Positions 1 to 40,000 of a stretch of DNA of 40,000 nucleotides are shown here, piece after piece. Positions within the stretch are counted from its first letter, which is position 1, and every line of letters begins with the position of its first letter. Made by a program: the position numbers and the translations under genes. The notes beneath the pieces are model-generated. The model saw only the letters and a program-made list of their open reading frames with translations. It was not told the DNA's origin and did not search any database. The DNA comes from an uncultured Planctomycetota bacterium (GTDB lineage: Bacteria; Planctomycetota; Planctomycetia; Pirellulales; Lacipirellulaceae): contig CAVRBU010000002.1 of NCBI GenBank assembly GCA_963719315.1, positions 1,526,433 through 1,566,432 on the forward strand. Reading direction: 5' to 3'.

Positions 1-8
1 TGGCGAAG

Positions 9-63
9 TAAATTCCAAGTGGAGCGGAAGGAAGTTGAACCCTCGACTTCTGCATTGCGAACG
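9..63 (-). repeat. Truncated tRNA-Ala 3' half (direct repeat of 774-827)
   Basis: About 54 nt with 2 mismatches and 1 indel against the 3' part of the intact tRNA at 783-855 (anticodon loop to discriminator) plus about 10 nt of trailer. No D arm or 5' acceptor strand lies upstream, and T-stem pairing is degraded. Confidence 0.85.
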
Positions 64-244
64 GACACCCGCAACATGCGGAAAACACGTAAATTATTGG
101 GGTTTCACTCTTTCAACCCCATCGTAATTAGTGACTATTTCGCCTGCAATGACATATTTTGACATCGAAGCGTGCATTTACCGTGCATCGGACATCGCGT
201 TTTCATCGGGAATTTCGTGCTACGAAACATTGCGCGTGCAGCGG

Positions 245-730
245 TCAGCGTGCATTTTGCTGTGCATCGCTTTGCTGCTTTGCGAAGTATTCCTCGGCTG
301 CCGCCTTGGTCGTTGCGTCGGTTTGTTCTTTCAACTGTTGATTGATACCCCATTCATGACCAAAAGGATCGACGATCTTTCCGTAACGCGCGCCCCAGAA
401 CATATCCTGTACCGGCATCAGCACGCTTGCGCCGTGCGCCGTGGCGCGCTCAACAATCGCGTCGGGATTATCGGTTTGCAGCGTGATGCGCGCGGTTGTA
501 CCGCCCAATGTCTGCGGCGTTCGGGTGGTAACGTCGTCCTTCTCTGCAAATTCGTCGCTGAGAAAAAGCATGTGATCGTCGAGAATAATCTCGCCGTGCA
601 TCAGGCGAGTGCCTCCTGCTTCCATCATCACGTCGCCAGTCTCGGCTCCGAATACTTCCTGATAAAACTTGAGCGCCGCCATCCCATCATTGACGACCAG
701 GTGCGGAATGAATTGATCTTTGCGAGCCAT
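245..730 (-). CDS. VOC (glyoxalase/PhnB-like) family protein, 161 aa
   Basis: Complete ATG ORF. The motif FWGARYGKIVDPFGHEWGIN is typical of PhnB/YjdN-type VOC proteins. The + strand ORF 131-748 is its shadow. Confidence 0.8.
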   Translation of the reverse strand: MARKDQFIPHLVVNDGMAALKFYQEVFGAETGDVMMEAGGTRLMHGEIILDDHMLFLSDEFAEKDDVTTRTPQTLGGTTARITLQTDNPDAIVERATAHGASVLMPVQDMFWGARYGKIVDPFGHEWGINQQLKEQTDATTKAAAEEYFAKQQSDAQQNAR

Positions 731-782
731 CGCGCACTCTCTTTTTGAACTTTGTAGGATGGGTCAACAGCTTAAATTCAAG

Positions 783-855
783 TGGAGCGGAAGGGAGTTG
801 AACCCTCGACCTCTGCATTGCGAACGCAGCGCTCTCCCAACTGAGCTACCGCCCC
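783..855 (-). tRNA. tRNA-Ala (anticodon CGC)
   Basis: Hand-folded 73-nt cloverleaf. Acceptor GGGGCGG/CCGCTCC carries the G3:U70 Ala identity pair. D arm GCTC-AGTTGGGA-GAGC, anticodon arm CTGCG-TTCGCAA-TGCAG, T arm GAGGG-TTCAACT-CCCTT, discriminator A. CCA is not encoded. Confidence 0.95.
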
Positions 856-1006
856 AGTGAAGCGGGTGTGTGGCCGCCTCTTTATTGAGCTTGGTATTTT
901 AGGGGCCGCAAGTGGCGCTGTCTAGGTTTGCAGGAATGCACCATACTAAGGTTTGGGGCAAAGTCAATGAAATACCCCGTCGCCTGCATCCCGAAACCTC
1001 AAGCGT

Positions 1007-1477
1007 TTACCGCGGCGACTTCGGGCTCTCGCCCAGCATCGGGCGCAGCTCTTCGAAGAAATCGTAGGCGTCGTTGAATTGGCGGTACACGCTCGCGAAG
1101 CGGACGAACGCCACGGCATCCAGATCGCGCAGATAGCGCATTACGATTTCGCCCAACTCGCGGCTTTCGATTTCGCTATCGAAGTGCTGGTAGACATCGG
1201 TTTCAATCGCGATCGCCGTTGCTTCGATCTGCCGGGTAGTGATGGGCCGCTTCCAACAGGCGCGCTCCAGACCGCGCTTGATCTTCTCGCGCTCAAATGG
1301 CACCCGCGAACCATCTTTCTTGATCACCTTGATCGTGGTTTCTTCCGGCCGCTCGTAGGTCGTGAAGCGGCGGCCGCAACTCACGCACTCGCGCCGCCGA
1401 CGAATTGCCAGGCCGTCCTGACTCGAACGGGAGTCGATCACGCGGTCATTATCCATCCGGCAGTAAGGGCATTTCAT
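1007..1477 (-). CDS. nrdR: Transcriptional repressor NrdR (zinc ribbon + ATP-cone), 156 aa
   Basis: Starts MKCPYCRMDNDRVIDSR...CVSCGRRFTTYER, followed by an ATP-cone. The internal ATG at 1477 is preferred over the ORF-track start at 1573, whose 32-aa extension has no NrdR counterpart. Confidence 0.93.
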   Translation of the reverse strand: MKCPYCRMDNDRVIDSRSSQDGLAIRRRRECVSCGRRFTTYERPEETTIKVIKKDGSRVPFEREKIKRGLERACWKRPITTRQIEATAIAIETDVYQHFDSEIESRELGEIVMRYLRDLDAVAFVRFASVYRQFNDAYDFFEELRPMLGESPKSPR

Positions 1478-1598
1478 ATTCGCACTACTATACCGTGCGG
1501 CGCGGCATCGTACAGGAACCCGAAAATAGTGGCCTCTCGGATTCCATCCCGAATAATGGCTGGACGTGGCCACGCCCCGCCCGACAATGCACTACACC

Positions 1599-2569
1599 AT
1601 GACGCTTTTTGGAGTTCTCAACGTTGACAAACCGGCCGGGCTCACATCGCGCGACGCCGTCGATCGCGTTGAGCGACTAGTCCAGCCTGCGAGGGCTGGC
1701 CATGCCGGTACGCTCGATCCGCTAGCAACCGGCGTCCTGGTAATTTGCGTGGGGCAGGCAACTCGGCTGATCCAATATGTTCAGCGGATGCCAAAGACTT
1801 ACCTAGCCACGTTTTTGCTCGGCCAGACCAGCGAAACGGACGATCTCGAAGGCCAACTCACGCCGGTCGCCGCAGCAACCGAGCCGACACGAGAGGCGGT
1901 CGAACGAGCGCTGCCCCAATTCATCGGCGATATCCAGCAGCAACCGCCGATCCACTCGGCCATCAAGCTTGCCGGCCGCCGTGCGTACCAACTTGCGCGC
2001 GCGGCGCGGAGGTCGAACTACCGCCGCGCACCGTCACGATTCACAAGATCATGGTGCGGCGATATGACTATCCCCAACTGGAAGTCGATGTCGAGTGTGG
2101 CAGCGGCACGTATATTCGTGCGCTTGGTCGCGACTTAGGCGCTGCCCTCGGCACAGGAGCTTTGATGTCCAAACTCGAGCGAACGTCGATCGGCGCTTTT
2201 AATGTTGAAGAGGCCATTCAGATCGATGAGTTGACCGCCGAAACGCTCTCACGACAACTGCAGCCCACGCTCGCGGCCGTAGCCAATTTGCCGCGCGTTA
2301 CGCTCACTGAAGCCCAACTTCTCGAAGTTCGTAACGGCCGGCCGATCCTAGCGGCATGGCTTTGTTCGGAACCCTCTCCATTTGGGAGAAGGCAGGTCGC
2401 TCAGGACTCGCTGTGGCGAGGCGGGAGCACCTTGGATGCCAGCCATCGGCCCTCTGGCGACCTCGCAGAGTTGGCCGCCGTCGATGCAGCCGGCAGTCTC
2501 GCCGCCATCCTTTTCGAAAAGCGGCCGGGCGAACTCTGGCCCCGGTTGAACTTTAGCCGATCGTCATGA
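1599..2569 (+). pseudogene. truB: tRNA pseudouridine(55) synthase TruB, interrupted by a 1-nt frameshift near 1995-2011 (possible assembly error)
   Basis: The N-terminal part (LNVDKPAGLTS, HAGTLDPLATGVL, PPIHSAIKLAGRRAYQLARA) is in the frame of ORF 1566-2138. The continuation (GAEVELPPRTVTIHK, GSGTYIRALGRDLG, C-terminal PUA-like part) is in the frame of ORF 1745-2569. The switch lies in gcgcgcgcggcgcgg. Confidence 0.88.
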
Positions 2570-2932
2570 CGTTAATCTGCGCCGATTGTGCAGCGCGTAA
2601 CGTCGCAATGACAATTTTTTAACTTGCCAACACGTTTTCTGTCCATCGGCGGTGTCGATCTTCCGGGTGGCGACGGAGATACTTTGAATAGCCACCACGT
2701 AAATCGTGACGCCGCAACGACCTAATGTGGCCACGCTAGCATCTTTGGTCGAAAACTATTGATGTGTGGCATGATCCGCTGGAAGGCTCCCTTTCCAGAA
2801 GACGCCAGCCGCATGGGTCCGATACGGATAGCTCGTCGGGCATGGACGTGCCCTCACAATTCACTCGCACGATTGTATAGACCGGCCGCTCGGTTACGCT
2901 TGTCTCGCGGCAGGTTGGCAAAAACGTCCACG

Positions 2933-5809
2933 ATGTTCGAAGACCGCAGCTTGAAGATTGATTTATTCGCGCTCGCGTTGTTGGCGCTCGTCGCGTTCCT
3001 GGGCCTCTCCCTGTGGACGTACGATGCGACCGACCCGCCGAGCACAAACGTCTGGCCGCCCAGCGACGTGGTCCACAATGCTTGCGGGCAGGCCGGCGCG
3101 CTCACCTCGCACTATTTATTCGAAAGCCTCGGCATCGGGGCGTATTATCTGGCCGGCTCGCTCGCTGTGTTGACGTTCTTCCTGTTGCGGCGACGTGAAA
3201 TCGATCAGCCGATTATTCGTACTTTGGGCTGGGCCGTTTCGGTGGCCGGCCTTACCACGTTGGCCGCGCTCGCCATCCCCAATTGGACCCCCGGCCCGAT
3301 CATTGGCGCTGGCGGTTACATCGGTGCGATGGGCCGCAGTTTGCTCGAATCGCACTTCGCGGTTGCCGGAGCTTACATCTTTGCGCTCAGTGTGCTGCTC
3401 GCCGGTCTCTTGCTCTCGACCGATTACTTTCTGTTCCGCGCCGCCGCAGTGACGACGAGCGTCACTGGCCGATCGCTCCTGCACGTGGGCCATTTCGGTC
3501 ACGTTGTCCGCAAAGCCGCCCGAGTGAAGTCCGACCTTGAGGTCACTGAGCTTGACGAAGAAGATGAAGATGACGCAGAAGACGACGAAGATGCAGAAGA
3601 AGAATCCGATGAAGTCGAAGAAGACACTGAAGACGAAGAAGAATCCTACGACGAAGATCGCGAAATCAAAGTCCGCAAGTCAGGAGAAGTCGCTGGAAAG
3701 CCAGCCGACTCAAACGACGGCGGAAAAACTTCCGCTGACGATCAATCCGCCGCCGGCCCCGCTTCTCGCCTGGCGAACGGTTTGAAAGCCGCGCTCGGCC
3801 TCGCCGGCAAAGGCAAACCGCCGGCGGCGCCGCCGATTTCCGTCACGAAGCCTAAAACGGAACGCGAAGTGGTCATCGAACAACTGGAAGCAGCCGAGCA
3901 ATCGGTCGAAGACTCCGATTACGAATTGCCGCCGCTCGACTTGCTCCTGCCCAACGATGACGTGTGCTACGAAGAGCAAGAAAAAGAGGTCCGCCGTAAG
4001 GCCAAGGTCTTGGAAAAAACGTTTAAGAATTTCGGCTTCAACATCCGCGTCGTGGAAATCGAAACCGGCCCGGTCATCGCCCAATTCGAAGTCGAATTGG
4101 AGGCCGGCCTGCGACTCTCGAAAATCACCGGCCTGTCCGAAGACCTCGCGATCGCCCTCCGCGTGCCGAGCGTCCGCATCGTCGCCCCGATCCCCGGAAA
4201 GAACACGGTCGGAATCGAAGTGCCGAACGAGATTCGCCAACTCGTCCGCCTCCGCGAAGTGATCGAAGAAACGAACGGCAAAGCGAAGCGGATGAAAATC
4301 CCCATCTACCTCGGCAAAGACGTGGCCGGCAACCCGATGGCCGTCGACCTTACGACGCTTCCGCACCTCTTGATCGCCGGCCGCACGGGTACGGGCAAAA
4401 GCGTGTGCCTCAATACGATCATCGTATCGATCCTTATGTCGCGCGGGCCAGACGAGGTTCGCATGCTGATGATCGATCCGAAGATGGTCGAGCTAAGTGG
4501 CTATCGCAAGCTACCGCACCTCATGCACCCGGTCGTCACCGACATGCGCAAGGCCGAAGCGATCTTGGCCTGGGCCGTTGACAAAATGGAAGAGCGTTAT
4601 CAACTCCTGTCGCGCGCCGGCGTGCGGCACCTTAGCGTGTACAACCAGTTGGGTGATGATGAACTGCGCGACCGCATCCGGCCCGAGAACGACGAAGATT
4701 GGCGACAAGTCCCCCGCCACTTGCCGTATATCGTCATCGTGGCCGACGAGTTGGCCGACCTCATGATGACCGCCGGCAAAGACGTCGAGCAGCACATCAT
4801 CCGCCTCGCGCAAAAGAGCCGGGCCGTTGGTATCCACTTGATCCTCGCCACGCAAAAGCCGACAGTGGATGTCATCACCGGCCTGATCAAGTCGAACCTG
4901 CCCGCGCGCATCGCGTTCCAAGTCGCGAGCCGCACCGATAGTCGCGTGGTGCTCGATGAGATGGGCGCCGACAAACTGCTTGGCAATGGCGATATGCTTT
5001 ACCTCTCGCCAGGCACAAGCACCATGCTCCGCGGCCAAGGCACGTTCCTCTCGGATGATGAAATTGTCCGCGTGGTCGATTTCGTCGGCGTCGATGATCC
5101 GCAATTCGCCGGCGAGTTGATGCAACTCAAGACGAAGGACGAACTCGAAGCCGCCGCCAGCGGCGGTGGCGGAAACTTTCAAAGCCGCGACGACCTGTAT
5201 GATGCAGCCGTCGATATCGTTATCCGCGAGCGCCGCGGAAGCTGCTCGCTACTGCAACGGGCACTCGGCATCGGTTACGGCCGGGCTGCTCGCCTCGTCG
5301 ACTTCATGGCCGAGGACGGCATCGTAGGCCAGTACAACGGCTCGCAAGCCCGCGATGTTTTGATCTCGCTCGAAGATTGGGAATCCCGCCACAATGAATC
5401 CGCCGACCCGACGGCGCCTGCAAAACCCGTCGAGTCCGCTCTAGCAGCCATCGGCAGCGTCGCCAAACCGCGAACCGTAGGAGCGTTGCCCGCGACGATC
5501 GCGACGGTAGCGCCGCGCCGTCGCAATAAGATCGTCCCCGAACCCGATGAGCAGAGCGAACTCGAAGACGAATTCGATGAGGATGAGTACGAAGAAGACG
5601 AAGTGGACGAGGACGTGTCTGAGGAGGACGAATCCGAAGACGAATCCGGCGAGCCCGCTTCAGCCGACGGTGACGGCGAGGAAGAATGCGAATCAGAGGA
5701 GTCCGAGGACGAAGAAGACGAGGAATGGGAAGAAGACGACTCCGAAATTGAGGAATCAGACGATTCCGAAGAACTGATCGAAAAACCGCCAGCGCGAGCC
5801 ACTCGCTGA
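2933..5809 (+). CDS. ftsK: DNA translocase FtsK/SpoIIIE with acidic linker and long acidic C-terminal tail
   Basis: Four N-terminal TM helices, Walker A GRTGTGKS, Walker B IVIVADELADL, and gamma winged-helix LLQRALGIGYGRAARLVDFMAEDGIVG. The ATG at 2933 (MFEDRSLKIDLFALA) is preferred over 2759. Confidence 0.93.
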   Translation: MFEDRSLKIDLFALALLALVAFLGLSLWTYDATDPPSTNVWPPSDVVHNACGQAGALTSHYLFESLGIGAYYLAGSLAVLTFFLLRRREIDQPIIRTLGWAVSVAGLTTLAALAIPNWTPGPIIGAGGYIGAMGRSLLESHFAVAGAYIFALSVLLAGLLLSTDYFLFRAAAVTTSVTGRSLLHVGHFGHVVRKAARVKSDLEVTELDEEDEDDAEDDEDAEEESDEVEEDTEDEEESYDEDREIKVRKSGEVAGKPADSNDGGKTSADDQSAAGPASRLANGLKAALGLAGKGKPPAAPPISVTKPKTEREVVIEQLEAAEQSVEDSDYELPPLDLLLPNDDVCYEEQEKEVRRKAKVLEKTFKNFGFNIRVVEIETGPVIAQFEVELEAGLRLSKITGLSEDLAIALRVPSVRIVAPIPGKNTVGIEVPNEIRQLVRLREVIEETNGKAKRMKIPIYLGKDVAGNPMAVDLTTLPHLLIAGRTGTGKSVCLNTIIVSILMSRGPDEVRMLMIDPKMVELSGYRKLPHLMHPVVTDMRKAEAILAWAVDKMEERYQLLSRAGVRHLSVYNQLGDDELRDRIRPENDEDWRQVPRHLPYIVIVADELADLMMTAGKDVEQHIIRLAQKSRAVGIHLILATQKPTVDVITGLIKSNLPARIAFQVASRTDSRVVLDEMGADKLLGNGDMLYLSPGTSTMLRGQGTFLSDDEIVRVVDFVGVDDPQFAGELMQLKTKDELEAAASGGGGNFQSRDDLYDAAVDIVIRERRGSCSLLQRALGIGYGRAARLVDFMAEDGIVGQYNGSQARDVLISLEDWESRHNESADPTAPAKPVESALAAIGSVAKPRTVGALPATIATVAPRRRNKIVPEPDEQSELEDEFDEDEYEEDEVDEDVSEEDESEDESGEPASADGDGEEECESEESEDEEDEEWEEDDSEIEESDDSEELIEKPPARATR

Positions 5810-5994
5810 CAACCCGCCCAAAACCTGGCCGAAATCGGCCGGGTTTTCTCATCTTGCGGCGAGTTTCCGGCCAAAACTCCCTGATTTTTTGCCCCCGGCA
5901 TGCATCTTGCTGCCCCGTGCAGCCGGCTCTCGCTCCACGTGCCTAATTCCGCTAGCAGAGCAAGCGGGCTACACTATTGATGGAGGGAATTTCG

Positions 5995-6726
5995 ATGTCG
6001 CATAACTTGAATAGAATCGCACAGCTTTCGGCCCTTGGCGCCGCGTGCTCGCTAGTCGTCTGGCTAGGAACGACGAGCGCGAAGGAAGAGACTTCGGTTC
6101 TCGTAAACAAGCCCGCAGCAACGGCCGTCGACGCGCAAACCGGCCCGATATTGCCGCCGCCTGCCAGTCCGAGCGAGCAGCCTGCTGCCAACTCGAAGGC
6201 GAGCGATCCGTTCGCGCCCTCGGCAGCCGCTCCGAAGCAACTGCCGGTTCCGCCACAGCCCGCGCAGCCAGCCGCCCCGGCCGTGAAGCGGCCATTCATG
6301 CGGCCCGCCGAACCCCGCGAGCCGGCCAAAGGTAAGCTCGTCGGCGCGGAGCCAATGCCCGTACCGCCAGGCGAGAACCCTACGATTCAAGGACCTGCTT
6401 TAATTCCCGCTCCCGCGCCGTCGATCGATGGCGTGCGCGTCGAACCCACGCCGCCGATCGACTACGACACAGACCACGACGCTCGGCGAATGTACCGCAC
6501 CGGAAAAATCAACTTGGTAATGCTCACCAAAGACCCGACGAGCGGCTGTGCCTACGAAATCCCGATGTGCATCCCCGCCTGCTGCGTCGGCGACCCAAAA
6601 GTCTCGGGCGGCCGGGGAATCTTTGGCCGCGGCGTGGTTGAATACTGCTGGCCCTGCGGCTTTCGAGCAATCGTGAAGTTCCGCCACGTCCTCGGCAACG
6701 TAAAAGTCGAATACGAAGGCGATTGA
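5995..6726 (+). CDS. Hypothetical secreted protein: Pro/Ala-rich spacer plus Cys-containing C-terminal domain
   Basis: GGAGG lies 8 nt upstream of the ATG at 5995. Signal-peptide-like MSHNLNRIAQLSALGAACSLVVWLGTTSA, then a P/A-rich region, then C-terminal CAYEIPMCIPACCVGDP...YCWPCGF. I recognise no family. Confidence 0.6.
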   Translation: MSHNLNRIAQLSALGAACSLVVWLGTTSAKEETSVLVNKPAATAVDAQTGPILPPPASPSEQPAANSKASDPFAPSAAAPKQLPVPPQPAQPAAPAVKRPFMRPAEPREPAKGKLVGAEPMPVPPGENPTIQGPALIPAPAPSIDGVRVEPTPPIDYDTDHDARRMYRTGKINLVMLTKDPTSGCAYEIPMCIPACCVGDPKVSGGRGIFGRGVVEYCWPCGFRAIVKFRHVLGNVKVEYEGD

Positions 6727-6838
6727 CAGTAGCAGGCACGGCTCCGCGTGCCGTAGCACAATCAGTAGTTGTGCGCGGATCTCCCGACCCTACACCAGGT
6801 CGAACGCTAACCTGTAGCTAGCGGGGAGCATCAACTAA

Positions 6839-7282
6839 TCATCCACCGACGCGCAGCTCGGCAAGCAATTCCAAATCGGTCAATATACGAATGTTGAACT
6901 GAGCGCAGTAGGAGAAAACGTCCGGCCGCCGCAGATGTTGGTCGAGCGTGCAGAGAACATCGGCGCGTCCGAAAACCGCCGCTGCTACGATCGGGTCGTC
7001 GTCGGGATCGTGCCGCACTTGGAATGGGAGCGGACCGGTGACGTTGACTACTTGAGCAATAGCTTCCAAGTCGCACACATACCGTTCGACATCTTGAGGC
7101 GCAAGGCAATGAACTTGCTGGACTCGCGGATAATTAAGCACCCGACGCAGTTCGTCCAGAAGGAAGTTGGAGGCGATAATTGAATGCGGTGGATCGAGTA
7201 GCCGCAGAAAGAGCCGTCGCGCCGGACCACTGGATTGGCCGGTTGCACGTACCAGCACGTTCGTATCCAGAAAGACGCGCAT
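6839..7282 (-). CDS. PIN-domain toxin (type II TA)
   Basis: MRVFLDTNVLV start, acidic residues spaced as in PIN domains (D..E..D..D), DDDPIVAAA motif. Its ATG overlaps the upstream gene's stop (TGATG). Confidence 0.8.
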   Translation of the reverse strand: MRVFLDTNVLVRATGQSSGPARRLFLRLLDPPHSIIASNFLLDELRRVLNYPRVQQVHCLAPQDVERYVCDLEAIAQVVNVTGPLPFQVRHDPDDDPIVAAAVFGRADVLCTLDQHLRRPDVFSYCAQFNIRILTDLELLAELRVGG

Positions 7283-7566
7283 CAAGCTGGCCGCGGCCGA
7301 ATCTTTTCCAAGGCTTCGTCCACCGCCGCATCAACTTCTTCATCCGAGGCGTTGGTGATGGCGCGACGCCGATCGACTTTATCCAACGTGTGCCGGATGT
7401 TTTCCACGGCGGCCCGGCGGGTCGAGTCATCCACAATCTTGCCACCCGAAAAAACCATCACGCACACTTGCTGGTCGGCTTGGAGCGGTTGGCCGAGCAA
7501 GTTTTCCAGCGATCGGCGATCTGGCTCGGGAATGTCGTTGACCGGCAAGGAGATCATGTCGCTCAT
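7282..7566 (-). CDS. Putative cognate antitoxin, 94 aa, no recognisable DNA-binding fold
   Basis: Small acidic ORF (MSDMISLPVNDIPEPDRRSLENLL...) translationally coupled to the PIN gene. The antitoxin role is inferred from position only. Confidence 0.55.
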   Translation of the reverse strand: MSDMISLPVNDIPEPDRRSLENLLGQPLQADQQVCVMVFSGGKIVDDSTRRAAVENIRHTLDKVDRRRAITNASDEEVDAAVDEALEKIRPRPA

Positions 7567-7656
7567 GACCCAAGTATATGCGGAAACAGTGCCAGACGAA
7601 AGCAATCGGCAAACGCGCGTTTCCTCACGCGGCCTTACATATCCGCTGAATCTTTT

Positions 7657-8052
7657 TTATCGAAGAACTGTGAAACATTGCCTCCGGTCGAGCAATCGTC
7701 GCGTGCACCGGTTGCAAATATCTTTACCAATAATGAGCCACGTATCGCTTCCTAAATGCGGATTTCCGGTTAACGCAATTTCGCGACAATATGCGACGAA
7801 GATGCCGACGACCACGATGGCGATCGTGATCCGGGTGCGGAAGCGTGTTCCCTAGGTGTAGTCGAAGCAGAAGTTGCGGATACCGTTGAGGCCGTGGTAA
7901 AGGGCGATGAAAAGGGCTGTTCCGTGCGGTTGTTCAAAGACCCAGTCGCACATGTTCGACATGATCTCGATGCCGCTGGTTTGGATATCGCGCGAAGCAG
8001 GCAGTGCCATGCCGTCGCGATCATGCATCATTAGCCGCGAGTAACCGCACAC
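7657..8052 (-). pseudogene. Possible remnant of a succinate dehydrogenase/fumarate reductase membrane-anchor (cytochrome b-like) gene with in-frame TAG at 7852-7854
   Basis: The frame reads ...GTALFIALYHGLNGIRNFCFDYT*GTRFRTRITIAIVVVGIFVAY. The H-x-x-N-G-(I/L)-R...D-Y motif followed by a TM helix resembles the C-terminal half of SdhC/SdhD-type anchors. No N-terminal helices and no sdhAB nearby. Confidence 0.3.
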
Positions 8053-8056
8053 GGAT

Positions 8057-9684
8057 TCACTCAGCCGCGTCCCACCACCAAGCTTCCGCCGCTAATTCTT
8101 TCGGCGGAGGTGCCGTTCGCTCGATCGCGACTCCTGTACTATCCGTCGCGCGTGCTTCCTTCAATACATCGCTGGGCGCGACCATCACACCGCCACTCAC
8201 GCCGGCTAGAATCGTCCGCTGATTGATCACGCGATGATTGATGACGGTCTCCACCTCGCGGGGCACGTTGCCGTGCGGCAATCGCAATTGAGTTCCGTTC
8301 GCGAATATCGTTGGCTTCCAACCGACTTTTTCCGCCAGTCTGTCGCTCTGGATAATAGCCGCCGCCATGGCCAAATCAAACATATTTCTTAGCTCCCCGT
8401 ACACCGGATACTTTTGGGAAAGCTCGCCGAAATGGGCCGTGAACGACTCGGCAAACTGGCGATTGAGCGGATCGCTGTGGCCCGTATGCACGCGCTGGCC
8501 TTGCTCGGCCAGCATCTCGTTTTCGCTGAGCACTCCCACGCCTTGGCCAACTAACTCAAACGCGTCGTTCGCCTCCGACCGCGCGATCGTGTCGTATTTC
8601 AACGTGAACCACCACCGCAGCACCGACATCGCGGGCGGCGATTCGCCGTGCCGCAAGTGGATCGAACTCAAGTAGCTCTCAACGCCGTCCACGCCCTCGG
8701 CCAGGCCCATGCCGATCAGCTTCATGTGATAATCGGCTTCCACCAGAATTCTGGCGACGCGGCTTGCCGGGTCGATACCGAAGATTTCGATGTCCTGTCG
8801 GCCGACCGTGTCGCGCAAATCACTGAGCCACTTCTTCCTTTGCCCCGGCTCGAGCGGCTTCTGGCTCGACGACGCCAAAAACGCTTGCGTCTTGGCCAGC
8901 GATGCTTGCCGCGGATTGATCGAACAGCCAAAGTGGCTGTTCGCCGCGTCCGGTCCGCGCCGCAGCAACACGAGCAGATCATCGAGCCGCACGACCGGTT
9001 CAAGCGTCTTCTTGGAAACGATGCGACCATCGTCATCAACTTTCCAATCACCCGCCGGGCCGGCGAGCACCAAATCCCCCGACTCCGGATACGCAAACAC
9101 ATATTTCACGCGTTGCAAGCCGGCGAGCGTAAGCATCGCAGGGTCCAGCGGTTTGTGCGCCGCTTGCCGCGCGCGATCTCGCGCTCCAGTCGCGGCAACG
9201 ACACAAAGCGTAGCGTGCTGGCCTTCGATGCCAGTCGTGGTTGGTTCGCGTACGGAGGCGGGGCCGCGCCACGCTTTGCGGTGAGATCGCTCGCGCCTTG
9301 TGTTTTGGATTTGAGCCGCAACATTCCGCCCGCGTCCACGAGCACGCCGTTGGGGAATGGTCGAATATCGGCCGAACCGCCGCCGTTCTCCATCCACGTA
9401 TCGGTGGCAACGGTGGATTGAATCAAATCGATAAGCGAATCGAAATCGGCATTCGCCGCGGCGCCTCGCTGCGGAGTTCCATTCTGTCCCATGTTGCCAT
9501 TTGCATTCGGACCGAACAGGAACCCGTTCTGCTGACCGCCAGGTAGGATCGCCGCGTTGGGAATGTTGGGACCGTTCTGCCCAGGAGCGTTATTGTTGAA
9601 TTGAGCAGACGAAGTGGCGCTGAGAAGTAGTGCGAAGCCGCCGGCGATGGCGAAATGCCAAGGTGAGAAGTAATTGGTGCCCAT
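8057..9684 (-). pseudogene. Secreted DUF1598-like planctomycete protein, frameshifted near 9160-9180 (possible assembly error)
   Basis: The N-terminal part (signal peptide, ADFDSLIDLIQSTVATDTW, LRFVSLPRLEREIAR) is ORF 9106-9684. The continuation (QAAHKPLDPAMLTLAGLQRVKYVFAYPESGDLVLAGP... to 8057) is the frame of ORF 8057-9397. The junction lies in gcgcgcgg. The family name is from memory. Confidence 0.7.
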
Positions 9685-10040
9685 GGCTGCCCTCTGTGGA
9701 TTTCTGCCCTAATCGTAATCCATTGGGTTCTTTATTCCCATAATTTGGGTAGAATTAGCGACATGACGGTCCTTTTTGTTGGAGAGCCAGGCAATCTGGG
9801 AATCCGTCGAGATACTGGCTCCCTCCGGTTTTCAAGATGCAAACTGGGCTAAGTCAGGATAGAATAAGCCACGCGAACACTGAGGATAGTTAGACCCCCA
9901 CCCAAACCGCTCGCTGCCCTTGGCGGGCTCGATTCCCTCCCAAGTGGCCGCCAGCCGGTTGCTCGATTCGCCACTCCCACCAAGTTTTGCAGGCGTTTTT
10001 TACTATCTCGTTGTCGCAGCGAAAGGTGCTCCCACACCCG

Positions 10041-12764
10041 ATGCACTCCGACAGGCCATTTCTGTTGCGGGCTGTATGCGTCCTGCTGTGGGGCGCGTAC
10101 GTTGCTCGACCCGCACCCGCCGCCGAGCCAGCTCCTCCGGCTCCGTCAGCGTCGTCGCCGCAAGGCGTCGAGTTCTTCGAGGCCCGTATCCGCCCGGTAC
10201 TCGTCGAAAAGTGCTACAGTTGCCACTCTGCCCAGGCCAAAGTGTTGAAGGCCGGCCTGCGGCTGGATACAGCTGAACGAATGCGGGCCGGCGGCGAATC
10301 GGGCCCCGTAATCGTGCCCAATAAGCCCGCCGACAGCCCGCTGATTGCGGCTCTAAAGTACGAGTCAAGCGAGATGCCGCCCAGCGGCAGGCTGCCGAAT
10401 GCTGTGATCCACGATTTCGAGACGTGGATTTCGCTCGGCGCGCCCGACCCCCGCGCCGATGCGGCTGCCCCAGACACGAAGAACGCGAAACCCGATCCCC
10501 GCGAGCATTGGGCGTACAAGCAACCGCAAAAGTCGGCGCCGCCGCAAATCGCTCACGCCGCCACCGCTCGCTGCGATCTCGATCGCTTCATTCTGGCGAG
10601 ACTCGAATCCAAAAATCTGTCGCCATCGCCCCAAGCTCCGCCCCGCGCCTTGCTGCGGCGTGTGTATTACGATTTAGTCGGCATGCCACCCACGGCCGAA
10701 GAAATAGATCAATTCGCCTCCGACCCCAGCGACGCCCGCTATGAAGCGATCGTCGATCGGCTCCTCGCGTCGCCGCGCTTCGGCGAGCGTTGGGCTCGCC
10801 ACTGGCTGGATGTGGCCCGATATGCCGACACGAAGGGTTACGTCTTCCAGGAGGACCGCAGCTACAAGGGCGGTTACGCGTACCGCGATTGGGTCATCGC
10901 CAGCTTCAACGCCGATCGGCCGTTCGACAAATTCATTATCGCCCAAATCGCCGGCGACCAAATGGATGATCCATCCTGGGCGCCGGCCTCCGGTTTTCTG
11001 ACGCTCGGCCGCCGCTTCCTGAACGCACAACCCGATATCATCAACGACCGCATCGATGTCGTTTCGCGCGGCATCATGGGCCTCACTGTCGCTTGCGCTC
11101 GTTGCCACGACCACAAGTACGATCCGATCAGCGCCGCCGACTACTACGCTCTGTACGGTGTATTTGCCAGCACGACCGAAAAACCGCACGACGATGCGCC
11201 GCCGGAATTGGTCGATGCCGACAAGCCGTATGACCCGTATATCTTCCTTCGCGGCGATCCAGGCAACCACGGCCCGAACACCGAGAGACGATTCCTCACG
11301 TGCCTCTCGCCCGATAACAAACCCGCTCCGTTCACGCACGGCAGCGGCCGACGCGAGTTGGCCGACGCTCTTACCAGCCGCGAGAACCCGCTAACCGCGC
11401 GTGTGTGGGTGAACCGAGTCTGGGGCCATCTATTCGGAAAGGGCCTCGTGGAAACGCCGAGCGACTTCGGCGTTCGCGGCACGCCGCCGACGCATCCGGA
11501 ACTGCTCGATACGCTCGTCTGCGATTTGATGGACGATGGCTGGTCCACGAAGCGACTCATTCGCCGGCTTGTGCTTTCGGCCACGTATCGTCAATCGAGT
11601 GACGCGCGCGCCGATGGCGAAGCCATCGACTCGGAAAATCGCCTCTTGTGGCGCGCCAATCGCCGCCGGCTCGATCTGGAAGCACTCCGCGACTCGCTGC
11701 TCGCCGTCGCCGGTCGGCTGGACGAGAAAATGGGCGGCCCCTCCGTCTCGATCACCGACGCTCCCTTCTCCACTCGCCGGAGCGTCTATGGCTATATCGA
11801 ACGCCAAAATCTGCCCGCCTTCTTCCGCACATTCGATTTTGCGAACCCAAATACGCACACGCCCGAACGTCCGCTGACAACCGCCCCTCAACAAGCTCTG
11901 TTCCTAATGAACAGCCCCTTCACAATCGAACAAGCCAGCTTCCTTTCGACGCGTAGCGAACTTGAGCCCCAACCCAGTGTGCCTGGGGTCGAGCCGCAGG
12001 CGAGCCCCCAGGATGTAGCCACTTCATCTCCAATTCAAAACGCCGCAGCCTCCCGCGTCCGCCGCATTAATCGCCTCTTCCGCTACGCGTTCGGTCGCGA
12101 GCCGTCGATCGACGAATTGACCGACGCCCTCGAATTCGTCGATCGTGGCGAACCCCCGCAATTCGCAACAATCACGCACCAACTCGCCTGGCAATTCGGC
12201 TGGGGCTCGTACGACGAGCAGGCGCACGACGTGCAATTTCAACCTCTGCCAGTGTTCGCCAATGGTGTTTGGCAGGGCGAAGCGAAGCTGCCCGACGCCA
12301 AGCTCGGTTGGGTCATGCTCAATGCCGCGGGCGGACACCCAGGCGACGCCGCCCATTCCTCTATCCGCCGTTGGGTCGCGCCCGCGGCCGGCACGCTCCG
12401 CATTGAAGGCTTGCTCGCCCACGCGTTCGACAAGGGCGACGGCGTCCGCGGTCGCATCATCGCCAGCCGCGTCGGCGTGATCGGATCCTGGGATGTGTTC
12501 CACAAAGAAGAGGTAATCAATCCACCGCAGTTCGCCGTCCAACGGGGCGACACGATCGACTTCATCGTCGATCCGCGCGCGACCGTCGACACAGATACCT
12601 ACAATTGGACGCTCACCATGCGACTAAAGACTTCGGACAAAGAACCAGAACAAGTCTGGCAATCGGCAGGCGATTTCCACGGGCCGATCACGCCGCCGCT
12701 CTCCCGCTGGCAGCAACTGGCCCAAGTGCTCCTAATGAGCAATGAGTTTGTATATGTGGACTAG
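10041..12764 (+). CDS. PSD1-type protein: planctomycete cytochrome c domain + DUF1549 + DUF1553
   Basis: Signal peptide from the ATG at 10041, heme motif CYSCHS, DUF1549-like DRFILARLESKNLSPSP...LLRRVYYDLVGMPPT, DUF1553-like CARCHDHKYDPI. Confidence 0.88.
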   Translation: MHSDRPFLLRAVCVLLWGAYVARPAPAAEPAPPAPSASSPQGVEFFEARIRPVLVEKCYSCHSAQAKVLKAGLRLDTAERMRAGGESGPVIVPNKPADSPLIAALKYESSEMPPSGRLPNAVIHDFETWISLGAPDPRADAAAPDTKNAKPDPREHWAYKQPQKSAPPQIAHAATARCDLDRFILARLESKNLSPSPQAPPRALLRRVYYDLVGMPPTAEEIDQFASDPSDARYEAIVDRLLASPRFGERWARHWLDVARYADTKGYVFQEDRSYKGGYAYRDWVIASFNADRPFDKFIIAQIAGDQMDDPSWAPASGFLTLGRRFLNAQPDIINDRIDVVSRGIMGLTVACARCHDHKYDPISAADYYALYGVFASTTEKPHDDAPPELVDADKPYDPYIFLRGDPGNHGPNTERRFLTCLSPDNKPAPFTHGSGRRELADALTSRENPLTARVWVNRVWGHLFGKGLVETPSDFGVRGTPPTHPELLDTLVCDLMDDGWSTKRLIRRLVLSATYRQSSDARADGEAIDSENRLLWRANRRRLDLEALRDSLLAVAGRLDEKMGGPSVSITDAPFSTRRSVYGYIERQNLPAFFRTFDFANPNTHTPERPLTTAPQQALFLMNSPFTIEQASFLSTRSELEPQPSVPGVEPQASPQDVATSSPIQNAAASRVRRINRLFRYAFGREPSIDELTDALEFVDRGEPPQFATITHQLAWQFGWGSYDEQAHDVQFQPLPVFANGVWQGEAKLPDAKLGWVMLNAAGGHPGDAAHSSIRRWVAPAAGTLRIEGLLAHAFDKGDGVRGRIIASRVGVIGSWDVFHKEEVINPPQFAVQRGDTIDFIVDPRATVDTDTYNWTLTMRLKTSDKEPEQVWQSAGDFHGPITPPLSRWQQLAQVLLMSNEFVYVD

Positions 12765-12822
12765 TAGGGTGGGCATCGCCCACCAATGAAGAATGTTGAA
12801 GTTTTGGTGGACGTTGCCCACC
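12764..12822. repeat. REP-like hairpin pair starting GTAGGGTGGGC
   Basis: ggtgggc-atc-gcccacc (12768-12784) and ggtgg-acgttgc-ccacc (12806-12822) lie directly after the stop codon. The same GTAGGGTG(G/T)G motif recurs after valS at 39145 and, inverted, at 39213-39222. Confidence 0.5.
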
Positions 12823-12840
12823 CCACAATAAGGTCGAATC

Positions 12841-14277
12841 ATGTCCCATACATTTCAACTAGACCATTTGGCCCTCACCCGCCGCGAACTCCTCCAGCGT
12901 TGCGGCATGGGCTTCGGTGCGCTCGCTCTGGGTAATCTGATCGTTGGCGCTCAGACCGCATCCGCCGCGAGTACGAACCCGCTTTTGCCGCACGCGCCCC
13001 ATTTTCCGGCCAAGGCCAAACACGTCATTCACCTGTTCATGAACGGCGGGCCGTCCCACGTCGATACGTTCGACCCCAAGCCAATGCTCGACAAATACGC
13101 CGGCAAGCCGCTTCCCGGCGGCACGCTGCCGACCGAGCGACCGACCGGGGCTGCCCTCCCGTCGCCGTTTAAGTTCCGCAAGTATGGCCAAAGCGGCATC
13201 GAAGTCAGCGACATTTTCCATAACGTCGGGAACTCGATCGACGATATCGCCGTCATCCGCTCCATGCATGCCGACATTCCGAGCCACGAGGCGTCGCTGT
13301 TGCTGATGAATTGCGGCGACGCCCGGCAGATTCGCCCCAGTCTCGGCTCCTGGCTGTGCTACGGCCTGGGGAGCGAGAACGAGAACCTGCCGGCGTTTGT
13401 GGCGATGTGCCCGCATGGATATCCAATTCAAGAAACGCAAAACTGGCAATCCGGTTTCTTGCCGGGTGTGTACGAAGGATCGTACGTCGATACACAGCAC
13501 ACCAAGATCGAACAGCTCATCGAGCACATCCGCAACGGCCGACTCTCGCTGCCGCAGCAGCGCGAACAACTCGATTTGCTGGAACGATTCAACGCCCGCC
13601 ATGCCCAGGCACGGCACGACGATGCGGCACTGGAGGCTCGCATCCGTTCGTTCGAGCTCGGTTTCCGCATGCAGACCGAGGCGGCCGAAGCATTCGACGT
13701 CCGCCGCGAGCCGCAGCACATCCGCGACATGTACGGCCCCGGCGTGCAGGCCCGGCAACTACTCATTGCCCGCCGGCTGGTCGAGCGGGGCGTGCGGTTC
13801 GTTCAGTTGTGGCACGGCGCCGGCCAGCCCTGGGATAGCCACGACGACCTCGAAGTTCGCCACCGCGAGCTCGCCGGACAATGCGACCAAGCAATCGGCG
13901 CCTTGCTGGTGGATTTGAAGCAGCGGGGCCTGCTCGATGAGACACTCGTCATTTGGGGCGGCGAATTCGGCCGCACGCCTTCGGTCGAACTGCCGAAGGC
14001 CGGCTCAAATGCGGGCAAGATCAACGGCCGTGACCACAACCACCACGGCTTCACGACCTGGCTCGCCGGCGGCGGCGTCCGCGGTGGTTACGTACACGGC
14101 GCAACGGACGACCTGGGTTTCAAAGCAGTCGAAAAGCGGGTCCATGTGCACGATCTCCACGCCACGATTCTGCACCTCCTGGGCTTCGACCACGAAAAGT
14201 TCACCTACCGCTACGCCGGCCGCGACTTCCGCCTGACCGATGTGGAAGGGCACGTCGTGCGGGAACTCATTGCGTAG
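12841..14277 (+). CDS. DUF1501 domain protein (sulfatase-fold, Tat signal)
   Basis: TRRELLQRCGMGFGALALG twin-arginine leader, then GGEFGRTP and NGRDHNHHGF motifs. This is the usual downstream partner of DUF1549/DUF1553 genes. Confidence 0.9.
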   Translation: MSHTFQLDHLALTRRELLQRCGMGFGALALGNLIVGAQTASAASTNPLLPHAPHFPAKAKHVIHLFMNGGPSHVDTFDPKPMLDKYAGKPLPGGTLPTERPTGAALPSPFKFRKYGQSGIEVSDIFHNVGNSIDDIAVIRSMHADIPSHEASLLLMNCGDARQIRPSLGSWLCYGLGSENENLPAFVAMCPHGYPIQETQNWQSGFLPGVYEGSYVDTQHTKIEQLIEHIRNGRLSLPQQREQLDLLERFNARHAQARHDDAALEARIRSFELGFRMQTEAAEAFDVRREPQHIRDMYGPGVQARQLLIARRLVERGVRFVQLWHGAGQPWDSHDDLEVRHRELAGQCDQAIGALLVDLKQRGLLDETLVIWGGEFGRTPSVELPKAGSNAGKINGRDHNHHGFTTWLAGGGVRGGYVHGATDDLGFKAVEKRVHVHDLHATILHLLGFDHEKFTYRYAGRDFRLTDVEGHVVRELIA

Positions 14278-14356
14278 ACTTCGTAGGCAAGTTGCGCCGA
14301 AATTTGCATTCCGGTAACAATTTCGCCGATTGAAGTTGTCACGATAGACGTAATCG

Positions 14357-14601
14357 AGGGTCGTTCGACGACCCTTTCCCGCGGCTGCGGTCTTAGGCCC
14401 GCCGTTTACGGCGGGTCGATGAGGTCCCGAAACACGATGGGGAGCCCCATTCATGGGGCTTCTCGCATTACTTTACGGCTGAAGCCATCGCCGCGAGAAG
14501 CCCTGTAAACAGGGCTTGGTGCTGCTCCGTTGACCCTCACCAACCCGTCGTCAACGACGGGCCTAAGACCACCTTCGGTGGAAAGAGCCGTGAACGGCTC
14601 T
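14357..14601. repeat. 245-bp nested dyad-symmetric element made of local tetraloop hairpins
   Basis: The arms mirror around about 14479. Hairpins are at 14357-75, 14398-415 (cccgccg-ttta-cggcggg), 14443-60 (agcccca-ttca-tggggct), 14498-517 (aagccctg-taaa-cagggctt), 14544-61 (cccgtcg-tcaa-cgacggg) and 14584-601 (agagccg-tgaa-cggctct). Long-range pairs are ggtcttaggccc 14389-400 with gggcctaagacc 14559-70, and ggcttctcgc 14457-66 with gcgagaagcc 14493-502. Confidence 0.85.
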
Positions 14602-14658
14602 GCAAGTCGCTAAACTGTTGCGCACTCCGAGTTTCGGAGAAGCTCGGCTGCATCCAAC

Positions 14659-14705
14659 GAAAAAAACGACTCCCGCCGCTAGGACAGGAGTCGCTTGTTT
14701 TTTAT
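14659..14705. terminator. Bidirectional intrinsic terminator between convergent genes
   Basis: A-tract, stem cgactcc (14667-73) / ggagtcg (14687-93), then cttgtttttta T-tract. Confidence 0.65.
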
Positions 14706-14803
14706 CGTGCTCGCTTGCTGACCGCGGGATGCGGGTCGCAAGCTCGTCACGTTTTCTATTGTCGAGTTGTCACGCGCGGAGCTCTCGGCGCCGCGCCGCC
14801 AAC

Positions 14804-15324
14804 TTACTTGCCGCAACCGCAACTCGGTTGTTCGCAACCGCAGCTTTGCTCACAGCAGCTCGGCTCGCAGCAGCAGCTCTTGTGGCAGCGGAACATGCCA
14901 CACAAGCCGTCGAGCAAGCAGCAGCGATGACGGCACGGCGAGCAGCAGTTCGATTCGCAACCGCAGCTCGGCTCACAAGCACAACTCTGCTCGCATGCGC
15001 AGCTCTGTTCGCAGCAGCAGCTCGGCTCGCAGCAGCTCTTGTGGCAACGGAACATGCCACACAGGCCATCGAGCAAGCAGCAGCGGCGGGGGCAGCAGCT
15101 GGTTTGGCGGCCGCAGCTCGGTTCGCAAGCGCAGCTCTGCTCGCAAGCACAGCTCTGCTCGCAAGCGCAGCTCTGCTCGCAACGCAGCTTTGTTCACAAC
15201 CACAGCTCGGCTCACAACAGCCGTTGCCGTGACCGCACAACAGACCGAAGAACGCATTCGCGCTTCCGGCACTGCTGAGCACCAGGGCGACGCTCAGCGT
15301 CGCAAAGGCAACACAACGTTTCAT
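14804..15324 (-). CDS. Secreted hyper-cysteine-rich repeat protein (CCEPSC/CEQSC repeats); reading frame needs a 1-nt correction near 15178-15187
   Basis: Signal peptide MKRCVAFATLSVALVLSSAGSANA, then FFGLLCGHGNGCCEPSCGCEQSC in the frame of ORF 14770-15324. The identical motif family continues in the frame of ORF 14804-15076 to CGCGK-stop at 14804. AGGAG lies upstream of the ATG. Confidence 0.7.
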
Positions 15325-15654
15325 GGGAGGGCTCCTGACATAACGGGTGGGAAAAATGGGCGGAGGGTCTCGCGCCGCCGGAGGGTAAGAGATCGGAGAT
15401 GGAAGGGCGCGTCGCCCCGTCCTCCGACCTCGGACCTCTAACCTAGGCAGGCCGAGGCCACGACGTGGTAAACGTCGTTAGGTGCTATCGTCGCGGTCCG
15501 AATGCTAGCTGAAGAATCCTCGACGAAATGCGCGATTTCCCAGGTGTAACGCTTGAACCGGTCGGCACATGGCGGTTATGTGGATTGCGTCGCTTCGTTC
15601 AATTGGTCCGTGCAAGTTCGGAGTTCGTGTGGCGGCATACAGTTGCCTGGCCCG

Positions 15655-18417
15655 TTACGACGATCGTTTGCCGCGTGGCCGCGCAGCCGGCATCAATGGG
15701 GCTGTTAGCTGCGCGTACAGCTTGAACAGGAATTCGACGCGGTTGCGTTCGTTGGCAAACGGCTGCGAGCGGTAGCAACGGTCCACGGCACGGTCGAGCT
15801 TGGCATGGGCCTTGGCCAAGCCGGCGGGCATTGCAAGGGGGTCGTAGAGGTCCGCGAGCGTAGCATCGGGGTGCGCGGCGCGGGCATCGAGCACACCCTG
15901 CGCCGCGTCCTCGACGGCCGCACGTTTCGCATCGGTTACATCCTGTGGCCAGGGGAAGTTGTTGTAGACAAGTTTCGCGGAATAGCGGAAATCCGATTTG
16001 AGCCGCCCCGCCACATGCCGGACCCAGGCCATGTGCATCGTCGAGCTGAGAATGCCGAAGTGAAAGAGCTTTGCACCAGTAATCGTTAGGCAGAGATTAC
16101 TTGCAATTGTATTGCTTTTCATGAAGCCTATGGGAATGTACCTTCGACGTTCGGAAGAGACAGAAGGAACTATTAGATAGGGGCGATCCTTATGACTAAC
16201 GAACGCAAACAAACTGGGAGTGTCCGCAAGGCCTCGAGTGACCGGTCGCTTGCTTTTTAGCCGAAATGCTCGGACGGCATTAATGCGCCCCATAATCAGA
16301 GGTGAGGATCGCAACTCATTGGGACTGGCATCCTTCAACCACAAACACCACCGTGCTATTGAATTGATAAATTCACGAGATCCTAAGAAAGGACGAATCA
16401 GCCGTTACAATTCGGGGTGCTCGCTCAGGATGCATTGCCGCTCTTCCGGAGATAGGATTAAATGGCCGCCGTCGATTGGTTGATTCCCAAATTGCATTTC
16501 CGGGACCGCGCTTAAGGGGGTTGAACGGTTCAGCACCGTCACACTTGGTCCTTCGATAAGATAAGGATTAATGGTGCTAACAAGGCTTGTGGTCGGTTCG
16601 CCGCGGAGCGACTCATAGTCGAAAAGTTTTTTCTGCCGTTGGTTACCAACTCCAAAGCCGATGATGACGACATGAACATGTGCTTTGCCGCGAGCCTCAC
16701 TCTCCCAAGCAAACGTGCGATGGGCGAAAAAAACTGAGATTCGATAGCGCTGCAGTAACTCCGGCCACAGCACACCGACCTGTTCACCCTGCGAAATCGA
16801 ATTTGTCGAGACAAACGCCACGGTGATCGGGGTTCCCTGGATATAAAGTGCAGCCTTGAAATACCAACCAGTGACATAATCCAATAGTCCACCGTTCTTC
16901 ACTCCATCCGCGACCTCTGAAATCTCTTGTCGCTGCGGATTTGTCTGAAACTTGGCGCCCACGAACGGCGGATTACCGAGAACATGCGTGCATTTCTCTG
17001 CCGGCAGCACGTCGTTCCAGTCGATTCGCAGGGCGTTGCCGTGGTGAATATGCGGACTTTTGTGGAGCGGCAAGCGGACATAATACTCGCCGAATTCCTC
17101 GCTGACGCGCTGGTTCATCTGGTGGTCCATCAGCCACATTGCCATTTCGGCGATTCGGACGGGCCACTCTTCGACCTCGATGCCGTACATTTGATCGACA
17201 TCGAGCTTGAGCAAAGTGTTGATGTCGAGCCGTTTCTGCATGTTCGGCTTCTTGAAAAGCCGTCGAAGTAACTCCAATTCCAATATTCGCAGTTCGCGAT
17301 ACGACACGACCAGGAAATTGCCGCAGCCGCAGGCGGGATCGAGCAGCCGCATTTTGGCCATGCGTTCGTGCAGCGCACTCAGCTTGCGGGCGTCGCTACC
17401 CGCTTTTTCCAGGTCCGCTTTGAGGTCGTCGAGAAACAGCGGACCGATGACTTTGAGGATGTCGCGCTCGCTGGTGTAGTGGGCGCCGATTTGCCGACGT
17501 TCGCGGGGCTCCATCACGGCCTGAAACAACGCTCCGAATACGGCGGGCGAGATGCGGCTCCAGTCGAAGCGGGTGCAAGCCAGCAGCCGATTTCGCATGT
17601 CGCTGTTGAACTCGGCGAAGCTCAGCGATTCGACGTACAGTTCGCCGTTGACGTAGGGCAGGGCTGCCAGTTCTTCGAGCAGGTTTTTCTGCCGCTTGTC
17701 CTTGGCCGTGTTTAGCACCTGGAACAGCCGGGCGAGTTGCGGCCCCAGGTCGGAGCCATCGAGAGCGGTGTGGTTTTCGAGAAACAGCGTAAACGCGTCG
17801 CGGTCGAAAATGCCGGTGTCTTCGGCGAACAAGCAGAACAAGATGCGGACGAGCAGCCGTTCCAATTCGTGGCCCGAGTACCCGCCGCTTTCCAAGGCGT
17901 CGTGCAGATCACCCATGATCCGCACGGCCTTGATGTTGATCGGATCTTCCGGTTCGAGCTTCTGTTTGCGATGTCCGGCGATGAACCCGAAGTGGTTCAC
18001 GTGCAGATGAAATTCGGACAGCGGGAATTCAATCGAGGTTTCATCGATCAAATCGTGCAGCGCAATGCGGGCGAAATCGGAGACGATCACGTATTGCGGC
18101 GCTTCGTCGCCGCGGCCTTCACGCGAGAGGTCTTGGATATAGTCGATCGCCTGCGCATGGGCTTTGCCGAGGTCTTCGCCGCGACTCTTGTGCTCGGCGA
18201 TGAGAATCGCCTTCCAAAAGAGGTCGATGAAGCTGTAGTGGCCGCGGATGTTCTTGACCGGCTCCTCGAAGCTGGCCACATTGCGGCGGGTGAGGCCGAA
18301 GACCTTGAAGAACTCGTCCCAGAACGTCTTGGCCTCGGCGTGCTCGCGCGACTCGGCCGCCCACTCGCGGGAGAACGCCAGGGCGCGGCTGCGAATTTCG
18401 TTCCAGGAAATGGGCAA
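15655..18417 (-). pseudogene. MmeI-family type IIL restriction-modification enzyme, interrupted by in-frame TAA at 16405-16407
   Basis: N-terminal nuclease motif FIDLFWKAILIAEHKSRG, MTase motif I LLDPACGCGNFLV, motif IV NPPF. The same frame continues after the stop as RLIRPFLGSREFINSIARWCLWLKDASP...RLKSDFRYSAKLVYNNFPWP. The total of about 920 codons matches MmeI-size proteins. Confidence 0.85.
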
Positions 18418-18617
18418 AGGGTAGGCTCCCCACTACGCGGCGGCAAGAATTGCCACTGTACAATTCGTCCGTAAGAGTATCCGACAATGCCGCGACTGTG
18501 AACCAGTCGCCGCATCGCAGACAAGGAGCGCACGTGCTGGAAGTGTGACGGAGCCTTAAGAAACGACGCAGAAATGACTTCGGCGAAGGCCATTCCAACG
18601 CTATGACTGAGCGTGAA

Positions 18618-19940
18618 CTACGCCAACCCGCTCAATGGCCCATCCCCGCAGAAATCGGGATTGCCGAACTTCTCAATCCGGTGGCCAAAACCGTGCGCAA
18701 GCGACAGCAGCAGCCGGTTGTGCGGCACGCCCTTGTAGTCGCGGGCGCGGCCCATCTTGAAATCAAGACCATTGCCAACGAACACAAACGGGATGTTGTC
18801 GAGCGTGTGCGTGTTGCCTTTGCCTAACTCGTTGGTCCACACGATCAGCGTGTTGTCGAGCAAACTACCCTGTCCGCCGGGTTCCGGAGTATCGGCCAGC
18901 CGTTGCGCCAGGTAGGCGAGCTGCTCGCAGTACCATTTGTTGATGCGCGTCAGCTTGTCGCGGGCCGTCTCGTTGCTGTCCGGCTCGTGCGACAACTGAT
19001 GGTGGCCCTCGTCGATGCCGAGCCAACGCATGCGAGCGCCGCCGACCGAATTCGTGTACTGCAGCGTCGCAATACGAGCATGGTCGGCGGCAAAGCTGCT
19101 CACGATCAGCTCGATTTGCAGCTTGCTGAGACGAGGGATATTGTCGTTTTCTTCCTTGACGCCCGGTTCCAACTGCGGCACCGCGTGGCCAATTTCCGGC
19201 GAAGCATCGGCCTTGAGTTCTTGTTCCATCTCACGCACGAATGTGGTGTGTTCCTCGAGCAACTGGCGATCTTCGGCGCTCACGACGCGCTCCACTTTTT
19301 TGAAATCATCCTGCAGGTCATCCAGGATGCTCCGCAAACTTTCCTGGTCCTTCATCCGCCCGTAGAGCTTGGCGAACATTTGGTACGGATCGTCGATCGG
19401 CGCGAGCGGCTTGTTGGGCCCTGCGTACGACATCCGCGTCCAGGTGTCGGCCCGATCGGGCACCATCACGCCGAACTCGAGCGACCCGAATCGCGTCCGC
19501 GTTTCGGGCTTGGCCTGCAAAAAATTCTTGATCTCCTGGTCGATCGAAATGCCCTTCGACCAACCGGCCGGCGTATCGGAGCCGCCCTGGATGTTGCCGG
19601 GAAAGAGCTCCGTGCCCGTCAACAGGCAGCCGATGCCGCGCATGTGGTTGTCGCCGTCGCCCCGGACTTTGTCGCCGATGCCGTGAAGCATGAGCGTTCG
19701 CTCCCGATACGCCTCGAGCGGCTTAAGGCTTTCTTTCAGCTCGAAGATCTTACCGAATTCATCCGGCCAGAAATGCTTCGGGATTACGCCGTTGGGGCTG
19801 AACATGATCACCAGTCGCTGCCGGCGTGCGGGCGCGGTGCTCGCAAACCCCAGGCTGGGCAAATTCAGCACGAACGGCACGGCCGCGGCGCCAACGCCCA
19901 GATTTCGCAAAAACTCACGCCGGGATGCGTAGGTGCTCAT
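18618..19940 (-). CDS. DUF1552 domain protein (Tat signal)
   Basis: [17 protein letters not shown] leader, [11 protein letters not shown] motif, 440 aa. It starts 7 nt downstream of its usual DUF1592-type partner. Confidence 0.88.
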
Positions 19941-19947
19941 AGGACTC

Positions 19948-22327
19948 TCACAAACGATTTACGTCCGGTTTTTCGGCCAGACTGATCTTTGGCGGTAGCG
20001 CACTTGTTGCCACGATCTCGACCAACAACTGCCGAATATCGAACTTGTGTTTGGCAAAACATTCCTGCAGTTCGTGCAAGCGATTCGGTCCATAGGCTAG
20101 TATCGGCTGTTTTACCGTGTGATGGAACAGCTGCTTCACGAAGGCGGTTTGCGATTCGTCGCTGGAAGCCACAAATTCGGCCAAATCCTTCATGCCTTTG
20201 AACTTTTCGACCTCGCCCGATTGCGTCAAATAACTGCCCGACGCGTCGATCGGTTTGTCCCTCTCCAGCTCGCGGTAGCGACCGATGGCGTCAAAATTCT
20301 CCATCGTAAACCCCAGCGGATTGATCATCCCGTGGCAACCCTGGCACGCCTCGGGCTGGGTTTGCAACGCCACACGGTCGCGAGTGCTGAGCTCCGCATG
20401 CACGTTCGGCGGCAATGGCGCGACCGCCTGGGCAGGCGGACGCAGCACGCGACCGAGTACGCTTCTAGAAACGAATACTCCGCGATGAATAGGCGAGCTC
20501 GCGCTCGTGTACGCCAGGCTGGCAAGCAGATACGGATGCGACAACACGCCGGCGCGGCGTTCCGGTTCGAAGTCGACTTTCTGAAACGGCGCGTCGGCCG
20601 GCAATGGCACGCCGTACACCTTCGCGAGCCGTCCGTTGAACCAGAACTCGTCGCCCAGTAGAAACTGCCGGTAGTCGGACGAGCCGCCGTCGAGCATCTC
20701 GTCGAGCGACAATTCGAGCGACGTCCGCAAATCCGATGCAACCTCCGGCGTGAACTCTGGGTACAACATCGGGTCTTTGGCCAAGTCCCGCGGCTGTGAA
20801 ATCTTCAGCCAGCCCAACAAGAAGTCGCGGACCTTCGAATGTGTTCGCAAGTCGGGTAGCATGCGTTCAAGTTGCCGAACTACCTGCGCGGTTGGCGAGC
20901 CTGCCTTTCGCGGCCGCCTTCAGTAGTTCACGGTCGGGCAGCGAATCCCACATTCCGAACGACATTCGCGCGGCCACGTCGTACGGATCAGCCGCATCGC
21001 CATCGATTTCGCGATACAGAAACCGCGGTGACTTGAGCGCCAGCAGCACCACTCGCTTCACGCCCCCGAGCAGGTCGGGAGCCGCCTCGAATTGGCGTTG
21101 GACGTAAAACTTCTGCTGCTCATCCGAAAGCGGGCGGAGGAATGCGCGCTCGACGAATTGCAGGCAGAATTTGCGGAGGAATGGCTCGCCCTTCGCGTCG
21201 TCCGGGTTCGCGCCTGTCAATTGCCGCACGTGTTGGGCCACATAACCGGCCGTCTCGATCGCGGCCTCGGTCGTGGCCTCATCCCAGGCCTTGGAAATCG
21301 AAGTCCCTCGCTCGTACCCCACGCTCCGGTCATCCGGCGGGAATCGCGTTTCGAGCACGAATACTTCGGGGGCCTCCTCAATGGACAAGTAGTGCCCTGT
21401 AATCACTTCCAGCGTGTGGTTCGGACGTTTCCATTCCAGCGAGATGGAAGTGTTGGGGTTGGGTTTGAACTTCTCCTTATAGTCTTTGTTCTTTTTGCTC
21501 ACGCCTTGCTGGCCGCGGGAAAACTCGAGCTTGATCGGGTACGCTCGCCCACCCAGCAATCGGATTTCGGCGCGGTGCTCGGTTTCGTCGCCCGATTGAA
21601 CCCAAGCGTCGATCAAGGGGACCGGAGAATCGTTGATCGTCAATCGAGTCGCATGTTCGGTCCGCACGACGAATTCATACGTGCCGGTATCGGGCGCCAA
21701 CACGGACCCTACCCACTCGATGTAAAACGTCTGCTTTTCGAGCTTGTCGGGATCGGGGGTCGATTCGCCCCAATTGAAGTGCACGTCGGGATCGGTTCGT
21801 TCCAGCTTCAGCGCAGCCGGCTTGTATTCGCGGGCGGCGAAATACTTGCCGTGCAGTCCGCGTTCCGCTCCCCACTTCGTTGGTTCGCGGAAGCTGCCGA
21901 TCAAATCGGCGACCGCGTTTTGATATTGCCGCACAGTGAGCCGCGAGAGTTCGATGCGGACCGGCTTGTTGCGGACCCGAGCATCGACCGAGTAGAAAGC
22001 GTCGTAGATGTACGCCGCCACCTTGGCCGCATCGTTGGCGGAGCACTTCGTGTCCGCATCATCCGGCATTGTTTCGTGGATCAGCTTCGTAAGCTGCGCG
22101 ACCGATTTGTCGCCGGCCAGCGGGTCGGGGTAGCTGTCCTCGACCCCTTCGCCCGAATTGCCGTGGCACCGCGCACACTGATCGCGATAGATATGCTCGC
22201 CCGTGGGCTCCGCGGCGACAGAGTTCCCAGCGGCGCAAATCGCGGCACAATACAGCAGCACCACAGTAACGCTTTGCAACCGAATTCGCAGATTTTTCTG
22301 CGGCAATTGCATGGCAATTCTCGACAT
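19948..22327 (-). pseudogene. Cytochrome c + DUF1587/DUF1592/DUF1595/DUF1588/DUF1585-type protein, frameshifted near 20883-20891 (possible assembly error)
   Basis: The N-terminal ORF (start MSRIAMQL at 22327; CARCHGNSGEG heme motif; RQYQNAVADLIG) ends ...GRLANRAGSSAT*. The +1 frame reads (A)QVVRQLERMLPDLRTHSKVRDFLLGWLK and runs into ORF 19948-20862 (SSPIHRGVFVSRSVLG, CQGCHGMINPLGF). Confidence 0.82.
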
Positions 22328-22431
22328 CGTCAGAGCGGGCCAGCAAGGCGGGAAGCGGAACCGGCACTGGTTCAGGTGGGAAGCTGAATTATAAACGGCA
22401 TTCCCGGCAAATCCAAGCCGCAGGACGAATG

Positions 22432-22553
22432 GGTAGTGTCCTAATTTGCGGCACAACAAGCTTGTAGCACGGACTTCAGTCCGTGATTCTCGTACGGACT
22501 GAAGTCCGTGTTGCAAAGTTCCGGTCCGAACGGTGCCAAATTAGGACACCACC
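22432..22553. mobile_element. 122-bp MITE-like element with 17-bp TIRs and 8-bp target-site duplication
   Basis: TIRs are ggtagtgtcctaatttg (22432-48) and caaattaggacaccacc (22537-53), matching 16/17. They are flanked directly by GACGAATG at 22424-31 and 22554-61. The interior holds acaagcttgt plus hairpins cacggac-ttca-gtccgtg and acggac-tgaa-gtccgt. No ORF. Confidence 0.75.
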
Positions 22554-22645
22554 GACGAATGGGTCTCAAAGGCACGAATCTTTGACCGTTCGCGATTGGC
22601 GCCTGGAGGCGCACCCCCCTTGGCGGCAAAGGAGCTACTACTCCT

Positions 22646-23929
22646 TTAGCCGTCGCCGCCGATGCGATTTTTACCGACCCACTTGCGGAGAACTTCGGGA
22701 ACGGCGATTGATCCATCCGCCTGCTGGTAGTTTTCCAGAATGGCAATGATCGCGCGGCTGATTGCCACGGCCGTGCCGTTGAGTGTGTGAACGAGCTGCG
22801 TTCCCTTTTCGCCCTTCACCTTGTAACGGATATCGAGCCGCCGCGATTGATAGTCGGTGCAGTTCGAGGCGCTGGTCACCTCTCCGTATTCTCCGCCGCT
22901 CCCGCGGCCCGGCATCCAGGCCTCCAGATCGAACTTGCGAAAGGCGGGGCCGCCCAAGTCGCCGCTCGCGATATCGAGCACGCGGTACGGAATGCCGAGG
23001 CCGTCAAAGATTGCACATTCCAAGTCGCGGAAGTAATTGTGAGTATCCTCACTTTGCTCGGGCAGCGTGAACGCGAACATCTCGACCTTCGTGAATTGAT
23101 GCACGCGATACAGCCCGCGCGACGCCCGGCCCGCCGCCCCCGCTTCGGTGCGGAAGCAATGACTGATGCCGCAGAGCTTGATCGGCAATTCTTCGGCGTC
23201 GATTACTTCGCCGGCGTACAGACCGCCGAGCGTGATCTCAGCCGTTGCCACCAAGTTGAGATCCTGATTTTCAACGCTGTAGATTTGCGTTTCCGGCCCC
23301 CGTGGAATAAAGCCGACGCCCTTCAATACGTCGCCACGAGCGAGATCGGGCGTAACCATCGGTGTGAAGCCCTCGCGCACGAGACGCTCCATCGCGTACT
23401 GCTGTAGCGCAAGCTCCAGCAGCGCCGCTTCGTTCTTCAAAAAATAGAAGCCGTGGCCGGCAACTCGCGCGCCCCCTTCGAAATCGATGAGATCATGCTG
23501 CTCTGCGAGGGCCACGTGATCGAGCACCGGAAAGCCAAACGGCCGCACGTCCATTTTTCCGCGCTGCAATTCCTTACTCGCGTCTTCGCCGCCAATCGGC
23601 GAATCCTCGTGCGTGAGGTTCGGCATTGCGTTATGAATCAACGCGGCCTCGGCGCCGAGCGTGTCGCCCTCCGCCTGGATCTGCTCTTTCTTCTCGCGGA
23701 GCCGGCGGCCTTCGTCCTTGCGCGCTTCGCGCTCGGCGTCGTCCTTGGCGTGGCCGATCGACTTGCTAACCGCGTTCGCCATCCGCGAGAGCTCTTCGAT
23801 TTCCGACTGCAACTTCCGCCGCTGCGATTCAAGCTCCACGAACCTGGCCACGTCCACTTTCACGCCGCGATGGTCGCAGTTCCGCTGCACAAGTTCAGGG
23901 TTTTCGAGAATGAAGCGTTTGTCGAGCAT
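22646..23929 (-). CDS. serS: Serine--tRNA ligase
   Basis: 427 aa. N-terminal coiled-coil MLDKRFILENPELV... and class II core (FRTEAGAAGRASRGLYRVHQFTKVE, NGTAVAISRAIIAILENYQ). Confidence 0.95.
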   Translation of the reverse strand: MLDKRFILENPELVQRNCDHRGVKVDVARFVELESQRRKLQSEIEELSRMANAVSKSIGHAKDDAEREARKDEGRRLREKKEQIQAEGDTLGAEAALIHNAMPNLTHEDSPIGGEDASKELQRGKMDVRPFGFPVLDHVALAEQHDLIDFEGGARVAGHGFYFLKNEAALLELALQQYAMERLVREGFTPMVTPDLARGDVLKGVGFIPRGPETQIYSVENQDLNLVATAEITLGGLYAGEVIDAEELPIKLCGISHCFRTEAGAAGRASRGLYRVHQFTKVEMFAFTLPEQSEDTHNYFRDLECAIFDGLGIPYRVLDIASGDLGGPAFRKFDLEAWMPGRGSGGEYGEVTSASNCTDYQSRRLDIRYKVKGEKGTQLVHTLNGTAVAISRAIIAILENYQQADGSIAVPEVLRKWVGKNRIGGDG

Positions 23930-23964
23930 GGTAGTGATTGAAAAAGGATTTCTCCGAAAATAAG

Positions 23965-25338
23965 CTATTTAGGCTTGGCCTTCGCGAGCTCTTCCCACAA
24001 ACACGCGCTGGCGAGCGTACCGCGATGGTAGTCGTCGAGTGAAAATTTTTCGTTCGGGCTATGCGTGTTGTCGTCGTTCTGGCCCCAGCCGAGCAGCAGC
24101 ACGTCGGCCCCCAGTTCGTCGGCGAAAGTGTTGACGATCGGGATCGATCCACCTTCGCGAATGAACACCGGGACCCGGCCGAATGCCGTTTCGATCGCCG
24201 CCGAGGCCGCACGCATGTACGAGCTGTCGAACGGCACGACGACGCCCGGCGCGCCGTGATAATCGATCAGTTCCATTTGGATCCCTGGCGGCAGTCGCTC
24301 TTCCAAGAACTTGCGCAGCGACTTTTCGATCTTCTTCGGATCCTGCTTGGGCACGAGGCGGAAGCTGAATTTCGCGCTCGCTTTCGCGGGCAGCACGGTC
24401 TTCGCACCTTCCCCCTGATAACCGCTTGAGAGCCCGTTGATGTCGCACGTTGGCCGGGCCCAGCGTCGTTCTAGCGATGTGAAGCCCACCTCGCCGAACG
24501 TGCCCGTTACGCCGAGCGGCTGCATGAATTCGGCGTCGGTCAGCGGCAGCTTTCGGTACTCGCCCCGTTCACGCTCGCTGAGGGGTTCGACGTCGTCGTA
24601 AAAACCCGGCACCTGAACTCGCCCTTCTTTGTCCTTGAGCGCCGCCAACAACGCCACCAGCGCATTGGCCGGGTTCGTCACCGCGCCGCCAAACGTGCCC
24701 GAGTGTAAATCCTGCTTCGGCCCCCGCAGCCGAATCTCGTAATATGCGATTCCGCGCAATCCATACGTGATCGCCGGCACGCCCGGTGCGAACTGGCTGC
24801 AATCGCTGATCACGACCGCGTCGCACGCGAGCTTCTCGCGATTCGCCTTCACATATGGGCCTAAGTGCTCGCTGCCGACTTCTTCCTCTCCCTCGATCAA
24901 GAATTTCACTTGCAGCGGCAATTTGCCAACCGACTTGATCCAGGCTTCGGCGCTCTTCACATGTGTCAGCATCTGCCCTTTGTCGTCGGTCGCGCCGCGG
25001 GCGTAGATGTTGCCATCGCGCACCGTCGGCTCGAACGGCGGGCTGATCCACTCATCGAGCGGCTCCGGGGGCTGCACGTCATAGTGGCCGTAAACCAGCA
25101 CCACCGGTTTGCCGGGCACCGGCGGCGACTCGGCATACACCAGCGGATGGCCCGCCGTGGGAATCGTTTCCGTCGCCAGCCCCAGTCCTCTGAATTGTGA
25201 TGCCACCCAATCGCCCGCTCGCCGCGTCTCGGCATTTTGCCGCGAATCCGCACTCACGCTGGCAATCCGCAGCAGCTCGGCCAAATCGCGCTGAAATGCG
25301 TCGCGATGACTCTCGATGTAGGTCTTAACGGTGTTCAT
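23965..25338 (-). CDS. M20 family metallopeptidase (dipeptidase-like)
   Basis: VLVYGHYDVQP and ARGATDDKGQ motifs. The ATG at 25338 (MNTVKTYIESHRD) is preferred over the ORF-track start at 25521. Confidence 0.88.
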   Translation of the reverse strand: MNTVKTYIESHRDAFQRDLAELLRIASVSADSRQNAETRRAGDWVASQFRGLGLATETIPTAGHPLVYAESPPVPGKPVVLVYGHYDVQPPEPLDEWISPPFEPTVRDGNIYARGATDDKGQMLTHVKSAEAWIKSVGKLPLQVKFLIEGEEEVGSEHLGPYVKANREKLACDAVVISDCSQFAPGVPAITYGLRGIAYYEIRLRGPKQDLHSGTFGGAVTNPANALVALLAALKDKEGRVQVPGFYDDVEPLSERERGEYRKLPLTDAEFMQPLGVTGTFGEVGFTSLERRWARPTCDINGLSSGYQGEGAKTVLPAKASAKFSFRLVPKQDPKKIEKSLRKFLEERLPPGIQMELIDYHGAPGVVVPFDSSYMRAASAAIETAFGRVPVFIREGGSIPIVNTFADELGADVLLLGWGQNDDNTHSPNEKFSLDDYHRGTLASACLWEELAKAKPK

Positions 25339-25544
25339 TTCGTCGCTGCTTCCTGTTATGCCCAACGGGCGTACAATATAATGCGCTGCCAGCAGTTTCA
25401 CCACTGCACCCGAGGGGGTGGCAGGCCCTTGGTCGCTGGCCCACATGGGCATAGGGTTGCGAGTAAACACGGGCCCGCGCTTGCAAATGGCCGGCAAGAG
25501 CATCCCACCCCCCAGAATCACAACGCCTTCTTACAGGTGACATC

Positions 25545-25904
25545 ATGGACTCAGAAGAAACAGTCGTCGCCGACGATAACCAGGCGCCCACGATGGTGGC
25601 CGAACCGAAAACCAAAACCGAACGCAAGAAGCGCGAGGTGCCCCGCTATAACGTTCTTCTCTGGGACAGCGACGCCCACTCCTACGAATACGTAGAGCGG
25701 ATGCTCCGCGAACTCTTCGGCCACACGCCGGAACAATGCCACAAGATGGCCGAGACGGTCGACACCGAAGGCAAGGTCGTCGTTTACACCACCACGCAAG
25801 AACTGGCCGAACTCAAACGCGACCAAATCCTGGCATATGGCAAAGACGACAAGATCCGCAACTGCACCGGCTCGATGCACGCAACGATCGAAGCGGCGAC
25901 ATAG
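25545..25904 (+). CDS. clpS: ATP-dependent Clp protease adaptor ClpS
   Basis: PRYNVLLWDSDAHSYEYVERMLRELFGHTPEQCHKMAETVDTEGKVVV core, 119 aa. Confidence 0.9.
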   Translation: MDSEETVVADDNQAPTMVAEPKTKTERKKREVPRYNVLLWDSDAHSYEYVERMLRELFGHTPEQCHKMAETVDTEGKVVVYTTTQELAELKRDQILAYGKDDKIRNCTGSMHATIEAAT

Positions 25905-26003
25905 AAGCTCTATTTGTCACTGGAAATTGGTCAATTGAAACTGGTCATGACTGAAATGGCCAATGACAAATAACAAATTTGCAATGACCAATCTCCTATT
26001 CTC

Positions 26004-27314
26004 ATGAAACTTCGTACCGTTACCTTAGGCTGCAAAGTCAACCAGTACGAAACCGAGTACGTTCGCGAAGGCTTATTGGGCGTCGGCTACGAAGACGCGG
26101 ACGAAAACGAGCAAGCCGAGCTCTGCATCGTCAACACCTGCACCGTTACGAGCGAAGGCGACTCCAAGAGCCGCCAAACGATTCGCCGGCTGGCGCGGAC
26201 GAACCCCGGCGCGAAGATTGTCGTAATGGGCTGCTACGCGACGCGGGCACCAGAGGAAGTCGCGGCGTTGCCGGGCGTTTCGCAAGTCATTACTGACAAG
26301 CGTGAACTGCCCGATTTGCTGGGGCGCTTTGGCGTAACTGATATTCCCACGGGCATCAGCGGCTTTGGCCGCCGGCATCGTGCGTATGTGAAGGTGCAAG
26401 ACGGTTGCATGTTGCGTTGCAGCTTTTGCATCATTCCGCACGTGCGGCCGAATCTTACCAGCCGGCCGATCGAGCACATTCTAGATGAAGTCCGACGGCT
26501 CGTTGATCGAGGCTACCGCGAGGTGGTGCTGACAGGCATTCATCTGGGCCACTACGGCGTCGATTGGAATCGCCACGCACCGAAGGAAAAGTGGATTCGG
26601 CTTTCGCATCTCGTTCGTCAAATCGTCGAACTACCGGGCGACTTCCGCGTTCGGCTCTCCAGCATTGAAGCCACGGAAGTCACACGCAAACTCATCGACG
26701 TGATGGCCGACCATCCAGAGAAAGTCGCGCCCCATCTGCATATCTCCATGCAAAGCGGCAGCGACAGTGTGCTCCGCCGCATGCGACGACGCTGGGGTAG
26801 CCGGCGATTCATTGATCGTTGCCGGCTCCTGCAGGAGCGACTCGATCGGCCGGCAATCACGACGGATATCATTGTCGGCTTCCCCGGCGAGACGGACGCG
26901 GAGTTTCAGGAAACAATCGAAACGTCACGTGCCGTAGGCTTCTCGAAGATTCACATTTTTCCGTTCAGCGCTCGCCGCGGTACGCCGGCTACGACGATGC
27001 CCGACCAGATTGCCAAGCAAGTCCAACAAGAACGCACCCGTGAGTTGGCTGCCGTCGAGTCAGAGTTGCGCAATGTGTATTACCGTAGCCTCATCGGGCA
27101 GCGGTTGCGAGTGCTGGTGGAGACGGAGGATGCAGGAGGCGGGATGCAGGAGGCAGGGTGCTGGACAGGGACTTCTTGCCGGTATGCGACAGTTGAGGTC
27201 AATTCAGCGGATGCGCGCGAGGGTGAGTTCATTGACGTTGTTGCGGACGAAGTTTCGGGCGAGCGAATAATTTCGAATCGGCGAGCACGGTTATGTTGCA
27301 ATGGGGTGTCTTAG
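26004..27314 (+). CDS. mtaB: Radical SAM methylthiotransferase, MtaB-like
   Basis: UPF0004 N-domain (LGCKVNQYE, IVNTCTVT), radical SAM CMLRCSFC cluster motif, C-terminal TRAM-like region. Confidence 0.85.
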   Translation: MKLRTVTLGCKVNQYETEYVREGLLGVGYEDADENEQAELCIVNTCTVTSEGDSKSRQTIRRLARTNPGAKIVVMGCYATRAPEEVAALPGVSQVITDKRELPDLLGRFGVTDIPTGISGFGRRHRAYVKVQDGCMLRCSFCIIPHVRPNLTSRPIEHILDEVRRLVDRGYREVVLTGIHLGHYGVDWNRHAPKEKWIRLSHLVRQIVELPGDFRVRLSSIEATEVTRKLIDVMADHPEKVAPHLHISMQSGSDSVLRRMRRRWGSRRFIDRCRLLQERLDRPAITTDIIVGFPGETDAEFQETIETSRAVGFSKIHIFPFSARRGTPATTMPDQIAKQVQQERTRELAAVESELRNVYYRSLIGQRLRVLVETEDAGGGMQEAGCWTGTSCRYATVEVNSADAREGEFIDVVADEVSGERIISNRRARLCCNGVS

Positions 27315-27319
27315 GTGTT

Positions 27320-27541
27320 GTGGCGGAACGAGAGCCCATTGATTTGAATGGATTGAATCTCTGGGATTTTCAATGGCAACTCGTGGATAGTGACCCGGTG
27401 ATGTTGCCGCATCCTCACTATTCGTCGCAAATGCACAAGTGGCACGTTTACGAAATAGAGGGTGCCGTGCGATCCATAAGGTTTGCTGCCTGCGAACTAT
27501 CGAACGGCGTCTGGGGCTTTTGCGTGCCTGCGCAGAATTAG
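27320..27541 (+). CDS. Small hypothetical protein (start uncertain: 27293 or GTG 27320)
   Basis: ORF only, with visibly lower GC than its neighbours and no family recognised. Ends ...HVYEIEGAVRSIRFAACELSNGVWGFCVPAQN. Confidence 0.4.
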   Translation: MAEREPIDLNGLNLWDFQWQLVDSDPVMLPHPHYSSQMHKWHVYEIEGAVRSIRFAACELSNGVWGFCVPAQN

Positions 27542-27613
27542 ATTATTTGTAGGGCTTATCAGTCTGTCTTCTGATTGTTTGTTGCCCTCAACGTTGTTGG
27601 CCTTTGCGGCCCG

Positions 27614-28713
<1,100 letters not shown>

Positions 28714-28715
<2 letters not shown>

Positions 28716-28794
28716 GTCCCTTCTGCCGGAAGGGACCTCGGCGAGATGGCAACGCTTGTAACTGACTTCAGGTCCCGCTCTGCAAGCGGGACCT
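28714..28794. terminator. Two related hairpins between convergent gap and mch
   Basis: aggtcccttc-tgccg-gaagggacct (28714-38) and aggtcccgct-ctgca-agcgggacct (28770-94). No U-tract, so terminator function is inferred from position only. Confidence 0.45.
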
Positions 28795-28821
28795 ACTCAG
28801 CGCCAGGCCAAGATTGCCGGG

Positions 28822-29772
28822 CTATTTTTTTGCAAACGACTCGGCGAGCACGTCGTAATTCAAATTGCCGTATTTGAAGGTCGAGCCAGTTTCACAATTG
28901 TTGAGGATCACCACCGCCGGACTGAACAGGTGCGGATCGATGCGATAAAAATCGTGATCGTAGCGTGCAAATATCTCCGCAAACGGTCGTCCATAATCGG
29001 GCGACGCACTGCTTGGCACCTGCGGCCCAAATTTCTCGATGGACGTGTCATCGCCGCCAACTTCCAACACCACACCGCCACCGTAGAGAATCGCGTCGTT
29101 CGCCCAGCCGAGGGCGGCAAAGTCATTCATCGCCAGAGGCGGTAACGGCGCGAGGCCCGCAGCCCGCTCGACACCCTCCAGTTCGAACCCCAGCACGTGC
29201 AATTTGTGCAGCGCGGTCTCCACGCTGCGGGCCACTATTTGAATCGTGCCGGCTTGGCTCGACGTTCGCGCCGCCAGCAGCGTCAACCGATCGGGTCTAA
29301 TGTCGCACTTCGTGGCGATATCAATGCACACACGGTCGGGCGGTAATTCACCCGTTTCCAATATGCCCACGCATACGTCCGGCTTTTCGCGGTAACCAAT
29401 CGAGTCGAATAACTCCTCGCGACCGGCGGCTGCTCGCATGGGACCCGAGCCCATCGCGAAAAACTTTTCGCCCTTGATCGCCCACCCTGCATATTGCGAC
29501 GCCATGCACGCCACGACCGGGCTGCGAGTACTGACGTATACCTGCTGCGTCGCGGGAGCGTCTTCATCCGCGGCATTGATGTCGATCAACCCCAACCCAG
29601 ACATGCACACCGAGGCTAGCCGCAATCCCGCCTTTTCGCTACCCGGTGCATTCACGCCGCAATCAATAATCCGCGTCCCGCAATCGAGTGTGCTGACCGC
29701 GATGCCGAGCGCGTTGGCATCAGCGACCATCGCGTTACAAAGTTCGAAGGCGCGCTCGTTGAGTGTCTGCAT
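28822..29772 (-). CDS. mch: Methenyltetrahydromethanopterin cyclohydrolase
   Basis: 316 aa with full-length resemblance to Mch (LDCGTRIIDCGVNAPGS, FFAMGSGPMRA, RTSSQAGTIQIVARSVETALHKL). Confidence 0.88.
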   Translation of the reverse strand: MQTLNERAFELCNAMVADANALGIAVSTLDCGTRIIDCGVNAPGSEKAGLRLASVCMSGLGLIDINAADEDAPATQQVYVSTRSPVVACMASQYAGWAIKGEKFFAMGSGPMRAAAGREELFDSIGYREKPDVCVGILETGELPPDRVCIDIATKCDIRPDRLTLLAARTSSQAGTIQIVARSVETALHKLHVLGFELEGVERAAGLAPLPPLAMNDFAALGWANDAILYGGGVVLEVGGDDTSIEKFGPQVPSSASPDYGRPFAEIFARYDHDFYRIDPHLFSPAVVILNNCETGSTFKYGNLNYDVLAESFAKK

Positions 29773-29829
29773 CCACCCATTGTAAAACGGACTGGTCGCT
29801 TAAGCGACCAGTAACCCGCACCAGAAATC

Positions 29830-29904
29830 GATCGGAGCCCGCAGCGCAAGCAAAGGTCGATGTGGCGGCGCGTAACACCCTTGCTTGCGCTGCGGGCTCC
29901 GATC
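29830..29904. repeat. Perfect 24-bp inverted repeat with 27-nt loop
   Basis: gatcggagcccgcagcgcaagcaa (29830-53) and ttgcttgcgctgcgggctccgatc (29881-904), 46 nt downstream of the DUF1559 gene's stop. Confidence 0.9.
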
Positions 29905-29950
29905 CACACAAAACTAATGTGCCTTAAGTTGCGCGAGAGGTCTCGGCGCC

Positions 29951-30904
29951 TCACTCATCGCCCGGCACGATCTCACCGCCGCCGATCGTGCTCAGCGCTT
30001 TGAGCACCGCCAACGCGATATCCGGCTTCAGACCGCGAACGTGGCCGTCCAGGAACACGGCTTGCACCAGGCCACCCGAGTGCATGCTGCCGAACTTGTT
30101 GCGGTCCTTGTCGTCGATGCTGGTGGCCAGGCCGTCTTCCGTGCAGCGGAACGTCGTGTGCGGCGTGTCTCCCGGAATCGACGCCGTATCGCCGATCTCA
30201 TAGTCCTCCATCTCCGTCGCCGTATTGTCCGGCACAGGCGGCAGATGCCGCTCGGCGATCGCGATCGTTTTTGAAAGCCCGTCTTCCACTTGCCGCGCGC
30301 TGATGTGCGAGCCGCTGAAAATCGGTCCCGCTTCGGCGCGGCTGTATTGGCCGAAGACCGTGGCATTTTCATCCTTGCCGACCATTCCGGTCAGCAATTG
30401 GATGCCGGCGTTGGCCGAATAGTCGGCCAGCGTTGCCGAAGCCAACACCACGGGCGGCGCGTTGTTGTTATCGAAGTTGCGGTCGGCCGCCGCCCGCCGC
30501 CGGCTGGGACATGCAAATGTGTCGATCGGCGTACGCATGGCGGCCGAGTTCTTCGGATCATCCACGCGAGCCTTTGAATCATAACTGTTATAGATCGCCG
30601 TCTCTTCCATGTACGGTAACAAGAAGAACGCCCACGACACGGCAAATTGATCGAACCGGTTGCGGCCCATCGGGAACGCCTTCCGCGTGTCGTGATGGCT
30701 CTGCACGGCCAGGCCAATCTGCTTGAGATTGTTCTGGCATTGCGATCGGCGGGCCGATTCGCGGGCCGCCTGAATCGCCGGCAGCAAAAACGCAATCAGG
30801 ATGCCAATGATCGCGATCACGACCAGCAATTCGACGAGCGTGAAGCCTCGTCGCGAAGCAGGTCCGACGAACCGAGGAGGACATCGGAACTTGCGCAAGC
30901 GCAT
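29951..30904 (-). CDS. DUF1559 protein with prepilin-type N-terminal cleavage/methylation domain
   Basis: GFTLVELLVVIAIIGILIAFLLPAIQAARESARRSQCQNNLKQIGLA and C-terminal FLDGHVRGL motif. Confidence 0.9.
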   Translation of the reverse strand: MRLRKFRCPPRFVGPASRRGFTLVELLVVIAIIGILIAFLLPAIQAARESARRSQCQNNLKQIGLAVQSHHDTRKAFPMGRNRFDQFAVSWAFFLLPYMEETAIYNSYDSKARVDDPKNSAAMRTPIDTFACPSRRRAAADRNFDNNNAPPVVLASATLADYSANAGIQLLTGMVGKDENATVFGQYSRAEAGPIFSGSHISARQVEDGLSKTIAIAERHLPPVPDNTATEMEDYEIGDTASIPGDTPHTTFRCTEDGLATSIDDKDRNKFGSMHSGGLVQAVFLDGHVRGLKPDIALAVLKALSTIGGGEIVPGDE

Positions 30905-31394
30905 GGTAGGCTCCTTTCACAGAAAGGTTACAGTAGTCCGCCTGGTGGGTAGGGAACGGCGGCGGACGAAGGTGGGATCGATTGATTGCAACTTAAACTG
31001 AAGCACTGCGCCGGGTCAACCCGAATGCCGAGTATCCGAAATGAAGATTCAGATTTCTTCCACCATCGCGCAATGCTTCATCCGGATAGCGCATCCGATT
31101 CCAACCTCACACTCTTCAGACGTCGATTTTCGCTCGTCCGCGCGACGGAATGTGCGTTTCCTGGTGATAATGCGCCAAGGCAGAAATCGCGGGATCACAC
31201 TCAGCAACTTGACTTAGCCCCCTCCGTCGGCTATCCTTTTCTAATTGCCAAATTGATCCCCGTTTCCAATAGGCCATCCGTGTTTGTTCCGTTTTACAAT
31301 CTGACTGCCGCATCGCTCAACGTCGTCGGCAGCATCGTGATTATCAGCGCAACCGGGAGGCCTTGAGGGTCGGTTCGATTCCATCGAAACTCGC

Positions 31395-31430
31395 AAACCC
31401 TGAGGCCGAAAGCCTCGGGGTTTTTTTATT
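31395..31430 (+). terminator. Canonical intrinsic terminator with no annotated gene upstream
   Basis: Stem aaaccctgaggc / gcctcggggttt (12 bp, one G-U), loop cgaaa, then tttttttatt. Confidence 0.75.
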
Positions 31431-31515
31431 GAAGTCGTATGTCCAAACGCACGGCCAAATCGCAACTGCCCGCGCCCTCGCGCGATACATTGCTTGCGCC
31501 TCGTCGCCTCTGCCA

Positions 31516-33441
31516 ATGGGTGGGCTGCCCACCTGGGCTGTGGCCGCAGTGTTTGCGTCGCTCATCGGCGTTGTCTACGGTCCAGCCATCAACGTTCCCT
31601 TTATCTTTGACGACGTCGGCGCGATCGTCCAAAACGAATCGATCGTTTCGCTTTGGCCGTTGATCGGTAGTGCTCACCCTGGGCCGCTGAATCCGCCGCT
31701 GGAGCTTCCGACATCTGGGCGGCCGCTCGTAAACTTGTCGTTCGCGATCAACTACCATCTTGGCGGCCTGAATCCTGCGGGGTACCACGCGTTCAGTTTG
31801 TTGCTCCATTTTTTTGCGACCATGCTTCTGTGGGCAATTACGCGGCGAACGCTGCGCTTGCCCTACTTTGGCGGGCGATTCGATCGATCGGCCGAATGGC
31901 TGGCGCTGGCGGTAGCGATCCTCTGGAGCCTGCATCCTCTGCAAACCGAGGCCGTCATCTATGCCACGCAGCGCACCGAGCTAATGATGGCGGTATTTTA
32001 TCTCGCCACGCTGTATTGCAGCCTGCGCTATTGGGCTGCCGTCCCGGTCGGTGCGGCCGACAACGCCGCGAAGATGCTCCAAGCTTCCAATGATCGAGGA
32101 ACCGTCCGCGCCATGTGGCTCGCGCTCGCGGTGATTGCATGCTCAAGCGGCATGGCCTCCAAGGAAGTGATGGTCTCCGCGCCTCTGATCGTGCTTCTAT
32201 ACGAGCGCACATTTGTTGCTGGTTCCTTGGCAAATGCGTTGCGACGATCCTGGCCGCTCTACCTCGGCCTGGCTGCGTCGTGGATGCTGCTCTTGTATCT
32301 CAATGTAAGCGCTCCACACCGCGATGCCGCTGGGTTCCACCTTGGCCCGCCTGCTTACGTTTGGTGGTTCACCCAGTCGAAAGTGCTCTTCATGTATTTG
32401 AAGCTGGTCATCTGGCCATGGCCGCTGTTGATTCACTATCACATGCCCTATCTCACGAATTTTGCAGAAGCCTGGATGTACGTCATCCCTCTGATGCTTC
32501 TAGGAATCATCGTGCTTGTGCTGTTGTGGCGGAACACGCCCCTGGGCTTCTTGGGCACTTGGTTTTTCGCGCTCCTTTCGCCGACCTTTGTAATCCCGAT
32601 TATCACTGAAATCGCCGCCGAACGACGGATGTATTTGGCGCTCGCTGTTCCCGTCGTGATCTTAGTCGTTGGCGGATATCGCCTGGCGGATGCCGTATTG
32701 CGCCGGCGAATCGCCAGCCCACAGACGGCTTCTCGATTCTCGGCTCCCCTCGCCACGATCGTCGCGCCGGCCATACTGCTTGCGCTCATCTTTTGTCTCG
32801 TCAGCTCGAAGCGGCTCCTAGCTTATGAGAACGAGATGAATCTCTGGTTGGAGGTGATGCGATACCAGCCGGACGACTACATGGCGCATCAGAGCATTGG
32901 CTCATATTTGGAAAAAATGGGCAACAATTCGGCTGCGATCGAGCAATATCGCGAGGCAATTCGCGCTGACCCCGATGCATCCCTTGCCCACTACCGCCTC
33001 GCGCTTCTGCTGAGCAAGCAGGGCGCACACGCCGAAGCCGCCGACCAGTTTGCCGAAGCCGCGCGCATTCTGCCCAAGAATGCGGTCCTCCGCAATAATC
33101 TGGCATTCGCACTGTATATAGCCGGTCGTAATGAAGAGGCGATCGAAGCGTTCCACGCGACGCTAGAATTAGACCCCAACTATTGGACGGCGCACAAGAA
33201 TTTAGGCGCCGCCCTACAAAAGGCCGGCAAGTATCAGGAATCAATCGCATCCTTCCAAACGGCGTTGCGGCTAAACCCCACGGCGATTGATATCTACAAT
33301 GATTTGGCCAACAGTTACGTTCGCATGAATCAACGCCCAAAAGCGGTCGCGATGCTCGAACAAGGGCTCGAACTCGCGCGCGCCTCGGGCGATGTCGAAA
33401 CCGCCAAAAAGTTTGCTGCCGGACTTGATGCGAATCGATAG
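31516..33441 (+). CDS. Polytopic membrane protein (PMT_2/glycosyltransferase-39-like) with C-terminal TPR repeats
   Basis: About 11 predicted TM helices after the FIFDDVGAIVQNESI motif, with at least 5 TPR units at the C-terminus (AIEQYREAIRADPD..., AIEAFHATLELDPN...). Start is taken at ATG 31516; the TTG at 31363 would run through the terminator. Confidence 0.8.
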   Translation: MGGLPTWAVAAVFASLIGVVYGPAINVPFIFDDVGAIVQNESIVSLWPLIGSAHPGPLNPPLELPTSGRPLVNLSFAINYHLGGLNPAGYHAFSLLLHFFATMLLWAITRRTLRLPYFGGRFDRSAEWLALAVAILWSLHPLQTEAVIYATQRTELMMAVFYLATLYCSLRYWAAVPVGAADNAAKMLQASNDRGTVRAMWLALAVIACSSGMASKEVMVSAPLIVLLYERTFVAGSLANALRRSWPLYLGLAASWMLLLYLNVSAPHRDAAGFHLGPPAYVWWFTQSKVLFMYLKLVIWPWPLLIHYHMPYLTNFAEAWMYVIPLMLLGIIVLVLLWRNTPLGFLGTWFFALLSPTFVIPIITEIAAERRMYLALAVPVVILVVGGYRLADAVLRRRIASPQTASRFSAPLATIVAPAILLALIFCLVSSKRLLAYENEMNLWLEVMRYQPDDYMAHQSIGSYLEKMGNNSAAIEQYREAIRADPDASLAHYRLALLLSKQGAHAEAADQFAEAARILPKNAVLRNNLAFALYIAGRNEEAIEAFHATLELDPNYWTAHKNLGAALQKAGKYQESIASFQTALRLNPTAIDIYNDLANSYVRMNQRPKAVAMLEQGLELARASGDVETAKKFAAGLDANR

Positions 33442-33485
33442 ACTCAAGAACTAATAGAAATGTCGGCGTTCGAGAATGAGGTCTT

Positions 33486-35054
33486 ATGTCACGCGTCCAA
33501 ATCTACGACACCACACTCCGCGACGGCGCCCAAGGCGAGGGCGTGAACTTCTCCTTGCAGGATAAGTTGCTCATCGCCCATCGGCTCGATGAATTCGGCT
33601 TCGATTTCGTCGAGGGCGGCTACCCACTCTCCAACCCGAAAGACGCCGAGTTCTTCCAGCACATCGCGGCCGACCCGCTCAGGCACAGCCAGGTGTGTGC
33701 GTTCGGCATGACCCGCCGCAAGGGGGTGAAGGCCGTTGATGACCCCGGAATGAAAGCGCTCCTCGAATCGCAGGCGCCGGTTATCACAATCGTCGGCAAG
33801 ACGTCGGACTTCCACGTGACGGAAGTTCTCCGGGTCTCGTTGGACGAGAACCTCGCAATGATCCGCGAAACGATTGCCTACCTCCGCGAAATGGGGCGCG
33901 GCGTGATCTACGACGCCGAACACTTCTTCGACGGCTGGAAAGCGAACCCGGAATACGCCGCGAAAACGATTCAAGCCGCCGTCGAGGGCGGCGCGATGCT
34001 CGTCGTGATGTGCGACACCAACGGCGGCAGCATGCCCGAGGAAGTCGCAGCTCTCACCAAGGAAGCCGCCGCAGCCGTCAGCGTGCCACTGGGCATCCAC
34101 ACGCACAACGATTGTGAGTTAGCGGTTGCCAATTCGTTGGCGGCTGTTGGCGCGGGTGCCGTCCACGTCCAAGGCACGATCAACGGCCTCGGTGAACGTT
34201 GCGGCAATGCCGATCTCATCTCCGTCATCGCCAATCTCGCGCTTAAGAAACAAGGCTACGAAGTGCTCGGCGGCGCCGGCGCCGAACATCTCACCGAGCT
34301 TTCGCGCTACGTGTACGAAGTCGCCAACATGCACTTCCGCAACAACCAGCCGTTCGTCGGCCCAAGCGCCTTCGCCCACAAGGGCGGCATGCACGTGCAT
34401 GCCGTCAACCGCGCGGCCAGCAGCTACGAGCACATCGCCCCCGAAAGCGTCGGCAACTCCCGCCGCGTGCTCGTCAGTGAACTCTCCGGCCGGTCGAACA
34501 TCGTTGCCCTCACAAGCAAATCGAACTTACAGCAAGATAGCGCGCTGATGGAGCGCGTCCTCAAGCAAGTCGTCGAAATGGAAAACCGCGGCTATCAATT
34601 CGAGGCGGCCGAGGCCTCATTTGACCTATTGGTCAAACGGGCCGCCGGCACGTACCGACCCCATTTCGAACTGCTGCACTATCGAGTCGATGTTGAAACT
34701 GATGGCGATGGCCAAACCACGACGGAAGCCACGGTAAAACTCTGCATCGGCGGCGAAGAGCGGCACGAAGTGGCCGAGGGCGACGGCCCCGTCAACGCCC
34801 TGGACGCTGCCCTGCGAAAAGCGCTCAATGGGCAATTCCCGAACCTCCGCGGCCTGCAACTGGTCGATTATAAGGTCCGCGTCATCAACAGCGACGCCGG
34901 CACGGCAGCCGCCGTCCGCGTCGTCATCGAAAGCCAGGACGAAGACGGCACCACCTGGGGCACCGTCGGCGTCAACGAAAACGTAATCAAAGCCAGTTGG
35001 GATGCGCTGGTGGATAGCATCGAGTATAAACTGTGTAAGGATGGCCGTCCTTAG
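33486..35054 (+). CDS. cimA: Citramalate synthase (LeuA/CimA family, TIGR00977-type)
   Basis: IYDTTLRDGAQGEGVNFS, HTHNDCELAVANSLAAV, and C-terminal LeuA-dimer regulatory domain. 522 aa. Confidence 0.85.
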   Translation: MSRVQIYDTTLRDGAQGEGVNFSLQDKLLIAHRLDEFGFDFVEGGYPLSNPKDAEFFQHIAADPLRHSQVCAFGMTRRKGVKAVDDPGMKALLESQAPVITIVGKTSDFHVTEVLRVSLDENLAMIRETIAYLREMGRGVIYDAEHFFDGWKANPEYAAKTIQAAVEGGAMLVVMCDTNGGSMPEEVAALTKEAAAAVSVPLGIHTHNDCELAVANSLAAVGAGAVHVQGTINGLGERCGNADLISVIANLALKKQGYEVLGGAGAEHLTELSRYVYEVANMHFRNNQPFVGPSAFAHKGGMHVHAVNRAASSYEHIAPESVGNSRRVLVSELSGRSNIVALTSKSNLQQDSALMERVLKQVVEMENRGYQFEAAEASFDLLVKRAAGTYRPHFELLHYRVDVETDGDGQTTTEATVKLCIGGEERHEVAEGDGPVNALDAALRKALNGQFPNLRGLQLVDYKVRVINSDAGTAAAVRVVIESQDEDGTTWGTVGVNENVIKASWDALVDSIEYKLCKDGRP

Positions 35055-35158
35055 CGACGCAATTTCAGACTTGCGCCAAGAACGCGATCCATCCCATTCA
35101 ACGTGTAGAAGCGCTCGGTCGTCTTTTCACCAACGTTGCTGTGCCCTAGAATTGAGCC

Positions 35159-35514
35159 ATGCATTACACCATTAGGAATATTCCCGATGATCTCGATCGC
35201 GCGCTTTGCGCCGGGCGGCAGCGGAGCAAAGAAGCCTCGAAGACATCATCGTCGATTTGTTGGCGAGGAGCTTGGGCGCTGAACTATCCTCTTCGGCTAG
35301 CGAGCGCTTAGATTCAGAGCGCGCGAATAACTGGAAAGAGGACCCAGAATTCAAAGTTGCACTACGAGATCAGAACATGATTGATTGGGACGCATGGAGC
35401 GACGGCATCCAGCGTCGCGACTTCACCGAAATCGCCGGGAAGCACCTCATAACGCCTGAAATGAGAGAGGTTTTTGCAGAGCAGCGACGCGTCGATCCTG
35501 AGCTCTGGAAATAG
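35159..35514 (+). pseudogene. RHH (Arc/FitA/VapB-like) antitoxin, frameshifted at about 35201-35212 (possible assembly error)
   Basis: ATG 35159 gives MHYTIRNIPDDLDRAL (RHH beta strand and helix 1 start). The rest of the fold (RRAAAEQRSLEDIIVDLLARSLG...) is in the -1 frame (ORF 35206-35514). Confidence 0.75.
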
Positions 35515-35521
35515 CGGCGTA

Positions 35522-35920
35522 ATGCGAATCCTGATTGACACCAACTGTTTTTCTGAAATCGACGAAGGCGATTCCAGGACGATTCGCCGCCTGCAGTCCG
35601 CAACCGAAGTGTGGGTTCCTTTAATCGTGCTCGGCGAACTGTATGCGGGATTCGAGTTGGGATCACAAAAGGAGCAGAACGAAAAGCACCTTGAAACTTT
35701 TTTGAGCCAACCTTCAGTGGGCGTGTTGCTTCCCAACAATGAAACTGCGCGTCGATATGGCCAGGTTTTTCAATCGCTCCGTCGGCAAGGCACCCCGATT
35801 CTTATTAACGATATCTGGATCGCGGCCCTGGCATTGCAACATGATCTAGTTCTAGACTCCGCGGACAAACACTTCGCGTACGTGCAGGGTTTGCTGCTTC
35901 TACGTCGTTGGACGATCTGA
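35522..35920 (+). CDS. vapC: PIN-domain ribonuclease toxin VapC
   Basis: MRILIDTNCF..., LGELYAG, INDIWIAALAL, LDSADKHF: all four acidic PIN positions are present. It starts 7 nt after the antitoxin stop. Confidence 0.85.
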   Translation: MRILIDTNCFSEIDEGDSRTIRRLQSATEVWVPLIVLGELYAGFELGSQKEQNEKHLETFLSQPSVGVLLPNNETARRYGQVFQSLRRQGTPILINDIWIAALALQHDLVLDSADKHFAYVQGLLLLRRWTI

Positions 35921-35921
35921 A

Positions 35922-38900
35922 ATGGACTTCAAATCCCTCCCCGCCCAATACGATCACGCCGCCGCGCAGGCCAAGTGGTACTCCTTCTGGGAAGACCTTG
36001 GGTACTTCCACGCCAGTGCCGATCCGAACGATGAACGACCCGTCTACACAATCGTCATCCCGCCGCCGAATGTGACCGGCGCCCTCCACCTCGGCCACGC
36101 CCTCAACAACACGCTGCAAGACATCCTGATCCGTATGAAGCGAATGCAGGGCTTCAACACGCTCTGGATGCCCGGCACCGACCACGCCGGCATCGCTACG
36201 CAAGCCGTTGTCGAGCGGCGGCTGTTCGAGGAAGAAAAGAAAACTCGCCACGATCTCGGCCGCGAAGGCCTAGTGAAACGCATCTGGGATTGGAAAGACA
36301 AATACGAAGCACGCATCCTCGGCCAACTCCGCCAGCTCGGCTGCAGTTGCGACTGGGCACGCACGCGGTTCACGTTCGACGAGCAGAATTCACGAGCGGT
36401 CCGCGAATGGTTTTTCCGCTTGTTCCAAGACGGCAAAATCTACCGCGGCAAACGCCTCGTCAACTGGGACACGTTCCTGCAAACCGCCGTCAGCGATGAC
36501 GAAGTCTTTCACGAACCAACGAAGGGCCAATTCTGGCACTTCAAATACCCGGTCGTGGACCCGCAACCCGGCGAGCCGACGCACGTCACGATTGCCACGA
36601 CGCGCCCCGAAACCATGCTCGGCGACACCGCCGTTGCCGTTCACCCCGATCCGGAAAAGGCGCTCGACAAAGCCGGCGCCGCGCTCCGCGAAAAACTCTA
36701 CAGTGCTCCCGCCAAAGATAAGGCCGACATCGAAGCCCAAGTCGAAGTCCTTGGCGTCCGCCGCCAGGCGGTCCTCCCTGCACTAATCCAATTGCGGAAC
36801 ATGGCAAAGTCCGGCCGCATGCTCGAACTCCCCCTCACCGGACGCACGATCCCCCTCATCACCGACGAATGGGCCAAGCCCGAACTCGGCTCCGGCTGCG
36901 TGAAGATCACGCCCGCCCACGACGCCAACGATTACGACGTTTGGCAACGCCACCCCGAAATCGGCCTGCAAAATATCCTCAACAAAGACGGCACGCTCAA
37001 CGACAGTGTGCCCGAAAAATACCGCGGCCTCACCATGAAGAAGGCCCGCGAAGCCGTAGTCGCCGACATGGAAGCGCTCGGCAACCTAGTCGAAGTCGAA
37101 GTCCGCGAAATCGACCTCGCCCACTCCGACCGCAGCAAAACGCCCATCGAGCCCTACCTCGCCGACCAATGGTTTATGAAGATGGGCGACGACCTCCCTC
37201 TCCCTCCAGGAGAGGGCCGGGGTGAGGGTGCCTTGGAAAGACCTTCCGGCAAACTCGGCCTCTCCCAACTCGCGATGGACGCCGTCATCGACGGCCGCGT
37301 GAAAATCCTGCCCGAACGCTACGCCAAAGGCTACCTCGACTGGCTCAGCGAAAAACGCGACTGGCCAATTGGCCGGCAACTCTGGTGGGGACATCAAATA
37401 CCAGTTTGGACAATGGCTTGTGCCAGCGGAGATCATACTCCAAAACCACTTTCGCATGCGGAAATTGGCAGATGGTCGAAGGAAGAGGTCAAACTGGGAA
37501 AAATCATTGACGAAGGAAAGAAGTCAGGATTGGTTGCAACGAAGCTCGATGGCGATCTTTATATTTGTCTACGACATGAGAACGAAAATGTCGAACGACA
37601 ACTAAACTCGATAAGTTTGATCAAGCGCGAGAGCGACGTCCTCGACACTTGGTTCTCCTCCGCTCTCTGGCCGCAATCCACGCTCGGCTGGCCGGACGAA
37701 ACGCCTGAGCTCAAAAAATTCTATCCCACGAGCGCGCTCATTACGAGCCGCGAGATCATCACGCTGTGGGTCGCCCGGATGGTGCTGGCCGGCATCTACA
37801 ACCGCGGCGAGGTGCCGTTCCACGAAGTCTACATCACACCGAAAATCCTCGACGGCTACGGCGAAACGATGTCGAAGTCGAAAGGCAACGGCGTCGACCC
37901 GCTCGATGTGATCGACAAGTTCGGCGCCGACGCCCTGCGCTTCGGCGTTGCCCATCTCACGACCGAGACACAGGACGTGCGGGTGCCGGTCGAATTCGAG
38001 TGCCCCCACTGCCACGCGCTCTTCCCGCAAACGAAAAAGAACCGCCAACAGCCGCGGATCGAATGCGAAAAATGCGGCCAACCCTTCAGCACCCAATGGG
38101 CCGAGAAGCCCGAAGACAAAGCCCTCCCGCGCGGCGCGGTCGTCAGCGAGCGCTTCGAACTGGGCCGCAACTTCGCCAACAAACTCTGGAACGCCGCCCG
38201 CTTTTCATTGATCAACCTTGAGGGCCATAAAGCCGCGACCGCTGGTCGCGGTGAACCCGGAACAGATGATCTATTGCTCGAAGACCGTTGGCTCCTCTCC
38301 CGTCTCTCCACCGTCACCCATGATGTTACGAAGGCCCTCGAGCACTACCACTACGCCGACGCCGCGAGAGTGCTATACGACTTCGCCTGGAACGAATTCT
38401 GCAGTTTCTACGTGGAAATGACAAAAGCACGTTTTGCAGTACCAGAACAGCGTCAATCTGCCCAGCGCGTATTAGCTCATGCGCTCGACGTGCTCATGCG
38501 TCTCCTGCACCCGATGATGCCGTTCCTTACAGAAGAAGTATGGCAGTTGCTCGCGGAAGTTGTGCCCGAGCGCGGAATATCTAAACTACGAGCCGCAGAG
38601 CCGAGCGTTTGCATCGCCGCGTGGCCTGTTGTTGAATCCAAGCATTTGGATGGAACAATTGAAGAACAATTCGCCGATTTCCAAGCTGTCCTCGGCGCCG
38701 TCCGGGAAGCCCGACAGCGGCAGAACATCCCGTTCAAAGAAGAACTCAACTTCACGGTCCGCTGCGACGGGACCACTGCAAAACTGCTTGAGCCCATGCA
38801 GCCCTATTTCGCACAAATGGCCCATGCAATCGCCACGCAAGTCGGCCCCGCGGCCGAACCGCAGGGCGTGTCCATCAGCTTCCCCCTCACCAGCCGGCAC

Positions 38901-39140
38901 GGCCCCATCGAAGTCCACGTCGACGTGAGCCGCTTTATCGACGTCACAGTTGAGCGCAAACGCCTCGAAAAAGACCGTGACAACCTCACGAAGCAAATCG
39001 CCTCGATCGACGCCAAGCTCGCCAACAAAGGCTTCGTCGATAAAGCTCCGCCCGAAGTCGTCCAGCAACAACACGTCAAGCTGGAAGAGCTACGAGGCCA
39101 ACTCACGTCCATCGAAGCCGCGCTGAAGAAACTCGGCTAA
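35922..39140 (+). CDS. valS: Valine--tRNA ligase
   Basis: PPPNVTGALHLGHA (HIGH), KMSKSKGN, editing domain, C-terminal coiled coil. 1072 aa. The ATG lies 1 nt after the vapC stop. Confidence 0.96.
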   Translation: MDFKSLPAQYDHAAAQAKWYSFWEDLGYFHASADPNDERPVYTIVIPPPNVTGALHLGHALNNTLQDILIRMKRMQGFNTLWMPGTDHAGIATQAVVERRLFEEEKKTRHDLGREGLVKRIWDWKDKYEARILGQLRQLGCSCDWARTRFTFDEQNSRAVREWFFRLFQDGKIYRGKRLVNWDTFLQTAVSDDEVFHEPTKGQFWHFKYPVVDPQPGEPTHVTIATTRPETMLGDTAVAVHPDPEKALDKAGAALREKLYSAPAKDKADIEAQVEVLGVRRQAVLPALIQLRNMAKSGRMLELPLTGRTIPLITDEWAKPELGSGCVKITPAHDANDYDVWQRHPEIGLQNILNKDGTLNDSVPEKYRGLTMKKAREAVVADMEALGNLVEVEVREIDLAHSDRSKTPIEPYLADQWFMKMGDDLPLPPGEGRGEGALERPSGKLGLSQLAMDAVIDGRVKILPERYAKGYLDWLSEKRDWPIGRQLWWGHQIPVWTMACASGDHTPKPLSHAEIGRWSKEEVKLGKIIDEGKKSGLVATKLDGDLYICLRHENENVERQLNSISLIKRESDVLDTWFSSALWPQSTLGWPDETPELKKFYPTSALITSREIITLWVARMVLAGIYNRGEVPFHEVYITPKILDGYGETMSKSKGNGVDPLDVIDKFGADALRFGVAHLTTETQDVRVPVEFECPHCHALFPQTKKNRQQPRIECEKCGQPFSTQWAEKPEDKALPRGAVVSERFELGRNFANKLWNAARFSLINLEGHKAATAGRGEPGTDDLLLEDRWLLSRLSTVTHDVTKALEHYHYADAARVLYDFAWNEFCSFYVEMTKARFAVPEQRQSAQRVLAHALDVLMRLLHPMMPFLTEEVWQLLAEVVPERGISKLRAAEPSVCIAAWPVVESKHLDGTIEEQFADFQAVLGAVREARQRQNIPFKEELNFTVRCDGTTAKLLEPMQPYFAQMAHAIATQVGPAAEPQGVSISFPLTSRHGPIEVHVDVSRFIDVTVERKRLEKDRDNLTKQIASIDAKLANKGFVDKAPPEVVQQQHVKLEELRGQLTSIEAALKKLG

Positions 39141-39143
39141 ACC

Positions 39144-39224
39144 GCGTAGGGTGTGTCGAGTCTTCGAGACACACCACTTTATGCGCCTACCTTGGTGGGA
39201 CTCGCCGACTCGACCCACCCTACG
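39144..39224. repeat. 18-bp inverted repeats (17/18) enclosing an inner hairpin, directly after valS
   Basis: cgtagggtgtgtcgagtc (39144-61) and gactcgacccaccctacg (39207-24). Inner stem ggtgtgtc/gacacacc (39149-74). Confidence 0.8.
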
Positions 39225-39285
39225 GCTTCTCGCTATAATGCAAGTGTGAGGTCAATCTTTCGGATTGAATAAAGGATTCGCCGCC

Positions 39286-39696
39286 ATGCCCGTCGCGATG
39301 GAATTGTCTCGAATTATCATCAGCGAAATCAACGAATCGCAGGTGATTTTCTTGAAGGAGATCGACGGTCCGCGGACGTTTCCGATCCTGATCGGCATCT
39401 TCGAGGCCACGAGCATCGACCGCCGCGTGAAAGGCGTCGAGACGCCGCGGCCGCTCACGCACGATCTGTTGGTCAACGCGGTGGAATCGATCGGCGGCGA
39501 ATTTCAGGACGTTGTCATTAGCGAGCTCCGCGAGCACACGTACTTCGCCAAGCTCCGCGTGCGGCACGAGGGCGAGCTCGTGGAAATCGACGCCCGCCCC
39601 AGCGACGCCATCGCGGTCGCCGTCACCTGCGACCCGCAGCTCCCGATCTTCGTGTCGGAAGACGTGCTGAACGACCTAATGGGCGAACAGCAGTAG
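39286..39696 (+). CDS. Bifunctional nuclease (BFN/DUF151) family protein
   Basis: FPILIGIFEATSI, RPLTHDL, ARPSDAIAVAV motifs. ATG 39286 is preferred over TTG 39265. Confidence 0.85.
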   Translation: MPVAMELSRIIISEINESQVIFLKEIDGPRTFPILIGIFEATSIDRRVKGVETPRPLTHDLLVNAVESIGGEFQDVVISELREHTYFAKLRVRHEGELVEIDARPSDAIAVAVTCDPQLPIFVSEDVLNDLMGEQQ

Positions 39697-39698
39697 TT

Positions 39699-39729
39699 GG
39701 GGACAGGGGACGGGATACGGGGGGTAGGG
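39699..39729 (+). other. G-quadruplex-forming motif
   Basis: G-runs of 4, 4, 3, 5 and 4 nt separated by 2-4 nt loops (ggggacaggggacgggatacgggggtagggg). It starts 3 nt after the stop codon in a 50-nt convergent gap. Confidence 0.6.
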
Positions 39730-39746
39730 GTGTTCGATCCCCATTT

Positions 39747-40000
39747 GCTAACGATCGCGAAAGACTTTACGTCGTAGCGATGCTTGAAGTCCTCGGAGCA
39801 TGCGCCGCTCGTGTTGCATCGATTCGAGTAATTGGTTGGCGATTGGTTGATCGATGAACGCGAGGCGTTCCGCGAGTTCGATAAACGTAGTCACTTCCGC
39901 GAGCGAACCAATCGCGATAGACAAGTGCCGAAGAAAATCTTTGGTAGACGACCGAGCATGCCCTTCGGCAATGTTGGCAGGAATTGACGCCGCTGCACGA
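39747..40000 (-). pseudogene. Four-helix-bundle protein (23S rRNA-intervening-sequence protein family), partial at window edge, with an extra G in a G4 run at 39959-39962
   Basis: The downstream frame reads GHARSSTKDFLRHLSIAIGSLAEVTTFIELAERL...* . The upstream family motif RAAASIPANIAEG is in the other frame, and the two meet at gaagggg|cat. Confidence 0.75.

Follow-up and report, generated by a model that had tools for sequence, protein, structure and literature searches.

The 245-base nested palindrome at positions 14357-14601 of the window, the 40,000-nucleotide stretch of DNA that was analysed, is very probably part of a non-autonomous mobile element built of two layers, in which the fused ends of a Y1 transposase unit lie inside an IS66-type MITE. 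The inner layer (14357-14601) would be a gene-less Y1 (HUH tyrosine, IS200-like) unit whose two ends became fused where a gene of about 160 amino acids had been located, and its hairpins are most likely bound by the Y1 enzyme on single-stranded DNA. This palindrome would have been captured once inside the MITE of an IS66-family insertion sequence (IS), and the composite would have spread by DDE cut-or-copy transposition, with an IS66-type transposase acting in trans and leaving 8-bp target duplications. From the comparisons described below we infer that the Y1 protein binds and cleaves the hairpins as single-stranded DNA, that an IS66 transposase mobilises the composite, and that the gene-less form arose by internal deletion. 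A first-pass annotation of the same DNA had rightly seen selection on local structure in the palindrome, but had missed its mobility, the origin of its arms in a Y1 unit and the enclosing IS66-type MITE. A full-text literature search found no description of the palindrome family in Planctomycetes.

Architecture and setting of the palindrome

All modules that the first-pass annotation had listed for 14357-14601 were located. The left arm (14357-14466, + strand) runs from hairpin H1 (14357-14375) through a mini-hairpin (14379-14390), GGTCTTAGGCCC, hairpin H2 (14398-14415), an unconserved spacer and hairpin H3 (14443-14460) to the motif TCTCGC (14461-14466), and its counterpart in relatives is the arm that precedes the Y1 gene. 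TCTCGC pairs with GCGAGA (14493-14498), with which the right arm (14493-14601, + strand) begins; H3' (14499-14516), a second spacer, H2' (14544-14561), CCACCTTCGGTGG (14569-14581) and H1' (14584-14601) follow, and this arm corresponds to the one downstream of the Y1 gene. Between the two arms lies a junction segment (14467-14492, + strand) containing the central GGCTGAAGCC hairpin (14477-14486), and it is at this point that relatives carry the Y1 transposase gene. The + strand folded with -140.9 kcal/mol, compared with -98.8 +/- 4.9 kcal/mol for dinucleotide shuffles (z = -8.6), the - strand gave a z-score of -10.0 against such shuffles, and none of the 200 shuffles was as stable as the palindrome.

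Every example of compensatory stem change between the two arms that had been put forward from the letters alone was found in the sequence. The statement that all loops are tetraloops failed for H1, whose loop here is TCG (or TTCGA, when the closing T-A pair is open) and which has TTCA in relatives. Two competing folds had also been proposed; the 10-bp central helix does clash with H3 and H3', but the 6-bp TCTCGC/GCGAGA helix is compatible with both. The bounds of the element had been drawn too narrowly, for the repeated unit spans 14314-14621 and has target duplications outside it.

The open reading frame (ORF) upstream of the palindrome encodes a DUF1501 protein (Pfam, 491 bits), and its stop codon (14275-14277) precedes H1 by 80 nt, the distance originally reported. 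A bidirectional intrinsic terminator (14660-14700), likewise recognised as a separate structure in the earlier reading, lies outside the element, and it is also conserved in congeners where the locus is free of the element. A query composed of the two joined flanks matched three congeners (G015, G009 and G014) contiguously, and the element is absent there; about 70 nt separate the DUF1501 stop codon from the same terminator, beyond which lies the Cys-rich gene. Subtracting 316 nt from the window restores the stop-to-terminator spacing of these three genomes. The element appears to be absent from the orthologous site in the three congeners, a reading based on spacing, the intergenic DNA being too diverged to define the junction at base level. 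That these congeners have the terminator but no element at an apparently orthologous locus agrees with the earlier proposal that the element is not needed for termination. The window copy has probably inserted between the DUF1501 stop codon and a pre-existing terminator.

Copies of the element and the enclosing IS66-type MITE

The genome search that had been recommended for counting copies revealed a multi-copy element, with 13 full or partial copies in the genome from which the window derives (G000, hereafter the source genome; 5.93 Mb in 20 contigs, 90.7% complete) and diverged copies in 11 of 23 congeners. Four copies of the source genome are full and one is 5'-truncated, four have the left end ...GATTGAAG fused directly to varying inner points of the right arm, three consist of the right arm only, and one combines the same ends with a different interior of 270 nt. 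The right end ...CTGCAATCCGCTAAACTGTTAC is common to all 13, and the left terminal repeat is present in nine of them, joined to differing inner points. The copies are intergenic, and a rough ORF-based estimate put some after 3' ends, some between divergent genes and some in tandem arrangements, with no consistent orientation. No promoter-like site was found at the element, and an Rfam 15 search of the element and eight related loci returned chance-level matches only (E >= 0.4), without a match to Acido-Lenti-1.

Several individual copies are rearranged. In the copy at G000:C2:631943-632377 (- strand), about 270 nt of other hairpin-rich DNA with stems of the CCCTGG/CCAGGG type take the place of the middle; the two MITE ends, H1, the mini-hairpins and H1' are still there. 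The short copies at G000:C13:103527-103772 and C15:31272-31418 have a right flank in common, which closes 44 nt beyond them with an additional solo terminal repeat, CTTCATGCGGCTAAACTGATA; MITEs may be arranged in tandem or nested here. A 656-aa ORF (28507-30477, + strand) has a right-arm-only copy (G000:C9:28572-28703) within its first 70 codons, and its translation may in truth start further downstream.

In the window, the outer layer comprises a left terminal inverted repeat GTAACAATTTCGCCGATTGAAGTTG (14314-14338, + strand), a linker between this repeat and the palindrome (14339-14356, + strand), which is common to the full copies of the source genome and weakly conserved in congeners, and a right terminal inverted repeat CTGCAAGTCGCTAAACTGTTGC (14600-14621, - strand), which abuts H1'. 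The target duplications GCATTCCG (14306-14313) and GCACTCCG (14622-14629) on either side match at 7 of 8 positions. The consensus of the 25-nt terminal inverted repeat is GTAACAGTTTAGCCGATTGAAGTTG, and it matches, at 24 of 25 positions, the end of a complete 1534-bp IS66-family IS found on the public contig L144, which is bounded by GTAACAGTTTAGCCGTTTGAAGTTG and its complement and contains a 480-aa ORF for a DDE_Tnp_IS66 transposase (142 bits). Besides the window copy, 8-bp target duplications were observed at copies C4 (8/8) and C6b (7/8) of the source genome, at core-carrying composites in G006 (7/8) and G019 (8/8), and, in G006 and G012, at MITEs that lack the core but have the same terminal repeat (8/8 each), and by our calculation the chance of a match of at least 7/8 is about 4e-4 per pair. 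Copies C1, C13a and C9a have no recognisable target duplication. An IS630/mariner reading of the TA...TA flanks was ruled out because the adjacent G/C belongs to a GTAAC...GTTAC repeat of the IS66 type with 8-bp duplications.

Two fragmented congener assemblies have the terminal repeat of the MITE at a distance of 34-98 nt from many of their contig ends, a pattern typical of multi-copy ISs, at which assemblies break; a full IS behind the repeat was sought in congeners G005 and G013 and was not found, the repeat being present there only at contig ends. The source genome has three intact IS66 copies of its own, also with 8-bp duplications, whose terminal repeat matches that of the MITE at only 19 of 25 positions and whose transposase is 60% identical to the L144 transposase; the closer-matching IS type was found in other genomes only. 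These three copies (transposase matches at G000:C3:149075-150502, C2:1246568-1247995 and C1:311299-312726) have matching ends with the terminal repeat GTAACACACCAGCCGTCTGAAGTTG, and their 8-bp duplications, two of them perfect and one 7/8, are so well preserved as to suggest recent activity. A fourth copy (C2:1775311-1776370) was matched in two pieces, with the middle of the protein missing.

The same composite is present in G006 and G019 with an identical right junction and a recognisably homologous left linker, and its capture therefore predates these species or the composite moved between them. A different outer inverted repeat was seen around two gene-less cores, CAGGATTATGCA (12/12) at L033 (G011) and CAACATTATGCAAGTGCTG (18/19) at L036 (G022), and these two loci hint at capture by a second MITE type.

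Y1 transposase genes between the palindrome arms

At 30 Pirellulales loci, 10 of them in congeners (all loci of the gene there) and 20 across the order, the arms of the palindrome flank a gene for a Y1/HUH transposase of 140-165 aa, in the same order and orientation. The gene was detected in 21 of 201 genomes and 19 of 118 genera, with one or two copies per genome. In G012, about 30 nt separate the left arm (H1, mini-hairpin, H2, H3, TCTCGC and GGCTTGAGC) from a 163-aa ORF that matches Y1_Tnp (PF01797, 75 bits) and the NCBIfam IS200/IS605 transposase model NF033573 (72 bits against a cut-off of 55); the last codons of this gene enter GGCTCAAGCC-GCGAGAAG-H3', after which H2', the mini-hairpin and H1' follow. 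The counterparts of the window's GGCTGAAGCC hairpin are GGCTTGAGCC ahead of the gene and GGCTCAAGCC where the gene ends. In two gene-less copies (L038 and L050) the sequence ...ATTATG, which includes the start codon, is fused to the 3' end of the gene, TGGCTCAAGCC, a fusion that would be the scar of the deleted gene. Since such a scar exists and the arms flank a Y1 gene elsewhere, the central GGCTGAAGCC hairpin of the window copy would be the junction of the two ends. At L065-L074 (for example L043:2080-2123) the right arm encodes the last 10-15 codons of the Y1 gene, giving conserved C-terminal tails such as VAQAGAARRPVNGPG.

The Y motif of the protein reads YVHNQKEHH, the signature Y---Q--HH being found at 28 of the 30 loci, and an HVH motif is present. 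Proteins of this clade end soon after the core, without the long C-terminal tail of the four other Y1 genes of the source genome. A PDB search gave eight matches at E <= 1, all of them to IS608, ISDra2 or archaeal IS200-type TnpA, with IS608 and ISDra2 TnpA as the closest (E about 5e-5); no E. coli TnpA-REP chain was among these eight. The Y1 loci of G005 and G019 share one upstream context (carB, as read at L066), and the contexts of the other loci differ; the source genome has a different neighbour at the site upstream of carB, which makes it uninformative for the exact ends of the Y1 unit. For naked cores, those without the MITE, no empty counterpart turned up.

No cognate Y1 gene was detected in the assembly of the source genome, which contains only four Y1 genes at 27-31% identity; at a completeness of 90.7%, a cognate gene could have been left unassembled. 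Nor were any hairpins of the palindrome family found in this genome outside the 13 MITE copies, and the palindrome has therefore most likely spread here only as cargo of the IS66-type MITE. The four Y1 genes (G000:C2:1904682-1905062, C3:130263-130628, C3:132831-133214 and C14:2282-2677) share the Y---Q--HH motif and a longer C-terminal tail, ...EYD.RY.WD. They were rejected as partners of the palindrome because their flanking hairpins are of other types, each gene having a distinct family, for example CATCCC-TTC-GGGATG, CCAGGGGC-TCAC-GCCCCTGG or CCGTGGGC-GCCA-GCCCACGG, and the genome therefore hosts several such systems.

Extra arms were seen at two of the gene-bearing loci: in L068 (G017) the right arm is followed by another left arm, and in L071 (G004) the left arm is preceded by a duplicated right arm, which resembles the REP clusters around RAYT genes. 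About 7 of 17 cores (L036, L047, L060, L038, L050, L037 and others) have the motif (T/C)GTC 3-8 nt left of H1, and the G022 copies have TTGTC a few nt beyond H1' on the right; either could be a cleavage or target motif of the Y1 enzyme. An attC-like site, considered on account of GGTCTTAGGCC/GGCCTAAGACC, was dropped, as there is no cassette array, the core in relatives is ATTAGG and not GTTRRRY, and the link to a transposase explains the layout.

Selection on the hairpins and relation to known systems

Covariation, which the first-pass annotation had proposed to examine, was assessed on 20 aligned cores without the gene, drawn from 13 genomes. Under the model of local hairpins, 96.3% of the pairs were kept and 21 of 60 had changed on both sides, compared with 6.8 +/- 1.7 in shuffles; none of 500 shuffles reached 21, and slid controls gave 3-7. 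Under the arm-to-arm model, 87.7% were paired and 16 of 72 pairs had two-sided changes, against 12.3 in shuffles, 12 of 500 of which reached this value; the arm-to-arm pairing breaks exactly at the columns of local-stem variation, and its covariation is not clear. Stems, loops and inter-hairpin motifs are far more conserved than the spacers across the 13 genomes, and the H2-H3 and H3'-H2' spacers showed no conservation in the 20 cores. Local stems thus covary, and the earlier interpretation as selection on local structure rather than a decaying duplication is upheld across species, with the local hairpins conserved and the long arm-to-arm hairpin not.

Around the Y1 genes of the 30 loci, 60 of 68 upstream loops are TTCA, TTTA or TTGA, and downstream 56 of 64 have the complementary sequences TGAA, TAAA or TCAA, a polarity (TTYA upstream, TRAA downstream) that is kept across 19 genera. 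The stems have been replaced wholesale, with 36 distinct sequences upstream and 28 downstream, as in the turnover from CCCGGCG to CCACCAGC and from AGCCCCG to AGCCGGC. Shape and loop are kept, the stem sequence is free and the strands are mirrored, a combination that fits an HUH enzyme reading hairpins on single-stranded DNA. A strand-mirrored loop pattern is not expected from a one-strand RNA, and the mirrored polarity, together with the transposase link, favours single-stranded DNA over RNA as the form under selection. Recognition of the hairpins by a Y1 enzyme would explain the compensatory stems, the TTYA/TRAA polarity and the freely drifting spacers. A covarying nested palindrome would here be mobile DNA, with covariation most likely arising from selection on transposon-end hairpins and not from an RNA gene, and such elements could be masked when planctomycete genomes are screened for non-coding RNAs.

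The hairpins are intact while linkers and spacers diverge even in the composites of G000 and G006, for which no cognate Y1 gene was found, and IS66 mobility alone does not explain this. Their state would also be expected if the array had been co-opted by the host or by the MITE, as a protector of RNA 3' ends, an insulator between convergent genes or a DNA fold uniting the MITE ends, its conservation reflecting that role; REP elements stabilise upstream mRNA, and the window copy occupies a 3' untranslated position ahead of a terminator. We consider co-option unlikely all the same, given the mixed contexts and inconsistent orientation of the copies (by the ORF-based estimate), a locus that appears to work without the element in three congeners, and a mirrored two-strand loop pattern that is predicted by DNA recognition and not by a one-strand RNA. 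The strong fold z-scores on both strands and the covarying local stems would equally suit a family of structured non-coding RNA genes, the copies being paralogues. This reading is very improbable, since no Rfam match rose above chance level even at E <= 1, no promoter-like site was found, and the terminal repeats, target duplications, apparently empty sites, truncated variants and a transposase between the arms point to mobile DNA.

Intrastrand templated repair can yield apparent compensatory changes in short inverted repeats, and a C.A intermediate in H1 of copy C2c is what would be expected if a neutral, decaying inverted duplication had its short palindromes kept by template-switch (quasi-palindrome) correction in the absence of selection. 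Such a neutral origin is hardly credible in view of the far stronger conservation of stems, loops and inter-hairpin motifs than of spacers in 13 genomes, the loop polarity shared by 19 genera and the recurrence of the same architecture around a gene. The reading as fused Y1-unit ends inside an IS66-type MITE may tentatively be extended, as a possibility to which we give rather less than even weight, to an undescribed REPtron-like system of Pirellulales, in which a Y1 nuclease of the subclass-1.2 type would recognise arrays of three or four hairpins by shape and TTYA loop, and gene-less palindromes would outlast the gene through IS66-type MITEs and host- or MITE-level selection on the array.

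Among described systems, REPIN-RAYT pairs or REPtrons (Nunvar 2010; Bertels & Rainey 2011, PMC3116915; Ton-Hoang 2012; Quentin et al. 2018, PMC6006769) resemble the family in having a low-copy Y1/HUH gene flanked by inverted hairpin repeats (here at the 30 loci of relatives, not in the source genome), dispersed gene-less inverted doublets whose structure is kept by compensatory change, and orphan repeat populations in genomes that lack the gene. They differ in the protein motif (Y---NP in class 2 TnpA-REP, Y---Q--HH here), in the arms, which are single REPs of 20-40 nt there and about 110 nt with three or four hairpins here, and in the GTAG foot (5' GT[AG]G), which is absent here; moreover, the doublet in the source genome travels inside another transposon. 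TnpA-Y1 subclass 1.2 has the signature Y---Q--HH and is generally without such terminal structures (Quentin, Siguier, Chandler & Fichant 2018, PMC6006769). The signature, the low copy number and a protein near IS200 TnpA agree with this subclass, whereas every gene found here, in Pirellulales, has elaborate inverted hairpin arms, and the clade is missing the long tail seen in the four other Y1 genes of the source genome. The Planctomycetes-rich class 3 has other motifs (NHVH, W[TA] and YV..EQ; PMC6006769). A Y1 subclass described as generally lacking terminal structures is now linked to a conserved multi-hairpin repeat family across one bacterial order, and the conserved TTYA-loop hairpins offer concrete substrates for its biochemistry.

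With IS200/IS605 elements such as IS608 and ISDra2, and with PATEs, the gene-less IS200/IS605 derivatives of Haloquadratum (PMC3119063), the family shares a Y1 TnpA (NF033573 above cut-off), subterminal hairpins at both ends and two-end non-autonomous derivatives. Its ends are inverted with mirrored loops, however, in place of similar hairpins on one strand, and its one or two gene copies per genome are far from IS-like multiplicity. The inner layer is analogous to a REPIN or a PATE. The outer layer resembles MITEs of the IS66 family in its 25-nt terminal repeat starting with GTAA, its 8-bp duplication, a non-coding unit of less than 450 bp whose interior varies and the presence, within the genus, of an autonomous IS related to it, but its cargo consists of the fused ends of an unrelated single-strand-type transposon. 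Such fused ends could keep spreading after loss of the enzyme by riding in a DDE-type MITE. REP dimers nested in longer palindromes are known as GTAG-15 in Anabaena and CGTC-1 in Halothiobacillus (Di Nocera et al. 2013, PMC3733652); there too a hairpin doublet is regularly embedded in a longer inverted-repeat element, but the outer palindrome was connected neither with a named IS family nor with target duplications.

The window contains a further palindromic MITE of about 120 nt at 22424-22561 (element at about 22432-22553), which is far more abundant, with about 100 distinct blastn matches of at least 100 nt in the source genome. Its ends are GGTAGTGTCCTAATTTG.../...CAAATTAGGACACCACC, and it is flanked by the 8-bp duplication GACGAATG.

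Follow-up and report, generated by a model that had tools for sequence, protein, structure and literature searches.

The locus raises three linked questions: whether a cysteine-rich reading frame on the minus strand of the window (the whole 40,000-nt stretch of DNA analysed here, from an uncultured Planctomycetota bacterium) is a genuine gene, whether the single missing base that interrupts it is real, and what its product may do. We found that the locus is a genuine gene, the product of which is a predicted secreted protein, about one third cysteine, of an uncharacterised planctomycete family. Very probably the gene is monocistronic, with a conserved upstream region and a terminator of its own, its product is a preprotein of 173 aa that is exported by Sec and leaves 149 aa in the mature form, and the family has so far been met only in Pirellulales-type Planctomycetota.

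Gene layout and repaired product

The sequence-only reading of this locus had described a Sec signal peptide, a cysteine motif that continues one base out of frame, and a preprotein of about 173 aa with about 47 Cys in about 150 mature residues once one base is restored. Each of these points was recovered (Table 1). The motif continues in the offset frame from 15182 to the TAA codon, and a C inserted at the break yields a preprotein of 173 aa, the mature part of which (149 aa) contains 47 Cys (31.5%). The break site reads AGCTGCG/TTGCGAG (15189-15176), while the following three 18-nt repeats read AGCTGCGCTTGCGAG; the 18-nt period extends over 15112-15217 (5.9 copies, 85% matches in Tandem Repeats Finder). 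The repaired protein matched the window by tblastn with 100% identity for residues 49-173 at 15181-14807.

Table 1. Coordinates of the features of the Cys-rich gene and its flanks in the window, in the direction of transcription.
Feature	Position	Strand	Basis
Invariant motif AGCTAGCA-N12-CGATAGC; two TAGCA elements, starts 20 nt apart	15484..15510	(-)	Identical in window and L001-L006
Hairpin-rich conserved leader	15325..15483	(-)	Conservation over 11 loci
Hairpin 1	15460-15479	(-)	
Central hairpin, arm GAGGTCCGAGGTCGGAGGAC	15419-15438	(-)	
Central hairpin, arm CCTTCCATCTCCGATCTC	15389-15406	(-)	
C-rich tract	15345-15356	(-)	
Shine-Dalgarno AGGAG	15332-15336	(-)	
Start codon ATG	15324-15322	(-)	Read from sequence
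Sec-type signal peptide MKRCVAFATLSVALVLSSAGSANA, codons 1-24, predicted cleavage after ANA	15253..15324	(-)	Inspection; family junction conservation
CDS segment A: codons 1-47 and first base of codon 48, frame of ATG	15183..15324	(-)	Sequence
Frame-break site, one C absent	15182..15183	(-)	Comparison with following 18-nt repeats and orthologues
CDS segment B, offset one base: remainder of codon 48 to K173, and stop	14804..15182	(-)	Sequence; tblastn
Linker 1 LLDGLCGMFRCHKS, residues 84-97, boundary of Cys blocks 1 and 2	15035..15076	(-)	
Linker 2 LLDGLCGMFRCHKS, residues 137-150, boundary of Cys blocks 2 and 3	14876..14917	(-)	
Stop TAA	14806-14804	(-)	Sequence
Terminator-like hairpin then T-run (intrinsic type)	14664..14696	(-)	14-pair stem, then TTTTTTTT

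The repaired protein comprises 9 C-x-C-E-x-S hexads, 10 CxC (4 CGC and 6 CAC), 11 CC and 17 C-x3-C motifs. The CCEPS pattern occurs three times only, and the dominant repeat is the C-x-C-E-x-S hexad. The mature part had also been divided into three units of about 53 aa; the threefold division stands, though it is better described as three Cys blocks and two identical 14-residue linkers. The Cys blocks contain neither Lys nor Arg, aromatic residues are few (4 of the 149 mature residues, none inside the Cys blocks), and the net charge of the mature protein is about -6.

By inspection, the signal peptide has a basic n-region (K2 and R3), a 13-residue hydrophobic core (CVAFATLSVALVL) and the junction SAGSANA/FF, with A-x-A at -3/-1 of the predicted cleavage site and no lipobox Cys at +1; the mature protein would start with FFGLLCGHGNGCCEPSCGCEQSC. 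The A-x-A/F-F-G junction is invariant or nearly so in the family alignments. With its n-region, h-region and A-x-A and without a lipobox, the product has the features of a Sec/SPase I secretory preprotein, and its export is predicted from them.

The terminator-like hairpin lies about 110 nt 3' of the stop, so the gene would be monocistronic; homologous loci carry a similar hairpin and T-run downstream of the stop, and AGGAG, ATG and terminator are conserved among relatives. Adjacent to it are a convergent DUF1501 gene and an MmeI-like gene disrupted by a nonsense codon, in agreement with the earlier observation that no thiol-disulfide, transport or maturation gene adjoins. Neighbours in the window include PSCyt, DUF1501 and DUF1598 genes, and the named homologues of the Cys-rich protein belong to Pirellulales, in agreement with a Planctomycetota origin. 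Finally, we discarded a 184-aa Ala/Arg-rich ORF (14770-15324) and two antisense ORFs (14618-15232 and 14767-15441), which are side effects of the codon composition of the repeat.

Origin of the frame break

As given, the window sequence is one base short of a continuous frame at 15183/15182, and the DNA alignment with three orthologues (L008, L003 and L004) shows a one-column gap exactly there, as expected from the single missing base that had been proposed. The sequence-only reading had named homologues with a continuous Cys-rich frame as its test, and the frame was continuous from signal peptide to stop in all 12 of the family's loci that come from isolates or from assemblies of short reads. 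The frameshifted relatives were L003, an 'MFD' MAG, and five loci of ERZ250395xx 'contig_N' assemblies (L019-L023); we read a Flye/Nanopore origin from the assembly names. Their frame breaks lie at different positions in different loci, and neighbouring genes are likewise fragmented in the five ERZ loci. The proteins of the window map to one contig of 2,153,761 bp, of long-read type, and the window contains two further one-base frameshifts, one in the housekeeping gene truB (near 2000-2030) and one in a DUF1592/PSD gene (near 20865-20880), which makes three in 40 kb. Since the short-read and isolate loci are intact, the breaks are found only in long-read assemblies at differing positions, and the 2.15-Mb contig carries two more frameshifts, the missing base is most likely a consensus error of the long-read assembly, and the organism thus probably makes the full-length protein.

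We consider it unlikely that the frameshift is real and the gene a freshly inactivated pseudogene in the window strain, in which case the product would consist of the signal peptide, 23 native residues and an Ala/Arg-rich nonsense tail (the 184-aa ORF). The frameshift is present in the sequence as given, the site is not in a homopolymer, which counts against an artefact, and the in-frame TAA of the MmeI-like neighbour is a nonsense substitution and not an indel, so that real gene inactivation also happens in the region. These points are opposed by the rate of three one-base frameshifts per 40 kb, with truB among them, by the long-read type of the contig, by the occurrence of the family's frameshifts in long-read assemblies only, and by the sequence past the break, where neither additional lesions nor relaxed selection were seen. 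In particular, comparison with L008 gave 28 synonymous and 15 non-synonymous differences and no stops 3' of the break, against 8 and 6, respectively, 5' of it. The 125 codons past the break are stop-free in a stop-prone frame and their ratio of synonymous to non-synonymous differences is no worse than upstream, which argues against decay downstream. An exact look-up of the DUF1501 neighbour returned no other assembly of the strain on record in which the break base could be compared.

A functional break, either a programmed -1 ribosomal frameshift or phase variation via slipped-strand mispairing, is extremely improbable, even though the site lies inside a tandem 18-nt repeat array. Slippage of an 18-nt unit preserves the frame, no homopolymer or short-unit tract is present, C-GTT-GCG is not a slippery heptamer of the form X XXY YYZ, intact orthologues are unbroken at the site, and other assemblies break elsewhere. 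Both mechanisms were rejected on the lack of a slippery site, the 18-nt unit and the varying break positions.

A planctomycete family and its conserved leader

The homologue search that had been suggested was run with the repaired protein, and it recovered 34 homologues with E values down to 5e-38, while a profile search returned 290 cluster representatives at E <= 1e-3 (95 at E <= 1e-10); the genome scan for family loci used a 7-sequence alignment. Two RefSeq members come from cultured strains, WP_145109294.1 (Botrimarina mediterranea) and WP_153555410.1 (Roseimaritima sediminicola), both named 'keratin-like protein'. By full-length similarity to named members, the window protein belongs to the same family: P0017 of B. 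mediterranea matched with E = 9.5e-10, 45% identity and 98% query coverage, and the Botrimarina locus L015 with 48% identity over residues 3-171 (tblastn). The window protein and these RefSeq members have a common architecture and come from the same order. The RefSeq designation is a name only, and the window copy differs by its apparent one-base frame break.

We compared the window gene with that of L008, its closest orthologue. The differences fell on Cys-frame codon positions 1, 2 and 3 in 14, 11 and 43 cases, respectively, and amounted to 36 synonymous and 21 non-synonymous codon differences. This third-position bias, together with homologues down to E = 5e-38, indicates that the Cys frame is more than a product of chance. 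The gene was present in one copy in every locus examined.

The family architecture runs from an A-x-A signal peptide followed by F/G-L-F-G, through three acidic blocks of C-x-C-E-x-S with two basic amphipathic linkers between them, to a C-terminal SCGCG-x. In a survey of 124 members, the commonest count of Cys-free inner segments was 2 and the commonest C-terminal tetrapeptide was CGCG. All parts were present in the repaired window protein, which aligned with this architecture from end to end, and its linkers correspond to the basic amphipathic G-L-L/F-x-x-L-F-x-R/K-H segments of the family, which are His-rich in many relatives (e.g. HRHNH, RHHHHD, HHKKH). The total number of Cys among relatives ranges from 29 to 63, odd or even, with hexads gained or lost stepwise, which speaks against a fixed fold held by disulfides. 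No fold was predicted by AlphaFold2 from an alignment of 15 sequences (mean pLDDT 43, pTM 0.16).

That no characterised bacterial family resembles the protein, as had been claimed, is borne out by the profile databases, although the family already stands in RefSeq under the 'keratin-like' name. Searches of Pfam at E <= 10, NCBIfam and PDB sequences with the repaired protein and eight relatives returned no family, the single entry being a 10-bit chance match. A literature search for planctomycete or Pirellulales keratin-like, metallothionein or cysteine-rich proteins found no publication or experiment on the family, and only papers on YTV cell-wall proteins were relevant. The GC-rich repeat is open in every frame on both strands. 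The ORF is lengthened, shifted or inverted by gene callers and broken in long-read assemblies, and the family is under-annotated as a result. Moreover, Cys blocks without Lys or Arg would be missed by standard tryptic proteomics, which may explain why the family has gone unnoticed.

The present analysis also identified about 190 nt of conserved sequence upstream of the gene, comprising the invariant motif AGCTAGCA-N12-CGATAGC and a hairpin-rich leader. In the window and in L001-L006 the motif occurs once per locus, 150-190 nt ahead of the ATG, with a chance expectation of 0.03 in the window. A metagenome scan for the motif extended by N7-GACG gave 8 matches, 6 of them upstream of Cys-rich family genes and 2 chance matches inside unrelated ORFs. 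A consensus scan detected no sigma-70-like promoter, and we regard the motif as a candidate promoter or operator. The Botrimarina locus (L015) is without the motif; the C-tract and AGGAG are kept even there and in L018.

The leader has a mean column identity of 81% over 11 loci, while the proteins are only 50-77% identical. Its RNAalifold consensus contains three or four hairpins in which no pair was changed on both sides, and with one-sided changes only, the RNA structure is putative. The MFE z-score of the leader was -2.4 in the window; in L017, whose variant leader retains a long central hairpin of different sequence, it was -4.3. An Rfam cmscan of the locus (E <= 10) returned only chance-level matches of miRNA or IRES type, far under gathering scores.

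Possible functions of the exported protein

From its sequence, the protein probably takes part in metal or thiol chemistry outside the cytoplasm. Our tentative first choice is an exported metallothionein-like thiolate array, with a disulfide-cross-linked envelope protein as a close rival. After export and cleavage of the signal peptide, the protein would remain largely unfolded, and its three acidic C-x-C-E-x-S blocks with their CC pairs would form a high-capacity thiolate array outside the cytoplasm that takes soft metal ions (Cu(I), Zn, Cd etc.) in clusters like those of metallothioneins. The N-terminal FFGLL segment and both amphipathic basic linkers may anchor the acidic blocks at the membrane or envelope, or may organise these blocks, and the freely changing number of hexads among relatives would tune capacity. 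Expression seems to be tightly controlled, by the invariant motif near the promoter and by the structured leader, which is about 160 nt long and predicted to pair with the ribosome-binding site.

The evidence counted for the array is the 31.5% Cys content in CxC, CC and C-x3-C motifs, the scarcity of aromatics, the lack of an AlphaFold2 fold and the His runs in the linkers. Cu-metallothionein domains of fungi and type-1 domains of plants have the same C-x-C-x3-C-x-C spacing. Metallothioneins (the bacterial SmtA/BmtA, the modular MTs of ciliates, plant type 1 and fungal Cu-thioneins) share with the window protein about 30% Cys, the CxC, CC and C-x3-C motifs, few aromatics, modular variable repeats and the lack of a predicted fold without metal. 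In contrast, they are small and cytosolic, whereas the window protein is predicted to be Sec-exported, is larger (149 aa) and Glu-rich, carries amphipathic basic linkers and matches no metallothionein profile; its metal binding is putative. A precedent for an exported Cys-rich store is Csp1 of methanotrophs, which holds many Cu(I) on thiolates. Csp1 leaves the cytoplasm by Tat and folds into a four-helix bundle that has 13 Cys, unlike the window protein, which has a Sec-type signal, 47 Cys and no helical bundle in the AlphaFold2 prediction. Against the array, a Glu-rich, exported protein of 150 residues would be an unusual metallothionein, and the periplasm is normally oxidising, so that many of the thiols may be disulfides and not free ligands.

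The genomic context also counts against a metal-binding array, in that neither the window nor the annotated homologous loci had a conserved adjoining metal sensor, metal transporter or thiol-redox gene. An ArsR-like gene lies downstream of the Cys-rich gene in L001, L021 and L022, without a canonical metal-sensing motif. In L001, it falls below the NCBIfam cut-offs, lacks the CVC motif, is separated from the Cys gene by a terminator and about 470 nt, and is followed by an RND pump of multidrug (MexE/OqxB-like) and not heavy-metal type. A metal link through the ArsR-like gene and the pump was dropped on these grounds.

Somewhat doubtful, though close behind the thiolate array, is a structural protein of the envelope or extracellular matrix, in which the CC and CxC cysteines would cross-link between molecules and harden a proteinaceous layer. 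The partners would be the same protein or other Cys-rich envelope proteins, as in the ultra-high-sulfur keratin-associated proteins of hair and possibly the Cys-rich YTV proteins of planctomycete cell-wall preparations. The signal peptide leads to an oxidising compartment, and the variable odd or even Cys number and the lack of a predicted fold fit random cross-linking as well as metal clusters. Genes for surface proteins with very high expression also typically have a strong AGGAG and a leader that is long and stable. However, the protein has no anchor, sorting signal or lipobox, and no profile of YTV or keratin-associated proteins was matched. Cross-linking would leave the Glu after nearly every CxC and the His-rich linkers unexplained, and CxC and vicinal CC disulfides are strained. 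Furthermore, no member is reported in cell-wall proteomes, though Cys blocks free of Lys and Arg would hardly be visible in tryptic MS.

The resemblance to metallothioneins and keratin-associated proteins that had been pointed out holds for composition and Cys spacing, and is not homology. Mammalian high- and ultra-high-sulfur keratin-associated proteins (Keratin_B2 and Keratin_B2_2) have CCxPS-like repeats, to which CCEPSC is compositionally similar, and a very high Cys content, and they are presumed to be unstructured before cross-linking. The window protein differs in its C-x-C-E-x-S hexad (vs a CCxPx pentad), in giving no Pfam match to them at E <= 10, and in being bacterial, exported and without a keratin partner; this likeness is convergent composition. 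The YTV-domain proteins of Planctomycetia (PF07639) are Cys-rich, exported candidate envelope components that were found in cell-wall preparations by MS (Hieu 2008; Mahajan 2020; both as cited in PMC8567305). They resemble the window protein in phylum, Cys content, export and candidate envelope role, and differ in being much larger and in having a different repeat; the window protein has neither the YTV tripeptide nor the Pfam hit.

An extracytoplasmic thiol-disulfide buffer, exchange catalyst or oxidant scavenger, with C-G-C and C-A-C cycling between dithiol and disulfide near the potential of PDI, is improbable. The CxC tripeptides of the window protein, of which relatives have more, would fit this role, as the CGC tripeptide has an E°' of -0.167 V and catalyses disulfide formation and isomerisation, and CXC peptides are able to replace PDI in yeast (bioRxiv 10.64898/2026.01.27.701630). 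Yet there is no conserved partner reductase or oxidase gene nearby, and a catalyst would need neither about 20 copies of the motif nor free gain and loss of repeats.

Still less probable is a precursor of several small Cys-rich peptides, such as antimicrobials, of RiPP type or released by cleavage in the basic linkers. The modular design in three parts joined by these linkers, the abundance of Ser and Cys as in lanthipeptide cores, and the resemblance of the linkers to cationic amphipathic peptides would suit it. On the other hand, the N-terminus is a Sec signal peptide and not a RiPP leader, and neither the window nor the annotated loci of homologues showed, next to the gene, a dehydratase, a cyclase, a radical-SAM maturase, a dedicated protease or an ABC exporter.

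Returning to the preferred thiolate chemistry, we put forward, as a possibility that we hold with little confidence, that Pirellulales have a hitherto unrecognised class of exported, disordered, modular poly-thiol proteins. Such proteins would be an extracytoplasmic counterpart of metallothioneins or a CXC redox buffer, and would deal with oxidants or soft metals in the enlarged planctomycete periplasm. They would be switched by the AGCTAGCA-N12-CGATAGC operator and by the structured leader of about 160 nt, which would cover the ribosome-binding site and perhaps sense a ligand, metal, redox state or temperature. Botrimarina mediterranea and Roseimaritima sediminicola are in culture and carry members, which makes the question of function directly testable. 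Should the family bind metals or act as a redox buffer outside the cytoplasm, its members would be among the most cysteine-dense bacterial proteins known and would represent a new solution to metals and oxidants in a phylum with a debated envelope biology. If the protein is instead a cross-linked envelope component, it would bear on the old observation of protein-rich planctomycete walls.

The Cys-rich gene and its family

Translation of 14500-15700 in three frames, together with an ORF listing, placed a minus-strand ATG at 15324, from which MKRCVAFATLSVALVLSSAGSANA-FFGLLCGHGNGCCEPSCGCEQSC is read; the Cys motifs resume from 15182, shifted by one base, and end at a TAA (14806-14804). The Sec-type signal peptide and the offset Cys-rich frame of the sequence-only reading were thus recovered, as were its 18-nt repeats, the first one short of a base: the junction is AGCTGCG/TTGCGAG, against AGCTGCGCTTGCGAG in the three repeats after it, and Tandem Repeats Finder reported the 18-nt period over 15112-15217. 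Adding one C gave a preprotein of 173 aa with a mature part of 149 residues, and the recount (47 Cys, 31.5%) agreed with the earlier estimate of about 173 aa and 47 Cys in about 150 residues. The mature repaired protein also contains 9 C-x-C-E-x-S hexads, 10 CxC, 11 CC and four aromatic residues, with a net charge of about -6.

Judged by sequence comparison, the locus is a genuine gene and its coding frame is the Cys frame. A search of 5.8 billion clustered proteins with the repaired protein returned 34 homologues, the best at E = 5e-38, and a 15-sequence profile recovered 290 representatives at E ≤ 1e-3 from 1.84 billion proteins, 95 of them at E ≤ 1e-10. Genome and metagenome scans with exact look-ups yielded 21 family loci (L001-L009, L011-L013, L015-L023), and each locus examined carried a single copy. 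Compared with L008, the closest orthologue (77% identity), the window differs at 14, 11 and 43 sites in codon positions 1, 2 and 3 of the Cys frame; of the codon differences, 36 are synonymous and 21 non-synonymous. This bias is a signature of purifying selection on the Cys frame. The AGGAG and the ATG did not vary among the aligned loci. The frame of the ATG runs for 184 codons without a stop, and on the opposite strand two ORFs exceed 200 aa; since homologues and substitution pattern support the Cys frame, we regard these as by-products of codon composition.

Every frame of the GC-rich repeat is open on both strands (window 14618-15441 plus, 14770-15324 minus), and public calls therefore include antisense ORFs, leader-extended ORFs and wrong-frame tails (e.g. 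L015 7707-8453, minus strand; proteins P0007, P0010, P0012, P0014 and P0016). The 184-aa and 90-aa ORFs of the window were absent from the protein collection, and the family is probably under-annotated.

By sequence, the gene adds a new member to a family already in databases, where RefSeq labels it 'keratin-like protein' (e.g. WP_145109294.1 of Botrimarina mediterranea and WP_153555410.1 of Roseimaritima sediminicola). Literature and database searches found no family model, assigned function or publication, so the earlier statement that no characterised bacterial family resembles it holds for model and function, although the family itself was already in RefSeq. The proposed likeness to keratin-associated proteins and metallothioneins is limited to composition and spacing; the protein belongs to neither by sequence, nor to the YTV family.

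The frame break

We consider the break at 15183/15182 quite probably an assembly artefact; this and the prior presence of the family in databases are the main corrections to an otherwise supported sequence-only reading. Aligned at the DNA level with L008, L003 and L004, the window has a single-column gap at precisely the break. Homologues with a continuous Cys-rich frame, proposed earlier as a check, were found in 12 of 12 loci with short-read-style contig names or isolate origin (L001, L004, L006-L009, L011-L013, L015/L016, L017 and L018; L007 is cut by the contig end), and L002 and L005 ('MFD' loci) were likewise unbroken. Frameshifted relatives were L003 (an 'MFD' MAG) and L019-L023 (ENA ERZ250395xx, 'contig_N' names), the latter being Nanopore/Flye assemblies in our reading of the names only. 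The adjoining DUF1501, PSD1 and GH43 genes were also fragmented in these five ERZ loci, and break positions differed from locus to locus. All window proteins lie on one NCBI/ENA contig of 2,153,761 bp, a long-read-type size, and the 40-kb window contains two further one-base frameshifts. In truB, TruB_N is split across ORFs 1566-2138 (TruB_N 2-117) and 1745-2569 (110-149 plus TruB_C_2); as this is a housekeeping gene, its break indicates indel errors in the assembly. In the DUF1592/DUF1588 gene, the PSD4 domain is shared between ORFs 20867-22516 and 19948-20862.

The 125 codons 3' of the break contain no stop, with every TGY, GAR and CAR codon one mutation away from one, and the synonymous to non-synonymous ratio against L008 is no worse downstream (28:15) than upstream (8:6). 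A very recent, genuine pseudogene keeps a small share of probability, because the in-frame TAA of the neighbouring MmeI-like gene (context SEHPEL, stop, RLIRPFLGSREFIN) looks genuine; that gene is probably a real pseudogene, its stop being a substitution and not an indel. We consider both programmed frameshifting and phase variation very unlikely, since slippery heptamer and short-unit tract are both absent, slippage by 18-nt units would preserve the frame, and orthologues are unbroken at this position.

Features of the window around the Cys-rich gene
Feature	Position	Strand	Remarks
truB (tRNA pseudouridine synthase)	1566-2569	+	split; one-base frameshift near 2000-2030, GCGCGCGG context
DUF1598 gene	8057-9397		beyond PSCyt/PSD1 gene
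PSCyt1/PSCyt2/PSD1 gene	9987-12764		precedes DUF1501 gene
DUF1501 gene	12841-14277		convergent with Cys-rich gene
Terminator-like hairpin	14664-14696		strong; 3' of stop
Conserved upstream region	15325-15510	-	about 190 nt before ATG; more conserved than the protein
Motif AGCTAGCA-N12-CGATAGC	15510-15484	-	invariant, once per locus (window and L001-L006)
MmeI-like type IIG restriction-modification gene	15655-18417	-	upstream, disrupted; in-frame TAA 16405-16407
PA14/cytochrome c/DUF1592/DUF1588 gene	19948-22516	-	planctomycete gene, frameshifted; break near 20865-20880

Upstream leader and genomic neighbourhood

The upstream motif and leader are the main addition to the earlier account. The region precedes the gene in the window, L001-L009, L011-L013, L017 and L019-L023, with a mean column identity of 81% over 11 loci. 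As a metagenome pattern, the motif extended by N7-GACG occurred in 8 stretches, 6 of them before family genes, the only genes that the motif was found to precede. It is followed by a small hairpin, a long central hairpin (GGAG-rich 5' arm, CUCC-rich 3' arm), a C-tract and AGGAG; variant leaders (L005, L013, L017, L019, L020) keep the long central hairpin with a different sequence. The leaders folded more stably than shuffled controls (z = -2.4 for the window and -4.3 for the variant leader of L017), and the ribosome-binding region was paired in the predicted structures. Covariation was one-sided, with no pair showing compensatory changes on both sides, and an Rfam search of the leader returned no family match, which leaves an RNA element plausible but unproven.

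The order DUF1598, PSCyt/PSD1, DUF1501 and Cys-rich gene recurs in L017 and L020, and a convergent DUF1501 gene in L003, L005, L008 and L023. In L018 a DUF1598 gene follows the Cys-rich gene after a single 88-aa ORF, and in Botrimarina serS and VTT/ApbE genes flank it. This looks like inherited gene order rather than a functional cassette; for DUF1598 the arrangement may reflect a functional link or synteny alone. The immediate neighbours, the DUF1501 and MmeI-like genes, bear out the earlier remark that no thiol-disulfide, transport or maturation gene is adjacent, and no thiol-redox, metal-transport or maturation gene was conserved beside the Cys-rich gene in the window or the relatives' loci.

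Ahead of the Cys-rich gene, L017 (6151-7717), L019 (1796-3545) and L023 (804-2237) carry a YceI-family gene and a hypothetical gene (~234-287 aa); the MmeI-like pseudogene fills the YceI position in the window, which suggests insertion there. One sub-lineage has a codirectional ArsR/SmtB-like HTH gene after the Cys-rich gene (stretches L001 8961-14146, L021 3953-5213 and L022 3927-4833), with a MexE/OqxB-like RND pump behind it in L001. The regulator is without the canonical CVC metal site and scored below NCBIfam cut-offs, and we discounted the pair as a metal link, the pump being of multidrug type and behind a terminator.

Protein plan and possible function

A common plan for proteins of ~150-190 aa emerged from alignments and from surveying 124 members: a Sec-type signal peptide ending A-x-A, then F/G-L-F-G, three acidic Cys blocks with units C-G/A/C-C-E-x-(x)-P/Q-S/T/A, two Cys-poor, basic, amphipathic linkers, His-rich in many members (e.g. 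GLLxxLFxRHxH, RHHHHD, GLLARLRAK), and a C-terminal SCGCG-x. Across 12 full-length loci, Cys makes up 20-36% of the mature residues; the total, 29-63 Cys, may be odd or even, and close relatives gain or lose hexads (indels of 6 and 12 codons against L008). AlphaFold2 predicted no fold (pLDDT 43), and Pfam, NCBIfam and PDB searches gave no match to the family. A sister subfamily (P0019, P0025-P0031, P0085; metagenomes) differs in its N-terminus (MKWN...QSFG...LLDRMLG) and carries an extra, conserved C-terminal tail, PAPxxDPSAxLxxxRRxIQxxxVR, possibly a signal for sorting or anchoring.

Our first choice, held tentatively, is a metallothionein-like thiolate array: the protein would be exported and remain disordered, and its Cys thiolates would bind soft metals. 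This reading is based on the CxC and C-x3-C spacing in blocks without aromatics, on neither Cys number nor fold being fixed, and on the His-rich linkers of relatives and signs of tight regulation. A disulfide-cross-linked envelope or matrix protein is a close rival, itself rather doubtful; it suits an oxidising compartment and has a precedent in Cys-rich YTV proteins, present in planctomycete wall preparations according to PMC8567305 and PMC12673574. A CXC-based thiol-disulfide buffer, suggested by the PDI-like potential of CGC (bioRxiv 10.64898/2026.01.27.701630), seems improbable, and a precursor of multiple peptides is unlikely because maturation genes are absent. The window locus adds an ordinary, probably mis-assembled copy to a family that is unusual, uncharacterised and testable.
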